Source of the DNA: a virus
DNA: 47,800 bases
Virus genome (UHGV): UHGV-0066790
Direction: 5' to 3' (one strand)
The translations under genes were made by a program, and so were the position numbers. This document shows, one piece after another, positions 1-47,800 of this stretch. Every line of letters begins with the position of its first letter. Within the stretch, counting starts at the first letter, position 1. The notes beneath the pieces were generated by a model. The model was given only the letters and a program-made list of their open reading frames with translations, had not been told where the DNA came from and made no database searches.

Positions 1-432
1 CTGAAAGATGAAGAAGGCGGTGAAAAGGCCGACCTGCGGGGTGCCAACCTGCGGGATGCCAACCTGTGGGGTGCCGACCTGCGGGGTGCCGACCTGCGGG
101 GGGCCAACCTGCGGGATGCCAACCTGCGGGGTGCCAACCTGCGGGATGCCAACCTGTGGGGTGCCGACCTGTGGGGGGCCAACCTGCGGGGTGCCGACGG
201 TAAAGTCCTCTCTTTCGGACCTATCGGTTCCCGACAGGGAATCACATATGTGACCAAGACCGACCAAATTATCCATATTCGATGTGGTTGTTTCTATGGT
301 ACGCTGGAAGAATTTACCGCGAAAGTTGAAGAAGAACATGGCGATTCTCAGCATGGGAAATCATACAAGGCGGCAATCGAGTTCATCAAGGCCCATGATG
401 CCGCTTGTTGGCAAGATGATGCTGAAAAATAG
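1..432 (+). CDS. Pentapeptide-repeat protein (5' end truncated by window)
   Basis: Frame 1 is open from nt 1. It translates as [20 protein letters not shown], about 12 tandem A(D/N)LXX pentapeptides encoded by 15-bp DNA repeats, then a non-repeat C-terminal domain. The track ORF 250..432 is only the tail of this frame. Confidence 0.7.
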
Positions 433-439
433 CAATGAA

Positions 440-461
440 GGCCCCGACAAGGGGCTTTTTT
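440..461 (+). terminator. Rho-independent terminator
   Basis: Hairpin GGCCCCGACAAGGGGC followed by TTTTTT immediately after the pentapeptide gene stop. Confidence 0.6.
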
Positions 462-494
462 AGTTCCCGCCGATGGGCGGTGAAAGGATAAAAT

Positions 495-1178
495 ATGGAA
501 GCGAAGATTTACAGCGCGATCATCGCGGTCATGCGGGATTGCGGCTCCATCGGCAAGGACAGGCAGACCAGCGGGTTCGCCTCCTTCAAGTTCCGGGGGA
601 TCGACGATGTGTACAACGCCCTGCATCCGGTCATGTCCCAACATGGCGTGTTCTGTGTGCCGGAGGTGCTGGAAACGACACGCGAGGAACGGGCGAACGC
701 CAAGGGCACGGTCATGGCCTATGTGACCGCGAAGGTGCGCTTCACGTTCTACGCCGAGGACGGTTCCAGCGTTCATTGTGTGACCGTGGGCGAAGCGATG
801 GACAGCGGGGACAAGGCATTGCCCAAGGCGCAGTCCATTGCCATGAAGTACGCCATGTTCCAGACGTTCTGCATCCCTACGGAGGAGATGCCCGACCCGG
901 ACGCCGAAACGGACCATCTCGCCCCCAGAAACGGGGCCGCACAGCAACGGGCAAAGGCGAAGGCGGAAAACGCCAGCCCGATGACGCAGGAGCAGTCAAA
1001 GGCGCTCATGGCCTATCTGACAAAACGGCATGGTGACAGCCGCGAGGCGTATCTTTCCGAACTTTCACAATTCTTTGGGCGGCCTCTTTCAAGTTCCCGT
1101 GAACTGACGAAGGCCGATGTTTCCGAATTTCTGAACGCCATCAACGGAGGACACAATGGCCAGCCTCAATCGTGTTGA
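495..1178 (+). CDS. ERF-family single-strand annealing protein (recombinase)
   Basis: Motifs FKFRGIDDV, GEAMDSGDKALPKAQSIAMKYAMFQTFCIPTEE are typical of the ERF superfamily. It sits directly upstream of ssb, the usual phage recombination module. Confidence 0.65.
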   Translation: MEAKIYSAIIAVMRDCGSIGKDRQTSGFASFKFRGIDDVYNALHPVMSQHGVFCVPEVLETTREERANAKGTVMAYVTAKVRFTFYAEDGSSVHCVTVGEAMDSGDKALPKAQSIAMKYAMFQTFCIPTEEMPDPDAETDHLAPRNGAAQQRAKAKAENASPMTQEQSKALMAYLTKRHGDSREAYLSELSQFFGRPLSSSRELTKADVSEFLNAINGGHNGQPQSC

Positions 1179-1551
1179 AATCATCGGACGCCTCGGGCGC
1201 GAACCCGAACTCAAATATTCCCAGAGCGGCGCGGCGATCTGCCGCCTCAATGTCGCTACCGACGAAAGCTACACGGATAGGGAGGGGAACCGGGTTCAAA
1301 AGGCCGAATGGCACAGCGTCGTTGTGTTCCAGAAGGCCGCCGAACATTGCGGCCAGTACCTGAGCAAGGGGAGCCTTATATTCGTGGAGGGCTCGTTGTC
1401 CACGCGGGAATGGCAGGATCAGCAGGGACAGAAGCGCTACACTACGGAAATCAAAGCGCAGCGCATCCAATTCCTCGACAAAAAGGATGGAGGAAAATCC
1501 GGTTCATCCTTCCCCTCTGAATCTTCCGGCATGGACACTATGCCCTTCTAG
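1156..1551 (+). CDS. ssb: Single-stranded DNA-binding protein
   Basis: OB-fold N-terminus MASLNRVEIIGRLGREPELKY, Gly/Ser-rich tail and the acidic C-terminal tip MDTMPF (DxxPF-like). Confidence 0.85.
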   Translation: MASLNRVEIIGRLGREPELKYSQSGAAICRLNVATDESYTDREGNRVQKAEWHSVVVFQKAAEHCGQYLSKGSLIFVEGSLSTREWQDQQGQKRYTTEIKAQRIQFLDKKDGGKSGSSFPSESSGMDTMPF

Positions 1552-1561
1552 TAGGTGAAAC

Positions 1562-2059
1562 ATGCCGACTTTCAACGAAATTCAGCAAGAACTCGCCGGG
1601 ATGCTTTCTATTCCCGATGAAGAACTTACCCCGGAACAGCGCGAGGCGATGGACGCCTACATGGATGAACTCGCTAAACTCGAAGCCGACAAGGTGGATG
1701 GGTTCGGGCAGTTCTTGAAAATTCAGTCTGCACTTGCCGAAGCTTGCAAGGAAGAGGCTAGACGCCTTGCAGCCAAGGCGAGGGCAGCGGAATCACGCCT
1801 TGCATGGCTCAAGGAACACTACACTATCGTTCTCAGGGAAAACGGCCTCAAGAAAGTATCAGGCAACGCCTACACAATCAGCGTCCGGGAATCTGAGGCG
1901 ATAGCAGTAACGGCGCAAACGGAAGAGCTTCCAGAGTTGTACCGCAGAACGAAAACAACGATGGAACCGGACAAGGCCACGATCAAAGAAGCCCTCAAGG
2001 GAGGTTTGCACATCCCCGGATGTGCTCTGGTGAAAACCTACAGCTTACAAGTACGATAA
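1562..2059 (+). CDS. Siphovirus Gp157-family protein
   Basis: 165 aa. N-terminal coiled coil (EQREAMDAYMDELAKLEADK) and C-terminal ...KATIKEALKGG..PGCALV match the Gp157 pattern. Conserved position after ssb. Confidence 0.55.
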   Translation: MPTFNEIQQELAGMLSIPDEELTPEQREAMDAYMDELAKLEADKVDGFGQFLKIQSALAEACKEEARRLAAKARAAESRLAWLKEHYTIVLRENGLKKVSGNAYTISVRESEAIAVTAQTEELPELYRRTKTTMEPDKATIKEALKGGLHIPGCALVKTYSLQVR

Positions 2060-2113
2060 CCACCCCGGCCCGGCTCACCACCGGGCCTTTCTTTTACCTA
2101 AAGGAGAACCTTT

Positions 2114-2558
2114 ATGATCAAGCTCACTGTTGAAAGTCTGTATGGCGGCGGAGCCGTGGAGCGGTTCCACGGAGAACTCGAAAAAGCCATTGCTAACATC
2201 GTTGACCCGAACACCCCTGCCAAGAAGCCTCGCAAGGTCAATCAAGTACGCCTCGAACGTGACCACCACCGTTGAAGCCAACACCGAAGATGACGGCGTT
2301 ACGCAGGCCGTCACCGTCAAGAAGGGCATTGCCGGGAAGGGAGTCGATATCCTTCCCAACCCCGTCAGACTGCGCCCCTATCGTACCTTTACCGAAGTCG
2401 AACAGCCTGAAAGCTCTTTCGTGTTCCGTTGCAAAGACAATGACGGCGTGAAGTTTGCCCTTGTTGAGGCTGACGGCGGCGCATGGAAGGGCGAGGCCAT
2501 GAAGAACATCAAGGCGTTCATGGAAGAGCACGTCCCCGGCTTGAACGTCATCGCGTAG
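2114..2558 (+). pseudogene. Hypothetical phage protein with an apparent +1 frameshift near 2265
   Basis: Strong RBS AAGGAGAACCTTT then ATG at 2114. That frame (MIKLTVESLYGGGAVERFHGELEKAIANIVDPNTPAKKPRKVNQVRLER) stops at about 2273. The +1 frame continues protein-like (TTTVEANTEDDGVTQAVTVKKGIAGKG...) to 2558, and the start of the second frame looks like an antisense artefact. Confidence 0.4.
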
Positions 2559-2568
2559 CACCCCACGC

Positions 2569-2596
2569 CCCGCCCTCCCCCGGCGGGGCTTTTCAT
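2569..2596 (+). terminator. Rho-independent terminator
   Basis: GC hairpin CCCCGCCCTCCCCCGGCGGGG followed by CTTTTC. Confidence 0.5.
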
Positions 2597-2638
2597 ACCC
2601 CAAACCGTGGGCCGCGCATACGAATCACGCGGGATGAT

Positions 2639-2872
2639 ATGCAACAAGTCACAAAAGAAAGCGTAAACTGGCATGAGTACGCACCAGCAAGAAATTGTGA
2701 GAATTGCCAGTATGGTAGACGTATTGATGTATATCAGTGCGTCTACCGCTGTGAGCTTAACGATTGGAATACCGGAGCACTGTCAATCTGCGATAAATGG
2801 ACGAAAAAGGCGGAATGGCCAAATGGGAAAGGCGGCTCACGTGGGTGTGGGTCGCCTTCTTTCTTTGGATAG
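2639..2872 (+). CDS. Small Cys-rich hypothetical protein
   Basis: ATG at 2639 (MQQVTKESVNWHEY...). CxxC..C pattern (CENCQYG...CVYRC). Confidence 0.45.
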   Translation: MQQVTKESVNWHEYAPARNCENCQYGRRIDVYQCVYRCELNDWNTGALSICDKWTKKAEWPNGKGGSRGCGSPSFFG

Positions 2873-2923
2873 TATGGATGGTGTGCAGGGGCGCGGCTGC
2901 ATGAACAACGCGCGGGGTAACAT

Positions 2924-3226
2924 ATGCTGACGGAACAGGAAAGGAAGTGGCTGGAGTTTCGGAAGTACAGAAAGGCACCATGCGGAGATGAAACGCATCA
3001 TTGCGTAGGATGCTTGGTAAGGTGTGGGTGCTCTCTCACTCCGGATTGGATAGACGCCGCCGAGTTCGAAGCACGTGTATCACGGTGTATCGCTGGGAAT
3101 GCATCAGAACTAGATATGATATCTAACAACTTGCAGTTCCTTGATGGTTTCAAAGCCAAAAGCCTAGCGTGGTACATCCTGCGGGAAGCGCGCATTGCCG
3201 TTGAAGAGGAGATGGACAATGAGTGA
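2924..3226 (+). CDS. Cys-rich hypothetical protein
   Basis: 100-aa ORF with CGDETHHCVGCLVRCGC cluster. Confidence 0.45.
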   Translation: MLTEQERKWLEFRKYRKAPCGDETHHCVGCLVRCGCSLTPDWIDAAEFEARVSRCIAGNASELDMISNNLQFLDGFKAKSLAWYILREARIAVEEEMDNE

Positions 3227-3428
3227 AACCTCCCTTGAATCCATTATGCAGTGCTCAAAAGAGGCAATCGCGCGGGCGTATATGTGCCGGGAAACGTTTG
3301 AGACACAACAAGAATGTCCTGAAAGATGTCCCAACGGATCGTGTGTGATAGGAAGAGGTCTTTGTTGGGCCGTAACCCCACAGGACTGGGAAAAGGTGCT
3401 GAACAGCGTGCAGGAGGAGAGAGGATGA
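3219..3428 (+). CDS. Small Cys-rich hypothetical protein
   Basis: Internal ATG with GAGGAG RBS. MSETSLESIMQCSKEAIARAYMCRETFETQQECPERCPNGSC. Overlaps the previous stop. Confidence 0.35.
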   Translation: MSETSLESIMQCSKEAIARAYMCRETFETQQECPERCPNGSCVIGRGLCWAVTPQDWEKVLNSVQEERG

Positions 3429-3772
3429 CCGCACAGGAATGGATTGACGAACTGGAAAGGCTGAGGGAGGCGGCGATCATGCCGCCCTATTATCTCAGGA
3501 AGAAACTCTTTTTTGGAGAGGATGAAGAAGAATACTACATCACCGATAAAGAAGAGCGCATCATCTGCCGGATGAAATACATGTCCACAGAACCGGACAA
3601 CGCCGCATACATCGTAGCCGCGTGTAACGCCGTGCCGAGGCTGGTGGAGATGCTCAGGATTGCTGTGAGTCTTATTGAAGCTCAGAATGCACAGAGAGCA
3701 CGCAAAGGAGAAAGAATACCAGATATCGACGTGATGCAGTTGCTTTTTACCATGACGGAGCCGAAAGAATGA
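3425..3772 (+). CDS. Hypothetical protein
   Basis: ATG at 3425 after GGAGGAGAGAGG. Translationally coupled to the neighbouring genes. Confidence 0.45.
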   Translation: MTAQEWIDELERLREAAIMPPYYLRKKLFFGEDEEEYYITDKEERIICRMKYMSTEPDNAAYIVAACNAVPRLVEMLRIAVSLIEAQNAQRARKGERIPDIDVMQLLFTMTEPKE

Positions 3773-4329
3773 TCACCACCGCAGAACTCGCCCGCATCCG
3801 GGCCGCCGCCATTGGCGACATGCTAGGAGACTCCAAGGAGCTCGACAAACTTGGTCCGGCGGCTACGGTTTTCAGGCTGTGCCGGGAATTGGAACTAGCT
3901 AGGAAACACGCCGTCACCATGTCAGAAGTGGCAGCCGCAGCGTGGGGCGGGGAAATCCCGTCACCGTTGCCCGGTCATGTTTCCAGTGAAGAAAAAATGG
4001 AGGAAATGTTTGACCGCCTGAATTGCCCTTTCTGCGGAGGGTCTGGTCACGTTGACGACTGCGACGAGATACAGATCAAACTCCTGCGAGAGCTCAAAAT
4101 AGTTCAACTCTATTCTGTACTGAATCGTCTTGTTTCTTTCGCGGACAATCAAATTTGCAGACATGAGGAAACGCATCGAGGAGGACTTATCTGGGAGATA
4201 TGCGATTTCTGCGGGACAAAGTGGGCCGATGATGAAGGTGGAAAGCCTGAGTTTGTGGAACCAAAAGAGATAAGTGATGCTTACTGTGCTCTTGTGGAAA
4301 TAGAAAAAATCATCGGAGAAAGAAAATGA
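3769..4329 (+). CDS. Hypothetical zinc-ribbon protein
   Basis: 186 aa with CPFCGG...C and CDFCG motifs. ATGA overlap with the upstream gene. The 3' half is AT-rich. Confidence 0.5.
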   Translation: MITTAELARIRAAAIGDMLGDSKELDKLGPAATVFRLCRELELARKHAVTMSEVAAAAWGGEIPSPLPGHVSSEEKMEEMFDRLNCPFCGGSGHVDDCDEIQIKLLRELKIVQLYSVLNRLVSFADNQICRHEETHRGGLIWEICDFCGTKWADDEGGKPEFVEPKEISDAYCALVEIEKIIGERK

Positions 4330-4676
4330 ACCTAACAAAAGAAGAGCGCGACCAGTGGCGCGAAAGACTGTTATCCTCATACACATGTTTCGATGCAGAA
4401 CACGCGACTTTCACCATCCGGCTACTTAATGCGCTGAACCAAGCCGAGGAAGAAATAGCACGGCTGGAGCAAGAAGTATTTTTCTGGCGTGAAGAGACTA
4501 AAGACGTGCGAGAAGTCTTCACCAGACAGCTAGGCTATAAAGACGCAGAGATAGCACGGTTTGAGAGAGAGTTGCACTGGCTGGCGACTATAGCGTTTGA
4601 CGGGACGGCGGGGATTTATGACAGTCCAGAAAGGCTCATGGAAGCCGCACGCGAGGCCGTGGAGAAAGGCAGATGA
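4326..4676 (+). CDS. Hypothetical protein
   Basis: 116-aa ORF with ATGA coupling to both neighbours. Confidence 0.5.
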   Translation: MNLTKEERDQWRERLLSSYTCFDAEHATFTIRLLNALNQAEEEIARLEQEVFFWREETKDVREVFTRQLGYKDAEIARFERELHWLATIAFDGTAGIYDSPERLMEAAREAVEKGR

Positions 4677-4990
4677 ACACCACAGTACAAAAAGCCATTC
4701 AAGATGGGATGAAAGCAACTGGGATAACACAAACTGAACTAGCCATTGTTTTACGCAGCAGAGCGCGTGCTTCCGAGATTATTAATGGGAAAAGGGATCT
4801 AAGGAGGACTGAACTGCTTGTACTTTCATATCTGCTCCATATCCCGCTTGAAACGCTGATGCCTCCTCTTAGTGAAGAGGATAAGCTGCATATCGACTCG
4901 CTTATTGCTTGGGAGAGAAAACTTCAAGAGACAAGATATATAAAAAAAAGAGCTTCTAAACGGAGTAAGAAATCATGTCCGAAGAACTGA
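4673..4990 (+). CDS. XRE-type helix-turn-helix DNA-binding protein
   Basis: HTH signature GITQTELAIVLRSRARASEIINGKRDL. Confidence 0.55.
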   Translation: MNTTVQKAIQDGMKATGITQTELAIVLRSRARASEIINGKRDLRRTELLVLSYLLHIPLETLMPPLSEEDKLHIDSLIAWERKLQETRYIKKRASKRSKKSCPKN

Positions 4991-5343
4991 CGTTGCTACC
5001 GTTACCGTGCCCGGCGTGTGGGCACCCTGCCGGAATTGCTAGAGCGAACGGTACAGGCTGTGCGTTCGTCATGTGCCAACATGTGAAATGCGCATTTAGT
5101 GGACCCATCAAAACAACGAGTGAAGCCGCCGTTGCCGCATGGAACAACCTGCCCCGAGCGCTGGAGTGGACGCGCGATCCACAATTGGGAGCATGGAATT
5201 GGTGGAGGGATGAATATAGCCGCATCCCTCGGTACGTCTATCAAGATGGAACCGTCGATATCGCTATGCAGATTGACCGTGTATCCTATCAAGATCTTGG
5301 TGGACAATGGTGCCCCATACCCGAACCCCGCGAGAGGATATGA
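4975..5343 (+). CDS. Lar-family restriction alleviation protein
   Basis: N-terminal LPCPACGH...C...C then AAVAAWNNLPRA, resembling the Lar family signature. Confidence 0.55.
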   Translation: MSEELTLLPLPCPACGHPAGIARANGTGCAFVMCQHVKCAFSGPIKTTSEAAVAAWNNLPRALEWTRDPQLGAWNWWRDEYSRIPRYVYQDGTVDIAMQIDRVSYQDLGGQWCPIPEPRERI

Positions 5344-5810
5344 TGGATAGCTGGATGTTGTGGAGCGAACAGCGCCCTACGGATGCCAAGATAGTATACC
5401 GCTGGCGTATCCCCGCACAGGAGATTCTGGGGCTGGTTATGCAGCCGGAATGGTCGGATAAAATCTTTTCCCCCCTATGCCAACCTGATATTTATTGTCC
5501 GAGTTGTGCGAAATGGGACGGGTGGAAATGGCATATACCCAAAGGACTAGAATGGCGCGTTGCGTCGCCGGATGAGCCGGAAGGGGAAAAGGGAGTCGTA
5601 TGGGGCGACCTTGGCTTGCTTCCATGCCCCTTCACCGGGAAACTTCCGACTGTAATCTACCATGGTCGATATATCGGGGCTCCACCATACCATGCAGAAT
5701 GGCTGGGCATAGCATCGCATATTGTCAGATCTATCGGATGGCATAGCGCCAAAGATATGCGCGACGCATGGAATATGAGGTATATACCCGAACCCCGCGA
5801 ACCGAAGTAG
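5340..5810 (+). CDS. Trp/Cys-rich hypothetical protein
   Basis: MMDSW... with RBS GAGAGGA. Shares the C-terminal peptide (Y)IPEPRE with the preceding Lar-like gene. Confidence 0.45.
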   Translation: MMDSWMLWSEQRPTDAKIVYRWRIPAQEILGLVMQPEWSDKIFSPLCQPDIYCPSCAKWDGWKWHIPKGLEWRVASPDEPEGEKGVVWGDLGLLPCPFTGKLPTVIYHGRYIGAPPYHAEWLGIASHIVRSIGWHSAKDMRDAWNMRYIPEPREPK

Positions 5811-5832
5811 CCCCGAAAGGGGCTTTCCTTTT
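5810..5832 (+). terminator. Rho-independent terminator
   Basis: GCCCCGAAAGGGGC hairpin followed by TTTCCTTTT. Confidence 0.5.
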
Positions 5833-5848
5833 AAAGAGGAGAAACGAC

Positions 5849-6343
5849 ATGCGAAGACCCATCAACCCCGTAATCCCGTACCCGCACGAGGCCATCCAGC
5901 ACACTCGCTGTGTTCTGGCCCTGTCCATGATCACCGTGGCGATTTCTTTCCTCAAGCCGGAAATGCTGGCGCAGCTTGGCGACCTTGGAAAGCAGGTCGA
6001 GAAGGTCAACCGCTGGATCGACCGATGTGCGGACGACACGCAGAAGCGCAGACTCTCCGCAGGCGCGAAGCGAGATCTGGATGCCCGGTTCCATATCCTT
6101 GCCGGGCATGTCGGGGACATTCAGGCCGCTGCCGGGGACGCTTCCCGTTGGACGCAATGGGGCGCCGGGATGTGGGCCGGGCTGACCTTTCTTGAGGACT
6201 GCCGGAACACTTGCCCCGCCTACTTCCAAGGCCTTCACTGGCACAACATGCTCAAGACGCTGACCACGCTGTGCAATGCGCTCGAAAAGGTCGACCCGCA
6301 GATAGCAGAGATTGGGACGCGGGTGTACGAGCGGGCCGCGTAG
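5849..6343 (+). CDS. Hypothetical protein
   Basis: ATG at 5849 preceded by AAGAGGAGAAACGAC. 164 aa with a hydrophobic N-terminal segment. Confidence 0.5.
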   Translation: MRRPINPVIPYPHEAIQHTRCVLALSMITVAISFLKPEMLAQLGDLGKQVEKVNRWIDRCADDTQKRRLSAGAKRDLDARFHILAGHVGDIQAAAGDASRWTQWGAGMWAGLTFLEDCRNTCPAYFQGLHWHNMLKTLTTLCNALEKVDPQIAEIGTRVYERAA

Positions 6344-6359
6344 GATGAAAGGAGAAAGG

Positions 6360-6572
6360 ATGGAAACGACAATCTCGGAAATCCGCTCAATCGTACAGCG
6401 GCGTCGGGAGTTAGAGATTGAAGACCAACGTCTCTACCAACGGTTTCTCGAACTGCTCGAACTCAATCAGGGGGCTAGAAAATCTTCACGCGATACGCTA
6501 TCCCTCAAAGCAGGGAAGGCGTTTTTTGCTGACGTGAAAAGGAAATCCCATGAGCGTAGCAAAGCGCGGTGA
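6360..6572 (+). CDS. Small coiled-coil protein (possibly excisionase or regulator)
   Basis: ATG at 6360 after AAAGGAGAAAGG. Immediately upstream of int and overlapping it. Confidence 0.35.
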   Translation: METTISEIRSIVQRRRELEIEDQRLYQRFLELLELNQGARKSSRDTLSLKAGKAFFADVKRKSHERSKAR

Positions 6573-7608
6573 CGGCAGATGGGCCGTCAAGTTCAAGGAT
6601 GAGGAGGGGCGCTGGAGACAGCGCTCTTTCCGTACTGAGGAAGATGCCCGGCAGTTCGATGCGGATTGCCAGTATGATGCGGTGGAAAACACACGCTTGA
6701 CGCTGTTAGAGGCGGTGCTGGTGTACTTAAAAAACACCGAACACGCCGAGAAGACCGTAGGGATTTATGAGTTCATTGTGTGCGGGCATGATCGAAAGAA
6801 TGGGGAACACAGAGAGGGGCCAGCGGAGTTCCTTGCAAACAGATTCGTGGATACATTGACTCGTCGTGACCTCGAAACTGTACGTGAGCGGTGCAGGAAT
6901 GACGGCCTCTCAACAGCAAGTATCAATATCTATGTCGGAAAGATCAAGGCTGCACTCAGTTGGTGCGTTGAACAAGACTTACTCCATGAAAACCCTTGGG
7001 AAAAATATCGACAACTCCCCGGCGTAAGAAACAAGCCACGGACAGGAACATTGGAAGACTTCCACAAACTCTTTCCTGTGCTCCCACCGTGGCTTCAATG
7101 GGCAGCAAAAACAGCCATTGCCCTATGCTTACGTCCCGGCGTGTCCGAACTTTTCCGATTGGAATGGTCGGCATTCGACTGGAAGGCTAGAACCGTGAGC
7201 GTTTACATGCCCAAAGTAGATAGCACCAAAATGGTATTTCCACCAGAGGAATATCTTCAGGAGGCCTGGGTACGCTACCAAGATGATGCGATAAACGGAC
7301 AAAGTTTGGTTTGTAGAAATAGAAAGGGAGGACGTGTGAATAAAGGGCTTTATGAGATTGCATGGAGGCGGGCTTGCCGAAAGGCCGAAGTGTCTATGCC
7401 TATGTATGCCCTGCGACATATCGCCGCGTCCGAGATGCTTTCAAGAGGCGTGGACATCGCCGCAATAGCTGCGCAGCTTGGGCACAAAGATATTACCACC
7501 ACAGGAATTTTCTACACACACGCTCTTGCCTCTTCCCAACGTCGAGCTGCGGCCGCACTCTCTTCTTGCACCAATTTGGTGCAGATTGGTGCGGCAAATA
7601 GCATCTAA
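6550..7608 (+). CDS. int: Tyrosine site-specific integrase
   Basis: C-terminal catalytic region ALRHIAASEMLSRGVDIAAIAAQLGHKDITTTGIFYTH (R...HxxR...Y) plus an N-terminal SAM-like domain. Confidence 0.85.
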   Translation: MSVAKRGDGRWAVKFKDEEGRWRQRSFRTEEDARQFDADCQYDAVENTRLTLLEAVLVYLKNTEHAEKTVGIYEFIVCGHDRKNGEHREGPAEFLANRFVDTLTRRDLETVRERCRNDGLSTASINIYVGKIKAALSWCVEQDLLHENPWEKYRQLPGVRNKPRTGTLEDFHKLFPVLPPWLQWAAKTAIALCLRPGVSELFRLEWSAFDWKARTVSVYMPKVDSTKMVFPPEEYLQEAWVRYQDDAINGQSLVCRNRKGGRVNKGLYEIAWRRACRKAEVSMPMYALRHIAASEMLSRGVDIAAIAAQLGHKDITTTGIFYTHALASSQRRAAAALSSCTNLVQIGAANSI

Positions 7609-7720
7609 AATAAATATTATCAATAAGTTATGTAAAAACTTTGCTTTTTCCGCGAAAAAGCACATACATAATTTATTCCAATAAGTAACGAACATCCTGC
7701 ACCAAACAGCTTGGTGCAGA
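7570..7720. promoter_or_regulatory. Candidate attP / integrase-binding region
   Basis: TTGGTGCAG(A) occurs at about 7576, 7587 and 7711, with an inverted copy TGCACCAA at 7698. These flank an AT-rich 90-bp stretch directly downstream of the int stop. Confidence 0.35.
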
Positions 7721-7781
7721 CGGCAAAAAGCGTCTTCCCAACGCCTCAAAAAAGCGAGCATCGGTATGCTGTGTGAATGCG

Positions 7782-7822
7782 AAAAACCCCCTCTCGGTTC
7801 GCGCCGGGAGGGGGTTTTTTTT
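7782..7822. terminator. Bidirectional rho-independent terminator
   Basis: Hairpin CCCCCTCTCGGTTCGCGCCGGGAGGGGG with AAAAA before and TTTTTTTT after. It separates the convergent int (+) and tail operon (-). Confidence 0.65.
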
Positions 7823-7828
7823 GTATCT

Positions 7829-8059
7829 TCAATCCGACTTCTTCGCCACGAATCGGATCTCATCCCGGTGTTCTGGCAACCATCTGCACTTGTGCAGGCA
7901 CCACCACGGAGTGATGATGAACCGACCATCAGCTTTCGCTTTCCTGTCGGGATGAGCACCCGACACGGCACAGTCCAGAGAACATAACATCAGGGCTTGG
8001 ACGCGCTCACCGTGTGGGCAACGTAAGTTTTCCTCTTCTTCGGGCATGGGTAGTGGCAT
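7829..8059 (-). CDS. Small Cys/His-rich protein at the end of the tail operon
   Basis: Excellent RBS AAAAAAGGAGGAAGGCC then ATG. 76 aa with a C..H...C..C...H...C..C pattern. Confidence 0.45.
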   Translation of the reverse strand: MPLPMPEEEENLRCPHGERVQALMLCSLDCAVSGAHPDRKAKADGRFIITPWWCLHKCRWLPEHRDEIRFVAKKSD

Positions 8060-8111
8060 GGCCTTCCTCCTTTTTTCTAAAGAGTCTAGCCATGCCTACG
8101 ATTTTTGCAAA

Positions 8112-8510
8112 TCACGGCTCTACAGGCCACGGACACGCCGGATCATCCGGCCCATTCCACGGAAAGCCCAGTTGTTCGGGCAGATCACGCAACGCTTGGC
8201 GGTACACCTTGATCTCTTCAAGCTTTTCTTGTGAGAGCGGATAATCCGACATGACAAGGTAATCAGTCTCAGCAATACGTTTATTACGCTCGGCGCGTAC
8301 GCGAGCCGCGAGATCTTCCTGCGTCGGTACGGGAGGGACATAAGGCTGTTCCTCGGTCACGCATTCGGGGTGCGCCTCGGCGTAAGCATCCACTTCATCC
8401 CACTCCTGTGCATATTCGGCGGAACAGGGGTAAACATGATAGGGCATTCCGTTTTTCGTGATGACGTATGAATCGTCAAAAATCCGATGAATAATGTGAG
8501 AATAATCCAT
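8112..8510 (-). CDS. Tail fiber assembly protein (Tfa/gpU/gpG-like chaperone)
   Basis: C-terminal ...ETDYLVMSDYP...YRQALRDLPEQLGFPWNGPDDPACPWPVEP matches the conserved Tfa C-terminus. Immediately downstream of the tail fiber gene. Confidence 0.7.
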   Translation of the reverse strand: MDYSHIIHRIFDDSYVITKNGMPYHVYPCSAEYAQEWDEVDAYAEAHPECVTEEQPYVPPVPTQEDLAARVRAERNKRIAETDYLVMSDYPLSQEKLEEIKVYRQALRDLPEQLGFPWNGPDDPACPWPVEP

Positions 8511-8519
8511 TTTTTACTC

Positions 8520-9656
8520 CTACTTTGCGATCTTGATGCAGTTTGCTAGGAACTGCACTTCGCTTGTCACCGTAGCCCCCCCAGCGTATACACCTACAAA
8601 ACCTCCAGAAACGCCTGCGTTTGTCGCGATAACTAGCCATGATCCCCCGGCGGGAAGCGTAAAAGAGGTTACGGAAGAGAAGGTTTGGGTCGCGTATACG
8701 CGCATATCGGCAATGCCAGCACTAACGGCATATGCTGCTTCGCACTCAACAGACGCCCTTGTCCCTGCCTGTGTTAAAAAAGAAAAAACGCCATTACTTT
8801 GTAATGCTAAGATGCCGGAATTTCGATTGAGCCAATGGAATCCGATCGCGGGCGCATATGCTATGTCCGATTGCGCGATACCGACCGCGTCGTTTTCTCG
8901 TATTTCAAGAGCACTCGTACTATATCGGGAGGAAGGACTAGGATTATATGTTCCACGAAGGCCGCTGATGCGGCCGGTCATAGCTCCTCCAGACAGAGGC
9001 AGCCTCGCGTTTGCCACAGTCAAAGCGTTGTCCGCCGCGGCTTGTGCCGTTTCCGCCGCAGTGATCCCGGTGCTTCCCCGATCATAAGCCAGTTTGACCG
9101 CTGCAGCCGATGCAGCCGTCGTCGAATCTGTCGAGCTCACGCTGTCGGTCAGCTTCGCCGCGAGAGTCACGTCAGCGGAGAGCGGCCCGCCGCCAGTGAG
9201 CCCCGTTCCGGCGATGACCCTCCGCGAATCTGGAACAAAGTCGCCGGAGACAAAAGATGCAAGCGAAACCCAGTACGCGCGGTTTGCTTGCTGTGCAGGG
9301 TCTTTTGCTCCCACGCCGGACACATCTGGCCCGGAAGGTTGCAACGCGATGTACTCGACATCATCACTACCTTTGACATGAGAGCCCGTGATATAGTTCA
9401 GCGTATCTTGCCACGGGTAGACGCATCCGGATTGTTGGAAAAAGGCGTGTTGACCAAGCAGGTTGAAAAGCGCGTTCATCCATGAACGTTCAACCATGAC
9501 GCCGCCCGCGTCCGGGTCGACCTGCGTGATGAACGGAAAGAGATCTCGGAAAGAGGGAATACCTTGACCCGTGGGGGTCGTTTCAGGGATCTGCACGGTA
9601 TCCGCTGCATATCCCAAGACGTTGGGCATGATGCTAGGCGTTGAGGGAATAGGCAT
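8520..9656 (-). CDS. Tail fiber protein
   Basis: 378 aa with the collar motif VIAGTGLTGGGPLSADVTLA and LPLSGGAMTGRISGL. Ser/Thr/Ala-rich shaft. Confidence 0.75.
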   Translation of the reverse strand: MPIPSTPSIMPNVLGYAADTVQIPETTPTGQGIPSFRDLFPFITQVDPDAGGVMVERSWMNALFNLLGQHAFFQQSGCVYPWQDTLNYITGSHVKGSDDVEYIALQPSGPDVSGVGAKDPAQQANRAYWVSLASFVSGDFVPDSRRVIAGTGLTGGGPLSADVTLAAKLTDSVSSTDSTTAASAAAVKLAYDRGSTGITAAETAQAAADNALTVANARLPLSGGAMTGRISGLRGTYNPSPSSRYSTSALEIRENDAVGIAQSDIAYAPAIGFHWLNRNSGILALQSNGVFSFLTQAGTRASVECEAAYAVSAGIADMRVYATQTFSSVTSFTLPAGGSWLVIATNAGVSGGFVGVYAGGATVTSEVQFLANCIKIAK

Positions 9657-10317
9657 CTACAGGGCCTCCATACGGCTGAAAAACGCCGTTGTTGAAATTC
9701 TGACCGCCGGATCCGGCGAAACCGAAGGTATGTTTCGGGATGACTTGATAGACGTCATAGCCGACGCCCGCAGGCTTTGGGGGAACATCATCGCGCAGGA
9801 GAAGCGCACGCTCGTATGGCTGGAGTTTGAAGCCGATGACGTAGCGTATTTTCATTGTTCCGACATGCACGACGGCAATATGACCGCGATCCGAGAAAAG
9901 CCAATGAACGATCTTGTTCAAATCTAGGAGGCTGCCGTCGGTGATGTTCGAAGCTGCTTTCATCCAGATCAAAAGATGGTATGCGTTATCTTGAAGTATG
10001 AACGTGTTCGATTTGCTCTCATATACAAAAGGGCCGTGCCCAAAGTTGCTGAGGTTTGAACCGGAGAAACCGAACGGCTTGATATCCGTCGCCTCTACTT
10101 CAAGCGTACGCGGGATGGCTACGATGCGCCCCCACACATCAAGCCCCCATCCGAACGCCGTTTCGGGGTCAAAGACGGACTCATAGAACGCCGCAATATC
10201 CGCTGTGGGCTCAATGGCGGCATTCATCGATTCGATGAGCGCCAGCAGCCGCTCCGAGTTATCGTATTGCGAAAGGAGCGTTTCGCGCCAGTTATCCACG
10301 GCCCGACCTCGCTTCAA
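9634..10317 (-). CDS. Baseplate/tail protein (P2 gpI / DUF2313 XkdU-like)
   Basis: Position between the baseplate J gene and the fiber. Motif FDPETAFGWGLDVWGRI resembles gpI/XkdU. Start codon is TTG in the track. Confidence 0.45.
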   Translation of the reverse strand: MKRGRAVDNWRETLLSQYDNSERLLALIESMNAAIEPTADIAAFYESVFDPETAFGWGLDVWGRIVAIPRTLEVEATDIKPFGFSGSNLSNFGHGPFVYESKSNTFILQDNAYHLLIWMKAASNITDGSLLDLNKIVHWLFSDRGHIAVVHVGTMKIRYVIGFKLQPYERALLLRDDVPPKPAGVGYDVYQVIPKHTFGFAGSGGQNFNNGVFQPYGGPVDAYSLNA

Positions 10318-11545
10318 TGATGGTTACAGTGACGTTATCGGAGACGAGCGTGGGGACTTCATCTATATTAATGGTGATGTAGTCGCCCCACGTTGGCGAA
10401 CCTTCACCGACGGGCGCCGCGATTTCGACGCTCACCAAGTCGGTAACGCCCGTTCCGAGCACTGCGGAATAAAAGCGGCTGGCATACACCGTATCCCCGA
10501 TATGAACGCGCTGGCCCGTATTCCCGCAGGCGTCGGCGGTTTCTCCGTAGAACTCGGCGACAACGGCGGACTTGATGAGCTCTTCGACGTTGCTCGGCAT
10601 TGAGGCATTTTTGCGGATAGTCACCTGAATGCCCACCGGGAGCGATTCCGGGCGCTCAAAGAGCACTGTTTCGACCGCTCCGGTTACAGGATCAGTCACA
10701 GTGACTCTGGTGTTGCCGTTGTAATCACATCCGGCGGAACAACGGGCGTAAATGGCCTCAGCGATATCATTATCCGTCGCGCTGCCGACGACCGCCACAT
10801 AGATTGAGTGCGGCTTGAGCGTGACGCCCTGCACTTCAAGCGGCGCGCTGGTTTTGTTCTCGCGCACACAGACATCAAGCACGCCATCCAGATCGCCGAC
10901 GTTGGCATAGACGGCGGCGGCAATGCTCCGGGCGTTCTTCGCGACGCTAGCGTAGCGCCGGGACTCGAACGCGGCCCGGCTCTCGACGTTTTGCCCAGTA
11001 ATCCCGGCTTCATTGGTGATCGTGTCCCATCCGGGGATAGTACGCACGATCGTGGTCACGGTTCCCTGCCGGATTTCAATAGGCCCCGGAACCTGACAGG
11101 CAAAATCAAGGATGATCCTGCCGGATTGGGGGATCGTCCCCCCCGTCTGACAGACCAAAATGTTCCCGTCCGCATCTTTTGCAAGCGCCGGGGCTTCGCT
11201 GCCGATGCCGGGGATGACGGTGCCGGGAAGCCCCGTACAAGTACAGGGTACGACCGTGGAACGGGCGGGCTGTCGGGTCAGAAAGTAAATTTTGGCGAGC
11301 GCGTCTTGATAGATGCCTTCCGCAGTCTCGGGGTTAAACATGTTCGAGAGGAACAAAAGCTGGCTGTTCTTGTCCTGCACGATGGACGTTTCGGACGTGA
11401 TGAGCTGTCCCTGCGGCGTTGCCGGGTCCGGGTTCAGCCGATTGTCAAAGGCCGCCTGCCAGTCCTGTTCCACAGCATCCCGGACGATCGCGGTATCGGG
11501 TACGATCGGGCCGTTTTCGGTAAAATCGATGCTAGACTGTGACAT
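10292..11545 (-). CDS. Baseplate J-like protein
   Basis: 417 aa with a gpJ/gp47-like central region, in the conserved order V-W-J-I-fiber. Confidence 0.55.
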   Translation of the reverse strand: MSQSSIDFTENGPIVPDTAIVRDAVEQDWQAAFDNRLNPDPATPQGQLITSETSIVQDKNSQLLFLSNMFNPETAEGIYQDALAKIYFLTRQPARSTVVPCTCTGLPGTVIPGIGSEAPALAKDADGNILVCQTGGTIPQSGRIILDFACQVPGPIEIRQGTVTTIVRTIPGWDTITNEAGITGQNVESRAAFESRRYASVAKNARSIAAAVYANVGDLDGVLDVCVRENKTSAPLEVQGVTLKPHSIYVAVVGSATDNDIAEAIYARCSAGCDYNGNTRVTVTDPVTGAVETVLFERPESLPVGIQVTIRKNASMPSNVEELIKSAVVAEFYGETADACGNTGQRVHIGDTVYASRFYSAVLGTGVTDLVSVEIAAPVGEGSPTWGDYITINIDEVPTLVSDNVTVTIIEARSGRG

Positions 11546-11966
11546 CTGCGGTTTCCCCCGTTTCCGTGGTGATGCGGATTGTTCCGGTCAAAACGCGGCG
11601 GTCAAGCCGGGAAAGCTGCGTATTCGCCTGCGCTACGCCGGGGACCTCAAGCGCGCGGGCATTCGAGCGCGCCCGCACGAGCTCGGCGGGAGGGAGGGCC
11701 CCAATCTCACGCATGAAATATGGAATGCCATCTTGCTGCGCGTAGTACGGTTCCCCCTGAAATGTCCGCACGTACGATGCGACGTCTTGCACGATGCGTA
11801 CAGTTCCCCCTGCCGAAGCAAGGTTACCCCCTGCGGAGAGCGTCAAATCCCACTGTTCATCAAGACGTAAGGATAGGAGCCCCGGATCTACCACTTCTGC
11901 AGATGATTGCACTTCATCACGAATATTGGATAACGCGCGTACGTTCAAAACCGTTCGGAAATTCAT
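11532..11966 (-). CDS. Baseplate wedge protein (gpW/gp25-like)
   Basis: 144 aa with a GEPYYAQQDGIPYF motif resembling the gp25/W GExxxxPxFG signature. Immediately upstream of J. Confidence 0.4.
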   Translation of the reverse strand: MNFRTVLNVRALSNIRDEVQSSAEVVDPGLLSLRLDEQWDLTLSAGGNLASAGGTVRIVQDVASYVRTFQGEPYYAQQDGIPYFMREIGALPPAELVRARSNARALEVPGVAQANTQLSRLDRRVLTGTIRITTETGETADVTV

Positions 11967-12727
11967 GATATTTTCTCATCTGCAAGCCGGGCCTGTGCAG
12001 CGGCGACAAGCGTCGCTATGTCCCGCCATTCTCCATCGCCACAGAGCACGTAGGTGGCTTGCCCGGCGGCTGCTGGCGGAACAAGGCCGCTGGTTCCGGC
12101 GGTCGATACCGTCGCGCCTTCGTACTCGGGAACGGAGATGATCCCGTTGTTGACGGTGAGGCCGTCGCCGACCTGGGAAGATGTGATGAACTGCGTCCAG
12201 ACAGACCAAGATGAACTCGCCATTCTATACTGGCGGATAAAAACCAAGTCGGCTACAGACGAATAATTGTAAGCAATCTGAAACAGATTTTTGGTGATTG
12301 CTCCTTTAACACTTCGAACCACCTGCAAAAAGAAAGCCTGATTTTTCCGAGGGGCGTTCACGCTCCCTGTGGCATTTATCAGATAAAGACCTGCTTCAGT
12401 GACGGTATTAAAATCCACGTTGTTTCCAAGTTCTCTTGCGGGCCCAATCTGCCCCCGCGCGCTCGCCAGATCCCCGAGATTCCCACCAATCGCCACATCT
12501 TTCACGGTGATCACGCCGCCCGCGTCGGCCCGCGTGGTCTTCCCGTCGACAAGGTTTGATGCTTGAGCACGCTCAAGTGCCTCATTTGCCGTGGTTTGTG
12601 CCGCACTTGCCGCCGTCGACGCTGCACCAGCCGCAGCCGATACTTGCTGAAAGAACTGTGTGGTTTGTCTCTCGAATTCGCTTCCGGAAAGCGGCCCTGT
12701 CGGGGGCTGGTACTGAAAATCAGGCAT
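11963..12727 (-). CDS. Tail/baseplate protein of unknown function
   Basis: Strong RBS GGGGAGGTG. 254 aa inserted between spike and W, Ala/Gly/Thr-rich with a C-terminal GDGEWRD motif. Confidence 0.45.
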   Translation of the reverse strand: MPDFQYQPPTGPLSGSEFERQTTQFFQQVSAAAGAASTAASAAQTTANEALERAQASNLVDGKTTRADAGGVITVKDVAIGGNLGDLASARGQIGPARELGNNVDFNTVTEAGLYLINATGSVNAPRKNQAFFLQVVRSVKGAITKNLFQIAYNYSSVADLVFIRQYRMASSSWSVWTQFITSSQVGDGLTVNNGIISVPEYEGATVSTAGTSGLVPPAAAGQATYVLCGDGEWRDIATLVAAAQARLADEKIS

Positions 12728-12739
12728 AACACCTCCCCG

Positions 12740-13462
12740 TTACTGTGGTTGTCCGGATATGCCGGAACCGGGCTCAACCCCGGTATGAACATGGGTTTCC
12801 AAGACCTTACCGTTGCTCTCAACCGTCCCTCCCGCGTTCGTGAGGCCGCCGGAGAACCGGGCCGGACCGCCGTCGCCCTGTGCCGTGCCCGTCCATGTTA
12901 GAGAGCCGTTGATGCGCACGTCGGCGTTGATGGTGAGTCCATTTTCCGCCGTCAGGACGGAAGTTTCCCCGTGCATCGTCAGTTTGGCCACTCCTTCGAT
13001 GGTGACGCCCTCGTCGTCGACCAGCACATAGCGTTCAGGCGCGGCGTTCAAGAAGCCTCCGAGATAGAAACCGTCGCCTTTGCTCATGGCGCGGGCTGAC
13101 CCCGGATTGACGTTTCCATCCTTCCCCCGGCTTTCCTTGAGCGATTCCGTGTCGCGCATGGCGTAGACGGCGAGGCCGATGTCACCCGGCTGCGGGTCGA
13201 TGACGAGGGCGTTTTTTCCGCCTTGAATGCGTAGGTACGGGAGCTTGAAGAGCACGCTCTGCTCCTGCGCCTTCTGTTCGCCCGTCACCAAGTTGATGAG
13301 GGGTTGCACGTCGACGAAGCCTACCGGAGAGACGCCCGAGCCGGAGACGGCGACAACGCGCACGGGTTCCGCCGTGGCGATGCGCCCGAGCATCTGGCTG
13401 ATCATGAAGTCCTGCGCGTTGTACTCGCTGGAATTTGTCGAGAGGCCGCGTTGTCCCTGCAT
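12740..13462 (-). CDS. Baseplate spike/assembly protein V
   Basis: N-terminal OB domain AEPVRVVAV...LPYLRIQGGKNALVIDPQPGDIGLAVY and C-terminal ETHVHTGVEPGSGISGQP, typical of gpV/gp45. Confidence 0.6.
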   Translation of the reverse strand: MQGQRGLSTNSSEYNAQDFMISQMLGRIATAEPVRVVAVSGSGVSPVGFVDVQPLINLVTGEQKAQEQSVLFKLPYLRIQGGKNALVIDPQPGDIGLAVYAMRDTESLKESRGKDGNVNPGSARAMSKGDGFYLGGFLNAAPERYVLVDDEGVTIEGVAKLTMHGETSVLTAENGLTINADVRINGSLTWTGTAQGDGGPARFSGGLTNAGGTVESNGKVLETHVHTGVEPGSGISGQPQ

Positions 13463-14364
13463 TATTTCTTGTCCTTCTTCGGCTTCGCGCCGGGATAGCT
13501 TGCCTTGACCTGACTCACCCACTGCGTTGCGCCGGGATAGCCTGCCTGCAATTTGTGGCTCAGGCTCACGACCTGCCAGAGGCCTGATGCGCGAGGGACG
13601 ATGCTCTCGATGCGCACCGGGCCGCCAAGCTGGAGCTTCGGCTCGTAGATGCCTTTCACCGTCACGCCCTCGTTATCGAAGCTCGGATAGCCAATCATGC
13701 CGCTTTTCGCGGACCAGACGGGCGTCGAGCCGCCGTCATCGCTGCGAAGCGTCGCAAGTGGGGAGATGACCATCTCGCCATCGTCCACGATGAGGTCAAT
13801 ACGGGCATCGTGGGCAAGCTGCTGCGCCTGTTCCATCGGGCCCCCGACGATAGCGACATTGCGAAGGGAAACGGACACGCCTCTGTTGACGAAAGCGAGC
13901 CCCATTTGCTTCGCAAGCCCCTGCATGAGCGTGGCAATGTCCTGCGAGCCCTGCGCCGTCAACGGCGGCACGGGCGTAATGCTGGCGACGTATCCCGTGA
14001 TGCACTCAATATCGAAAGAGGGATCAGGGGCGGAATTGAAGTTCGGGACGGCGCTCACGATATCGCCGGAGAATGCTAGCGACATCCCGTGCTCTTCATC
14101 GCCCGCGTACACGGCAATGCGGTTTTTCGACGCCTGCAACGGCTTGAACGCCAGCGTCGTCAGCGTCTCCATATCAGCCAATGGCATGTTGAAAATTTTG
14201 ACCTTGGCCTTGTTCTTCTCTTTCCCGCCGGGCTTCTGGATGTCCACATCCATGCCGAGCCGGATGATCTTTGTGTTCGCACCTTGCCCGGTAGCCGTGT
14301 TGAAGCCGCCCTTGGCGAGCGTAATGTGCGCTTCAAGCAGCTTTTTGGTGAAGCTCGTGTTCAC
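13462..14364 (-). CDS. Baseplate hub-like tail protein
   Basis: 300 aa. Position between the tape-measure-distal genes and the spike. Confidence 0.4.
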   Translation of the reverse strand: MNTSFTKKLLEAHITLAKGGFNTATGQGANTKIIRLGMDVDIQKPGGKEKNKAKVKIFNMPLADMETLTTLAFKPLQASKNRIAVYAGDEEHGMSLAFSGDIVSAVPNFNSAPDPSFDIECITGYVASITPVPPLTAQGSQDIATLMQGLAKQMGLAFVNRGVSVSLRNVAIVGGPMEQAQQLAHDARIDLIVDDGEMVISPLATLRSDDGGSTPVWSAKSGMIGYPSFDNEGVTVKGIYEPKLQLGGPVRIESIVPRASGLWQVVSLSHKLQAGYPGATQWVSQVKASYPGAKPKKDKK

Positions 14365-14663
14365 AGCGTTTCCCCTTCTTCGACATAAACGAGCTGGAAT
14401 CGGTTGCCGAGGCCCGACCAGTGCGGATCCTCTTCGCCTTGCATATCGACAAAGTAGAGCTGCCCCCGGAAGGCGAGATAGTCGTACAGCTTCAAGCCGA
14501 CGAGGTTGCGGCAGATGAACCCAGACCAGATGACCGTCTGGTCAATGGCAAGGTCGCAGTACAGGTTCACGCCTCGGGAGATAAACCGGAGGGTGCAGTT
14601 CTGTTCCCCAAGCACGATCTGGAGGCTCTGGTTCGGCTCCTGTCGGAGCGGTACGGTCATCAT
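14361..14663 (-). CDS. Small tail protein (XkdR-like position)
   Basis: 100-aa ORF coupled on both sides within the tail operon. Confidence 0.4.
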   Translation of the reverse strand: MMTVPLRQEPNQSLQIVLGEQNCTLRFISRGVNLYCDLAIDQTVIWSGFICRNLVGLKLYDYLAFRGQLYFVDMQGEEDPHWSGLGNRFQLVYVEEGETL

Positions 14664-15217
14664 CCGAAAATCCCCTCGCCTAGCTTTTTCAGTGTGCTTT
14701 TTTGCGTCGTCTGCCCCTGTTGTTTCCCGGCATCCGTGGTGCTTGCGTCGGTCGGATTCTTTGCCTGCGCTTTACTGATTGGCTTTATCGTTTCGTTGCT
14801 GTACTGCGGATCGACCTGCCGGATCTCTTGCAGCATGATCCCCACAAGCAGCCTGTCCACACCGTTTTCGGCCTTACGGTCGTAGTCGTAGGAGACGAGG
14901 TTGTAGTCGAGAAACGTCTTTTCCGGGGTGACGATGCTCACGAGGTCGGTGCTGTCCGCCAGCTTGTCCAGCGCCGTCAGAAACGCCGCAAGCTCGTCGC
15001 TCTTCCCCGTGCGGCCCAGCACGACCGACACCGCCGTGGGAGAAGCGACCTTGTTGTAATCCGCGAAACTCCCTTTCTCGACGGGGTTGGAGCTGATTTT
15101 GTTCTCGGCCTTGATCGAGCAGGAAAAGAACGTGTCGAAGTCGAGGGCCTTGGCGTCGTCTTTATCGAAAATCGACCAGTTGCCGGGCTGTCCCGGCGGG
15201 AGCGCGCCGAATGCCAT
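14660..15217 (-). CDS. Tail protein downstream of the tape measure
   Basis: ATG (MAFGALPPG...) 1 nt after the tape-measure TGA. 185 aa. Confidence 0.45.
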   Translation of the reverse strand: MAFGALPPGQPGNWSIFDKDDAKALDFDTFFSCSIKAENKISSNPVEKGSFADYNKVASPTAVSVVLGRTGKSDELAAFLTALDKLADSTDLVSIVTPEKTFLDYNLVSYDYDRKAENGVDRLLVGIMLQEIRQVDPQYSNETIKPISKAQAKNPTDASTTDAGKQQGQTTQKSTLKKLGEGIFG

Positions 15218-15218
15218 G

Positions 15219-17027
15219 TCAGTACCCGAATGCGCTGTCTGCTTGCGCAGTTTGATTACGAAGTGCCGGAACCACTCCTTGGGCCATCCCTTCCGCATCC
15301 GTAGCCTGTGTGTAGACCTTGACCTCACCCACATGGGTGGTTGACGTCATCTGACGCGAATTGTTGACGTTGCTCACGCTTCCCGGACGCGCATCCCCGG
15401 CGCGCACCTGCGGCGGCAGAATAGACGGGCGGACATCATCAACCCGCATCGAATCGGCGACGCCGCCGGGCTTGGACTCGGCCTTCGTTTCTTCCGGTCG
15501 CGAAGACTCATCGCCGCCGAGCCAGTCCTTGATCCAGTCGGGAAGCAAATTGTAGAGCTTCTGGGCTACCCAGTTCAGCATTTCGACAAGCACATCATTG
15601 ATTTTGGAGATGCCTCCCCAGATCGTTTTGAGGGCTTCGATAACGCCTTTTCCGTCCAGCGTAAGAACGGAGTTGAAGAGCTTGGCGACCCCCGAAAGGG
15701 CATCCCAGACGCCCCCGAGGATACTTTTGATGCCTTCCCAAATAGCCTTGAAACGAGCCCCGATTTCATCGCCAGTTCCGAACATCGACCAGAGCCCGGA
15801 AAGTGCAGATTCTCCGCCGTTGATGTAGGTAATGAGATCGTCGACAACCAGCGCGATCGCGCCGATGCCCGCAATCAACGGCGTAAACGGGGCAATCGCA
15901 GCCCATGCCGCCGTCGCCATCGCGGTCAGGGCCGGGAGCATGAGCGTCGTAATGACCCCGGCTAACGCCGTAAAGAAGACGATCACGAACTGCTTGTTTT
16001 CTTTCACCCACCCGAGGAGATCGCCGAGCAGGTTCGTCAAAAACGTGATCGCAGGGGAGACGGTGCTGGCGAAAAGGGCTGAGATGGCCTCCCATGCGTC
16101 ATTGAGCCGCTGCTGCGCCTCCCGTTGCTTCTTCGCGTTTTCGATGTCCTGCTTGCTGTAGATGGCTTGAGCCTTCTGGACTTTCAGAAGATCCTCAATC
16201 CCTTTGCGGCCCTTGAGGATGAGCGGGATGGTTTTTTCGTCGAAGCCGATCTGCGTGAGGATCGAGGTCGCCTTCTGGCGGCCGATTTTTGACGTGGCGT
16301 CGGAGAGACGAAGGAGTCCTTCTTCAAAGGAAACGGCCTTCCCTTTCGCATCCGTGAAGCTCACCCCTAGGTCTTTGGTCGCGTCCTTAAGCGGCCCGGA
16401 GTCGTGCAAAATGAGATCCTGCATCCAGTCGCCCAAATCCATGAACCGTGTCGAAAGCTCTTCGGCGTCAACCCCAGCGGCGGCTGCCGTCCGTTGCCAT
16501 GCCTGCCAATCTTCAATGCTCATGCCGAGCGCATCCGAAGTCTTCTCAATAGCCTGAGCCTGCTCGTAATACTGCGCTATGGAGCTTTTCAGGATTGAGA
16601 CACCGCCGATGACTGCGAGGGCCTGCGCTGCCACGCTCTTGAGCCGTTCAAAGCCAAACGCGCCTTTGTCCGCCGCGTCTTCCAGCGAAACGCCCAATCT
16701 TTTCGCGGCGGCATCAAGGGCCTCAAGACGTTCTTTTGCCGCTCCGGTGCGGATAAGCTCCTCGCGCATCCGCTGATACTCTTTCGTAACCTCACTGATT
16801 TCGCGGCCTTTTTGCACGGCTTCCTCGAAGGCGGCTTGCAACGAAGAGGCGGCATCGGCAGACTGGCCAAGACCTTGGGCCCCCTTGACGCCTGCGTCAT
16901 ATGTCGCGCGCCCCGCGTCAACGGCTGCGGCCTGCACGCCGTCCAGTCCTTTTTGGGCGTTCTGCACTTGAGCTTTGAAAGCCCCTGCGGAGAGGATGAG
17001 GGAAACGACGAGTTCACCTGCGTTCAT
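15219..17027 (-). CDS. Tail tape measure protein
   Basis: 602 aa, Ala/Gln-rich coiled coil with a central hydrophobic segment (FVIVFFTALAGVITTLMLPALTAMATAAWAAIAPFTPLIAGIGAIALVV). Located after the chaperone. Confidence 0.8.
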   Translation of the reverse strand: MNAGELVVSLILSAGAFKAQVQNAQKGLDGVQAAAVDAGRATYDAGVKGAQGLGQSADAASSLQAAFEEAVQKGREISEVTKEYQRMREELIRTGAAKERLEALDAAAKRLGVSLEDAADKGAFGFERLKSVAAQALAVIGGVSILKSSIAQYYEQAQAIEKTSDALGMSIEDWQAWQRTAAAAGVDAEELSTRFMDLGDWMQDLILHDSGPLKDATKDLGVSFTDAKGKAVSFEEGLLRLSDATSKIGRQKATSILTQIGFDEKTIPLILKGRKGIEDLLKVQKAQAIYSKQDIENAKKQREAQQRLNDAWEAISALFASTVSPAITFLTNLLGDLLGWVKENKQFVIVFFTALAGVITTLMLPALTAMATAAWAAIAPFTPLIAGIGAIALVVDDLITYINGGESALSGLWSMFGTGDEIGARFKAIWEGIKSILGGVWDALSGVAKLFNSVLTLDGKGVIEALKTIWGGISKINDVLVEMLNWVAQKLYNLLPDWIKDWLGGDESSRPEETKAESKPGGVADSMRVDDVRPSILPPQVRAGDARPGSVSNVNNSRQMTSTTHVGEVKVYTQATDAEGMAQGVVPALRNQTAQADSAFGY

Positions 17028-17277
17028 GGAATTTGCTCCAGAGGCGTTGGTTGTGGCCGTCCACGGCGATGATTTCTAGCATCTCGTAAGCATCGGACAG
17101 GCCGTATACTGTCTGCATCTCGTGCAGCGTCGCGAGGTTCCGGCTTACCGGGATGCCGACGCATCCGGGGAGGTTTGCGTAGTCCCGGAGCCCGAGGGGT
17201 TGAGAATCTGCAACAGGCGGGAGGTCAAGTCCTCGCCGCCCTGCAAAAAATCCAGACAGACGGCGATGGCCTCCCAA
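17014..17277 (-). CDS. Tail assembly chaperone frameshift extension (GT-like)
   Basis: The -1 frame relative to G overlaps 17145..17277 and terminates inside the tape-measure start codon region (stop TGA within ATGAACGCAGGTGA). Confidence 0.5.
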   Translation of the reverse strand: MGGHRRLSGFFAGRRGLDLPPVADSQPLGLRDYANLPGCVGIPVSRNLATLHEMQTVYGLSDAYEMLEIIAVDGHNQRLWSKFHERR

Positions 17278-17654
17278 CGCAGGCGGTAGATCGTGCCCAC
17301 GTCCTCGACATGGGCGTCGAGGTTTTGCGGAGTGAGACGGATAGCATCATCGGGCTTTCCGGGGTTCGGGACGCGGTAGATTTGCCCGAGAAGCTCGTCA
17401 TAGAGCGGTTCGGCCTGTTCCCACCGGAGCCCCGAGAGTCCCCGGAGCCCGGCGGAAAGCAGCGCGGCGGTGTTCGATGACGCTGAAAGCGTTCGGATGT
17501 CGGCGGGCATCTCGGAACCGAAGACGGCGAGCAGCGCACGGGCGGCCCATTTTTCCAGCTTGGTGACGGGCATTTCCTTGACCTTGAAGGTCTTCCCGGC
17601 GTCGCGGCCCTTGTCAATGGAAATGATCTTTTCGTTGAGCATGACGGCCTCCAC
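17145..17654 (-). CDS. Tail assembly chaperone (G-like)
   Basis: Between the tube and tape measure genes. Contains the slippery sequence T TTT TTG. Confidence 0.6.
   Translation of the reverse strand: MEAVMLNEKIISIDKGRDAGKTFKVKEMPVTKLEKWAARALLAVFGSEMPADIRTLSASSNTAALLSAGLRGLSGLRWEQAEPLYDELLGQIYRVPNPGKPDDAIRLTPQNLDAHVEDVGTIYRLRWEAIAVCLDFLQGGEDLTSRLLQILNPSGSGTTQTSPDASASR
17244..17250 (-). promoter_or_regulatory. Programmed -1 ribosomal frameshift slippery heptamer
   Basis: Minus-strand GAT TTT TTG (T TTT TTG) lies in the G frame where the -1 ORF begins to overlap. Confidence 0.45.
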
Positions 17655-17657
17655 GGT

Positions 17658-18107
17658 TTAAAGCGGGCTCGCGGTCCACTGGTCGAAGGTGATGACGAAG
17701 GCGCTCGCTTGCAAGGTCTGAGCGGCGTTGGGGCTGGACTGCACGGAGGTGAGGCCGCCCCGCTTCCCGGTGATCTTCCGGTTGATGCTCGGCATGGCGA
17801 ACTCGGCATTGCAGAGCATCACTTCCCGGGCGGTTTCCTGATACGTCGCCCAATCTTCCATTATCTGACGGCTCGGGCTGTCCGCCGCGAGGGTGATTGT
17901 CACTTCTTTGTTGGTCGGGACCCAACCAAAAGAGGTATGCCCGTCAACGCCCTTTTCCGCGACGACTGGGGTATTCGTGGCGACGCTGACCATCGCGTCG
18001 GTGCTGAACCCCTCGATCTGCACGGGGCTGTCGTAGAGCCCGGGGACCGTCAGGAAAAGCGTGCAATTCGCCGCTGTAATCGTCATGTTGCCGAAGTTGT
18101 CAGCCAT
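17658..18107 (-). CDS. Tail tube protein
   Basis: 149 aa, immediately downstream of the sheath gene. Confidence 0.6.
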   Translation of the reverse strand: MADNFGNMTITAANCTLFLTVPGLYDSPVQIEGFSTDAMVSVATNTPVVAEKGVDGHTSFGWVPTNKEVTITLAADSPSRQIMEDWATYQETAREVMLCNAEFAMPSINRKITGKRGGLTSVQSSPNAAQTLQASAFVITFDQWTASPL

Positions 18108-18118
18108 GTTTTACCTCA

Positions 18119-19624
18119 TCACTGAATGGCCGTGGCGGGCATGACGATTTGCTGCACGCTGCCGCCGTCCATGTAGTAGAATTTGCATTCGGGGGACTGG
18201 CGCTGTCCGCGCACGGTCGCGCCGGGGTTCTTGACCTGCATATACCAGCCCTGCGTTTCGAGCGTCTGGGAAACGTCCAGCCCGATTTCCGCGAGGAGCT
18301 GCACCTTTTGGGTATTCGAAAGGGTCACTCCCGTGCGGATGGCCCCGAAGTCGAGAAACCGCGTGATGGTGTCGAGACAGGCGGTGCGGATCATGCCGTA
18401 GCCGCTCTCGTTATACGGGATGCAATTTACGGCCTTGAACAGATCAAGGAGGTTAAGCTGGAGACCGTCTTTGATGGCGATGGCGTCAAGGTAGGTGTCG
18501 AGCCAGCCCCATTTGCCGGAAACCTGCCCGTTCTGGAAAAACTTGAACTGACTTGAGGCCGTGGCGAAGTCCGCATAGCAGTTGTAGCCATTGGCGATCA
18601 GCGCATCATAGTTCTCGTCGTTGTCGCAGGTTACGGTAAGCCCTTCGCCTTGCTTGAAGGCGAAGGTGAGCCGTCCGTTCGTCTCTTCAAAGTTGATAGA
18701 GGCCGCCGTGCCCATGACCCACGCGGCGAGCTCAGGCGTGTTGAACACGGGAACCGTACCGTCGAGTTCGAGCACCTTGGCGATCTGATACCCCGCCGAG
18801 GCCGTGGAACCCGCGACCTGCGCGGCGTTGTCGGTATCCCACATCACATAGGCGAAACGGGTGTCATATCCGGCGCACCACTGGGCGAGCGCGATCTTGT
18901 CGTCAAGCTCTGGCTCCCATACCGTGGAGAACGTCACCCAATCGCGGGCGTACAGGAGCACGTTGGTCATGCAGTCGGGGAGCGTCTGGCCAGCCATGCC
19001 TACGGACTGGACGGCACCGGACTGTTCGGTGAGCAGAAGCAGTGCGCCGAGGTCGGTCCCGGCTTCCGGCGGCGTCGGAAAGGCCACGGCGGAACTTGCC
19101 CCGGTCGTCGGGCTGTCGATCTGGAACGCCCCGGTCTGGCTGGAGTACGTCACCTTCGCTCCGGTAGCGCCCGCAGTCGTGAGCGCTGTCTGGATCGCCT
19201 CCGCAACCTGCGAGAAGCTGGTCGCAGCGGACAAATCCACGGAGGAAAGCGTGTGCGGCGTGTTGTCGATGGAAATGACCATCGCGCCGTTGGTGACGGC
19301 CTGCAACACGGCGATATTGCCCGTATACTTCGCGCCGCGCAGCCATGCGCCCACGGCCTCGCCGTTGTACCGGGCAAAGAAAATCTTGTCCGGGAGGCTC
19401 GTCGTGTTCACGTAGCCGGAAAAGTACATGGAAGCCATGCCCGCCTCTTCCGAGAGCGAGCCGAAATAATTGGCCACGGCCTGCGCGCTGGCGAACTGAA
19501 CGACTCTACCTGCGGGCAAAAGCTCGGACTGCGAAAGCAGGAGCCCGGCGAAGGTCAGGCCCGGCGTGCCGCCTTCAATGATGCGGGGGATGATTTGAAC
19601 TAGTTTGTCGGCATTGACGCTCAT
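18119..19624 (-). CDS. Tail sheath protein
   Basis: 501 aa, sized and positioned like Mu gpL / DUF3383-type sheath proteins. Confidence 0.7.
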   Translation of the reverse strand: MSVNADKLVQIIPRIIEGGTPGLTFAGLLLSQSELLPAGRVVQFASAQAVANYFGSLSEEAGMASMYFSGYVNTTSLPDKIFFARYNGEAVGAWLRGAKYTGNIAVLQAVTNGAMVISIDNTPHTLSSVDLSAATSFSQVAEAIQTALTTAGATGAKVTYSSQTGAFQIDSPTTGASSAVAFPTPPEAGTDLGALLLLTEQSGAVQSVGMAGQTLPDCMTNVLLYARDWVTFSTVWEPELDDKIALAQWCAGYDTRFAYVMWDTDNAAQVAGSTASAGYQIAKVLELDGTVPVFNTPELAAWVMGTAASINFEETNGRLTFAFKQGEGLTVTCDNDENYDALIANGYNCYADFATASSQFKFFQNGQVSGKWGWLDTYLDAIAIKDGLQLNLLDLFKAVNCIPYNESGYGMIRTACLDTITRFLDFGAIRTGVTLSNTQKVQLLAEIGLDVSQTLETQGWYMQVKNPGATVRGQRQSPECKFYYMDGGSVQQIVMPATAIQ

Positions 19625-19639
19625 TGCGCCCTCCTTTTG

Positions 19640-20125
19640 CTATGCCAGCGGATGTACGGAAAGTTCCGCATCGGTAAAAGTATCCATCTCAACGTGTTCA
19701 ACGCGGTTTGCCTGAACCAGCACGTTGAGCATGAAGCGGGGGTTGTACTGCTCGTCACCTTCCGCCTGCGTCATGTCCTGCGGGTCTTCGACGTACAGGG
19801 GGGCAATCCCGTACGTTTGCAGGAAGCGGCACCCGACGCCGTCGCGCAGGAGCGTTGCGAGCGTCTGGGCACGGTCGGCGGCGGTCGGGCCGTAGACGTC
19901 AAGCTGGACACGGCGGCGCTGCGGCTGCACGATGGCCTCCCCGCCGCACTCGGTCTGGTGCAGGTTCGTCGAGAGGCGCGTCATGGTCATCGGGGTGACG
20001 AGCACGTAGCTTTTCGTCTTCGGCTTGCTCACGCGGTTGACGTAGCCGCGTACAACAACGGCGGAATCGCCGAGGTAACGCTTACAAAAATCGCCGAGGG
20101 CCTGCACGAGGATGCCGTCACTCAT
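19640..20125 (-). CDS. Tail completion/neck protein
   Basis: 161-aa ORF directly upstream of the sheath gene. Confidence 0.4.
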   Translation of the reverse strand: MSDGILVQALGDFCKRYLGDSAVVVRGYVNRVSKPKTKSYVLVTPMTMTRLSTNLHQTECGGEAIVQPQRRRVQLDVYGPTAADRAQTLATLLRDGVGCRFLQTYGIAPLYVEDPQDMTQAEGDEQYNPRFMLNVLVQANRVEHVEMDTFTDAELSVHPLA

Positions 20126-20549
20126 CGTCTCCCCCTTTGGGCGGTTCCGTGGCCCCGACTTCCGGCGGCGCGGTTTCCCTGAGCTTCACGCACCGGATTT
20201 TCGTCCAGCCCGCCGTGGGATTCCAGCGCTCCAGAACTTGATCTACCTGCCACTCGGCGCCATCCCAGTAGAGAAGATCGCCGCCCTGCTCCGCCGGACG
20301 ATCAAGGGCCGACCAGTCCCCTGAAAGATAAAAGTCGTGCCAGATCGTGTTCTGGCGCTGCTGCACGAGGAATTGCAGCGTCTTGTCGGCGACAGGCTGC
20401 GGCTGGGCCATGACTTCCACGGCAGGGGCCCATGCCGGGACCTGCTCATACTGCGTGTTTACGGTGAAGCCTGTGGAGACGAGAATCACGACCGACTGGA
20501 AAGGGTTCACGATGCTGATAAGCGGACGCACAAGTTCATGGAGATTCAT
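20118..20549 (-). CDS. Head-tail connector/neck protein
   Basis: 143-aa ORF in the head-tail joining block. Confidence 0.4.
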   Translation of the reverse strand: MNLHELVRPLISIVNPFQSVVILVSTGFTVNTQYEQVPAWAPAVEVMAQPQPVADKTLQFLVQQRQNTIWHDFYLSGDWSALDRPAEQGGDLLYWDGAEWQVDQVLERWNPTAGWTKIRCVKLRETAPPEVGATEPPKGGDDE

Positions 20550-21109
20550 CTTTTGACTACCTCGTAATCGATGGACTTGAGCAGGCTTCCGGAATCGATG
20601 AGCGTCCCCTTTCCCGCGCCCTTGGCGTTCTTGCGGCGCTTGGTGGATTCGGCGTTGTCCGGGGGCATATTGCTCTTAATCGTCGCCTGAATGTCGTCTG
20701 CCATGCGGCGTCCCACAAGCCGCATCGCCTCTTTCGGCGTCCGTCCGGCTTCCAACGCTTCCGCGAGGTTATCGCACCATGCATCCGCCTTGGCATCGAG
20801 CGTTGAGCGCAGGAAAGGCCGGGAGGGGATGGTGACGGTGTGGGCTTTGACCGTCGCATCCTGCGCAAAATCGCTTTTGCCCTTCTTCACGAACCGATTC
20901 CCGACGCTGCCGTCACGCTTCCGCTTGAAGTACAAGGTTTGCGTCCGCTCAGGGATTTCGATTGTTGCGCCGTATTCGTTGTACGCCGCATACTCCGCGA
21001 CTGGGGTACCGCCTTCTGCCCGTTTCGCGTTCTCAAGGACCCCGGCCTTCACTATGATATCGGGAGTGATATACCGCTTAAGCAGCTTTTCGAGTTCTCC
21101 GGACACCAT
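20546..21109 (-). CDS. HK97 gp10-like head-tail joining protein
   Basis: ATG overlaps the upstream stop (TAATG). Motifs AEYAAYNEYGATIEIP, IPSRPFLRSTL and C-terminal GTLIDSGSLLKSIDYEV. Confidence 0.5.
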   Translation of the reverse strand: MVSGELEKLLKRYITPDIIVKAGVLENAKRAEGGTPVAEYAAYNEYGATIEIPERTQTLYFKRKRDGSVGNRFVKKGKSDFAQDATVKAHTVTIPSRPFLRSTLDAKADAWCDNLAEALEAGRTPKEAMRLVGRRMADDIQATIKSNMPPDNAESTKRRKNAKGAGKGTLIDSGSLLKSIDYEVVKR

Positions 21110-21540
21110 TACCCCCACGGATGCCAATACCGGGCGGCATAGTAGCGCCCGCCTACGGCATAGGGCTGGATGGACTGCCAAAAGGTCTGTCCGCACGGCG
21201 TCTGCGCGTAAAAGGCTTTCCCGGTGTTCTGGGGCACGGAGAAGCTGATGCTGACAGTTCCTTCCGTCGCCGAGGCCACTGGCCCGGCCTGCCCCATCGG
21301 CCACAAGGCCAGCGTTGCCAGATGGCAGACGAGGAGGTACAGGAGCGTCTTGCGGATCATGATGCCGTGGGCCGGATCATAAGGAACCGGGGATGAGTTT
21401 GTGTTGTCCAAGAGCAGACAGGAGACGTCGAACGCCTGCCGAAGCTGTGCATCGGTCAGGAGGGGCTGCCCGGTCTTCGGATCGACGAAGCGCGGATAGG
21501 CCTCCCGGAACTCCTGCGGGTCAAAGACAACAACAGCCAT
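21109..21540 (-). CDS. DUF4054-family phage protein
   Basis: N-terminus MAVVVFDPQEFREAYPRFVDP is characteristic of DUF4054. Confidence 0.5.
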   Translation of the reverse strand: MAVVVFDPQEFREAYPRFVDPKTGQPLLTDAQLRQAFDVSCLLLDNTNSSPVPYDPAHGIMIRKTLLYLLVCHLATLALWPMGQAGPVASATEGTVSISFSVPQNTGKAFYAQTPCGQTFWQSIQPYAVGGRYYAARYWHPWG

Positions 21541-21543
21541 GGA

Positions 21544-21957
21544 TTAGAACCCCGCATTGCTCTGGAGCGGTTCGGTCTGCGCCTTGGGGTCGTTCTCCAC
21601 ATCCACGGGCTCCAGTCCGTTGCGCAGTTCCGCCCTTTCGTCGGCCTCGTCCACGGCGTCGGCCTTGCGCGCCTGCGCGAAGATGAGCCCTGACTTGAAG
21701 ATTTCCATGTGCGGACCATAGGTCTTTTCAATGTATGCCCAATCGTCGGCGTTCACCCGCGTCAGCCCAAACGCGCCCACGGGCAGCACGCCCTTTTCCT
21801 TTCCGCGCAGGCTGGCGGCGTTGCCTTCGATGAGCACCTTACGTCCGTCGGGCATGGGGAACGTGATCCCGGTCGTCCGGTTCAAGGCGACCATCACGGT
21901 ATCCGTCTTCGTCGCCTGCGTTGTTTCCGGGGCGGTATTCTTTTTGGGTCTGGCCAT
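21544..21957 (-). CDS. Hypothetical virion protein (first gene of a late operon)
   Basis: Internal ATG (MARPKKNT...) with GGAGGG RBS. About 55 nt downstream of 17-bp motif copy C. Confidence 0.4.
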   Translation of the reverse strand: MARPKKNTAPETTQATKTDTVMVALNRTTGITFPMPDGRKVLIEGNAASLRGKEKGVLPVGAFGLTRVNADDWAYIEKTYGPHMEIFKSGLIFAQARKADAVDEADERAELRNGLEPVDVENDPKAQTEPLQSNAGF

Positions 21958-22012
21958 ATCTCTGTATCCCTCCGTTGTTTTGGTCATCATGGCAAAAGAG
22001 CCGGGACGAAAT

Positions 22013-22029
22013 CACCGTGAACAAAGTTC
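22013..22029 (-). promoter_or_regulatory. 17-bp late-operator motif, copy C (CACCGTGAACAAAGTTC)
   Basis: One of three near-identical copies, all upstream of minus-strand late operons. Dyad GAAC-N3-GTTC. Confidence 0.5.
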
Positions 22030-22031
22030 GG

Positions 22032-22346
22032 CTATGCAGCACGGCGAAGGCGGTACTTGCCCAGCATGTTCAGGTCGTTTTTCAGGGCCAGCCGGAAGGC
22101 TTCGATCACGTCGACGTGGTACGCCTTCACGCTCCCGAAACGGCTGTCCTCGATTTCCCGGATTTCGTAATCCATACGGCGGGACATATCGGAAAGCTTG
22201 CGTCCCGCGACGGAGTACGCGGCTGGCGTATCTGCGAAGACGTCAAGGAACCACGGGATGCCCTTCACGGACTTGTAGTCCCTGCCCCGCCCAAGTTCGT
22301 TCTCAAGAGCCGCAGCCTTGCGCACGGCGGCGGAGGCGGTTGCCAT
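22032..22346 (-). CDS. Hypothetical protein
   Basis: 104-aa ORF with ATG start. Protein-like composition. Confidence 0.4.
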   Translation of the reverse strand: MATASAAVRKAAALENELGRGRDYKSVKGIPWFLDVFADTPAAYSVAGRKLSDMSRRMDYEIREIEDSRFGSVKAYHVDVIEAFRLALKNDLNMLGKYRLRRAA

Positions 22347-22410
22347 CGCGGTAGCCTCGCGGCGTGAACCGATTTCAGCCTTGGTGCGGATAGCCTCGTC
22401 GCGCTCGGCT

Positions 22411-22731
22411 TCGATGCTTCCCGTCGCATCGTCACTATACCGCGACCGCGTGAGGGAGCTTGAACGGCTCGAACAGGATTGGATGGAACTTGCAGTCCTG
22501 ATCCGCGACCGCGCTTATGGACTGGAACGAGACTTCCGCCGAGTGACGCAAGGAACGTATCCCGAACTGCTCCGGCATGTATCGCCATCCGGGAAGACGC
22601 CCGTTGCCGCGCTTATCCAGCTCATGACAGCCCCAACCTACACCGCCCGGCAAAACCTCGAATCCGCGCTTGATGATATGCGTCTTGCCATCCGTGCCGC
22701 GAAGACGGCAAACAGGTTGATGCTAGGGTAA
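22411..22731 (+). CDS. Hypothetical helical protein
   Basis: ATG at 22411 in the track ORF 22318..22731. Fills an otherwise 400-bp gap. Divergent from the 22032..22346 gene. Confidence 0.3.
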   Translation, partial: SMLPVASSLYRDRVRELERLEQDWMELAVLIRDRAYGLERDFRRVTQGTYPELLRHVSPSGKTPVAALIQLMTAPTYTARQNLESALDDMRLAIRAAKTANRLMLG

Positions 22732-22786
22732 TCCTTGGCAAGCCTGCATGAATCATATAAGACTTTACCAACGGAGGGATTCCCCC

Positions 22787-23098
22787 ATGCTGCTGTTCGA
22801 TGATGGGAAAAAGCTTGAAAAGGCCGTCGGCGAGGAAGCCGCAAAAGCCATCGTGGAAGTACTGGAACGCTTTGACGAGAGTCAAAGGAACGCCAGTGCC
22901 ACCAAGGGAGATCTGCGCGAAACGGAACTGCGGTTGCAAAAAGAAATTCGGGAATTGGACCTGAAAATGCAAGCGGAGGTCGAAAAAATTCGTGCTGAAG
23001 TGTTGAAGGTCAAGTATGATCTTTTGAAATGGCAAATCGCCATAGGGTTTGCCCTTGTCGCAGTTATGGCCAAGGGCTTCGGCTGGCTCGGATTCTAA
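22787..23098 (+). CDS. Coiled-coil membrane-anchored protein (DUF1640/XhlA-like)
   Basis: RBS GGAGGG. Coiled coil TKGDLRETELRLQKEIRELDLKMQAEVEKIRAEV then a C-terminal TM helix WQIAIGFALVAVMAKGFGWLGF. Confidence 0.45.
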   Translation: MLLFDDGKKLEKAVGEEAAKAIVEVLERFDESQRNASATKGDLRETELRLQKEIRELDLKMQAEVEKIRAEVLKVKYDLLKWQIAIGFALVAVMAKGFGWLGF

Positions 23099-23114
23099 TA
23101 AAGAAAGAATATCG

Positions 23115-23156
23115 TAGAAAAGGGGTGGCTTTAAGAGCCGCCCCTTTTTGTTTTTC
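23115..23156. terminator. Bidirectional rho-independent terminator
   Basis: GGGGTGGCTTTAAGAGCCGCCCC hairpin with GAAAA before and TTTTTGTTTTT after. Confidence 0.6.
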
Positions 23157-23214
23157 TGCCTCTCCCTTCTGTTACTGACGAGTTAAAAAAGATAAAACTT
23201 TTTTTTGAAAAAAT

Positions 23215-23278
23215 TGTTTATTTTTTCAAAAAATGGTGCTATTGTATTTTCAACGAAAGGGACAAAAGGAGAGTTCTC
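23215..23278 (+). promoter_or_regulatory. Promoter/leader P1 with conserved -10/leader motif
   Basis: AT-rich with inverted repeats TTTTTTTTGAAAAAA/TTTTTTCAAAAAA. TATTGT then TTTTCAACGAAAGGGACAAAAGGAGA is shared with P2 at 45273-45322. Confidence 0.4.
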
Positions 23279-23635
23279 ATGATAACCATCACCACAGCCA
23301 ACAACGAAACAACTCTTGAAAACGACAAGGCTTTCTGTGCATATCGTATCGAAACAGAAATCGATTTTGATGAAGATGGTTATGAAGTGGACGGAGAGCA
23401 ATATGTGCTCATCGAAAAGCTTTTTGTTCCCTCAGAGAATCGCGGAAACGGCATTGCCCGCCGCCTTCTTCGTGAAGCCGTCTCTCACGCTCGCGCTACT
23501 TACCCCGGAATGGCGATTCGGTTGGTAGCTGAACCTCTGGATGCCGATACAGATATGGATCGGCTGGTGGCCTTTTATGAAAGCGAAGGTTTTGATGTGA
23601 TCGAAGCTGGCGAAATCGTAGTAATGGAACACTAA
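23279..23635 (+). CDS. Small GNAT-fold acetyltransferase-like protein
   Basis: 118 aa with an acetyl-CoA motif-A-like segment ENRGNGIARRLLREAV. Low GC relative to the flanks. Confidence 0.5.
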   Translation: MITITTANNETTLENDKAFCAYRIETEIDFDEDGYEVDGEQYVLIEKLFVPSENRGNGIARRLLREAVSHARATYPGMAIRLVAEPLDADTDMDRLVAFYESEGFDVIEAGEIVVMEH

Positions 23636-23655
23636 ACAGAACAAAGGAGTAAGAC

Positions 23656-23826
23656 ATGACCCGCTATTCTATCCTGCTCACGACTGGCACAACGGGAACC
23701 ATCGATACCGAACAGCATCTTGAAGAGGGCATGGAAGTAGTCATCACCTTGCACGATGAAAACGGAAACAGAACGCAGGAAACCGGACTCATCGCTGAAA
23801 TTCTTGACGAAGAATTTTTAGGGTAA
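23656..23826 (+). CDS. Small hypothetical protein (56 aa)
   Basis: RBS AAAGGAGTAAGAC then ATG. MTRYSILLTTGTTGTIDTEQHLEEGMEVVITLHDENGNRTQETGLIAEILDEEFLG. Below the track's 60-aa cutoff. Confidence 0.4.
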   Translation: MTRYSILLTTGTTGTIDTEQHLEEGMEVVITLHDENGNRTQETGLIAEILDEEFLG

Positions 23827-23848
23827 TCGAATTAAAAGGAAAAACACC

Positions 23849-24349
23849 ATGAAGCTGTACCACGGAAGCTTGATTGAACATCTGGCTATCTCTAACTCAG
23901 GAACAGGGTTAGGGTATAACTTCGGTGCGGTGTTCTTTGCCCGTACTTACGGACATGCAAAGGAATACGGAAATTACGTCTACCAGTGCGAAATAGACAT
24001 CGAGGACATCTTCTTGAACGAGGATCTCCCGTATCTTGAAGATGGCGCTGCTGGAACGGCTCTACGTGAAGTTATGGCAGAGCGCGGTATAGACGAAAAG
24101 TATTTTGATCTCTGCTGGTATGCCGTGGTTGAAGAGAAAATTGGTTATCAAGATGAAGACTGGGTAAACCTCCTCAACATGGATGACGATGACGCAAGTT
24201 GGGAGGCTCAGGCCATGCGGATCGCCTTTGCCCGTAAGCTCGGCTTCAAGGCTGTTGAAATGGATGACGAATGCGGCAGCATTGCGGTTCTTCCCGAGTT
24301 CATAAAGCTGGAAGCGGCAACGGAGGAATACGATGAAGAGGAAGACTAA
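23849..24349 (+). CDS. LYHGS-motif protein (DUF3990-like putative ART-fold) with acidic tail
   Basis: N-terminus MKLYHGS...GYNFGAVFFARTYGHAKEYG resembles the DUF3990 signature. The C-terminus is Asp/Glu-rich (MDDDDASWE...EEYDEEED). Confidence 0.45.
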   Translation: MKLYHGSLIEHLAISNSGTGLGYNFGAVFFARTYGHAKEYGNYVYQCEIDIEDIFLNEDLPYLEDGAAGTALREVMAERGIDEKYFDLCWYAVVEEKIGYQDEDWVNLLNMDDDDASWEAQAMRIAFARKLGFKAVEMDDECGSIAVLPEFIKLEAATEEYDEEED

Positions 24350-25724
24350 GATAGACATCGACGATCTTATCGATTTCAGTTCAAAGCTGGTGAACTCGAA
24401 TTCCAGCGTCGGTATTCGCTTGTCGTCGGGTGCCGCGCTCGCCCTTCCGTACCTGTCCACGAGGACATGTCTTGCGGCAGGGATTTCTATGCCGCTGGAT
24501 ACGGCAAACGGGGCCAAGGATGTGGGAAAGGTAAGTGCTCTATACAAAAAACTCGAAGAAGGGGAGGAAGGAGAGAAAGCAGATACAGAGGCGGCATTGA
24601 AGAAAATCCGTAAAACAGGATTTGCCAGAAAAACAGAGTCTGTCGACAGACGGATTCGTCAACTGCTCATCCCTAAAGACGTACCCTCTGGGTATGTCTC
24701 TTTGTCTCCCCTCCCCTCCATTGGACTTTCCGTTTTGCTGTTAGGAGCCGTTACAAGGCATAATCAAGATGTCTTTTCAAAAAAGAAGGAAGGTATCAAA
24801 ATTCGACGGGCACATCTCGCTTTGGGCGGGGCAAACCCTCAGAATCTAGGATACGCTGCGTCCAAAAAGGCGATACAATATCCTGTTTTTCTTTCTACAC
24901 CCAAATCCGTGCGCGGAAATGCCAGCCGTCAGGCGTCAGGAAAGGGAACTTACCTGATCCTTTCCAATCTCTTTGTGCAAACGGCAAACATCTTGACGAA
25001 TTATACTATGCTCAACGGCGCGCCCCTCTTTGCAGCATGGGGGATGGGACATGCACTGGAGCGCGAGATGCATGGTCCCAAAGTTACCGGAGTATGCCTT
25101 GTTGTGCATAGCATCGAACCCCTTGGGGAGCATGAAACCGCTATTTTCGAGCCTAGCCAAAGAGTAGGAGCGGCTTTTACTTTTGAAAAATCCCGTAACG
25201 GGAGCGACTACGCAAAAGGCTCCACACATCTCTCTTTGCAGCCCGGTGCAACGGGGCATATACGGGTGAGCCTTATCTTTGAACTGTCGGAAGCCCTGCA
25301 TTCCGTACCGAACGCCGTGGATCTTTTCTTGAACTTCGGAAAGTTCTCCGGTGGGCTGATCACTTCATACGACGCCCCGGCTTTGCATGATGACCGCTCT
25401 ACGCTTCTAGAGTGCATTCCCGCCGGGAAAGTTGTTTTGGATCGGCGCGACGTTATGAGCCCTGGAAACCCCATTGAACAGCTTGTAACCGCGATAGGAA
25501 CGTACAGCGGAAAATGGCTGTCCGCAACGAATATCGGTTTTTCAGCAATCACAGACTTTCAAGTTCGCGGAGGGGCACGGAACGGGTGCCTCCATGCTTT
25601 TGCGGAGCCGCTGATCGGCATTACAGAATACGTCTCTACTGAAAAGAGGATACACGGGTATTTCTGGCGCAGCCAGTGGGAAGAAGATAGCTTTTTGATG
25701 AGGGGAGATTCAACAAATGAATGA
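24333..25724 (+). CDS. Large protein of unknown function (463 aa)
   Basis: Overlaps the upstream stop by 17 nt and the downstream start by 8 nt (ATGAATGA). No recognisable catalytic motif. Confidence 0.55.
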   Translation: MKRKTKIDIDDLIDFSSKLVNSNSSVGIRLSSGAALALPYLSTRTCLAAGISMPLDTANGAKDVGKVSALYKKLEEGEEGEKADTEAALKKIRKTGFARKTESVDRRIRQLLIPKDVPSGYVSLSPLPSIGLSVLLLGAVTRHNQDVFSKKKEGIKIRRAHLALGGANPQNLGYAASKKAIQYPVFLSTPKSVRGNASRQASGKGTYLILSNLFVQTANILTNYTMLNGAPLFAAWGMGHALEREMHGPKVTGVCLVVHSIEPLGEHETAIFEPSQRVGAAFTFEKSRNGSDYAKGSTHLSLQPGATGHIRVSLIFELSEALHSVPNAVDLFLNFGKFSGGLITSYDAPALHDDRSTLLECIPAGKVVLDRRDVMSPGNPIEQLVTAIGTYSGKWLSATNIGFSAITDFQVRGGARNGCLHAFAEPLIGITEYVSTEKRIHGYFWRSQWEEDSFLMRGDSTNE

Positions 25725-25938
25725 TGCACAAGAAAAAAAGCAGGGGGGACGCCGTAAAGGATCTGGACGTAAAAAAAAGGTTGAAAATCGTGCAACAGTA
25801 AAGACTGTATCTATGCCGGATCATGTCTGGGAACGGCTGAACGATGTATGTACAGATAGGGGTATCCTACGCTCACAGGTAGTACGGGAAGCAGTCGAGA
25901 TGTGGCTGGACGCAAATATACAGCAGCTTGGAAAATGA
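25717..25938 (+). CDS. Ribbon-helix-helix (CopG/ParD-like) DNA-binding protein
   Basis: Basic N-terminal arm (KKQGGRRKGSGRKKK), then beta-strand and helix TVKTVSMPDHVWERLNDVCTDRGILRSQVVREAVEMWL. Confidence 0.55.
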   Translation: MNDAQEKKQGGRRKGSGRKKKVENRATVKTVSMPDHVWERLNDVCTDRGILRSQVVREAVEMWLDANIQQLGK

Positions 25939-25951
25939 CGCCTGACTACGT

Positions 25952-25992
25952 AAAGAAAGCCCCAACCGCCTGTTTAACGGTTGGGGCTTTCG
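25952..25992. terminator. Bidirectional terminator between the island and the capsid gene
   Basis: AAAGAAA, then GCCCCAACCGCCTGTTTAACGGTTGGGGC hairpin, then TTTCG. Confidence 0.55.
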
Positions 25993-26011
25993 CATGGAGG
26001 GAAGGATGGGA

Positions 26012-27025
26012 CTAGGCTCCAGTCATTTGCGCAAAGGCAAAGGGCATGAGCACGATACCGCCGTAGGTGGTGCCGACGAACTTCTGACGGAAGCTGGACA
26101 GGTCGGGCACGACGCGTCCAGCACGCATCTTTTCTCCGAAGGCCAGCGTGCCGGATCGCTGCCCGTTCACTTCGGGGGCGATGAGGAACATGGTTTCCCC
26201 GGCGGTCATGCTGTGCAGCTCGGGGACGGTCACGATGTCAATGCGGGTGAAGTACCGCTTCAACATATCCAGCACGGACACGTTGAAATCGGTAGCCGCG
26301 CCGAGGCGAACGGCCAGTTCGGGGGAGAGGCAGAGCTTGAGGGGCGTGTCTTTGTCAATAAGGCCGCTGGACTGCTCGGAAAGCTGTGCGAACAGGGCGA
26401 GGACGTCGTTGTAGATTTGCACCGTGGTCTTGTCGGCCCATTTCGTGGAGCCGCCCGTGCCCGTGGCCCCTGCGGTGATCGCAGCAGGGAGGTTCGGATC
26501 GTTGAGGATGCCGTAGATTTCCTTCCCGGCGACGCCGAGCAGGTAGAAACGGTTCTGGTCGATGTCGATGACGTTGGCGGCCGCACGCTGCTTGGAGGCA
26601 GCGAGGTTGACTTTCGCCGTGCTCGACATGTCCACTTCAAAGTCTCCGTAGGTGATGGACGTCTGGAAGACGTACTGCACGCGGGTTTGCCATTCGGAGT
26701 TCACGCCCGAAGTCGTGCCGTTGGCATAGTCGGAATACGGCTCGGTCTTTCCGGTCATTTCGTCCACGCGCCACTTCATGTACGGGGTCGTCCAATCGCC
26801 CTTCTTCTCTTCACCGAAGATTTCACGGGCGCGCCGGGGCGCGGTCAGGATTTCGATGACCATCGGGTCGATATACGCCAGAAGCTCGGCGGGGACGGTC
26901 GTGTTCGGAGTAGTGATGAGCGCGGCGTCCTGCGCAATGCGGGCGCGGTTCTCCGGAGTTGCCCACATGCGGGCGCCCGGGAAGATAAAGCCGTAGCGCT
27001 TGGCCTGTTCAAAAGTCGGATTCAT
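26012..27025 (-). CDS. Major capsid protein
   Basis: 337 aa, last gene of the portal-scaffold-capsid operon. Confidence 0.65.
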   Translation of the reverse strand: MNPTFEQAKRYGFIFPGARMWATPENRARIAQDAALITTPNTTVPAELLAYIDPMVIEILTAPRRAREIFGEEKKGDWTTPYMKWRVDEMTGKTEPYSDYANGTTSGVNSEWQTRVQYVFQTSITYGDFEVDMSSTAKVNLAASKQRAAANVIDIDQNRFYLLGVAGKEIYGILNDPNLPAAITAGATGTGGSTKWADKTTVQIYNDVLALFAQLSEQSSGLIDKDTPLKLCLSPELAVRLGAATDFNVSVLDMLKRYFTRIDIVTVPELHSMTAGETMFLIAPEVNGQRSGTLAFGEKMRAGRVVPDLSSFRQKFVGTTYGGIVLMPFAFAQMTGA

Positions 27026-27035
27026 GTAGTACCTC

Positions 27036-27674
27036 CTACGCTCCGGCGGCGGCTGCGCCGAGGTTGGTGCGGGCCTGTTCCGCAGTGGTTGCGCCAGTTC
27101 CGCCGTTGGCCACGCCGAGCGCTCCGGTGGCGTTGCTGAAATCTTTCTGCATCAGGTTCGAGGTGTCGCCGCCGGATCCCGACGCTGCGGCCTGTCCCCA
27201 ATTGCTGATGATGATCGGTTCCCCGATTTCGCCGGGCGTCTTGACGACCCACCCCGTATCGAGGTGCGTGGCGTCGGGGGTCCCGGTGCTGATTGAACCG
27301 TCAGCGGTGGAGGCAAGGACAGCCTGCCCCACCGTGGCCTTGGTCGTGGAAACGGCCCAATAGTCGCCCTTTACGGCCACGGTGAGGTTCGAGCCTGCCG
27401 GGACGGTCAAAGTGCCGTCAGAAAGCAGTTCGTAGTTCACGTAGTTGATGACGCGCTCCACGAAGCCGAGCACGGCTGTGGCGGTGCCAGCAACGTTGGT
27501 GGCCTGCGTGTTGTCGATCACGCCGGAATCCACGACGGGGAAGACGAAGCGCCCCACAGGGAGGGCCACCGCCGCCAGAGGGTTGAGCGGGGTGTAGATG
27601 CTCTGGTCGGGCGTCGCTTTATCGCCAGCAACGCCGGGAGCGACGGAGAGATTGACTTGGGACTGCAAAGGCAT
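27036..27674 (-). CDS. Head decoration/fiber-like protein
   Basis: RBS AGGAGGCACACC then ATG (MPLQSQV...). C-terminal fiber-collar-like motif ANGGTGATTAEQARTNLG. Confidence 0.45.
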   Translation of the reverse strand: MPLQSQVNLSVAPGVAGDKATPDQSIYTPLNPLAAVALPVGRFVFPVVDSGVIDNTQATNVAGTATAVLGFVERVINYVNYELLSDGTLTVPAGSNLTVAVKGDYWAVSTTKATVGQAVLASTADGSISTGTPDATHLDTGWVVKTPGEIGEPIIISNWGQAAASGSGGDTSNLMQKDFSNATGALGVANGGTGATTAEQARTNLGAAAAGA

Positions 27675-27684
27675 GGTGTGCCTC

Positions 27685-29400
<1,716 letters not shown>

Positions 29401-30183
29401 CTAGTCTCCAAATTCAGGAATAACGGCCCGGTACGTGCATTGGCACCCCGGAAGCTCACCGCAAAGCACTTTGCGCTTCACGTCAGAGTCGTAAAGACCT
29501 TCCGTGATGACGAACTTTTTCCCATTCATGAGCTGGTGGGTATGGCGGCTCGTTTTCTTTCCCGGCACATGTACCCAGATGCCTTCGGTGATGCCGAGTT
29601 CCTTGTCCTGCACCCGCTTAAGGGCCTCGGTCGCCTTATTGGACTGGTCGCGGGCAATGAATTCTGCCCGGCGCCGGGTGATCTCGTACCGCTTGTGCAG
29701 TTCGTCGGCGAGGAACTCCACGTCCCGGCCCATGCTGGCGGAACGCTGTACTAGCCCCGTTACTTCCGTGAAATAGTGCTGCGGAATGGATTTGATGAGA
29801 TTGACATTTTCCTCGAAGAGGGCCCGCGCCACGTCGCTCATGGCCCTGCTTCCCTCCATCCTCACCGTGAAGCCCGCATCTTTGAGGGCCTGCCTCATGC
29901 TGGCTTCCGTGCGCCGCCTCGTACTGCCCACGAACTCCCGTGCAAAACTCTCCGCGCTTTCCCTCCACCGCTTCGTCCAGTACCGGAACAGGCTCTTGAG
30001 GCGGTCTTGTAGGTCACTCGCCGGGGACGCATCCTGTGCTATGCGGGTTTCCTGCTTCCTGTACTCGGCGCGCAGCCACCACACGACGGAACGCTGCATC
30101 TCGTCGAGAAGCGACACCAGCCGCTTCCGGTATTTCGCCCGGATGCCCGCGTTGGGCTTGATGGCGCGGATGACCTTAGCCAT
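29401..30183 (-). CDS. Head morphogenesis protein (Mu gpF / SPP1 gp7 family)
   Basis: RRAEFIARDQSNKATEALKRVQDKELGITEGIWVHVPGKKTSRHTHQLMNGKKF matches the Phage_Mu_F pattern. Confidence 0.7.
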   Translation of the reverse strand: MAKVIRAIKPNAGIRAKYRKRLVSLLDEMQRSVVWWLRAEYRKQETRIAQDASPASDLQDRLKSLFRYWTKRWRESAESFAREFVGSTRRRTEASMRQALKDAGFTVRMEGSRAMSDVARALFEENVNLIKSIPQHYFTEVTGLVQRSASMGRDVEFLADELHKRYEITRRRAEFIARDQSNKATEALKRVQDKELGITEGIWVHVPGKKTSRHTHQLMNGKKFVITEGLYDSDVKRKVLCGELPGCQCTYRAVIPEFGD

Positions 30184-31720
30184 AGACGGCCCCTGCCTTG
30201 TCCACGTCGTCGATGTCGGGCATCAAGCCCCCTTCCCCGGCTTCCGGCAGGGCGTCGGGCATTCCGTTGCCCTGCGGCACTTCCGCCGGGTCTATGTCGG
30301 AGAAGCCGCTGTCCGGGTCACTGGCAAGGGACTGCCGGGCCTCTTCCTGAGAGATGATGTCCCGATCCATGTAGACGGCGATGGTGTCGGCCTTGGTCTT
30401 CTGGAGCGTCGCAAGGGCTGCCCTGTCCTCTTCGCCGAGGGGCGCGAAGTCGAAAGTCACGGAAGGGTCGATGGTTCCGCGCAGGTAGAGCTGAATACAG
30501 TCGAGCGCCTTCTTGATGCCGTCGCGCAGGACTTTCTCCTGCTGGCTCCTGACATGGTCGTAGTAGTTGCGGATGTCCGATTCGCCCGTGGCATTGAACC
30601 CTGACGGGCTGATGCCAAGCAGCTTGACCGCCGGAGTGCGGTTCAGGGCTGCGAGAATTTCAAGGGACTGGCGCACGATGTCGGTCACGCCGGAAAGCGG
30701 GGTTTCCAGCTTGACCACGTCTTCTGATTCTTTGTCGACGGCAAGCACGCCGTCATTGGTCATGGACTGGATCATGTACCGGATGCGTGCATCGATCTGT
30801 GCCGTGCCCCCCGACGCGTACAGGATGTCTTCCATCTTCGTCTTGAAGACGGTCAGCGAAAACTTGGTCAGCAGCCGGGCTTCGGCGGCGCGGCATTCCT
30901 GAAAATGCAGGACGTAATCCCAGAGGATCTGAGCTTGTGGGATGCCCAAAAAATTGTAGGCTGGACGGAGCAGCACCGGGCATTCGTTCGCAACCAATCG
31001 GATGAGGCGCGAGGCGTGCACCCGCTGCCCGAGCACCCACCACCAGCGCGGGCGGAAGTAGTCCGGCTCAAGCGGCGAAAGGCTGTTGTAGTCTCCGGGG
31101 AAGACGTTCACGGGGTCGATGACGACGAAGCGCAGCACGCCGCCGGGCCTGAGTTCGGCGGAATACGGGCTGACGTTCAGCGGGCGTTCCAGCTCTTCCC
31201 CGACTGCTCCGGTGTCGATGAAAAGGAAGGCCCCGCCCTCGTACCCCACAAGCTCGGTCGCCTCATGGAAAAGGCGTTGCAGTGCGAACCTCTTGCACGC
31301 CTGCGCAAGGTCGGTGAGCAATGACTCGTCGCCGCCCTCCCCTTCGCGCTTGAACTCAATCCATGCTCGGGTCATGTCGTCGGATACCGTCTCGACGCAG
31401 GCACGGATCAATCCATTCTGGGCAAGGTTCTGGAGGACGCCGTAGCCCATGAATTGCGGCGCAATCCCGACCCCAAGCTCAAGCGAGTGCTGGAGCAGGG
31501 AATAGACGCCGGAATCCGCAAGCCGCGCATCCATCGCAAGCTGCACCTCTTCGGGCGCGCCGAGCGTCTTCGCAGGACCGTACAACCGGCTGATGTCGTC
31601 GGGCGTAGGTGGCAAAGACTGAGCAAGGCCGCCGCGCACGTCCGGGGAGAGATTCAGACGGCGCGACGGTTGCACTTGAGGTATGGAGGTGGCGTGTCGA
31701 TAAGTGCGCTTCTTGCTCAT
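30176..31720 (-). CDS. Portal protein
   Basis: 514 aa, directly upstream of the Mu-F-like gene. Confidence 0.6.
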   Translation of the reverse strand: MSKKRTYRHATSIPQVQPSRRLNLSPDVRGGLAQSLPPTPDDISRLYGPAKTLGAPEEVQLAMDARLADSGVYSLLQHSLELGVGIAPQFMGYGVLQNLAQNGLIRACVETVSDDMTRAWIEFKREGEGGDESLLTDLAQACKRFALQRLFHEATELVGYEGGAFLFIDTGAVGEELERPLNVSPYSAELRPGGVLRFVVIDPVNVFPGDYNSLSPLEPDYFRPRWWWVLGQRVHASRLIRLVANECPVLLRPAYNFLGIPQAQILWDYVLHFQECRAAEARLLTKFSLTVFKTKMEDILYASGGTAQIDARIRYMIQSMTNDGVLAVDKESEDVVKLETPLSGVTDIVRQSLEILAALNRTPAVKLLGISPSGFNATGESDIRNYYDHVRSQQEKVLRDGIKKALDCIQLYLRGTIDPSVTFDFAPLGEEDRAALATLQKTKADTIAVYMDRDIISQEEARQSLASDPDSGFSDIDPAEVPQGNGMPDALPEAGEGGLMPDIDDVDKAGAVYG

Positions 31721-31753
31721 GTGCCCATAATGCTACGAGCCAAAAAGAAAACA

Positions 31754-31770
31754 CACCGTGAACAAGGTTC
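31754..31770 (-). promoter_or_regulatory. 17-bp late-operator motif, copy A (CACCGTGAACAAGGTTC)
   Basis: About 34 nt upstream of the portal start codon. Confidence 0.5.
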
Positions 31771-31856
31771 GGGGGGCTTGGCTGTGGGACACCTTTCATA
31801 TTGTATCAATATAGATTAATCTATATATACATGGATACCTTTAGGGAGGTATCCGC

Positions 31857-32603
31857 ATGTACAAAAGCATCATGGTGTTTCTGCTGGCCGCGCTGGTTAT
31901 GACGTCCGAGGCGCAGGCCGCGGGCAACGAATGGAACGATTCGTTCAGCAAGGCCAAGAAGACGCTGGAACGGCAGGTCTATTATGACCATCGGATCACG
32001 CTCTACTGCGGGGCGGCGTTCGACGAGAAGAAGAACGTCACCCTGCCGGAGGGTTTTACTGCCGCGAAGCACGAGAAGCGGGCCGGGAAGGTGGAATGGG
32101 AACACGTGGTCCCCGCCGAGAACTTCGGGCAGGCTTTTCCGGAGTGGCGCGAGGGGGACGCACAGTGCGTGGACGCGAAGGGGAAGGCATTCAAGGGCCG
32201 CAAGTGCGCGGAAAAGGTGAACCGGGAATACCGCCTCATGCAAAGCGACATGTACAACCTCTATCCGGCCATCGGTGCGGTCAACGCCCTGCGCCAGAAT
32301 TACAACTTCCAGATGCTGCCCGGCGAGGAGCCGGATTTCGGAAGCTGCGGGATGAAGATCGCCGACCGCAGGGCCGAGCCGCCCGTCCGGGCGCGGGGAC
32401 AAATTGCCCGGACCTACAAGTATATGGCCGACGCCTACGCCCCGCGCTACCGCATGAGCCGCCAGCAGACGCAGCTCATGGACGCATGGGACAAGATGTA
32501 TCCGGTTGATGCGTGGGAATGCACGCGGGCCAGACGTATTGAAAGACTACAAGGTAACGAGAACCCTTTTGTGAAGGAAAGATGTCAAGAAGCAGAACTC
32601 TAA
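31857..32603 (+). CDS. endA: Secreted endonuclease I (EndA family)
   Basis: Signal peptide MYKSIMVFLLAALVMTSEAQA. Blocks VEWEHVVPA, SDMYNLYPA, EPPVRARGQIARTYKYM and SRQQTQLMDAWDKMYPVDAWECTRARRIERLQGNENPFVKERCQ closely match E. coli EndA. RBS AGGGAGGT. Confidence 0.85.
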   Translation: MYKSIMVFLLAALVMTSEAQAAGNEWNDSFSKAKKTLERQVYYDHRITLYCGAAFDEKKNVTLPEGFTAAKHEKRAGKVEWEHVVPAENFGQAFPEWREGDAQCVDAKGKAFKGRKCAEKVNREYRLMQSDMYNLYPAIGAVNALRQNYNFQMLPGEEPDFGSCGMKIADRRAEPPVRARGQIARTYKYMADAYAPRYRMSRQQTQLMDAWDKMYPVDAWECTRARRIERLQGNENPFVKERCQEAEL

Positions 32604-32617
32604 CTCTTTACATTCAT

Positions 32618-35600
32618 TTATATTCTCCTTCCCATACGTGGCTGATTGAGGATGGCGGGGTTGATGCACATGGGCCGCTTGGTATCGAAATCACGCAGCG
32701 CCTGTGTTGTGGCGTCCACTTGGTCGTCGTGGGGCGCACCGGGGAACTGTGTCAGTTCCGCGACGTACTCCCGCGCCCACGGGCAATGCTCAGGGTGCGG
32801 GAGCAGGACGTTCCCGGCCTCGAAGAACGTGGTCACGGCATGGGCCCGGGCCGTCTTGCTGCCGTCCGGCTCCACGGGGATGATACCGGGCACAGCATGT
32901 TTCAGCGCGTCGATAACCGCCGGGCCGTTGGCCTTATCCTCCACCAGCTTACGGGCTGCGCCGGGCCATTTAGCGGCGAGCGCCCGGAACGCGGCGACCG
33001 TATCCGTAAATCCCATGCGCCGCCGGACCTGATCGAGGAGGTAGCGGTCGGCCCCCTTGCGGCCCCACACCTGCCCCACAACAAAGTCGGTATCGTCGCC
33101 GTCTTTGAACGTCATATCCCACGAGATAAGGAGCTGGTCGAACTGCTCCGGAAGGTCTTTGGGGAGCCAGAACCGCAGCCACTCGGATTTGAATATGGCG
33201 CCGCCGTCTGGCGTAGGCCGCTGCTGGTACAGGGCTTCCCAGTCGCGTGTGCCGAGGGCTTTCTTAATGGCAAGAAGCTGCTCCAACGGGTAGCGTTCAG
33301 GGTGTAAGGCTTCACCTGCCCTACGGTGCAGCTCGTCTTCCGTTGCGATGGCGGGGAAGTTCACTACGCGCCAGTGGTCGCCCTCCCCCCGTGCGGCGGC
33401 CTCAAGCAGCCGCCCTGAGAGGTCAGCCATGTGCCAGCGAGTGTTGATGATGAGCACCCCTCCACCGGGCGCGAGGCGCGTGTACAGCGTGGACGTGTAC
33501 CAGTCCCAGACGTTCTGGCGGATGGTCGGGGAATCGGCGGACGCCCGGTCCTTGAACGGGTCGTCGATGATAGCGCAGTTGTGGACAAGGACACCGCCGG
33601 CAAAGAAGTTCTGATTACGTGCTACTTGGATATCAACAAAACGGCGTGCTGTTCCGTATATTCGCGCAATGTTGGCAATATGTCCCGCTTGTACTGTTCT
33701 TCTTTCATGCCGTGCAAGATCCTGTGGCACTTGCTGCACAGCGTAATCAAGTTTGTCGCAACATTGTTGATCGGAATAAGATCCATGTGATGAACCTCCA
33801 ACCGTGTTTCCTCCTTGCCACATAGAACACAACGATGCTGATCCCTGTCTAAAATCAAAGGCCGAAACTGTCGGAATGCCCGCGCAGAGTGCACCTGTTC
33901 CCGCAAGGGAGTCATGCCGTGACGGTATCGGGGATTCCCCTTGCCAGACATCAGAATAGAGTGTGCAATTTCGCTGCACCGCTTGCTGCAATACTTGGCA
34001 AAAATACCGCGTCCCCTGTGGGCAGACATAAAGAGCTTGTTGCAGATAGGGCAAATTTTTTCTCTGGGCTGATGCTCGACAGGGACCTGGCTCGGCTTCT
34101 TGAATTTTGCGGCACATTCCGGGCAGGTCTTTGCCCCTTTGGTTCTCCCTGTGTGTTTGATGATCCGTCCACAACCGGGGCACGTCTTGCTGTTCTTGAC
34201 TGCATGATGGGCACAAGAATGTTCCTTGCAGCAGTAGAAATCTTTCATCCCCTTCCTGATATTTTTGGCCACCACATAAGCCGGCCTCACAAACTCCAGG
34301 CCACACCAGGCACAAGATAGGATCACCCGTGGCAATTGATGATGCAGGGGTATATTCCCCCCGTGAAAAGATCGGATGGTTTCCTGTAACTTCAAGAACT
34401 CTGCCAAGGGCATCGCGTAATCGGTAGCTTTCTTCTGCATATCGATCCTTTACCGCTATCACTATATCAGTTTCAATTTCCCCCGTTTGATGATTGTATG
34501 ATAGCACGTTATCCCCGACTTGTAGGGTCTCGATAGCGCGATCTCCGTCAGGAGTCGCAATTTGTGTTCCAATGACAACGCATTCCGCACCCATGCCCGT
34601 GATGCCGCCGCCCACGCCAGCGGAACGGTAGCAGCCAGCGTGCCCCACCACCTCGAATATGTCCGAATTGCGGAGGTAGGAGCCGTTCCCGACTGTGCGG
34701 ATGTTCTTGCCGTACAGCGCCGTGCCGGGAAAAAGTTCCCGATATTCCGGGCTGTCGATGACGCGCTGCACGTCGCGGTTCATGCGCGAGGACAGGTCGG
34801 CGGCGTAGCTTGTGGAGATAATGGAGAGATCGGGGTAACGGCCCAAGGCGTAGGCCGGGAAACGGCGGGAGGCCAGCTCGCTATTGTGGGTTATCGTAAG
34901 GTGTTTGCCAACTAAATATAAGCCATCTGGACTATCCACCTGAATACAATTCCCCATTTTAGGCGACTCTAGCGCTCGTACACATTTGATGGATACGCGC
35001 CGACGCAGAGAAGAAAACGTTTTATTAACTTTTTTCCGTTCAAGTCTGCACGGGACAACTACACCGGAAAAGAAAAATGACACCACATAAACCTGTGACT
35101 TATTTTTAATCGTTCTTTCCCGATTATCTAGTGCTGGGATATTTGTATGCGCTACAAACCCGCATAGCATGGCCAATTCTTCTACATCATGCGCTAACAG
35201 CTCATTGGATGTTGTAAAACGATATCTGTTTGTCTTTCTATCAAAATGACCATCCGTATCAATAAGTCCAGCAAGCAAGTCAAGCCTGTTTTCTAGGCTA
35301 TCATGCTTGTACTCATTAGGAATATGTTTATTTTTTAGCAGATCAGCATCTTTTAGAGCCTGCGAAAATATATTTCTTCTATTTTTCACGCCGCTGGCAA
35401 ATGAAAAAGTTTCAACTCCAGTATCTCTATGCACCCATGTTCCAGTTATTGGCACACCTAGTCGTTCAAACTCCATTTTGACGACACAAGCGTCATCAGG
35501 AGCCATGTTTATTCTGGGCGCGATTGACGTTCCATCACCTAACCACACGCCCAAAACGTATGGCGGGATAACGTGTTCTACGGCAGGCCATTGGGGAGCA

Positions 35601-36151
35601 TCAGCTGTGTCCACCTGATACAAATACCTGTGCCCTCTGGTGTCTGGGATACCGCTATCCAGCTTCCTAAGCGCCTTAGTTTTTTTGCTTGGCTCCACAA
35701 AGTATCGTGTCTCAACTGTTCTATATCCGGGTTTAGTCCTGTCATACACCCGCCACTCATGATCAAGGTGCACATCTATTATGTCGCCATTGGTAAAAAC
35801 AACAGAATGAGTGGCAAAATTTTTCTCGCCCACAGCAACAACCCTCACAGGTTTGCCACTTGGGTGAAATACATAATCACCAACCTTAAGCGCACCATGA
35901 GTTTTCCACCCATCAACCGTCAAAACAGGAGTATCATCAGCGCACAGTTTCCCATGTCGCGGCGGCATGGTCAGCATGAGGCGCGGGGAACGTCCGGCCA
36001 CGACATCGGCAAGGAAGGCGTCCAGCTCGGAACAGATTTCCTCATGCACCCATCCCATCTTGTAGCCGGGCATGGTGTAGCGCACGAAGGCCGCGAGGCA
36101 ACTCCGGGCCAGCGCCTTCCTGATGTCGGCAAGGATGGATGGGCTACTCAT
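32618..36151 (-). CDS. terL: Terminase large subunit interrupted by two inteins
   Basis: Exteins: residues 1-69 (…MPPRHGKL, P-loop), 424-523 (…GHAGCYRSAGVGGGITGMGAE), 859-1177 (CAIIDDP... nuclease domain with HDDQVDATTQAL). Confidence 0.8.
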   Translation of the reverse strand: MSSPSILADIRKALARSCLAAFVRYTMPGYKMGWVHEEICSELDAFLADVVAGRSPRLMLTMPPRHGKLCADDTPVLTVDGWKTHGALKVGDYVFHPSGKPVRVVAVGEKNFATHSVVFTNGDIIDVHLDHEWRVYDRTKPGYRTVETRYFVEPSKKTKALRKLDSGIPDTRGHRYLYQVDTADAPQWPAVEHVIPPYVLGVWLGDGTSIAPRINMAPDDACVVKMEFERLGVPITGTWVHRDTGVETFSFASGVKNRRNIFSQALKDADLLKNKHIPNEYKHDSLENRLDLLAGLIDTDGHFDRKTNRYRFTTSNELLAHDVEELAMLCGFVAHTNIPALDNRERTIKNKSQVYVVSFFFSGVVVPCRLERKKVNKTFSSLRRRVSIKCVRALESPKMGNCIQVDSPDGLYLVGKHLTITHNSELASRRFPAYALGRYPDLSIISTSYAADLSSRMNRDVQRVIDSPEYRELFPGTALYGKNIRTVGNGSYLRNSDIFEVVGHAGCYRSAGVGGGITGMGAECVVIGTQIATPDGDRAIETLQVGDNVLSYNHQTGEIETDIVIAVKDRYAEESYRLRDALGRVLEVTGNHPIFSRGEYTPASSIATGDPILCLVWPGVCEAGLCGGQKYQEGDERFLLLQGTFLCPSCSQEQQDVPRLWTDHQTHRENQRGKDLPGMCRKIQEAEPGPCRASAQRKNLPYLQQALYVCPQGTRYFCQVLQQAVQRNCTLYSDVWQGESPIPSRHDSLAGTGALCAGIPTVSAFDFRQGSASLCSMWQGGNTVGGSSHGSYSDQQCCDKLDYAVQQVPQDLARHERRTVQAGHIANIARIYGTARRFVDIQVARNQNFFAGGVLVHNCAIIDDPFKDRASADSPTIRQNVWDWYTSTLYTRLAPGGGVLIINTRWHMADLSGRLLEAAARGEGDHWRVVNFPAIATEDELHRRAGEALHPERYPLEQLLAIKKALGTRDWEALYQQRPTPDGGAIFKSEWLRFWLPKDLPEQFDQLLISWDMTFKDGDDTDFVVGQVWGRKGADRYLLDQVRRRMGFTDTVAAFRALAAKWPGAARKLVEDKANGPAVIDALKHAVPGIIPVEPDGSKTARAHAVTTFFEAGNVLLPHPEHCPWAREYVAELTQFPGAPHDDQVDATTQALRDFDTKRPMCINPAILNQPRMGRRI
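33578..34582 (-). mobile_element. Intein 2 (Hint domain) in the terL Walker B site
   Basis: Begins CVVIGTQIATPDG, block B TGNHPIF, ends FVDIQVARNQNFFAGGVLVHN before Cys. The central region in the terL frame is low-complexity. Confidence 0.6.
33622..34440 (-). CDS. HNH endonuclease with Zn-ribbon repeats, encoded in a different frame inside intein 2
   Basis: Multiple CxxC pairs. C-terminal HNH motif CVLCGKEETRLEVHHMDLIPINNVATNLITLCSKCHRILHG. Frame is +1 relative to terL. Confidence 0.65.
   Translation of the reverse strand: MQKKATDYAMPLAEFLKLQETIRSFHGGNIPLHHQLPRVILSCAWCGLEFVRPAYVVAKNIRKGMKDFYCCKEHSCAHHAVKNSKTCPGCGRIIKHTGRTKGAKTCPECAAKFKKPSQVPVEHQPREKICPICNKLFMSAHRGRGIFAKYCSKRCSEIAHSILMSGKGNPRYRHGMTPLREQVHSARAFRQFRPLILDRDQHRCVLCGKEETRLEVHHMDLIPINNVATNLITLCSKCHRILHGMKEEQYKRDILPTLREYTEQHAVLLISK
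34883..35944 (-). mobile_element. Intein 1 (Hint + double LAGLIDADG homing endonuclease) in the terL Walker A site
   Basis: Begins CADDTPVLTVDGW, contains LGVWLGDGTS and LLAGLIDTDGHF, ends ...VGKHLTITHN before Ser. Confidence 0.7.
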
Positions 36152-36680
36152 GATCCGGCGTTTTGAAGGCTTCCTTCGTCAGGCGAAGCAGCTCGTCCGG
36201 GGAGAGGCGTGAGAGATCCACCGGACGCTGAGAGAGGGAACCGTCGGATGAAGTGTGATCCAAGGCGGTTTTGTCCACGATGCCCCACGCCTTGCGCTCT
36301 CCCTCCTGCCGGATCTTAATCGTCTCGGCGGTAATCTTGGCGAGCTTGGCCTTGTCGAAGCTGCCTTCGGACAACGCCTCATCCATAATGGCCTGATGCC
36401 GATCCCACTCCCGCTGATGGCGGGTGATGACGGCGGCCTTGGCTTCGGCGGCGCGGTCCAAGGCTTCGGCCTTTTTTTGAGGGTTGCAGCCTGCAACCAC
36501 GCCCGCAACCTTGGCCTCTGCCATGCGGTTCACGGTGCCGGAAATATCCTGCACCCAGCCTTCGGCCCGGATGCGCTTTTGGATGGCCGTCCGGCTCACA
36601 CCGTACCGCTTGGACAGATCGGACTGGCTCGCCCCCACTTCGTATTCGGCCCGGATGGATTCCCAATCAAATCGTGCCAT
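36144..36680 (-). CDS. terS: Terminase small subunit
   Basis: N-terminal HTH SQSDLSKRYGVSRTAIQKRIRAEGW. Overlaps the terL start by 8 nt. Confidence 0.6.
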   Translation of the reverse strand: MARFDWESIRAEYEVGASQSDLSKRYGVSRTAIQKRIRAEGWVQDISGTVNRMAEAKVAGVVAGCNPQKKAEALDRAAEAKAAVITRHQREWDRHQAIMDEALSEGSFDKAKLAKITAETIKIRQEGERKAWGIVDKTALDHTSSDGSLSQRPVDLSRLSPDELLRLTKEAFKTPDHE

Positions 36681-36901
36681 ACACTACACCCAATACAGGC
36701 ACCCCGAAAAGAAACTCACCTTTCGCCATGAAATATCAGCCCTGCCATGCTCTACCGAGAGTCTTCCCCGCTAAGGGCGGCCCGCTACTCTCGCCTAGAC
36801 GCGGACCTCTTCAAAAGAAAGGCGGCTGTTTATCCGTTACTCCCGGATGGTCCGGGACGATCGGCGGCCGGGGTGAAATGCCGCCATGACGATTGTGCAA
36901 A

Positions 36902-37372
36902 CTATACCTTGTGTGACAAATCGACGCATTCATCACCGCGGAACGGGCACAGCTTCGCGTGCTTTCTGCGCGTCTCCGGGTCCATGGTCTTGCGTATGTC
37001 GTTGATGTCGTCCGGGTTCATGAGATCAACCACGGACAGGCCGAGGCGCTTCAAAATCCACTGCTTAACCGTCTCCCCTCCGAGTCCTGCCAGCACCACG
37101 GCCCCGGCAATCTGCATTTCCGGCGTCACGTCGGGAACCACAAGCGGCAGAAGAAGCACACACCCCACGGCAAGGGACGTGGTCAAAACGGCGTTCAGAA
37201 GTACCGTCACGACCTTCTGCGCCCGCGTGCGCTGTTTGTACCCACGCTTGAGCTGATGCAGCGCAGAAGCCAGTGCGATAGCCCCGGCGAGGGATATAAG
37301 CGGCCACGTCCCGCGCACGGCTTCGATGTATTCGGCGGCATGGTCAGCGCCTTCCTTCCCTACCTGATTCAT
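36902..37372 (-). CDS. Holin (three TM segments)
   Basis: ATG (MNQVGKEG...). Hydrophobic helices LISLAGAIALASAL, VVTVLLNAVLTTSLAVGCVLLLPLVV, IAGAVVLAGLG. Last gene of the lysis cassette. Confidence 0.5.
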   Translation of the reverse strand: MNQVGKEGADHAAEYIEAVRGTWPLISLAGAIALASALHQLKRGYKQRTRAQKVVTVLLNAVLTTSLAVGCVLLLPLVVPDVTPEMQIAGAVVLAGLGGETVKQWILKRLGLSVVDLMNPDDINDIRKTMDPETRRKHAKLCPFRGDECVDLSHKV

Positions 37373-37653
37373 CGGCCTGCCTCCCCCGTCACATCGTATA
37401 TCCACTGCGCAAGGCGTCCGGCGTCACTGCTGTCCATCCACACGCCCGGCGTCCCGTTCAGTTCCAGACGTTGCAGGCTTGTCAGGACTGGAAGCGCCGG
37501 CACTTCCTGGGTTGAGCTGAGATATGAGCACCCCGGCACCATCAGAAGCAACACTACGGCGGAACTCAGCAGCGCGGGCCGCGTCCGCCTTTTCCAGCAG
37601 GCGCAGGCCCAGCTGCAAGAGAGCCGAGAGAAAAGCCGCCCACGCGTCCACAT
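37369..37653 (-). CDS. Putative lipoprotein (o-spanin-like)
   Basis: Basic n-region then LLSSAVVLLLMVPGC lipobox-like motif. Start overlaps the upstream stop. Confidence 0.35.
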   Translation of the reverse strand: MWTRGRLFSRLSCSWACACWKRRTRPALLSSAVVLLLMVPGCSYLSSTQEVPALPVLTSLQRLELNGTPGVWMDSSDAGRLAQWIYDVTGEAGR

Positions 37654-37943
37654 CACTTCCCCATGACCTGCTTCACGGCCTGCTGAACTTCCGGGGCCTT
37701 GCCGTCCGCCACGGCGCCCTTGTTCTGCCCGAAATGTGCGGCAAGGGCGTGCGTCCAGCGGTAGAAGACGGCATAGGCCCCGGACGTTTCTTTGGGCACG
37801 GGAAGCCAGATGGTCGCGACGGCAGCCACACCGCACAGGGACATGAGCACGGCGACGGCGGTGACGATCCACGAGGCTTCGGGGTACTGCGCGGCAAGGC
37901 TTGCCAGTGTCGAAAAAAGGAAATCAATCACGGTCTGTTCCAT
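37653..37943 (-). CDS. Holin-like membrane protein (two TM segments)
   Basis: ATG (MEQTVIDFLFSTLASLAAQY...WIVTAVAVLMSLCGVAAVATIWL). Start overlaps the endolysin stop. Confidence 0.45.
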   Translation of the reverse strand: MEQTVIDFLFSTLASLAAQYPEASWIVTAVAVLMSLCGVAAVATIWLPVPKETSGAYAVFYRWTHALAAHFGQNKGAVADGKAPEVQQAVKQVMGK

Positions 37944-38329
37944 CAGTATTTGCCTCCCTGCTGGTAGAACGCCACGTCGCGCGGCTTGTCCGGGTCGTTG
38001 TCCACATGAATCCATGTCGGGGCCAGCTCAATGCGCCGGAATCCGGCCTCAAGCAGGGCTTGCAGCATGGTGAAACGGGAATGGGAATCCACACAGCGGA
38101 TGTCCACGGCGTAACCTCTCGTATGGGCGGAGGTGGGCACGCCGCCGACCGCCTTGTTGTGCTTCGGACAGCGGTAGGCGGAAGAAAGGGGGAACGGGAT
38201 GCCCGCCAGATCGCGGGCCTCGTCGAGCATCTGGAGCAGGTCGGCGTCCATCTTCTCCATGCCCGCACCGCACCCGCACTTGCAGCGGAATTCGACCGGG
38301 GAGAAGTGGCGCAAGGGAAGAACAGCCAT
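37943..38329 (-). CDS. Endolysin, peptidase M15 (L-Ala-D-Glu/D-Ala-D-Ala peptidase) family
   Basis: RBS AGGAGGA. Motifs SAYRCPKHNKAVGG, SAHTRGYAVDI, H..D metal ligands. Confidence 0.65.
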   Translation of the reverse strand: MAVLPLRHFSPVEFRCKCGCGAGMEKMDADLLQMLDEARDLAGIPFPLSSAYRCPKHNKAVGGVPTSAHTRGYAVDIRCVDSHSRFTMLQALLEAGFRRIELAPTWIHVDNDPDKPRDVAFYQQGGKY

Positions 38330-38377
38330 AAAAAATATCCTCCTGCGTCCACTCTCGCACAAGAGAATAGGGGGAGG

Positions 38378-38394
38378 ACACCGTGAACAAGGTT
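38378..38394 (-). promoter_or_regulatory. 17-bp late-operator motif, copy B (CACCGTGAACAAGGTTC)
   Basis: Lies between the C-like activator stop and the endolysin start, about 50 nt upstream of the endolysin ATG. Coordinates are approximate (+/-1). Confidence 0.5.
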
Positions 38395-38787
38395 CTACAA
38401 CAGCCGATATTGCTGCTGTGGTTCCGGGGTCCCGCAAAGCTGCTTTTTGAGCCGACGGACGTACCTGGTGGTCACGCCAAGGGCTTCGGCGATGGCGTCC
38501 GGCTTCTCCCCTGCTTCCAGACGGGACAGGATACGTCCTTTGAACGGTTCACCACGGCGCAGGTTGGGCACGACGATCTGCATCCCCCCAAATTTTGTAC
38601 AGAGGGCCGCCATACGCTGCCGACCAAGCAACTTCAGAAGAAAACCTGTGGGCTTCCGGGGGATAAAGCATGAACGTCCACCGCACTGTGCGCAGAGGAT
38701 GACCGCCCCCACGTCACCGATGGCCTCTGACAGTTCGAACTGGCTCACCCACACGTCACTCATGAGCACCAACCTCGTGTTCCCCAA
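38395..38787 (-). CDS. Mor/C-family transcriptional activator (late activator C-like)
   Basis: C-terminal HTH AIAEALGVTTRYVRRL. Central FGGMQIVVPNLRRGEPFKGRILSRLEAGEKPD. Track start is TTG; an internal ATG is also possible. Confidence 0.6.
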   Translation of the reverse strand: MGNTRLVLMSDVWVSQFELSEAIGDVGAVILCAQCGGRSCFIPRKPTGFLLKLLGRQRMAALCTKFGGMQIVVPNLRRGEPFKGRILSRLEAGEKPDAIAEALGVTTRYVRRLKKQLCGTPEPQQQYRLL

Positions 38788-39058
38788 GCCAGAGCCGCAG
38801 TGCGGTCACAGCTACATCGAGGGCTTCGTCGCGGATACGCTCCGGGGTTTCGTGCTCAACGGCGTGTACAAGCTCACGGTACTCCCCCCCGATAACGCCG
38901 AGCGCATGGTATTTGCCCTCCGCGAAAACAGGGTGCTTCCCGCGTGCTTCCGACAGCCGCTGCATGAGTGCCGCAAGAGCCTGTTCACCAAGTATCGTGA
39001 TGTCGATGTTATGCACTGGTAGCCTCCTTGTGGGCGTCAAGCTCGTCGGTATAGGCAC
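38756..39058 (-). CDS. MazG-like nucleotide pyrophosphohydrolase-fold protein (putative)
   Basis: GKHPVFAEGKYHALGVIGGEYRELVHAVEHE...RIRDEALDVAVTALRL resembles the MazG/NTP-PPase helical core. Confidence 0.35.
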   Translation of the reverse strand: MPIPTSLTPTRRLPVHNIDITILGEQALAALMQRLSEARGKHPVFAEGKYHALGVIGGEYRELVHAVEHETPERIRDEALDVAVTALRLWLGEHEVGAHE

Positions 39059-39190
39059 AGACGCCGTACCCGTGATGAGTTGCCCTGTCGCAGTCGTGGA
39101 CGGGGTAGGCGTAGCGGATCATGAGGAGGCGGCTAACTCCGGTGTAGGCTGTGATGGCCTTCCAGCCGAGCAGCAATTTCCGTTCATTCA

Positions 39191-39619
39191 TTACGCTTCC
39201 TCCTGTGTGTACACGGCTACCTCCCAATGCGGGACGGCGGCGTAGCGTTTTGAACAGCGTAGGGCCACCACCTGCTTATCATCCCTCCAGAACCCCGCGC
39301 GCGTCATGGCGTCTTTGAGCTGCTTCGCCATGTTGTCGAGGTCCGGCTTCTTCGTATGGGCGATTTCGCCGCGTAACATGGCCTCTCGTTGTTTTTTCGA
39401 GGTCGATGCAGGTATGGGCATCCCCGCGATGAATTCGAGTACGAGCGGCCCATCTAAAGGCTTTTCCGGGGCGCGCTTCGAAAGAAGATCATCAAGCACG
39501 GCTTCCGCGCTCTTCTGCCCGGCAGACTTGTAAGCCACGCTGTGCCCACAACGGACGGTGTGCCGGACTCGGGCCTGTGCCGTGGGCGTGCAGGACAAGG
39601 TGAAGCGTAAGACCGTCAT
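39191..39619 (-). CDS. rusA: RusA-family Holliday junction resolvase
   Basis: ATG (MTVLRFTLSCTPTAQARV...). Motifs HTKKPDLDNMAKQLKDAMTRAGFWRDDKQVVAL match RusA. Confidence 0.7.
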   Translation of the reverse strand: MTVLRFTLSCTPTAQARVRHTVRCGHSVAYKSAGQKSAEAVLDDLLSKRAPEKPLDGPLVLEFIAGMPIPASTSKKQREAMLRGEIAHTKKPDLDNMAKQLKDAMTRAGFWRDDKQVVALRCSKRYAAVPHWEVAVYTQEEA

Positions 39620-40170
39620 AACGCCGCCTTCCTGTTGTCCGAGGTTCTCGGCTGTTTTAAAATGCGCCACACCTGCCGTTCGGAAAGCCCGTGCAGCGTG
39701 GCGAGCCTGGCGACAAGCGCTCTTTCACTCAGCCCCTTACGAGCCAACTCGTCCCGCTCGGCGTTGATGTCCATGTCCCGTGCGCGGATCTTCGCCCGGC
39801 GCAAAGTGGGGATATAGATTCTCGTACCGCCATAGGTGTGCAGAAAGTCGGAAAGGGCATCCTGCCCCAAGAAGGCGCACAATTCCCGAGTTAGCTGCGT
39901 CTTCCGGCTTTTGGCGGGAATAATAAGAGTTATACCCGCGAAGCGTTCAATCATGTGCCGGACAAAGGGCTTTCCGAAACGGTCGGACATGTCTTGCAGT
40001 GTTTCCGGCAACGATTCTTCCCTGTACGTGCTCATCACACACTCCTTTTCATCAAATGCCCCAACACACGCACCGGGGCCGAAAATTTCACAATACCTTG
40101 GGCACTCAAACATGAACCAACCCAAGAACAGACAAAAGCCAATGCGCGGTTTTTGGCCCGATAGCCCCAT
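39616..40170 (-). CDS. Mor/C-family transcriptional activator (Mor-like paralog)
   Basis: GGTRIYIPT...RDMDINAERDELARKGLSERALVARLATLHGLSERQVWRIL matches the Mor family. Real start probably an internal ATG (MSTYREESLPE...). Confidence 0.6.
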   Translation of the reverse strand: MGLSGQKPRIGFCLFLGWFMFECPRYCEIFGPGACVGAFDEKECVMSTYREESLPETLQDMSDRFGKPFVRHMIERFAGITLIIPAKSRKTQLTRELCAFLGQDALSDFLHTYGGTRIYIPTLRRAKIRARDMDINAERDELARKGLSERALVARLATLHGLSERQVWRILKQPRTSDNRKAAL

Positions 40171-40221
40171 GACATGCGGCGGATACGATGCAGCCCTTCA
40201 AAAACCAGCGGATACTGAGCA

Positions 40222-40509
40222 TCAATTCCCTCCCCAAAACTCTTGACCGTTATGCTCACATATCAATGCTGCAATCCGTTTAGCCATTGGCTGTGTGACC
40301 CATGTTTTTTCCTGCATATGGAAAATCCAACTGAGTGCGCCGCAGATTGTCTCGCAATCCTTGAGGGGAATTTCATATTTCCATTCATTCGGCCTATCGA
40401 TGACGATGAGATCGCCAACGATATTGATCGTCCTATTTACCTCTATTCTTTCTTCACAAAGGTCAAAAACAGCATCCATAAGCTCTTTGAACGTTTTTGC
40501 TTCACACAT
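40222..40509 (-). CDS. Hypothetical protein (low-GC segment)
   Basis: 95-aa ORF within the AT-rich block 40200-41300. Confidence 0.4.
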   Translation of the reverse strand: MCEAKTFKELMDAVFDLCEERIEVNRTINIVGDLIVIDRPNEWKYEIPLKDCETICGALSWIFHMQEKTWVTQPMAKRIAALICEHNGQEFWGGN

Positions 40510-40510
40510 A

Positions 40511-42301
40511 TCATTCTCCGTAAAAATCTATTATTTCTTGCGTCTTTTGAATCTCTGCAATCTGCTTGCAGTAATCGCCGATTGAATCAATGAGGCGTTT
40601 CCTGTCTTTTTCAGCCCAAAAAACCAAATGTGGGTTGTAATCCGGTATCTCCTGAATAGGTGAGGAGTCATAAAAATAACCATCAAGCAGCCTAAAGAAC
40701 TGTTCTCTTCCTTCAGGATTGAATCCTGATCTATAGTTCTTGCATTTGGTCACCTTCATGCTTCCAACTATGCCGTTTGGGAGATGCCCGTGCGTGAAAA
40801 GAGAAATGCCGAGTCTTGCTTTTTCGAGAGTGAATTCCCCACCTCTTCCGAACATCTCCCCTTTCTTCTTCTGAATCGTAATGATTGCGATTCCATTTTG
40901 AAGACGATCAAAAATCTTTTTGATGTCTCCCCCTATTTTCGAAAAATCTTCATAAACTTCCAAGAAATCAACAATATTGATGCCATTTGGGTCTATGGCA
41001 TCATGAAAATGATTGGAACGCTGAATAAACGTTGTAAATTTCGACCATTCTTCAACCGCAAGCCCAAAACGTTCTATGCGTCCCCTGATTTCATTCGGCG
41101 TCATTTCAGAAGAGAGATAGCGGATCTTGTGCTTGTGCCTGTTCATGTAGCAAAAATTGAAAAGCAGGCCCGTCTTCCCCGAGTTTGTTTCGCCAGCGAT
41201 CACGATGATATTCCGGGGCTGGACAAAGCACATTCTGTGAAGTCCAAAGGGGAGCCACAAATCCAACGGTGGGGTTTCCTCTTGTACAAGGTCTATGACT
41301 TCCAATCCGCTTTCACGCTTGCGATACCATCCGGAGCGTTTCCCGCAGGGCTCGATTTCCCCACGAGAAAGAAGCTCCCGAAGTTCCTGCTGGCACAGTT
41401 CCCTGTCTTCGGCTTTCAGGATGCCAAGATCGCGGTAAATATCTGCAATGCAAAACTCGCCCGAAGACATGGCAACCCAGCGGGATACCCCCCCTGCGTT
41501 GAGCTTCTGTGGGTTTCTGTTCCTGTGTGTCGAAGCCATGCTCCGCACAATCGTGTTCACTTCCGTGTCCGGCAACGGTGGTTTGCAGTGCGCACGGTTC
41601 CATGCCTGCGCATACAGCAAAACCTCTTCCCCCCGCAGCCCCCTGGCGTACATCCTCCCGCAAAGACTGGTAATCGCCTGATTTCTACCGCCCTTTTGAA
41701 CGTCAGCATCATGATCCGTCGCCGAACCATCCTGGACTTCTTTGACCTCGTATTTATCTTCACCCACTCGAACCAGCTGGATATCCGGCAGGGGGACAAG
41801 GGAATCTATGCCGGAAAAGCCATCAAGCTGATGCGCCCGATACTCCGCCCCGGAAGGGTGTATCGACGGAGCAAACACGACATAGGAGCCATCCCCGCGC
41901 ACGTCGATTTCATCGTTCACCAGCGAGACGGACGGAGGAATACGCCTTCCCCCGCCGGGATGCTGATAGAACGCGTGGAACTTGTCCTTTGCCGAAGTCA
42001 TTTGGTACCAGTTGGGGCGCGGCATATGAGACTTGAACCACGCTTGACCCTTCGGCCCGTCGACATCGATCGCCACCACGCCCGAAACTTCGCCGCATAC
42101 CAGTGCGATATTTGCGTTGGGCTCGATTTCAAACCAGCCGCGGATTTCTTCAGGCGTGGGTATCCTATGCTGAAATTCTTCCCATTTTCCGCCGGGAAGA
42201 GCCTTTGCCAATGGGCGCTTTGACTGCGGAACGAGCGGAATGACGCTGCATCCCATCGCCTGCAACCTGAGCGCGGATTCAAGACAACGGGCGGCCATCA
42301 C
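40511..42301 (-). CDS. Bifunctional primase-polymerase (PrimPol + PriCT-1) fused to a RecA-like/DnaB-like helicase ATPase
   Basis: N-terminus SVIPLVPQSKRPL...NIALVCGEVSGVVAIDVD (Prim-Pol). Middle NQAITSLCGRMYARGLRGEEVLLYAQAWN (PriCT). C-terminus IIVIAGETNSGKTGLL Walker A. Confidence 0.75.
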   Translation of the reverse strand: MMAARCLESALRLQAMGCSVIPLVPQSKRPLAKALPGGKWEEFQHRIPTPEEIRGWFEIEPNANIALVCGEVSGVVAIDVDGPKGQAWFKSHMPRPNWYQMTSAKDKFHAFYQHPGGGRRIPPSVSLVNDEIDVRGDGSYVVFAPSIHPSGAEYRAHQLDGFSGIDSLVPLPDIQLVRVGEDKYEVKEVQDGSATDHDADVQKGGRNQAITSLCGRMYARGLRGEEVLLYAQAWNRAHCKPPLPDTEVNTIVRSMASTHRNRNPQKLNAGGVSRWVAMSSGEFCIADIYRDLGILKAEDRELCQQELRELLSRGEIEPCGKRSGWYRKRESGLEVIDLVQEETPPLDLWLPFGLHRMCFVQPRNIIVIAGETNSGKTGLLFNFCYMNRHKHKIRYLSSEMTPNEIRGRIERFGLAVEEWSKFTTFIQRSNHFHDAIDPNGINIVDFLEVYEDFSKIGGDIKKIFDRLQNGIAIITIQKKKGEMFGRGGEFTLEKARLGISLFTHGHLPNGIVGSMKVTKCKNYRSGFNPEGREQFFRLLDGYFYDSSPIQEIPDYNPHLVFWAEKDRKRLIDSIGDYCKQIAEIQKTQEIIDFYGE

Positions 42302-43452
42302 AGCAACCCCTCGGCCTCAAGCTCGGCATACATGCGGTCGCAGTTCTCCTCCACCTGCTCGACAGTCAGGCCCGGTTTCCACATCCCGCCGTTGTACTTC
42401 GCATAAATCGCGGAAGCCCTTTCATTCCTCGCCCGCTGTTCCGGCGTCGTATCGCTGAAACAGCCCGCATCTTCCCAGCCACGATTGTGCAGCCATGTCG
42501 AGAAATAGGGCACGTATTTCCCGTTTTCTCGCTCCCAATCGGGCTCGAACTTGCGATACGTTATGCGCTCGATGAGGTCGTCCGTTTCCGGCAATGCGCC
42601 AGCTTTCAAAAGCTCCATGTAGGCCTTGTAAGCCTTTCCCTTGGCATCCTTGCGCGGGTATTTGGCCCAAATTCGCTCGAACTGCTCGGTGTACGGTGGA
42701 AGATCCGCCCCTTTCGGCATACGCGGTGTCTTCGCTTTTCGGCCCTTCGCCTCACATGGCCTGGTGTCCATGCTGTTGGCGCGGCTACCGGTGTCCGACG
42801 TGTTCGTAACATCGCCATTCGGGGGGCAGCACGGCCTAGGTTCCATGCCGCCCGCCTGAAGGCTGCTCTGAGCCTTGATTTCATCTGCGGCCAAACTGGC
42901 CTCACATGGCCTGGTATCCATGCTGTTGGCACTGGTTCCGCAACTGAGTTCGTACTCGTCCGCACACACTTTCCCCCCCGTGGGGGGTAAGGGGGGTGTA
43001 TTTATTCTTTCTTTCTTACCTTCTTTGATAGTGTCCACTGGTCGACCATCGGTTGACCAGTGGTTGACCATCGGTTGACCACAGTTGTTTTCTACAGACT
43101 GATAACTATGCCAATTTGTTATAGTTACAAGCGTATATCGGTTGTTCATGTTTGAGCGCGTCAGGAAGCCGTCAAGTTCAAGATTCCGCAACATGCGAAC
43201 AACCGAAGTTCTGGGTATGTCGAGTTCATCCGCAAGGCACTCACCGCTGAACGCCAGCTGACCCGGCAGGATTTTTTGCCCGTGAAAGTACCCTTGCTTC
43301 CAGTTCGCCTTCTGGAGAAGGGTAATCATCAGCCCACGATACAGTGCGCCCCGACTCCACGCCTTCGAGTCCTCTATTTTTCGATAGATTTTGAAAAAAC
43401 CGCGTTCCATATTACACCTTTCCCTTGACGGAACGCCTAGCATCTGGCACAC
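42298..43452 (-). CDS. Replication initiator (lambda O-like / replisome organiser) with iterons embedded in the coding sequence
   Basis: N-terminal winged-helix region MERGFFKIYRKIEDSKAWSRGALYRGLMITLL...LADELDIPRTSVVRMLRNLELDGFL. Low-complexity linker encoded by direct repeats. Conserved C-terminal domain. Confidence 0.55.
   Translation of the reverse strand: MCQMLGVPSRERCNMERGFFKIYRKIEDSKAWSRGALYRGLMITLLQKANWKQGYFHGQKILPGQLAFSGECLADELDIPRTSVVRMLRNLELDGFLTRSNMNNRYTLVTITNWHSYQSVENNCGQPMVNHWSTDGRPVDTIKEGKKERINTPPLPPTGGKVCADEYELSCGTSANSMDTRPCEASLAADEIKAQSSLQAGGMEPRPCCPPNGDVTNTSDTGSRANSMDTRPCEAKGRKAKTPRMPKGADLPPYTEQFERIWAKYPRKDAKGKAYKAYMELLKAGALPETDDLIERITYRKFEPDWERENGKYVPYFSTWLHNRGWEDAGCFSDTTPEQRARNERASAIYAKYNGGMWKPGLTVEQVEENCDRMYAELEAEGLL
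42750..43130. repeat. Candidate origin of replication (iterons, direct repeats, inverted repeat)
   Basis: 4 x 11-bp tandem GGT(C/T)GACCA(T/G)N at 43040-43083. 30-bp direct repeat CCTCACATGGCCTGGT(G/A)TCCATGCTGTTGGC at 42750 and 42900 with a degenerate copy at about 42832. C7-GT-G6 hairpin at about 42975. AT-rich IR TAACTAT..ATAGTTA at about 43103-43127. Confidence 0.5.
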
Positions 43453-43530
43453 TCATTCCATCATTCTGATGAATTCGCATGTTTCATCTTCCCTTGGCCC
43501 GATGTTCCCGCATCGGGCCTTTTCTTTTGC

Positions 43531-43740
43531 CTATGCCTTGAAACCTTCAAGTTCTACTTCAATAATGTCCGGCCTCTTCTCGCAGTACAGGCGGCAGAAG
43601 TTCACGTCTTTGACGTAGCCGTTTCTCGTAAACCACGCCGGGACTCCGTACTCTTTCGACCAGTCCGCGAAGCACAGGACGCGCCGCCCATCACGGTGAA
43701 GCCGACCGTGAAGGCAGGGGCCCGGCCCTACCAGTCCCAT
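43531..43740 (-). CDS. Small hypothetical protein
   Basis: 69-aa ORF between the zinc-ribbon gene and the initiator. Start uncertain. Confidence 0.3.
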   Translation of the reverse strand: MGLVGPGPCLHGRLHRDGRRVLCFADWSKEYGVPAWFTRNGYVKDVNFCRLYCEKRPDIIEVELEGFKA

Positions 43741-44162
43741 TCCATCCCCCCGGATCTTCTTCCGTGAAATTCGTATGAGGGAAGCCCCTCAGCGTCGGAT
43801 CCTTTACGCAGCTTTTCCCAGCATTGAGGGCATCTGTAGTCAGTGATCCACCGCCCACAGCTCTTGCCGGCAACCCCCGCGCACAGATGCTTTCCCTTGC
43901 GGGGGTCTGCCTTGGCTGCGCTTTTTTTTGCGAGATACGCTTCCCGGCTCAAGCCGCTTTGCGCTGCGCTGGCACAGATGCGGGAGCAAAAACGCGGGTT
44001 CTTGCGGTTGAGGGGATTGAACTCCTTTCCGCAGCATTCGCACTTGGCCTCTTTTTTCTGGGTGGCGGCAATCTGGCACTCCTTCGAGCAGTACCTTGCC
44101 GAATGCTCGCGGCTGGGAGTCACCTCAAACATCCGGCCGTGTTGGCAAATTAGGATCGGCAT
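43728..44162 (-). CDS. Cys-rich zinc-ribbon protein
   Basis: 144 aa with several CxxC pairs (CQHGR..C.KEC, CECCGKEF, CSRIC, CPQC). First gene of the leftward early operon. Confidence 0.45.
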   Translation of the reverse strand: MPILICQHGRMFEVTPSREHSARYCSKECQIAATQKKEAKCECCGKEFNPLNRKNPRFCSRICASAAQSGLSREAYLAKKSAAKADPRKGKHLCAGVAGKSCGRWITDYRCPQCWEKLRKGSDAEGLPSYEFHGRRSGGMEWDW

Positions 44163-44822
44163 TCTCCCTTCCTCCCTTAGTTGGGTAAAATGTCCTGTTT
44201 CAGCGTTTTTTCAAACTTCGCAGAATCTCAAAAAGAATTGAAAACGGATTTTGAGATTCCGTGCCCCTTTTTCATCTTTCCCGTGCTCCCCATTCCGGCA
44301 AGAGGGCGGGAACCGCCCTGACCCTAGTTCTCGGTAGGCGAAGAGTTCAGGAAATGCCGAGAACCAAAAGGCAGAAAGGCATTTGGGCTTTCCCTGAGTT
44401 CCGGGTGGTGAGTCTCAGGAGCAAAGGCAAAGTCTCGCCCTTACCCGCTATCACACGGGGGCAGGACATTGCCTCGACAGGTTCCGGTATGGAGCCGTCC
44501 CTATCGCTTCGGCAGCCACACGCAGGCATCATGCTGTGACCTTGGAGCTTTCCGGCTGATGCGCCGTCTTGCGAGATTGTCCCTTCTCCACTTTCGTCTC
44601 TGGACACCCCGACACTCGCTTCGTGGCTTCGGGGGATTTCATGAGACATCACCGCCACCGTCTGAATACCGTCCAGTGATGCCGCCCCTTGAGCGGTGGC
44701 CTACTCCCTCCTGTTCGCTTCTTCGCGGGGCGGTTGGGTGTGCCCTGTTGACTTCTTTTTAGATAAAGTGTACCTCTTTGTCAATGCAAAAAAATACGCC
44801 AAGAGCAAAAGGAGAAATGTAG

Positions 44823-45158
44823 GTGCTAAACGAAACCGGGATGGTCGCATTTGAAGAATCCATCCGAAAAGCACTTGAGGAACGCCGCACAGTCATAGGC
44901 ATGACCGAACAAGCCCTTGGCTCGCTTGCATTCCCTCACGTTGCTGATTCTCGGAGAAAGGTTCAATCAATTAGGAAGGGGCAAGGCTCTGGCGAAAACA
45001 GGAAACCCCAGCAGTTGAGAATGACCGATGTGATGAATCTTTGCGCGGCACTGGGATTGCCGTGGGCGGACGTCATCAAGCAGGCTCTGGCTGAGGCTGA
45101 CCGGGCACAAAAAGAAGAGCAAGAGAAAATCAAAGCCCTCTTAGCAACGCAAAAATAA
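44823..45158 (+). CDS. Putative DNA-binding regulator (first rightward early gene)
   Basis: GTG start after AGGAGAAATGTAG. 111 aa with a basic middle and helical C-terminus. Divergent from the leftward operon across a 660-bp gap. Confidence 0.4.
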   Translation: MLNETGMVAFEESIRKALEERRTVIGMTEQALGSLAFPHVADSRRKVQSIRKGQGSGENRKPQQLRMTDVMNLCAALGLPWADVIKQALAEADRAQKEEQEKIKALLATQK

Positions 45159-45202
45159 TGTAACAGCCTGACAAAACATCGCTTATTTGAGCCGCCGTAA
45201 CT

Positions 45203-45227
45203 GGCGGCTTTTTTGTTGCTAAGTTTT
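45203..45227 (+). terminator. Rho-independent terminator
   Basis: GCCGCCGTAACTGGCGGC hairpin followed by TTTTTTG. Confidence 0.65.
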
Positions 45228-45251
45228 AGAAGAAAATTTTGCTTTTTTCTC

Positions 45252-45322
45252 TTGACGTAAAGGCAAAATTTACCTATTCTGTTTTCAACGAGACGGGGAA
45301 CGAACCCCGCCAAAAGGAGAAC
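45252..45322 (+). promoter_or_regulatory. Sigma70-like promoter P2 plus conserved leader
   Basis: TTGACG, 17-nt spacer, TATTCT. Leader GTTTTCAACGAGACGGGGAACGAACCCCGCCAAAAGGAGA carries a hairpin and shares a motif with P1 at 23238-23272. Confidence 0.5.
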
Positions 45323-45326
45323 AGCC

Positions 45327-45545
45327 ATGACCACCACGAACGCCGCCTACATCGTAATCAGCCAGAACCCGAACAACTCGGAACTGGATTGTGTTGATGA
45401 GTTCGACAGCTTCACAGAGGCTTGCGAGTTCGCGGAAGAGTTCGGCGGGGAAGTGGTTAACGCCAGCGACTACCAGCGCAAGGGATTGCTCGACGGCTGG
45501 TTCAGCGGATGGCTCTCCGAATCAGAAGCCCGCTACGCGGGGTAA
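45327..45545 (+). CDS. Small acidic hypothetical protein (72 aa)
   Basis: RBS AAAGGAGA. Stand-alone gene with its own promoter and the upstream terminator. Confidence 0.5.
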   Translation: MTTTNAAYIVISQNPNNSELDCVDEFDSFTEACEFAEEFGGEVVNASDYQRKGLLDGWFSGWLSESEARYAG

Positions 45546-46021
45546 CGAATTTCGCGGGAAGCCCCGCACTGTTCTTTGACAATCAGCGCGACGACGGCCC
45601 CAAGCTGGACACCAGCGGCAAGCCTGAGCCCCCGGCGGATAAAGCAAGCCGGGGTAGAGAAAAGGAAAAGGGACTTTGGAACGTCAACCTCAACCAAGGA
45701 TCAAGCGTCAACTACCCCGGCCTGAAGGCCGAGGCTTGAAAGAGCCTCTAGTTGACTAGCCTCAGTCCGTCGAAAGGCGGGCTACGTTGGTTGGGAATGT
45801 ACAGGCACCGCGGGATGCAGATCCTAGTCCCGCGCTCTGCGGCCGATGGTTAAAAGCTCTGAGGGGCAGGAGCGGTGCTGTCGGCAGGAAACCCCTTCCA
45901 ACATTGGCGAAGGATTACAACCGGTCGCAAGACCGAGGAGACAAATCTTGAGAGTATTTCTTAGAAAGGAGGCGGCGCTTCCTCCCCAGCATGAATGCAG
46001 GGGTCTCCGCGCCGATATTTG

Positions 46022-46735
46022 ATGAACGAATTGCAGATTTTCGAGAAGGCGGAGTTCGGCAAGGTTCGCGTTGTCGAACACAATGGCGAACCGTGGTTTG
46101 TGGCGAAGGATGTGGCCGTAGCGTTGGGGTATGCCAGCACAAACATGACAACCGTTTTTCAGGCTGTACCGGATGAATGGAAGGGTAGCAATCGGATTGC
46201 TACCCCCGGCGGCGAACAGGAAATGCTCATCATTTCCGAGCCCGGTCTGTACTTTTTCCTTGCCAGATCGGATAAGCCCACAGCCTTGCCGTTCCAAAAG
46301 TGGCTTGCTGGTGATGTCGTACCGTCTATCCGCAAGCATGGCATCTACGCCACCGAGAATGTCGTCAATCAGATTCTGGACAACCCGGAATTCGGTATCC
46401 AACTCCTCACCGCCCTCAAGGAAGAACGCGAGGCACGCGTCAATGCTGAAAAGCGCGTCGCTATCCTCTCTCACGTCCGCAAGACGTACACCACAACAGA
46501 AATCGCTAAGGAGCTCGGATTCCGCAGTGCCGTAGCCTTCAATCGGGTCCTCTGTGAACAGCACATCCAATACAAGCAGAACGGAACCTATGTCCTGTAC
46601 GCGGAATATGCTGAACTCGGATACGTCCACATCAAGCAGGAAGTGCTTGAGAACGACAAGGTTGTCTACCACCGCAGATGGACGCAACTCGGTAGGGAAT
46701 GGCTCATCGGAAGGTTCGGAATCAAGGCCGCCTAG
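46022..46735 (+). CDS. Phage antirepressor (Bro-N + KilA-C/Ant domains)
   Basis: N-terminus MNELQIFEKAEFGKVRVVEHNGEPWFVAKDVAVALGY is the Bro-N signature. The C-terminal half resembles KilAC. Confidence 0.7.
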   Translation: MNELQIFEKAEFGKVRVVEHNGEPWFVAKDVAVALGYASTNMTTVFQAVPDEWKGSNRIATPGGEQEMLIISEPGLYFFLARSDKPTALPFQKWLAGDVVPSIRKHGIYATENVVNQILDNPEFGIQLLTALKEEREARVNAEKRVAILSHVRKTYTTTEIAKELGFRSAVAFNRVLCEQHIQYKQNGTYVLYAEYAELGYVHIKQEVLENDKVVYHRRWTQLGREWLIGRFGIKAA

Positions 46736-46814
46736 CCCCGCACTTGCCCCGGACTCCGGGGCAGGAAACGGGATTGGGATGCCAATCCAGACTTCAACAC
46801 AGGAGAGAAGGATA

Positions 46815-46991
46815 TGAATATGAGCATATCTCATGCAGACGACTTTACCCGTAGCCATCCCGTGCTCACCGGGAAGCGCAAGGGCACAACGCTCCGGGAA
46901 CGTCTTGAACGCATTCGTGACACGGCAAGAAAGGCCAGCGTGCGCGAGGCAGCGGAGCAGTGGCTGAGAAAGACGGAGGTGGCGGCATGAT
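46815..46991 (+). CDS. Small hypothetical protein (58 aa)
   Basis: RBS ACAGGAGAGAAGGAT then ATG. Below the track cutoff. Confidence 0.35.
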
Positions 46992-47145
46992 TTCCAACGT
47001 CTACATGAAGCACGCCAAGGTATCACTGGAACGGCCTAAAAAGGTTGACCGGGCTAGAGTTGCTGCGGTCATCATCTTTATGGCTGTCATGCTCGGTATC
47101 TGCATTCTTCCACAGATCTTGTACGGGATGGAGGCCATGCGATGA
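46988..47145 (+). CDS. Small membrane protein (52 aa)
   Basis: ATGA coupling on both sides. TM helix AAVIIFMAVMLGICILPQIL. Confidence 0.35.
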
Positions 47146-47726
47146 ATCAAGAGGAACTTGACCAATTCATATCGTGGCTTCTGGCTCACGGTTCGGAAGT
47201 GCTTGCCCCAACGAATCCCTATGAACTCTTGAGGTTTACCACCCAAGACGGCGTGGCAATCATCTTCAAGGACGCTGACGGGGAAATCACGAAAGACAGG
47301 AATGGGGCTTTCGAGGTTCTCCGGTGCTTTCGGAAAAAACGCAACTGGAACGGAGGCGGAAAGAGGGAACGGAAACCCCGCAGTGCTTCAAGACGCAGGT
47401 TGCTGGTCAACTCAATCGCAAAACGCGACGGGTGGAACTGCATGTACTGCGGAGCAACGCTGACGCTTGAGACAGCAACGATAGAACATATCGTTCCCCT
47501 TGCCGGAAATGGGCTTGATGACCTGCGGAACATGACTCTCGCCTGTGCGGAGTGCAACCGCGAGGCGGGGCATCTGAGTGCCCGGCAAAAGGTGGAACTG
47601 GCTATGAAAAAGAGAGGGGATGTGATGAGCCCGGAATGCGACATGTACGACGCGGAGAGGGAAGGCGTAGACCGCACGATTCCCGATGAACCAGAATACT
47701 ACGGCCCCGACAAGGGGCCTTTTTAA
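47142..47726 (+). CDS. HNH endonuclease
   Basis: CMYCGATLTLETATIEHIVPLAGNGLDDLRNMTLACAECNREAGH HNH motif. Confidence 0.7.
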   Translation: MNQEELDQFISWLLAHGSEVLAPTNPYELLRFTTQDGVAIIFKDADGEITKDRNGAFEVLRCFRKKRNWNGGGKRERKPRSASRRRLLVNSIAKRDGWNCMYCGATLTLETATIEHIVPLAGNGLDDLRNMTLACAECNREAGHLSARQKVELAMKKRGDVMSPECDMYDAEREGVDRTIPDEPEYYGPDKGPF

Positions 47727-47736
47727 TAACATATTG

Positions 47737-47800
47737 AGGTGGGACTATGCGCGAACTCACGAAAGAAGAGATAGAGGTTTTGCAGAGACATGCAAAATGG
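47737..47800 (+). CDS. Hypothetical protein (3' end truncated by window)
   Basis: RBS GAGGTGGGACT then ATG. The ORF runs off the window end. Confidence 0.3.

What the first reader, a model, noticed from the sequence alone, without database searches (positions are those of the whole stretch)
32618..36151. terL carries two inteins inserted into the ATPase Walker A and Walker B sites
The 1177-aa ORF is not a single protein. Removing residues 70-423 and 524-858 leaves a contiguous terminase large subunit. The first insertion starts at Cys and ends in HN before Ser; the second starts at Cys and ends in HN before Cys. Both have Hint blocks A, B, F and G. The first carries two LAGLIDADG motifs. Two inteins in one packaging ATPase, each in a catalytic motif, would make this a rare doubly invaded terL.
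Basis: partly seen in the sequence, partly recalled or inferred. Interest (0 to 1): 0.7.

Follow-up and report, generated by a model that had tools for sequence, protein, structure and literature searches.

The report
Two-intein terminase with hidden HNH gene
A phage DNA-packaging gene is interrupted by two self-splicing protein elements, and the second one carries its homing nuclease as a separate gene in a shifted reading frame, an arrangement already noted in Brucella phages but little studied.

Summary
The 1177-aa ORF (32618-36151, minus strand) is a terminase large subunit precursor with two inteins, in Walker A and at the start of the Walker B strand.

1. Intein 1 is residues 69-423, not 70-423. 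It starts with Leu, and Cys70 is not conserved. It is a class 3 intein: the Trp-Cys-Thr triplet is invariant in 57 of 57 relatives. It carries a LAGLIDADG endonuclease.

2. Intein 2 (524-858) is a class 1 Hint domain with no in-frame endonuclease. Its central ~200 aa are predicted disordered. A 272-aa zinc-ribbon HNH endonuclease gene (33622-34440) overlaps that stretch in the +1 frame. The HNH frame is under purifying selection. The terL frame is only kept free of stops: 0 observed against 10-20 expected, in each of eight lineages.

3. Double invasion is not rare. Near-identical phages carry every combination of three inteins, including all three at once, and cyanophage Mic1 has a two-intein TerL.

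Both inteins are 100% identical in nucleotide sequence to copies in terL genes whose exteins are only 85-96% identical, which points to recent spread.

An out-of-frame HNH inside this TerL intein was already noted for Brucella phages (2015). This is therefore a new member of a known but under-studied kind.

The parts
32618..36151 (-). terL precursor ORF, 1177 aa plus stop; mature spliced TerL predicted to be 487 aa
   Evidence: 100% identical to database protein P0001
35948..36151 (-). N-extein, aa 1-68, ending in Walker A ...PPRHGK
   Evidence: Intein-less alleles read PPRHGK|SELASR; Terminase_6N hit
34883..35947 (-). Intein 1, aa 69-423 (355 aa): class 3 intein with LAGLIDADG homing endonuclease; GC 0.44 against 0.63-0.65 in the exteins
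   Evidence: Boundary set by empty alleles. 6bs8 class 3 DnaB intein E=1.8e-10 over aa 2-66 and 316-354. Position 1 is L/Q/E/K/A; W, C, T, H and N are invariant in 57 of 57. GC.
35525..35560 (-). LAGLIDADG motif 1 (YVLGVWLGDGTS, aa 198-209)
35243..35278 (-). LAGLIDADG motif 2 (LLAGLIDTDGHF, aa 292-303)
   Evidence: Pfam LAGLIDADG_3 E=1.8e-6, Hom_end 2.9e-4; coordinates
34934..34954 (-). Intein 1 block F (GNCIQVD) with Cys402, the predicted class 3 nucleophile. Block B Trp133 lies in 35753-35770; block G Thr421-His-Asn423 lies in 34883-34897.
34583..34882 (-). Middle extein, aa 424-523, from Ser424 of Walker A to ...GITGMGAE
33578..34582 (-). Intein 2, aa 524-858 (335 aa): class 1 intein (Cys1, TGNH block B, VHN|C) at the start of the Walker B strand; GC 0.50
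   Evidence: Pfam Intein_splicing, Hint_2, PT-HINT; TIGR01445, TIGR01443. C1, T66, H69 and N335 invariant in 20 sequences. AF2 plus Foldseek give a Hint fold.
34298..34582 (-). Intein 2 Hint N-lobe (intein residues 1-95), pLDDT above 90
33704..34297 (-). Intein 2 linker in the terL frame (intein residues 96-293): no domain, pLDDT 27-41, poorly conserved, kept free of stop codons
33578..33703 (-). Intein 2 Hint C-lobe (intein residues 294-335), ending NFFAGGVLVHN
33622..34440 (-). Hidden gene in the +1 frame relative to terL: 272-aa zinc-ribbon HNH endonuclease, wholly inside intein 2. It overlaps the Hint N-lobe by about 48 codons and the C-lobe by about 27 codons.
   Evidence: ORF. Pfam HNH 22.3 bits (cut-off 21.4), IscB HNH region 1.3e-10. 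PHROG phrog_1271 'HNH endonuclease' 1.2e-26. Profile against PDB: IscB HNH 1.6e-7. Fold hits to Cap5, McrA and IscB HNH. Purifying selection in this frame.
33712..33831 (-). HNH catalytic core (CVLCG...EVHHMD...NN...NLITLC..CH..LH; HNH aa 204-243)
   Evidence: Invariant C204, C207, H217, H218, N230, C235, C238, H239; coordinates
33976..34314 (-). Three CxxC-type zinc-ribbon repeats of the HNH protein (aa 43-155)
   Evidence: PF18912 DZR_2 on homolog P0124
34446..34450 (-). Shine-Dalgarno-like AAGGA, 5 nt upstream of the HNH ATG (34438-34440). The ATG lies inside the Hint codons Arg-Tyr-Ala (cgaTATGca). A TAA in the HNH frame lies 12 nt upstream of the ATG.
   Evidence: anti-SD duplex -5.4 kcal/mol; function inferred
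32621..33577 (-). C-extein, aa 859-1177: Walker B strand CAIIDDP, C-motif INTRWH (not invaded here), nuclease domain with HDDQVD (not invaded here)
   Evidence: Terminase_6N/6C, TIGR01630

Best explanation
The gene encodes a TerL precursor that must lose two inteins to rebuild its ATPase site.

Intein 1 (aa 69-423) is a class 3 intein. It has no nucleophile at position 1. The block F Cys402 is predicted to attack the Lys68-Leu69 bond, and splicing to Ser424 restores GKS. It carries an in-frame LAGLIDADG homing endonuclease.

Intein 2 (aa 524-858) is a class 1 Hint domain whose two lobes are joined by a roughly 200-aa unstructured linker. That linker is not a domain. It is the by-product of reading, in the terL frame, through a separate 272-aa zinc-ribbon HNH endonuclease gene that lies in the +1 frame.

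Selection acts differently on the two frames. The HNH frame is conserved as a protein. The terL frame is only kept open, by avoiding T-ending HNH codons before AAN, AGN or GAN codons, so that the ribosome can reach the C-terminal Hint lobe and the rest of TerL.

The HNH protein is most likely made by internal initiation at ATG 34440, which has an AAGGA 5 nt upstream. It would cut terL alleles that lack the intein at the Walker B coding site. Repair from the intein-bearing copy would then spread the intein and the nuclease together (homing).

Shown computationally: boundaries, intein classes, folds, dual-frame selection, and the recent-spread signature. Inferred: splicing itself, the HNH start codon and its expression, and its cleavage specificity. 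The confidence given (0.8) is for the architecture (two inteins plus a selected out-of-frame HNH gene); for the internal-initiation and homing steps alone I would say about 0.6.
For: TerL and boundaries.

Class 3: position 1 is never Cys, Ser or Thr; position 2 is Cys in only 32 of 57; W, C and T are invariant in 57 of 57. Match to solved class 3 intein 6bs8, E=1.8e-10. The definition is from PMC5050341.

Intein 2 fold: residues 1-95 and 294-335 have pLDDT above 90, and residues 96-293 have pLDDT 27-41. Foldseek hits mini-inteins (Mtu RecA TM 0.83, Ssp DnaB, gp41-1) at E from 1e-6 to 1e-4.

HNH identity.

Dual coding: synonymous-codon permutation of the HNH ORF predicts 9.7-20 stops in the terL frame. 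The observed number is 0 in eight lineages, and 0 of 3000-5000 permutations are open. The third frame has 5-36 stops. T at the third codon position before AAN/AGN/GAN is 0/67, 0/54 and 0/74, against 60/204, 62/215 and 47/220 elsewhere. In the centre, amino-acid identity is 0.66 in the HNH frame against 0.30 in the terL frame (window vs L001), and nucleotide differences by HNH codon position are 49/46/122.

Mobility: intein 1 is 1062/1062 nt and intein 2 is 1005/1005 nt identical to copies in terL genes whose exteins are 85-96% identical. All occupancy combinations exist. Decayed HNH variants still have both frames open.

No intron.
Against: There is no experimental evidence for splicing, HNH expression or cleavage.

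The Pfam HNH score for the window protein is only just above the cut-off (22.3 against 21.4). The HNH model has mean pLDDT 69, and its Foldseek E-values are about 5e-3.

The Shine-Dalgarno signal is not universal. It is good in the window, L004, L006 and L008, weak in L003, and absent in L001. No promoter-like site was found on the coding strand.

A 200-aa disordered linker might slow splicing.

In Brucella phage Pr, the stop-free +1 stretch lacks the N-terminal part that the window HNH ORF has. The start position is therefore not fixed across the family.
Confidence: 0.8

Rival explanations
1. Intein 2 is an ordinary intein with an in-frame HNH domain. The apparent frame shift would be a sequencing or assembly artefact made of two compensating indels.
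For: In-frame HNH inteins are known (cited in the preprint read). Metagenomic assemblies can contain indels.
Against: The same +1 relationship occurs in independent assemblies and in cultured phages: window, L001, L003, L006, L008/L009, L013, L014, L015, Brucella phage Pr, Gordonia phage Clown. The terL frame has 0 stops where 10-20 are expected. The P0001 cluster has 45 member sequences. The HNH ORF has its own stop before block G and a stop 12 nt upstream of its ATG.
Confidence: 0.02
2. The +1 ORF is a dead relic. Intein 2 would be a fixed mini-intein with a junk linker that no longer makes a nuclease or moves.
For: Decayed versions exist. L004 lacks the HNH catalytic motif and L005 lacks two zinc ribbons. 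The Shine-Dalgarno signal is weak or absent in some lineages.
Against: In the window, all Zn and HNH residues that are invariant across the family are intact. The HNH frame shows clear purifying selection. The intein is 1005/1005 nt identical to a copy in a terL whose exteins differ by 4-12%. It is present or absent among near-identical phages.
Confidence: 0.1
3. The HNH protein is not a homing enzyme. It would be a packaging cofactor of the terminase, like the HK97-type HNH proteins encoded next to terminase genes. This was suggested for brucellaphages.
For: HNH genes commonly sit beside terS, terL and portal genes. Tevdoradze et al. raise this possibility for the brucellaphage HNH.
Against: Phages with 95-99% identical exteins lack the Walker B intein, and with it this HNH. 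Examples are P0003, which has only the LAGLIDADG intein, and P0010. The HNH is therefore dispensable for packaging. It always travels inside the Hint domain, and its closest profile, phrog_1271, is a general phage HNH family.
Confidence: 0.06
4. The HNH is made by programmed +1 (or -2) ribosomal frameshifting from the terL frame, giving an N-extein-Hint(N)-HNH fusion, rather than by internal initiation.
For: The frame offset is +1 in every lineage examined. Some lineages lack a Shine-Dalgarno signal. The ORF start overlaps the translated Hint lobe.
Against: A stop in the HNH frame lies 12 nt upstream of the ATG, so any shift would have to occur at or after the ATG. No slippery site was identified, and none was systematically searched for. 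An ATG at intein nucleotide 143 is conserved in six sequences. A good AAGGA is present in the window.
Confidence: 0.1
5. The second insertion is a group I or group II intron carrying an HNH gene, as the Brucella phage Pr GenBank note 'intron-encoded' implies.
For: HNH genes are common in phage group I introns. The GenBank note is shown.
Against: No intron family is found in 32400-36400, even at E up to 1. The insertion is bounded by Hint blocks A, B, F and G with a confident Hint fold. The host frame is kept open against expectation.
Confidence: 0.01

Closest known systems
Brucella phage (Perisivirus: Tb, Pr, Bk, R/C, S708, Wb) TerL intein with overlapping HNH ORF
   Same: Same TerL family and the same Walker B insertion site (…GNRAD|C…NFFANGILVHN|CVIIDDP). 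The HNH ORF is in the +1 frame inside the intein and is 43% identical to the window HNH over 88% of its length. GenBank annotates both CDSs as overlapping. [quoted passage not shown]
   Different: Brucella phages have only this one intein. Their stop-free +1 stretch is shorter (235 codons) and lacks the N-terminal part present in the window. No analysis of dual-frame selection was found in the published text read. The GenBank note wrongly says 'intron-encoded'.
Non-canonical actinophage inteins with the homing endonuclease in a separate frame (Gosselin, Arsenault & Gogarten, bioRxiv 10.1101/2025.01.02.630785)
   Same: Hint splicing domain in the host frame. The endonuclease is encoded at the canonical endonuclease insertion region but not in frame. 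Often found in TerL. The proposed origin is invasion of an intein by a free-standing endonuclease gene.
   Different: The reported types are antisense LAGLIDADG, antisense VSR-like and same-strand frame-3 endonuclease VII-like. HNH is reported only in frame. Here the endonuclease is a +1 same-strand zinc-ribbon HNH, and most examples come from non-actinobacterial phages. The arrangement is conserved over deep divergence and does not look transitional.
ShiLan domain (out-of-frame HNH inside a mycobacteriophage DNA methylase; PMC11855218)
   Same: A hidden HNH gene in an alternate frame of a host gene whose own frame stays open. There is a signature of homing. How the HNH is translated is an open question.
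   Different: ShiLan has no Hint or intein splicing domain, and the insertion is thought to remain in the protein. Here the out-of-frame region is flanked by a complete Hint domain that should remove it.
Mycobacteriophage TerL inteins at the P-loop, Walker B and C-motif (Kelley et al. 2016, PMC5050341), including class 3 inteins
   Same: A classic P-loop insertion between the invariant Lys and the Ser/Thr. A Walker B site. A class 3 WCT mechanism. LAGLIDADG endonucleases. Splicing and endonuclease activity were shown experimentally for representatives.
   Different: Those are single-intein TerL proteins of actinophages. The window gene combines a class 3 and a class 1 intein in one Terminase_6-type TerL.
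Cyanophage Mic1 TerL with two inteins (PMC7156551)
   Same: One TerL precursor carries two different inteins.
   Different: The Mic1 inteins sit in the ATPase and nuclease domains. No out-of-frame endonuclease was reported.
Fractured genes / split inteins with a free-standing endonuclease between the halves (Dassa et al. 2009, PMC2677866)
   Same: A free-standing endonuclease gene is lodged between the N- and C-terminal intein parts (abstract; discussed).
   Different: In those cases the host gene is broken into two ORFs and is spliced in trans. Here the host frame is continuous and is kept open by selection.

Membership tests
Terminase large subunit (Pfam Terminase_6N + Terminase_6C) | ATPase domain profile spanning Walker A, Walker B and C-motif, plus the RNaseH-like nuclease domain, once insertions are removed | tested here: met
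   Concatenated exteins: Terminase_6N positions 4-215 of 215, E=8.6e-17; Terminase_6C 1.5e-15; TIGR01630 5e-22. phmmer of the exteins against PDB found no TerL structure.
Class 3 intein (intein 1) | No Cys/Ser/Thr nucleophile at intein position 1 | tested here: met
   Empty alleles read GK|SELAS, so position 1 is Leu69. Across 57 unique relatives, position 1 is L/Q/E/K/A.
Class 3 intein (intein 1) | Trp-Cys-Thr triplet in blocks B, F and G (definition: PMC5050341) | tested here: met
   W133, C402 and T421 are invariant in 57 of 57. They align to the same residues of the solved class 3 intein 6bs8.
Class 3 intein (intein 1) | Splicing initiated by the block F cysteine | not testable with these tools
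   Needs C402A and C70A mutants in a splicing reporter.
LAGLIDADG homing endonuclease (in intein 1) | Two LAGLIDADG motifs with acidic residues, in frame between the Hint lobes | tested here: met
   LAGLIDADG_3 E=1.8e-6 and Hom_end 2.9e-4, both above cut-off. Weak PI-SceI match, 0.015. Cleavage activity was not tested.
Class 1 intein (intein 2) | Cys1, block B TxxH, C-terminal His-Asn, and a +1 Cys/Ser/Thr | tested here: met
   C524, T589-G-N-H592, H857-N858, C859. C1, T66, H69 and N335 are invariant in 20 sequences. TIGR01445, TIGR01443 and PF14890 are above cut-off.
Class 1 intein (intein 2) | Hint fold | tested here: met
   AF2 pLDDT above 90 for residues 1-95 and 294-335. Foldseek hits to the Mtu RecA, Ssp DnaB and gp41-1 inteins.
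Class 1 intein (intein 2) | Protein splicing | not testable with these tools
   Inferred from the essential host gene and the conserved catalytic residues.
Canonical bifunctional intein (endonuclease domain in frame) | Endonuclease domain translated as part of the intein polypeptide | tested here: not met
   Intein 2 has no domain hit in its centre. pLDDT is 27-41 there. The HNH is in the +1 frame.
HNH (His-Me finger) endonuclease (hidden ORF) | HNH motif with flanking CxxC zinc site; profile and fold match | tested here: met
   PF01844 22.3 bits (cut-off 21.4); phrog_1271 1.2e-26; IscB HNH 1.6e-7 with the family profile; Foldseek probability about 1.0 to Cap5, McrA and IscB HNH, though E is about 5e-3 and pLDDT is 69. 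Invariant C204, C207, H217, H218, N230, C235, C238, H239.
Homing endonuclease (function of the hidden HNH) | Cleaves the intein-less allele and promotes gene conversion | not testable with these tools
   The only support is indirect: identical inteins in diverged exteins and patchy occupancy.
Intein with out-of-frame endonuclease gene (brucellaphage TerL type) | Endonuclease ORF in another frame between the Hint lobes, with the host frame kept open; homology to the Brucella phage element at the same site | tested here: met
   description in PMC4422536.
Group I/II intron with HNH gene | Ribozyme core detectable; host frame interrupted | tested here: not met
   No Rfam intron hit at E up to 1. 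The host frame is open.
Split intein / fractured gene | Host gene broken into two ORFs at the intein | tested here: not met
   Single continuous 1177-aa ORF.

The most novel reading that the evidence does not exclude
The Walker B TerL intein with a +1-frame zinc-ribbon HNH may be an ancient, evolutionarily stable dual-coding element. It would not be a short-lived accident on the way to an in-frame fusion or a split intein. It keeps the same frame offset in phages from 37% to above 60% GC, including Brucella phages, an actinophage and many metagenomic lineages. In the same terL family, two other inteins independently hide endonucleases in the +2 frame (HNH_3 and endonuclease VII). This would mean that out-of-frame encoding is itself favoured. 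Possible reasons are that it uncouples nuclease dose from terminase dose and yields an untethered nuclease. It would also mean that hidden endonuclease genes inside apparently endonuclease-less inteins are widely missed by annotation.
Probability: 0.45. Interest if true: 0.65.

Novelty: new member of a known kind. Interest (0 to 1): 0.45.

Why it matters
The gene is a compact natural example of three layers of selfish elements in one essential phage gene. These are a class 3 LAGLIDADG intein, a class 1 intein, and a separate nuclease gene overprinted on the second intein.

The overlap leaves a clean, measurable signature: complete avoidance of stop-creating codon pairs. That signature could be used to find other hidden endonucleases in inteins that now look endonuclease-less.

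The population of near-identical phages with every combination of occupied sites is a ready-made system for studying homing and the homing cycle. It includes invasion (identical inteins in diverged genes) and decay (in-frame deletions of the HNH).

Practically, annotation pipelines call only the long ORF and miss the HNH gene. Published boundaries that are chosen because a Cys is nearby can be off by one for class 3 inteins.

Tried and rejected
- Frameshift artefact: rejected. The arrangement recurs in at least ten independent sources.
- Intron: rejected by Rfam.
- Split intein: rejected, because the ORF is continuous.
- Packaging-cofactor HNH: considered unlikely, because near-identical phages lack the element.
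- phmmer of the spliced TerL against PDB gave no terminase hit. Walker motif assignment therefore rests on the Pfam alignment, on motif knowledge and on PMC5050341.
- The Pfam and NCBIfam Hint models missed intein 1. It was resolved by the PDB match and block conservation.
- The genome-contig scan with the HNH profile found only one weak alphaproteobacterial MAG hit, so the host of the window phage was not identified. Blastn against cultured phages found only distant terL matches.
- The promoter scan found nothing on the coding strand inside intein 2.
- A literature search for 'two inteins' plus terminase found the Mic1 precedent.
- No systematic search for frameshift (slippery) sites was done.

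Full report
**1. The observation**

The minus-strand ORF 32618-36151 encodes 1177 aa. It is 100% identical to a database protein that represents a 45-member cluster from metagenome assemblies. Upstream lies a small helix-turn-helix ORF, a terS candidate with only weak hits. Downstream lies a Phage_portal_3 portal gene.

As one piece, the ORF matches only the second half of Pfam Terminase_6N (profile positions 100-215) plus Terminase_6C. The ORF is therefore a terminase large subunit interrupted twice.

Both insertions have lower GC than the exteins: 0.44 and 0.50 against 0.63-0.65.

**2. Intein 1**

Relatives that lack this insertion read PPRHGK|SELASR. The window reads PPRHGK-LCADD…ITHN-SELASR. 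At the DNA level, extein homology to empty alleles stops before the Leu codon. Cutting at Cys70 would leave GKLS in place of the Walker A GKS.

In 57 unique homologous inteins at this site:
- the first residue is L, Q, E, K or A, never a nucleophile;
- the second residue is Cys in only 32;
- the block B Trp, block F Cys, block G Thr, His and Asn are invariant.

This matches the published definition of class 3 inteins: no nucleophile at A1, and a WCT triplet (PMC5050341). The best solved relative is the class 3 DnaB intein 6bs8 (E=1.8e-10), which matches both Hint lobes. Pfam and NCBIfam Hint models did not see this intein. The two LAGLIDADG motifs and the LAGLIDADG_3 and Hom_end hits confirm an in-frame endonuclease.

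**3. Intein 2**

Residues 524-858 begin with Cys and have a TGNH block B. They end in VLVHN before Cys859. They pass the curated cut-offs of PF14890, PF13403, TIGR01445 and TIGR01443.

Alleles with an empty site read GMGGH|IVIVDDPF. The window reads GMGAE-[intein]-CAIIDDPF. The insertion is therefore at the first residue of the Walker B beta-strand.

An AlphaFold model built with 19 homologs gives pLDDT above 90 for intein residues 1-95 and 294-335, and 27-41 for residues 96-293. The confident part superposes on mini-inteins: Mtu RecA TM 0.83, Ssp DnaB, gp41-1. No profile library finds any domain in the central roughly 200 residues of the terL frame.

**4. The hidden gene**

A 272-codon ORF (33622-34440) lies on the same strand, in the +1 frame, wholly inside intein 2. 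It encodes three CxxC zinc-ribbon repeats followed by an HNH motif. Its matches are:
- Pfam HNH, 22.3 bits (cut-off 21.4);
- the HNH region of IscB models;
- PHROG phrog_1271 'HNH endonuclease', E=1.2e-26 over residues 43-252;
- as a family profile, a solved IscB HNH domain, 1.6e-7.

Its model (pLDDT 69) matches the HNH domains of Cap5, McrA and IscB with Foldseek probability about 1, although the E-values are weak.

The part homologous to free-standing HNH proteins corresponds to the disordered linker of the intein. The ORF's first ~48 codons and last ~27 codons overlap the two Hint lobes.

**5. The overlap is selected, not accidental**

The same +1 ORF is present in Walker B inteins of terL genes from independent assemblies:
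- L001, L003, L006, L008/L009, L013, L014 and L015, with HNH ORF GC from 0.37 to 0.56;
- Brucella phage Pr and Gordonia phage Clown.

I permuted synonymous codons within the HNH ORF, which keeps the protein and the codon usage. This predicts 9.7-20 stop codons in the terL frame. The observed number is 0 in all eight metagenomic lineages, and none of 3000-5000 permutations is open. The third frame carries 5-36 stops.

The mechanism of avoidance is visible in the codons. HNH codons that precede AAN, AGN or GAN never end in T (0/67, 0/54, 0/74). Elsewhere 21-29% of codons end in T.

In the central region, pairwise amino-acid identity is much higher in the HNH frame than in the terL frame (0.66 against 0.30 for window vs L001). 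Nucleotide differences pile up at HNH third positions (49/46/122). The HNH frame is therefore under purifying selection as a protein, and the terL frame is only kept open.

**6. Evidence of mobility and decay**

Intein 1 is identical at 1062 of 1062 nt to the copy in L012. Intein 2 is identical at 1005 of 1005 nt to the copy in L007. The flanking exteins of the same genes are only 85-96% identical.

Close relatives (exteins at least ~95% identical in protein) carry inteins at three sites: Walker A (a), Walker B (b) and a nuclease-domain site HDDQ|VD (c). The combinations seen are a, b, c, a+b, a+c, b+c and a+b+c (1498-1501 aa). More distant relatives also use the C-motif (TRW) site.

L004 carries an in-frame deletion that removes the HNH catalytic motif. 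L005 carries a deletion between repeated YCCK motifs that removes two zinc ribbons. In both, both frames stay open. This is the pattern expected for elements that cycle through invasion and decay.

**7. How the HNH is made (inferred)**

The HNH frame has a TAA 12 nt upstream of the ATG at 34440, so the ORF cannot start earlier. AAGGA lies 5 nt upstream of the ATG. The ATG sits in the Hint codons Arg-Tyr-Ala and is at the same intein position (nt 143) in six sequences.

Shine-Dalgarno strength varies between lineages and is absent in L001. No promoter-like site was found on this strand. Internal initiation is my preferred reading. A +1 frameshift is a minority alternative. An intron is excluded by Rfam.

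**8. Comparison with what is known**

- TerL inteins in the P-loop (between Lys and Ser/Thr), Walker B and C-motif, including class 3 inteins, are established. For some, splicing and cleavage were shown experimentally (PMC5050341).
- A TerL with two inteins is published for cyanophage Mic1 (PMC7156551).
- Inteins whose endonuclease is in another frame or on the other strand were surveyed in actinophages in 2025. The types were antisense LAGLIDADG, antisense VSR-like and frame-3 endonuclease VII-like, with HNH only in frame.
- A hidden out-of-frame HNH without an intein is known as the ShiLan domain.
- Most directly, tblastn of the hidden HNH finds 41 Brucella phage genomes (43% identity). There the match lies under overlapping 'terminase large subunit' ('intein present') and 'putative HNH endonuclease' annotations, at the same Walker B site and in the same +1 frame. 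[quoted passage not shown]

The window element is therefore a new member of a kind that has been noted before. The following appear not to have been described in the papers I could search: the dual-frame selection, the breadth of the family, and its coexistence with other hidden-endonuclease inteins.

**9. Verdict**

The finding is real but needs three changes: correct the first boundary and intein class, add the hidden HNH gene, and drop the rarity claim. Interest is moderate. The overprinted nuclease gene is a striking and under-studied arrangement with a clear route to experiment, but it has precedent.

Noticed in passing
window 31857-32603 (+): A 248-aa ORF with an N-terminal signal-peptide-like sequence matches Pfam Endonuclease_1 (E=1.5e-29). 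It sits on the opposite strand between terL and the portal gene and is flanked by GC dips. Relatives L001, L005 and L012 have only 55-75 nt between terL and portal, so this looks like an inserted accessory gene (moron).
   Followed up: partly
L001 5592-6263 (also L007 5952-6623); not in the window: Relatives carry a third terL intein in the nuclease domain (HDDQ|C…VLVHN|CDATTQ). Its centre also looks like junk in the terL frame and hides a 224-codon ORF in the +2 frame that matches Pfam HNH_3 (E=1.3e-15). This is a second, unrelated out-of-frame HNH intein in the same gene family.
   Followed up: partly
L006 1361-1831: A more distant terL fragment has the Walker B intein with the +1 HNH. It also has a C-motif (…VIA|C…SHN|TRWH) intein that hides a +2-frame Endonuclease_7 ORF (E=8.2e-20). 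This is the architecture reported as new in actinophages in 2025, here in a different phage group.
   Followed up: partly
P0141 (1501 aa), P0133 (1498 aa): These terL alleles carry all three inteins (Walker A, Walker B, nuclease site) at once. About two thirds of the precursor is intein.
   Followed up: partly
L017 (Gordonia phage Clown NC_055867.1, gp5 terL, locus 1089-3848): The Clown TerL Walker B intein is cited in the 2025 survey only as the largest class 1 intein (385 aa). It has a 380-codon stop-free +1-frame stretch that encodes the same zinc-ribbon HNH (27% identity to the window HNH). I could not tell how the survey classified its endonuclease.
   Followed up: partly
L016 (Brucella phage Pr NC_019447.1, record 3170-3856): GenBank labels the overlapping HNH CDS 'intron-encoded', although it lies inside an intein and no intron is evident. 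The longest stop-free +1 stretch (235 codons) does not reach the upstream end of the tblastn match. The N-terminal part may be degenerate, or the annotated start may be uncertain.
   Followed up: partly
L004 646-3918 and L005 1811-4039: These are decay variants of the hidden HNH. L004 has lost the HNH catalytic motif. L005 has lost two zinc ribbons by a deletion between repeated YCCK motifs. Both deletions preserve both reading frames.
   Followed up: yes
P0101 (Alteromonas mediterranea DE): A 915-aa intein-containing terL homolog is named 'chaperone and heat shock protein 70' by NCBI and UniRef. This is probably a misannotation.
   Followed up: no
L012 19611-20159: A close relative of the window phage encodes a protein with a Pfam AcrIF11_ADP_ribosyl hit (a candidate anti-CRISPR) in its accessory region. 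This may hint at a host with a type I-F CRISPR system. The host of the window phage remains unidentified.
   Followed up: no
window 33889-34320 (+) and other ORFs overlapping terL on the plus strand: Several ORFs of 100-240 codons lie antisense to or overlapping terL (for example 32582-33307 and 35573-36166). They were not examined. They are most simply explained as chance open frames in GC-rich sequence.
   Followed up: no

Follow-up and report, generated by a model that had tools for sequence, protein, structure and literature searches.

An HNH gene lying out of frame in the terL intein of brucellaphages was remarked on in 2015, and a 2025 preprint (10.1101/2025.01.02.630785) on actinobacteriophages described nucleases encoded out of frame in inteins; many of its out-of-frame or antisense homing endonucleases (HENs) reside in terL, and it gives evidence of their continuing transfer. 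Intein 2 in the terL gene of the virus genome UHGV-0066790 (47,800 nucleotides, hereafter the window) is a new case of this already known, rare layout. We consider it very probable that intein 2 is a mini-intein whose loop is occupied by a separate zinc-ribbon HNH homing gene in the +1 frame, made by internal initiation. The original prediction, made from the DNA letters alone, had left two alternatives, namely a free-standing-type HNH gene nested in a mini-intein or an intein broken by two indels, and the first of these is borne out, and the second refuted, by the recurrence of the +1 layout and by the selection found on both frames. The gene and its intein have the following parts, the slash in sequences given below marking the insertion point:

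32618..36151, minus strand: terL, large terminase subunit, 1177 codons in one uninterrupted ORF with two inteins (from the ORF list)
33578..34582, minus strand: intein 2, 335 aa, running from Cys1 to His-Asn and followed by the +1 Cys
34582..34580 (Cys1 codon), 33578 (end of His-Asn) and 33577..33575 (+1 Cys codon), minus strand: boundaries of intein 2
34313..34582, minus strand: Hint N-terminal lobe, aa 1-90, terL frame, with block A CVVIGT and block B TGNHPIF
33578..33685, minus strand: Hint C-terminal lobe, aa 300-335, with block F VDIQVARNQNFFA and block G VLVHN
33686..34312, minus strand: terL-frame spacer, 209 aa, the alternative reading of the HNH gene, stop-free and unconserved as a protein

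The terL product matched the Pfam families Terminase_6N, Terminase_6C, Intein_splicing, Hint_2 and LAGLIDADG_3, with a PT-HINT match also for Hint. The predicted limits of intein 2 proved exact at the Cys1, His-Asn and +1 Cys codons. Its insertion site, which is common to the 10 aligned homologous inteins, is located directly before the Walker B sequence IIDDP of TerL (…HN/C-IIDDP), and the spliced-equivalent sequence at this site reads ...GGTGCGGAA/TGCGCTATCATC... All class 1 residues were intact, including C1, the TxxH of block B, the block F Asp (VDIQV..NFFA), HN and the +1 Cys (VLVHN/C), and the Cys1 nucleophile in CVVIGTQ (block A) was kept in 10 of 10 aligned homologues. The N- and C-lobes together make a complete Hint domain, and the linker-deleted intein aligned end to end with solved mini-inteins (residues 25-142 with the Spl DnaX mini-intein 7cfv, E 3e-6; residues 4-142 with the gp41-1 intein 6qaz). 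By these motifs intein 2 counts as a class-1 mini-intein that is still intact, with a Hint N-lobe of 90 aa and a C-lobe of 36 aa, and it is predicted to undergo protein splicing, because the motifs are intact and terL is essential. The GC content of the intein was 49.9%, compared with 64.0% in the exteins. Among the ten homologous inteins the alignment was good over the Hint blocks and poor over the spacer. In line with the low complexity predicted for the terL-frame centre, these 209 aa are rich in Q, G, L, S and C, and no Pfam domain was found in them (34312..33686). The spacer is presumably disordered, a point on which a single-sequence AlphaFold2 model of intein 2 in the terL frame was uninformative (pLDDT 31 everywhere, Hint lobes included).

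Two other architectures were considered and rejected for intein 2. A split intein or fractured gene was discarded on the grounds that terL is a single 1177-codon ORF and that none of the homologues examined has an interrupted terL frame. An intron of group I or II with an HNH ORF inside it was likewise rejected, as the ORF has Hint blocks on both sides, selection keeps the terL frame open, and no intron was matched: an Rfam scan of 32500..36300 (E<=1) gave two chance-level matches and no group I or II intron.

The reading frame that occupies the centre of the intein, and the domains of its product, are:

33622..34440, minus strand: HNH endonuclease ORF, 272 aa and TAG, +1 frame relative to terL
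33976..34314, minus strand: tandem zinc-ribbon region, C43 to C155, with CxxC, CxxxC and CxxxH pairs, its cysteines invariant or nearly so in 50 aligned homologues
33712..33831, minus strand: HNH (beta-beta-alpha-metal) catalytic core, CVLCG...EVHHMD...NN...NLITLCSKCHRILH

The ORF is in the +1 frame of terL, since (36151-34440) mod 3 = 1, and overlaps the Hint-N lobe with its first ~43 codons and the Hint-C lobe with its last ~21 codons. An HNH domain in a frame other than that of the splicing domain, and its inclusion in a 272-aa protein with zinc ribbons, had both been predicted; both were borne out by the ORF itself, by the Pfam HNH match (PF01844, residues 204-243, E 1.5e-4, 22.3 bits with a cut-off of 21.4) and by the residues C204, C207, H217, H218, N230, C235 and H239, which are invariant in 50 aligned HNH homologues. 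Every HNH and zinc ligand that is invariant in these 50 sequences is kept in the window. Homologues were found at 83%, 63%, 43% and 37% identity, and the family comprises 123 database members, whereas the terL-frame centre showed only a 'shadow' of this similarity, which is gone in distant lineages. The opposite situation, genuine homologues for the terL-frame centre and none for the HNH frame, which would have spoken against the original prediction, was thus absent.

AlphaFold2 modelled the 272-aa protein with a mean pLDDT of 85.3 and an HNH-fold core, although conservation and high pLDDT of the first ~45 residues may partly be a shadow of selection on Hint block B. In local Foldseek comparisons the model matched EcoKMcrA (6ghc; probability 1.00, 2.3-2.5 A over 75-79 columns), the Cap5 HNH domain and the Gme HNH nickase. 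The whole-chain Foldseek search gave no match at E<=1e-3; as the model consists of several small domains in a row, its E-values over the whole chain are weak, and only the local matches of the HNH domain carry meaning. Together with the retained ligands, this suggests that the nested protein is a functional endonuclease with predicted nuclease activity.

Two short features upstream of or within the HNH ORF bear on how it may be translated:

34446..34451, minus strand: Shine-Dalgarno-like AAAGGA, 5 nt upstream of the ATG at 34440..34438
34357..34362, minus strand: run of six G on the coding strand (C6 on the plus strand), an unconserved feature

In the window, the HNH frame has several upstream stops and is closed until three codons before the ATG. 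Shine-Dalgarno-like sequences were present in four examined lineages, namely the window, L003 (the same AAGGA with a 5-nt gap), the Brucella phage (AGGAG and a 3-nt gap, then GTG, the HNH frame opening only seven codons before this GTG) and L006 (GGAG with a 7-nt gap). No obvious Shine-Dalgarno sequence precedes the homologous ATG of L004, and the Brucella, Gordonia and Synechococcus copies apparently start further downstream. Conservation of the ATG could be a by-product, because it sits in the conserved 'Y-A' dipeptide of Hint. We regard the AAAGGA-N5-ATG as the likely start from which the HNH protein is expressed. The same data bear on the idea that a programmed +1 ribosomal frameshift, at or close to the G-run, joins HNH to the Hint N-lobe, an idea suggested by the constant arrangement (same strand and +1 frame in every lineage) and by the homopolymer in the window. 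The original prediction had proposed this GGGGGG run as the likely frame switch point; its presence was confirmed, its position was corrected from 34353-34358 to 34357..34362, and the proposed role fell away. In the window the run is G6 and in its two nearest relatives G5 (L003) and G4 (L004), while 8 of 11 lineages lack it; no slippery sequence at the frame junction was found to be conserved among the lineages. As the run is absent in most lineages, it is no frame-switch site, and no switch is needed, because the ORF has its own AAAGGA and ATG just past the stop cluster. Given in addition the late opening of the HNH frame in both the window and the Brucella phage, each with a Shine-Dalgarno-like motif ahead of its start codon, frameshifting is a quite improbable route to the protein.

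We analysed selection on both frames. When the HNH ORF was permuted among synonymous codons, with protein and codon usage held fixed (3000 permutations), a mean of 12.65 stops was expected in the terL frame, as opposed to 0 observed, and this frame was open in 0 of the 3000 permutations; the third frame contains 11 stops over the same ORF. The terL frame had no stops in 8 of 8 lineages tested, the window and seven others. HNH codons preceding AAN, AGN or GAN codons ended in T in 0 of 67 cases in the window versus 60 of 205 elsewhere, and summed over the 8 lineages the count was 0 of 528. The terL frame over the HNH ORF is therefore kept open by selection and not by chance. Differences from L003 were then counted by terL codon position, terL position 1 being HNH position 3. 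At terL positions 1/2/3 there were 2/2/15 differences in the Hint-N-only part upstream of the HNH ORF (34441..34582), 82/21/18 in the centre and 2/0/10 in the Hint-C-only part, while in the two overlap zones differences were depressed at all three positions. In the centre it is thus the HNH frame that is under purifying selection, and in the Hint parts the terL frame. Identity of the spacer to L004 was 30% in the terL frame versus 65% in the HNH frame, and absence of stops is the sole constraint detectable on the terL-frame spacer.

This pattern is hard to reconcile with the HNH ORF being a dead relic, its open frame merely residual and the intein inherited only vertically. Damaged copies do occur: L007 carries C43Y at a nearly invariant zinc ligand, a change that is silent in terL, and in L017, a Peribacillus genomic copy, the HNH C-terminus is frameshifted. 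The window, however, retains all invariant catalytic and zinc residues, substitutions in its centre concentrate at HNH third positions (82 versus 21 and 18), and similarity in the HNH frame holds across phyla with E-values of 1e-23 to 1e-53. With the signs of recent transfer described below, we consider the relic explanation highly unlikely.

At least 10 other diverged and independently sequenced copies sit at the identical terL site, with the +1 offset and an open terL frame; they include those of Brucella phages Tb and Pr, Ralstonia phage RS-CA1, Gordonia phage Clown, Synechococcus phage S-EIVl, a Streptomyces prophage and metagenomic contigs. The comparison with homologous inteins that the original prediction had recommended was made on DNA for eleven lineages of the close HNH family, and in all eleven HNH was in the +1 frame and never in the terL frame. 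Furthermore, about 40 database clusters have the C-terminal tail that is typical of nested +1 copies. Prophage copies were found solely via the protein database, as a scan of genome contigs with the HNH alignment gave no confirmed relative. Pairwise identities of Hint and HNH were correlated (rho 0.55, p 5e-4, over 36 non-independent pairs). The architecture is conserved across distant phages. That two indels, through sequencing or assembly error or recent decay, displaced a conventional in-frame Hint-HNH-Hint intein, as the original prediction had offered, might seem natural given the G6 homopolymer near the upstream boundary and the in-frame HNH inteins that are known (10.1101/2025.01.02.630785). 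Since the layout recurs in Brucella, Ralstonia, Gordonia and Synechococcus phages, among them isolates from different laboratories, it is not a sequencing error. Moreover, the terL frame is open in 8 of 8 lineages (P<1/3000 in the window by synonymous permutation), the codon-position pattern changes between the Hint parts and the centre, the G-run is unconserved, and HNH-frame stops directly upstream of the ATG make an in-frame fusion to Hint-N impossible there. These results refute displacement by indels, to which we give the least credence of all the alternatives weighed here.

The distribution of the element was assessed among close terL relatives in IMG/VR, where 73 loci with C-exteins 69-99% identical could be classified, their rows being read by eye. 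The site was empty in 72 of the 73, reading GMGGH/IVIVDDPF (duplex sequence ...GGCATCACGGGCATGGGCGGGCAT/ATCGTCATCGTCGACGACCCGTTCAAGGAC...), and occupied by an intein in one. The terL of phage phiR18 is also intein-less at the site (GMGCH/MLIIDDPF). One contig shared the following stretch with the window:

33558..34633, minus strand: tract 100% identical to IMGVR_UViG_3300045988_166960 (L008), consisting of the intein, 51 nt of N-extein and 20 nt of C-extein

Over the intein, 1005 of 1005 nt were identical without a mismatch, the first flanking mismatches occurring at 34634 and 33557, and beyond the tract the flanks were 91-97% identical. Conversely, the intein of L011 is a different allele (49-66% nucleotide identity), although its exteins are 91-93% identical. 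The element occurs sporadically and moves independently of the sequence around it. The tract shared with L008 is a putative co-conversion tract, its complete identity indicates a recent transfer of the intein, and the element as a whole looks mobile.

These data also bear on whether the nested HNH is a terminase accessory nuclease for genome end cleavage, placed in terL for co-expression and never, or no longer, homing. The profile matches the phage HNH endonuclease structure 5h0m, terminase-associated phage HNH proteins are among the closest solved and free-standing relatives of the HNH domain, a free-standing homologue (P0032 in L101) is encoded just upstream of a terminase gene, and a functional link was speculated on in the brucellaphage paper (PMC4422536). 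Yet intein and HNH are both absent from terL in 72 of 73 close relatives, so that packaging in this group is independent of the nested HNH, and a selfish mobile element fits, because identical inteins occur in diverged flanks and divergent inteins in near-identical flanks. We therefore hold an accessory role to be improbable, if less so than the other alternatives. Free-standing HNH relatives include P0009 as well as P0032, and free-standing HNH genes, one of them adjoining a terminase gene, carry a C-terminal 'Hint-shadow' tail.

Under the preferred reading, a nested homing gene in a mini-intein, the loop of intein 2, at the usual position of a homing-endonuclease domain, would hold the separate zinc-ribbon HNH gene in the +1 frame. 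Ribosomes translating terL would read through this gene in frame 0, producing the ~209-aa spacer, and intein 2 would then splice out, so that TerL regains its Walker B region. The HNH protein would be made separately from the same late transcript, most likely by internal initiation at AAAGGA-N5-ATG (34451..34438), and is most likely the homing endonuclease of the element. During co-infection it would cut intein-less terL alleles near the inferred target ...GGCATGGGCGGGCAT/ATCGTCATCGTCGACGACCC..., and repair of the cut allele would copy the intein together with short flanks.

More tentatively, and with doubt outweighing confidence, the out-of-frame state could be an ancient, selectively maintained design that arose from a single nesting, not a transitional accident, with free-standing tailed HNHs as escapes. 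If so, one joining of Hint and HNH was followed by spread across phages of Proteobacteria, Actinobacteria and Cyanobacteria, the unit staying +1 throughout, with no in-frame fusion ever formed. Separate translation could then allow the nuclease to be produced in small amounts, without coupling to TerL, and could prevent a multi-zinc-ribbon protein from becoming part of the splicing precursor. If the free-standing tailed HNHs are intein escapes, the usual direction, in which a free-standing HEN invades an intein, would be reversed. The locus is a clean natural same-strand overlap of ~270 codons in which one frame is selected for protein and the other only to be stop-free, with short zones at both ends constrained in both frames. 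Such elements can be mislabelled by automated annotation and in intein surveys; gene callers here either split terL or dropped HNH. The family offers a tractable system for studying how homing endonucleases and inteins became associated, as it has cultured members (Brucella, Ralstonia, Gordonia and Synechococcus phages), empty and occupied alleles that differ by only a few per cent, and a defined putative target site.

Among described systems, Brucella phages Tb and Pr (Perisivirus) resemble the window in having a homologous intein at the same terL site (…ILVHN/CVIIDDP), and their gp08, a 'putative HNH endonuclease', is homologous to the window HNH (43% identity, E 4e-51) and likewise occupies the +1 frame of an open terL; the GenBank label 'intron-encoded' on gp08 is unsupported by the data here. 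The Brucella protein is shorter (228 aa, with a GTG start downstream of Hint-N) and has neither the first CxxC nor the N-terminal helix module of the window HNH, and the intein is found in all sequenced brucellaphages, whereas it is sporadic in the phage group of the window. In the actinobacteriophage inteins (10.1101/2025.01.02.630785) the HEN ORF likewise lies between the splicing blocks with the host frame open, but the out-of-frame class that was reported for the same strand is endonuclease VII-like and in 'frame 3', HNH being reported solely in-frame; Gordonia phage Clown is listed as 'HNH' without an 'OOF' tag in the supplementary table of that preprint, while we found its HNH to be +1 and homologous to that of the window. 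The ShiLan-domain HNH of mycobacteriophage DNA methylases (PMC11855218) is, as here, overprinted in an alternative frame of an in-frame insertion, with a stop-free host frame and a mobile-looking distribution. That insertion, however, has no splicing domains and is presumed to be retained in the host protein, whereas a complete Hint flanks HNH here, and no RBS was found for it, as opposed to the Shine-Dalgarno-like motif in the window. Conventional HNH inteins share the combination of an intein with an HNH-family nuclease as presumed mobility enzyme, but their nuclease is a domain of the intein polypeptide and not a separate polypeptide as here. Finally, in fractured genes (Dassa et al. 2009, PMC2677866) a free-standing-type nuclease gene is also situated between the N and C parts of an intein, a likeness that bears on the model in which a HEN invades a mini-intein; the host gene there is in two ORFs and relies on trans-splicing, whereas terL in the window is one continuous ORF.

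The second intein of terL (intein 2) encloses an HNH gene that is read in another frame. The features of the region are:

32618..36151, minus strand: terL, a single ORF of 1177 codons
34883..35947, minus strand: intein 1 of terL, a 355-aa insertion in Walker A (PPRHGK/…/SELAS; slashes mark junctions) with LAGLIDADG_3 and Hom_end Pfam matches
34582 (Cys1) to 33578 (His-Asn, followed by Cys+1), minus strand: intein 2, 335 aa
34440..33622, minus strand (as terL): HNH ORF, 272 codons
34312..33686, minus strand: terL-frame spacer, the central 209 residues of intein 2, rich in Q, G, L, S and C
34357..34362, minus strand: homopolymer (G-run), G6
31857..32603, plus strand: Endonuclease I ORF, 248 aa, Pfam PF04231 (E 1.5e-29)

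In Pfam, terL matched Terminase_6N and Terminase_6C, with LAGLIDADG in the first insertion and Intein_splicing, Hint_2 and PT-HINT in the second; the limits and length of intein 2 were as originally predicted. The HNH ORF is shifted by one base from terL ((36151-34440) mod 3 = 1), confirming the observation that the nuclease is out of frame with the splicing domain, and its product carries CxxC zinc-ribbon motifs in tandem and, at residues 204-243, a match to Pfam HNH. No Pfam domain matched the 209-residue spacer. Intein 2 is very probably a mini-intein with a separate +1 HNH gene, coding for a putative homing nuclease; we place less confidence in the exact HNH start codon and in the homing function.

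The original prediction had offered two explanations, namely indels (decay or mis-sequencing) or a free-standing HNH gene nested in a mini-intein. When synonymous codons were permuted with the HNH protein and codon usage held constant (3000 permutations), the terL frame acquired a mean of 12.65 stops in the HNH region and was open in none of the permutations, versus no stop in the real sequence; the third frame holds 11 stops across the HNH ORF. A terL-frame stop is possible only where a T-ending HNH codon precedes an AAN, AGN or GAN codon, and T-ending codons were found at 0 of 67 such places in the window, versus 60 of 205 elsewhere, and at 0 of 528 when eight lineages were summed. Differences from the 83%-identical homologue L003 at terL codon positions 1/2/3 numbered 2/2/15 where only Hint-N (the N-terminal splicing lobe) is encoded, 82/21/18 in the centre, where terL position 1 is HNH position 3, and 2/0/10 where only Hint-C is encoded; in the two short overlap zones they were reduced at all three positions. 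The Hint lobes are therefore under selection in the terL frame and the centre in the HNH frame, the terL reading there being selected only to remain open. In line with this, homologues resembled the window more in the HNH frame than in the spacer: identity to L004 was 65% for the former and 30% for the latter, and in distant lineages spacer similarity was lost (E 0.01-0.3), whereas the HNH frame was retained (E 1e-23 to 1e-53). Two compensating indels or sequencing errors are unable to give this combination of stop avoidance and frame-specific selection, and we rejected indels and decay in favor of the nested gene.

The G-run had been proposed as the frame-switch point. Only the window has G6; the two nearest relatives have G5 and G4, and eight other lineages lack the run. 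This does not support a conserved frameshift site, and we rejected the G-run as switch point. In the HNH frame several stops adjoin the ORF upstream, and no more than three codons are open ahead of the ATG at 34440, which is preceded at 5 nt by AAAGGA. The same motif is found in L003, GGAG with a 7-nt gap in contig L006, and AGGAG 3 nt before a GTG located further downstream in Brucella phage; in L004 the ATG is present but no clear Shine-Dalgarno sequence precedes it. The most economical reading is internal initiation on the terL transcript, with a start codon that evidently varies among lineages. That the first ~45 HNH residues are conserved may be due in part to Hint block B, which the other frame encodes there.

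Both parts appear intact. With the spacer deleted, intein 2 aligned from end to end with two mini-inteins of solved structure, Spl DnaX and gp41-1, and none of its splicing residues (C1, TxxH, block F Asp, HN, C+1) is missing. The HNH protein keeps every residue invariant in 50 homologues, including C204, C207, H217, H218, N230, C235 and H239. An AlphaFold2 model fed with the 50-homologue alignment (mean pLDDT 85.3) gave local Foldseek matches in the HNH domain to EcoKMcrA (2.3-2.5 Å), Cap5 and the Gme nickase, and a PDB sequence search matched the IscB HNH domain, the phage HNH endonuclease 5h0m and McrA. The inteins of the window and locus L007 differ by a single base (window 34313), silent in terL, which in L007 turns Cys43, a nearly invariant zinc ligand, into Tyr and may, from the sequence, inactivate that copy. 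No intron RNA family matched the terL region.

Using tblastn and protein searches, we found the nested +1 HNH in 41 of 41 Brucella phage records (in L001, GenBank HNH CDS 3136..3822 within terL 2313..4859), Ralstonia phage RS-CA1, Gordonia phage Clown (Pfam HNH match confined to the +1 frame), Synechococcus phage S-EIVl, a Streptomyces prophage and metagenomic contigs (HNH identity 83%, 63%, 40% and 37%). In every relative with this layout the terL frame is uninterrupted across the HNH gene, and all share the insertion site, the intein ending …HN/C-(x)IIDDP directly before Walker B. The usually His penultimate residue is Leu in S-EIVl (NVLN/C) and Ser in L015 (LVSN/C). RefSeq calls the nested HNH of Brucella phage Pr (NC_019447.1, gp08) 'intron-encoded' and notes 'intein present' for terL; the former appears to be a misannotation because the homologous window region has no intron signature and the terL frame is open. 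In Brucella phage EF4 (MT002975.1, 3140..3746) the HNH match is split in two pieces under two 'terminase large subunit' CDS, and this isolate may have an interrupted or frameshifted terL.

Across ten complete inteins (329-457 aa), blocks A, B, F and G aligned well and the stretches between them poorly. A profile search gave an HNH family of 123 members. The ~40 closest have a C-terminal tail in common (SMTSxW…TSLQ..YSSTTA), which in nested copies results from reading the Hint blocks VYDLQVE…NFFA…VLVHN in the +1 frame. Among cultured phages, the nearest Hint-N relatives belonged to those of Brucella and Ralstonia and to Gordonia Clown. These make up three of the four cultured groups with a nested HNH, and the fourth, Synechococcus S-EIVl, did not appear in the matches. 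Together with the correlated pairwise identities of Hint-N and HNH (rho 0.55, p 5e-4, pairs non-independent), this fits a single ancestral nesting followed by co-divergence. A chromosomal copy in Peribacillus frigoritolerans (L017, JBFEAK010000001.1, 2047413..2053246) has a frameshifted HNH C-terminus and, downstream, a 56-aa fragment that weakly matches Intein_splicing, along with a DUF3696 fragment; this copy seems to have decayed and may sit in another host gene.

Among 80 close terL relatives from IMG/VR (C-extein 69-99% identical), 73 loci were classifiable, 72 of them with the empty site GMGGH/IVIVDDPF and one (L008) with intein 2. The L008 intein is identical to that of the window at 1005 of 1005 positions, with flanks 91-97% identical and the identical tract reaching 51 nt upstream and 20 nt downstream, while in L011 the exteins are 91-93% and the intein just 49-66% identical. 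From empty to occupied alleles, the junction-adjacent codons change from GH to AE upstream and from IVIV to CAII downstream, and GC content is 49.9% in intein 2 versus 64.0% in the exteins. Judged from these comparisons, distribution and identity pattern bear the signature of a homing element, and so sporadic and flank-independent an occurrence argues against the HNH protein as a required packaging factor. Free-standing HNH relatives exist, one directly upstream of a terminase gene. In two of them, L100 (P0009) and L101 (P0032), no overlapping frame is open, yet the protein ends in a tail similar to the +1 'shadow' of Hint blocks F/G. Either these genes may have arisen from copies nested in inteins, or the tail may genuinely belong to the HNH protein.

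Intein 1 (GC 43.8%) is missing from L007, L008, L010, L011 and 78 of the 80 close relatives, and present in L025 and L028. Its first residue is Leu in place of Cys (LCADDTPVL…). Block B contains His-Glu-Trp, block F contains Cys (GNCIQV), and Thr precedes His-Asn (ITHN), a combination that we take to resemble the Trp-Cys-Thr signature of class 3 inteins. The Endonuclease I ORF, with an N-terminus hydrophobic and signal-peptide-like by eye, lies between terL and the portal gene on the strand opposite to terL. The ~856-nt block containing it is an insertion in the window's phage, since in L011 just ~18 nt separate terL from the portal gene; L008 has a different ~1 kb insert there.

Inteins with an endonuclease encoded in another frame or on the opposite strand have been described (preprint 10.1101/2025.01.02.630785) in three classes, endonuclease VII-like in 'frame 3', antisense LAGLIDADG and antisense VSR-like, with the proposal that free-standing nucleases invaded inteins. 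The first of these arrangements recurs in L006 (contig SRR30303828_352875, 1361..1834), where a second intein (VFVIA/CMTGDTPVL…) ~40 codons downstream of the +1 HNH intein has an Endonuclease_7 gene in terL frame +2, giving two different out-of-frame nucleases in one terL. In that preprint HNH is given as in-frame only, unlike in the window, and the Clown intein is tabulated as 'HNH' without an out-of-frame tag, whereas we found it at +1. A hidden out-of-frame HNH has also been reported within a methylase insertion (PMC11855218), which, unlike the Hint-flanked HNH of the window, has no splicing domain. The window element is thus a further member of a known, rare kind; new, as far as the literature consulted shows, are that the Brucella-type element forms a family across phages of several bacterial phyla, that its frame offset is always +1, and that stop avoidance and frame-switching selection are demonstrated.

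Follow-up and report, generated by a model that had tools for sequence, protein, structure and literature searches.

In a temperate Bilophila myovirus, the origin of vegetative replication probably sits inside the phage's own initiator gene, within which sequence comparison delineated a fixed coding-strand order: four to five direct 11-nt repeats, then a 36-bp A/T purine tract, then a C6TTAC6-N-G7 block. The first-pass annotation of the window, that is, the whole 47.8-kb stretch of viral DNA analysed, had already proposed an origin of the iteron type within this gene, and the proposal is supported by the recurrence of the same layout in approximately 85% of 99 relatives. Origins located within initiator genes have experimental precedents in lambda (PMC7466680, PMC8508860), in oriL within gene 38 of SPP1 (PMC6316719), and in the Rep boxes within rep of pSK41 (PMC5703833). 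The coordinates of the relevant features are given in Table 1.

Table 1. Features of the candidate origin, the initiator gene and their surroundings in the 47.8-kb window.
Feature	Position	Strand	Particulars
Replication initiator gene	42298..43410	minus	370 aa from ATG 43410; from ORF list
N-terminal winged-helix DNA-binding domain, coding region	43099..43410	minus	aa 1-104; C-terminal family motif TITNWHSYQ
Helical C-terminal domain, coding region	42298..42693	minus	aa ~240-370; FERIWAKYPRK...WLHNRGWED type
Iteron array	43029..43081		four 11-nt units plus one degenerate unit beside the A/T tract
A/T-rich tract, 36 bp	42997..43032		coding strand ACTATCAAAGAAGGTAAGAAAGAAAGAATAAATACA; 75% A+T, 78% purine (coding strand)
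C/G block	42973..42996		plus strand C7-GT-G6-TAA-G6; coding strand C6TTAC6-AC-G7
Second A/T-rich stretch	43085-43135		G+C 0.33
12-nt inverted repeat	43103-43114 / 43116-43127		83% complementary; inside 43085-43135
Direct repeat, copy 1 (coding order)	42899..42940		encodes GTSANSMDTRPCEA
Direct repeat, copy 2	42749..42790		encodes GSRANSMDTRPCEA
Partner gene, primase-helicase	40511..42301	minus	downstream, overlaps initiator stop; Prim-Pol + PriCT-1 + RecA/DnaB-like ATPase
Terminator-like hairpin with T tail	43496..43530	plus	opposite strand, initiator leader; 10 pairs, 7 G-C

The four tandem 11-bp iterons previously assigned to the linker-coding part of the gene were confirmed at their coordinates, a unit of GGTCGACCA (43040-43048) being accompanied by three of GGTTGACCA (43051-59, 43062-70 and 43073-81) at a spacing of exactly 11 nt, and by a degenerate fifth unit, GTGTCCAC, at approximately 43029-43038; the iterons lie at aa 110-124 of the initiator. 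The core of the repeat reads GGTYGACCA on the plus strand and TGGTCRACC on the coding strand, the units being direct repeats one helical turn apart and the TGGTYRACCA core only a short near-palindrome. Analysis of the array with TRF returned a period of 11 (3.8 copies, score 63) and one of 22 (score 82). Exact GGTYGACCA occurs five times in the window, in each case within the array, as against a mean of 0.81 in 100 shuffles of the window, none of which reached five exact copies. When one mismatch was allowed, 26 matches were recorded elsewhere in the window versus 21 expected, from which it follows that the window holds no second array; three such matches at 47043-47412 are likewise at chance level. 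The array is the putative binding site of the N-terminal domain of the initiator.

Set against an overall G+C content of 56% for the window, the base composition of the 36-bp tract suggests that it may be a DNA-unwinding element, and it is almost identical in one relative (L001) although the protein identity is 41%. The AT-rich segment with an inverted repeat which the first-pass annotation had listed among the origin components is indeed present, as the second A/T-rich stretch of Table 1, but it codes for the conserved terminus of the winged-helix domain, and its inverted repeat is not conserved. On comparative grounds, the conserved tract likely to melt is the 36-bp one, across the iteron array from this stretch. 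The C7-GT-G6 element noted beside the iterons was also recovered, as part of the longer C/G block that adjoins this tract and is kept in relatives L001, L004, L007, L011 and L132. In thermodynamic terms its 6-bp hairpin is unremarkable (z = -0.7 to -1.7), so that a 'stable hairpin' alone fails to explain the conservation of the block.

Two direct repeats 150 bp apart had likewise been included in the proposed origin. The repeats themselves are real (42 nt, 88% identical, 150 nt apart, and encoding the peptide ANSMDTRPCEA), and a third, weaker copy at 42830-42848 brings the effective repeat spacing to 75 nt. A core role in the origin was nevertheless ruled out, since the 320-aa relatives (P0002-P0004) possess one hybrid copy as the product of a clean deletion between the repeats, and more distant relatives are entirely devoid of them; two others (L008 and L009) lack the 150-nt block, of which copy 1 forms one boundary. 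The repeats can thus be dispensed with and, judged from these alignments, are an indel-prone part of the linker.

The AlphaFold2 (AF2) model divides the initiator into three parts, an N-terminal domain, a disordered linker of approximately 120 aa and a helical C-terminal domain, with aa 10-105 and 240-366 folded and aa 106-228, the linker within whose coding sequence all of the DNA elements lie, predicted to be disordered (pLDDT ~30). The N-terminal domain comprises helices at 56-63 and 67-79 and a wing at 83-97 (pLDDT 85-90), and ends in TITNWHSYQ, an instance of the conserved [TS][IVL]xNWxxYQ domain end; the homologue start is MERGFF. Profile searches of PHROG matched families 270 ('replication initiation protein', 1.7e-18), 2514 ('DnaD-like helicase loader', 1.6e-17) and 345 ('O-like', 1.1e-7), the match to 2514 and a further one to 186 (4.9e-11) covering aa 2-135. 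The combination of profile match and motif assigns the N-terminal domain to the PHROG 2514/186 winged-helix family, here termed NWxYQ. Pfam and NCBIfam gave only sub-threshold, generic HTH matches, weak Pfam matches of the N-terminal domain being to TrmB, IclR and MarR; PDB sequences, whether queried with one protein or with a profile, supplied nothing but generic winged-helix regulators (E>=0.003); and a Foldseek search of the model against the PDB yielded nothing below E 0.02. The C-terminal domain, composed of helices with pLDDT 75-89, matched PHROG 9327 ('primosomal protein', 7e-14) in addition to 9474 and 270, and is swapped as a module among relatives; the initiator has no match to the Pfam DnaB_2 model of the DnaD/DnaB_2 C-terminal domain. 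A role for this domain in helicase recruitment is plausible. The partner gene that follows encodes Prim-Pol (Pfam, 1e-30), PriCT_1 (8e-12) and KaiC-type ATPase (3.6e-4) domains and matches PHROG 19 ('DnaB-like helicase'), and a Prim-Pol/helicase gene also follows the initiator in L008, L011, L132, L001, L004 and L007.

Extension of the analysis to the wider family demonstrated that a 4x11-nt tandem array, defined as a 4x11 block with an internal identity of at least 0.6, follows the NWxYQ motif in 85 of the 99 non-redundant relatives compared, which come from several phyla, some 14 having no clear array; none of 491 control segments contained one, the maximum internal identity among them being 0.561. 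Over 95 non-redundant loci, autocorrelation at 11 nt after NWxYQ was 0.573 compared with 0.266 in controls, and 11 nt was the best period in 83%. These loci are phylogenetically related and their counts do not represent independent events, although the iterons do differ between clades. The A/T-rich purine tract invariably follows the array, the family-wide A+T maximum being located 50-80 nt past NWxYQ (0.66-0.68 versus ~0.54). From lineage to lineage the iteron core changes along with the recognition region of the N-terminal domain: TGGTCAACC in the clades of the window and L001, CGCACAAC in the LSRYQVM..FGKVCT clade (L002-type), TGAACAAC in the QIEQQ clade and TAACCAAC in the STNEITI clade. 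As the clades of the window and L001 share one iteron at only 46-49% N-domain identity, the match of iteron to protein is class-wise rather than strict.

A phmmer search with the N-terminal domain gathered 1926 clusters at 50% identity (E<=1e-3), a family for which neither Pfam nor NCBIfam has a model and some of whose members are named 'MarR family regulators' (NCBI, UniRef) or, in one case, 'biotin operon repressor' (JGI). Cultured phages phiAT3 (ORF30) and phiNM3 (gp23), annotated members of the PHROG 2514/186 family, have the same layout. No match to the replication region was found among the DNA of 50,697 GenBank phages, so a close cultured relative is absent from that set, and searches of the open-access literature turned up no account of 11-nt arrays within the genes of NWxYQ initiators. 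The layout known from lambda is shown by these comparisons to be common to a very large initiator family. This would provide a simple, testable rule by which origins could be located in phages and prophages in very large numbers; the family also offers dozens of naturally matched recognition regions and 11-nt sites, which might yield a winged-helix recognition code, and orthogonal origins could be built for genetically difficult anaerobes such as Bilophila and Desulfovibrio.

By the mechanism envisaged, N-terminal domains would bind successive repeats on one face of the DNA to form a nucleoprotein complex, the strain from which would melt the adjoining A/T tract. The C-terminal domain would then recruit the Prim-Pol/helicase, the product of the downstream gene that overlaps the initiator stop, to unwind and prime the DNA, with elongation by the host polymerase, while the C/G block might either bound the melted region or fold when single-stranded and so aid loading. 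Cumulative G+C skew between 41.5 and 44.5 kb exhibited no inflection at the origin site.

It might be argued that the array is simply a by-product of a low-complexity, repetitive linker, maintained by constraint on the peptide and devoid of any cis-acting function as DNA, given that the linker is disordered, compositionally biased and contains a repeated peptide. However, because 11 nt is not a multiple of three, successive iteron copies fall in different frames, and comparison of the window with L001 indicated that third-codon-position identity was 0.67-0.92 over aa 109-132 but 0.17-0.5 elsewhere, even where the protein was 83% identical, synonymous-site conservation being confined to that one stretch of the gene. 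Moreover, C6TTAC6 is preserved as DNA across reading frames, its translation being PPLPP in the window versus PLTP in L001 and L007 (the other frame), and the equivalent linker peptide of pSK41 is dispensable (PMC5703833). The 11-nt period, the conserved third positions and the frame-independent element all point to a constraint on the DNA and not on the peptide. A linker by-product is accordingly a scarcely credible explanation, contradicted as it is by the frame and third-position data of the alignment. A more functional alternative accepts the repeats as real initiator sites but assigns them to regulation (titration or handcuffing, copy control, autoregulation), with initiation elsewhere in the genome. 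Plasmid iterons serve in both initiation and control (PMC3401445), and the second origin of SPP1 lies outside gene 38; nonetheless the motif occurs nowhere else in the 47.8-kb window, upstream of the gene included, which makes it unlikely that the array serves as an operator for the promoter of the gene itself, and the invariable A/T tract beside the array resembles an unwinding element and not a control site. A purely regulatory array was therefore judged improbable.

The remaining alternative concerns the A/T tract and C/G block, which could be kept mainly as a recombination junction, or microhomology, between specificity and helicase-recruiting modules. Mosaic breakpoints do fall exactly at these two elements: P0005 and P0007, which have other N-terminal domains and iterons, are identical from KKERINTPPLPPTGG onwards; P0014, P0022 and L013 share the N-terminal domain through KKERINT and then diverge; and L132 has a tandem pair of these blocks. 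A conserved functional element could equally well be what gives rise to the recombination, however, and a junction leaves the iterons unexplained, together with the strand-specificity and the constant A/T tract seen in unrelated initiator families, so that this explanation too is considered unlikely. An origin within the initiator gene remains the preferred reading.

Of the systems with which the proposed origin may be compared, lambda shares its architecture, the repeats and an adjoining A/T tract lying in the initiator gene after an N-terminal DNA-binding domain, with four repeats in each case (aa 117-145 in lambda O, aa 110-124 here). The iterons of lambda, approximately 19 bp long and dyad-symmetric, are annotated as 18-nt features 20-24 nt apart, whereas those of the window are 11-nt direct units; lambda has no C6TTAC6 block, and deploys P plus host DnaB in place of a Prim-Pol/helicase fusion. 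Four O dimers occupy the four repeats of lambda, one dimer per iteron (PMC8508860), and the C-terminal part of O recruits the helicase system of the next gene (PMC7466680, PMC8508860). The description of the initiator as 'O-like' holds for architecture but not for any homology that could be demonstrated: alignment of family alignment A3 with lambda O by hhalign gave a probability of 0.45% (E 0.13), the initiator has no Pfam match to Phage_rep_O (PF04492) at E<=0.01, only two of 26 diverse N-terminal domains reach E 0.003 with that model, and the PHROG 345 match is the only link to lambda O.

Similar considerations apply to the Rep protein of pSK41 (RepA_N), which resembles the initiator in possessing a winged-helix N-terminal domain, an ori-encoded linker and a helical C-terminal domain, with boxes central in the gene. 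The four Rep boxes of pSK41 are central in rep, the leader is the target of an antisense RNA, the linker is dispensable as a peptide and the C-terminal domain contacts the priming machinery (PMC5703833). The two differ in that the present system belongs to a phage and not a plasmid, has other repeats, and has a Prim-Pol/helicase partner instead of host DnaG. No Pfam or NCBIfam match to RepA_N (PF06970) was obtained, and the RepA_N structures 4pql, 4pt7 and 5kbj scored no better in Foldseek (E 0.025-0.07) than generic winged-helix regulators. SPP1 G38P/oriL is alike in having direct repeats by an A/T-rich unwinding element within the initiator's own gene, G38P binding those repeats and the helicase loader and helicase being encoded downstream (PMC6316719). 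The initiator has no Pfam match to the SPP1-type Phage_rep_org_N (PF09681), and the 47.8-kb window holds no further array that would correspond to oriR, the second origin of SPP1.

The C/G block merits separate consideration, as a C6TTAC6..G-run block was found again in several unrelated phage initiator families, where it is strand-specific, always comes after iterons and a purine-rich A/T tract, and across families is read in all three frames (PPLPP, PLTP or PPYPP). A dependence on the Prim-Pol partner was ruled out by L013, which combines C16ACG7 with a Toprim-DnaB partner, and by L061, which has C5TTAC5 and no primase gene detectable downstream. A 15-mer of the block, CCCCCCTTACCCCCC, is string-identical to the gecko mitochondrial CSB-2, AAACCCCCCTTACCCCCC (PMC6295329), and both the block and vertebrate mitochondrial CSB-2 are found at a replication origin beside an A/T-rich stretch; this likeness, a string identity only, is treated as a lead. 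Primer formation at CSB II proceeds by way of a nascent RNA rich in G and a hybrid G-quadruplex or R-loop (PMC3488243, PMC4176368). The initiator mRNA is by contrast the C-rich strand, the G-rich strand being antisense to the gene, and a G-rich RNA would require antisense transcription, to which the evidence points only indirectly. It is unlikely, though conceivable, that C6TTAC6-N(1-6)-G(5-7) is a dedicated strand-specific origin element acting via a non-B structure as the phage counterpart of mitochondrial CSB II. Were it so, the C-rich strand might form a hairpin or C+.G-C triplex, and the G-rich strand, if antisense transcription crossed the block, a G-quadruplex or R-loop. Any of these could hold the open complex in place, help to load the helicase or give rise to a primer; a functional block would thereby raise the question of non-B DNA or RNA structures in the firing of phage origins. 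Scanning of both strands of the origin for promoters revealed none that was sigma-70-like, and Rfam matches were sub-threshold only.

The terminator-like hairpin of Table 1, situated on the antisense strand approximately 500 nt beyond the C/G block, could be where a countertranscript ends, and is only tentatively counted with the origin system; a hairpin of this kind is kept, with different stems, in L011, L014, L032, L094, L002 and L132.

The window is the prophage of a temperate myovirus: it carries genes for an integrase, tail sheath, baseplate, portal, protease, large terminase, Mor-type late activator and anti-repressor, and genes identical or nearly so are found in Bilophila wadsworthia assemblies and on 41-46-kb contigs of IMG/VR. 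The initiator gene lies at 42298-43410 on the minus strand and encodes 370 aa. PHROG assigned it to families described as replication initiation, DnaD-like or O-like, at 1.7e-18 to 1.1e-7, but neither Pfam nor NCBIfam gave a match above threshold. Its stop codon is overlapped by the start of the partner gene, which codes for Prim-Pol, PriCT-1 and a DnaB/KaiC-like ATPase. AlphaFold2, working from a shallow alignment of 17 sequences, predicted a winged-helix N-domain (aa 10-105, pLDDT 85-90) and a helical C-domain (aa 240-366), with a disordered segment between them (aa 106-228, pLDDT ~30). The iterons, A/T tract, C/G block and direct repeats all fall within this segment, and every one of these DNA elements therefore lies where the protein is least constrained.

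Features of the initiator gene and of the rest of the window
Feature	Position	Strand	Initiator residues	Remarks
Iterons, core GGTYGACCA, 4 units	starts 43040, 43051, 43062, 43073	+	110-124	exact 11-nt spacing
Fifth iteron unit	~43029-43038			degenerate
A/T-rich tract	42997-43032		127-138	36 bp, 75% A+T, purine-rich; left of iteron array
C/G block	42973-42996	+	139-146	C7-GT-G6-TAA-G6; left of iteron array
Direct repeats	42749-42790 and 42899-42940		207-221 and 157-171	42 nt, 88% identical, 150 nt apart
Second A/T-rich stretch	43085-43135			contains 12-nt inverted repeat
Inverted repeat	43103-43127			codons for VTITNWHSY
Terminator-like hairpin	43496-43530	+		T tail; strand opposite initiator gene
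Partner gene	40511-42301	-
Large terminase ORF	32618-36151	-		1177 aa
Integrase	6550-7608
20-nt unit TTTTTTCAAAAAATGGTCTA	23201-23243			x2.1
15-nt unit GCCAACCTGCGGGGT	28-195			11 tandem copies, 87% matches

The first-pass annotation had placed four 11-bp iterons in the linker-coding part of the initiator gene, and the array was confirmed at that location. Tandem Repeats Finder returned periods of 11 (score 63) and 22 (score 82), and all five exact occurrences of GGTYGACCA in the 47.8-kb window lie inside the array, a number reached in 0/100 shuffles (mean 0.81). The other elements described alongside the iterons are in the sequence too, but not all of them are core. The 12-nt inverted repeat exists, but comparison with relatives did not recover it there as an inverted repeat, and points instead to the purine-rich tract left of the array as the conserved A/T element. 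The C7-GT-G6 sequence is likewise present; the stability of its 6-bp hairpin, taken by itself, is nothing out of the ordinary. The two direct repeats, with a weak third copy midway between them, were rejected as an origin element: the related initiators P0002-P0004 (320 aa) lack exactly 50 aa, in the DNA of the related locus L008 the stretch separating the repeats is cleanly deleted, leaving one hybrid copy, and more distant relatives are without them altogether. On these sequence comparisons, the repeats are an indel-prone part of the linker.

The layout was then compared across 133 related loci. Two cultured phages contributed to this set, as did reference genomes, metagenomes and viral contigs, and the end of the N-domain is conserved in it as [TS][IVL]xNWxxYQ. 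Averaged over 95 non-redundant loci, the 11-nt autocorrelation of the 70 nt past this motif was 0.573, as against 0.266 for control segments from the same loci; the best period was 11 in 83% of these loci, and A+T content reached its maximum 50-80 nt beyond the motif. Four 11-nt units with an internal identity of at least 0.6 were present in 85/99 loci and in 0/491 control segments (control maximum 0.561), counts that do not represent independent events because the loci are kin to one another. The repeat sequence itself varies across the family in step with the region of the recognition helix and wing, the iteron core being TGGTCAACC in the window and L001 clades, CGCACAAC in the LSRYQVMRML..FGKVCT clade, CCTAACCAGC in L004, TGGGYGACC in L007, TGAACAAC in the QIEQQ clade, TAACCAAC in the STNEITI clade and CTGTCCA in L110. 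Uniform within a locus and divergent between lineages, the arrays look like co-evolving binding sites. The same layout was recorded in two genes annotated only as DnaD-like helicase loaders, ORF30 of Lactobacillus phage phiAT3, with four units of TGTCAATCAA, and gp23 of Staphylococcus phage phiNM3, with seven units, and the N-domain alone as query retrieved 1,926 clusters at 50% identity; the arrays of some family members may have been described previously. One viral contig, L020, carries two initiator-family genes (3303 and 5571) ~2.3 kb apart, the second of which, P0067-like, has just a weak ~12-nt repeat (CTGAACAACCG x2-3).

With a period of 11 nt, the reading frame changes from one copy to the next, and GGTCAACC accordingly yields GQP, VN, ST and GRP. 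The proteins of the window and L001 are 41% identical; comparison of their third codon positions gave an identity of 0.67-0.92 over aa 109-132 and 0.17-0.5 elsewhere, even in segments 83% identical as protein. The block CCCCCCTTACCCCCC is shared without change by the window, L001, L004, L007, L011 and L132, with the translation PPLPP in the window but PLTP in L001 and L007. As read from these sequences, the 11-nt period, the codon-position identities and the readings in different frames show that constraint acts on DNA.

Mosaic breakpoints among relatives coincide with the A/T tract and C/G block. P0005 and P0007 have foreign N-domains with their own iterons and are identical from KKERINTPPLPPTGG on, while P0014, P0022 and L013 retain the N-domain and iterons, followed by other C-domains and by either no recognisable partner gene or one for a Toprim-DnaB primase-helicase. 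In L132 (2730-2850), an unrelated DUF6291-type N-domain is accompanied by its own in-gene AAACCTAG repeats (4-5 copies), A/T tract and C6ATAC6, and 116 nt further on comes what remains of a window-type A/T tract with C6TTAC6-ACG7; one gene therefore holds two origin-like modules in tandem. The close relative L013 has at ~3430-3460 an uninterrupted C16 followed by ACG7 in place of C6TTAC6, the reading beyond which runs into a different C-domain; such long homopolymer runs could slip readily.

Searching IMG/VR for exact copies of CCCCCCTTACCCCCC gave at least 119 stretches, and by rough estimate chance alone could yield a count of this order. Among the matches listed, 23 of the 113 evaluable had a G-run of at least 5 nt within 14 nt; 19 of these 23 lay in ORFs of 229-431 aa, the median ORF for the other matches being 71 aa. 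Initiator ORFs with C6TTAC6 plus a G-run were those of L146, L149, L151, L153, L158, L171, L172, L175, L179, L197, L198, L201, L204, L228, L229, L233, L236, L237 and L250, the block being located in the linker-coding part, and the proteins tested from these ORFs were all replication initiation proteins (10/10) of several PHROG families. Upstream of the G-run matches lies a purine-rich A/T tract, often with tandem repeats unrelated in sequence and period, and all three frames are used over the 23 listed (PPLPP 9, PLTP 9, PPYPP 4). Two further classes were noted around the same 15-mer: a conserved C-rich block, ...GGAAAAGACCCTATTCCTACCCCTACACCCAAT-C6TTAC6-TTTCCCTCTTCCCCATAAAAACGTACTAC, outside long ORFs in ~20-25 viral contigs (L138, L145, L148, L154, L162, L170, L174, L193, L196, L212, L214, L235, L248 and others), and TTTAACAAGAGAA-C6TTAC6-TTTTATGAA (L134, L140, L147, L190, L194, L232).

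The block could act as a clamp limiting melting, its C-rich strand could fold into a hairpin or triplex, or the opposite strand could adopt a G-rich structure. A string search of the open-access literature for the C6TTAC6 15-mer found this sequence only as vertebrate mitochondrial CSB-2, where a G-quadruplex or R-loop makes the replication primer (PMC3488243, PMC4176368). The G-rich strand is here antisense to the initiator gene, and the likeness is accordingly a lead rather than a result.

The evidence, computational throughout, establishes at sequence level how the locus is built and that this anatomy is conserved, that the iterons co-vary with the recognition region, and that constraint acts on the DNA. 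By analogy with lambda O (PMC7466680, PMC8508860), SPP1 G38P (PMC6316719) and pSK41 Rep (PMC5703833), for which models are established, the N-domains would bind the direct repeats, which are spaced by one helical turn, the initiator complex would melt the adjacent A/T tract, and the C-domain would recruit the downstream Prim-Pol/helicase. Iterons and an A/T tract within an initiator gene are of a well-known kind: those of lambda lie at aa 117-145 of O, and pSK41 Rep shares the plan of NTD, ori-encoded linker and CTD. The present system differs in an N-domain family without a Pfam or NCBIfam model (tests for Phage_rep_O, RepA_N and Phage_rep_org_N membership were negative), in its Prim-Pol/helicase partner and C/G block, and in direct 11-nt units, whereas lambda iterons are longer, their annotation giving features of 18 nt at a spacing of 20-24 nt.

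A strong terminator-like hairpin occupies the initiator leader ~90-120 nt upstream of the start codon, for which no promoter was found and Rfam gave only a sub-threshold sRNA match (mmgR, 26 bits vs 41). It is kept upstream of the initiator start in L011, L014, L032, L094, L002 and L132, with differing, compensating stems, and its position is reminiscent of the lambda oop RNA and pSK41 RNAI countertranscripts.

Elsewhere in the window, terminase profiles cover aa 53-435 and 858-1159 of the large terminase ORF, the insert of ~420 aa, with a weak helicase-family match, being possibly an intein or inserted domain. The 15-nt tandem array lies at the left end, outside the prophage core, and the TTTTTTCAAAAAATGGTCTA repeat, in the gap between opposed ORF blocks (~23.1-23.3 kb), may be a regulatory site.
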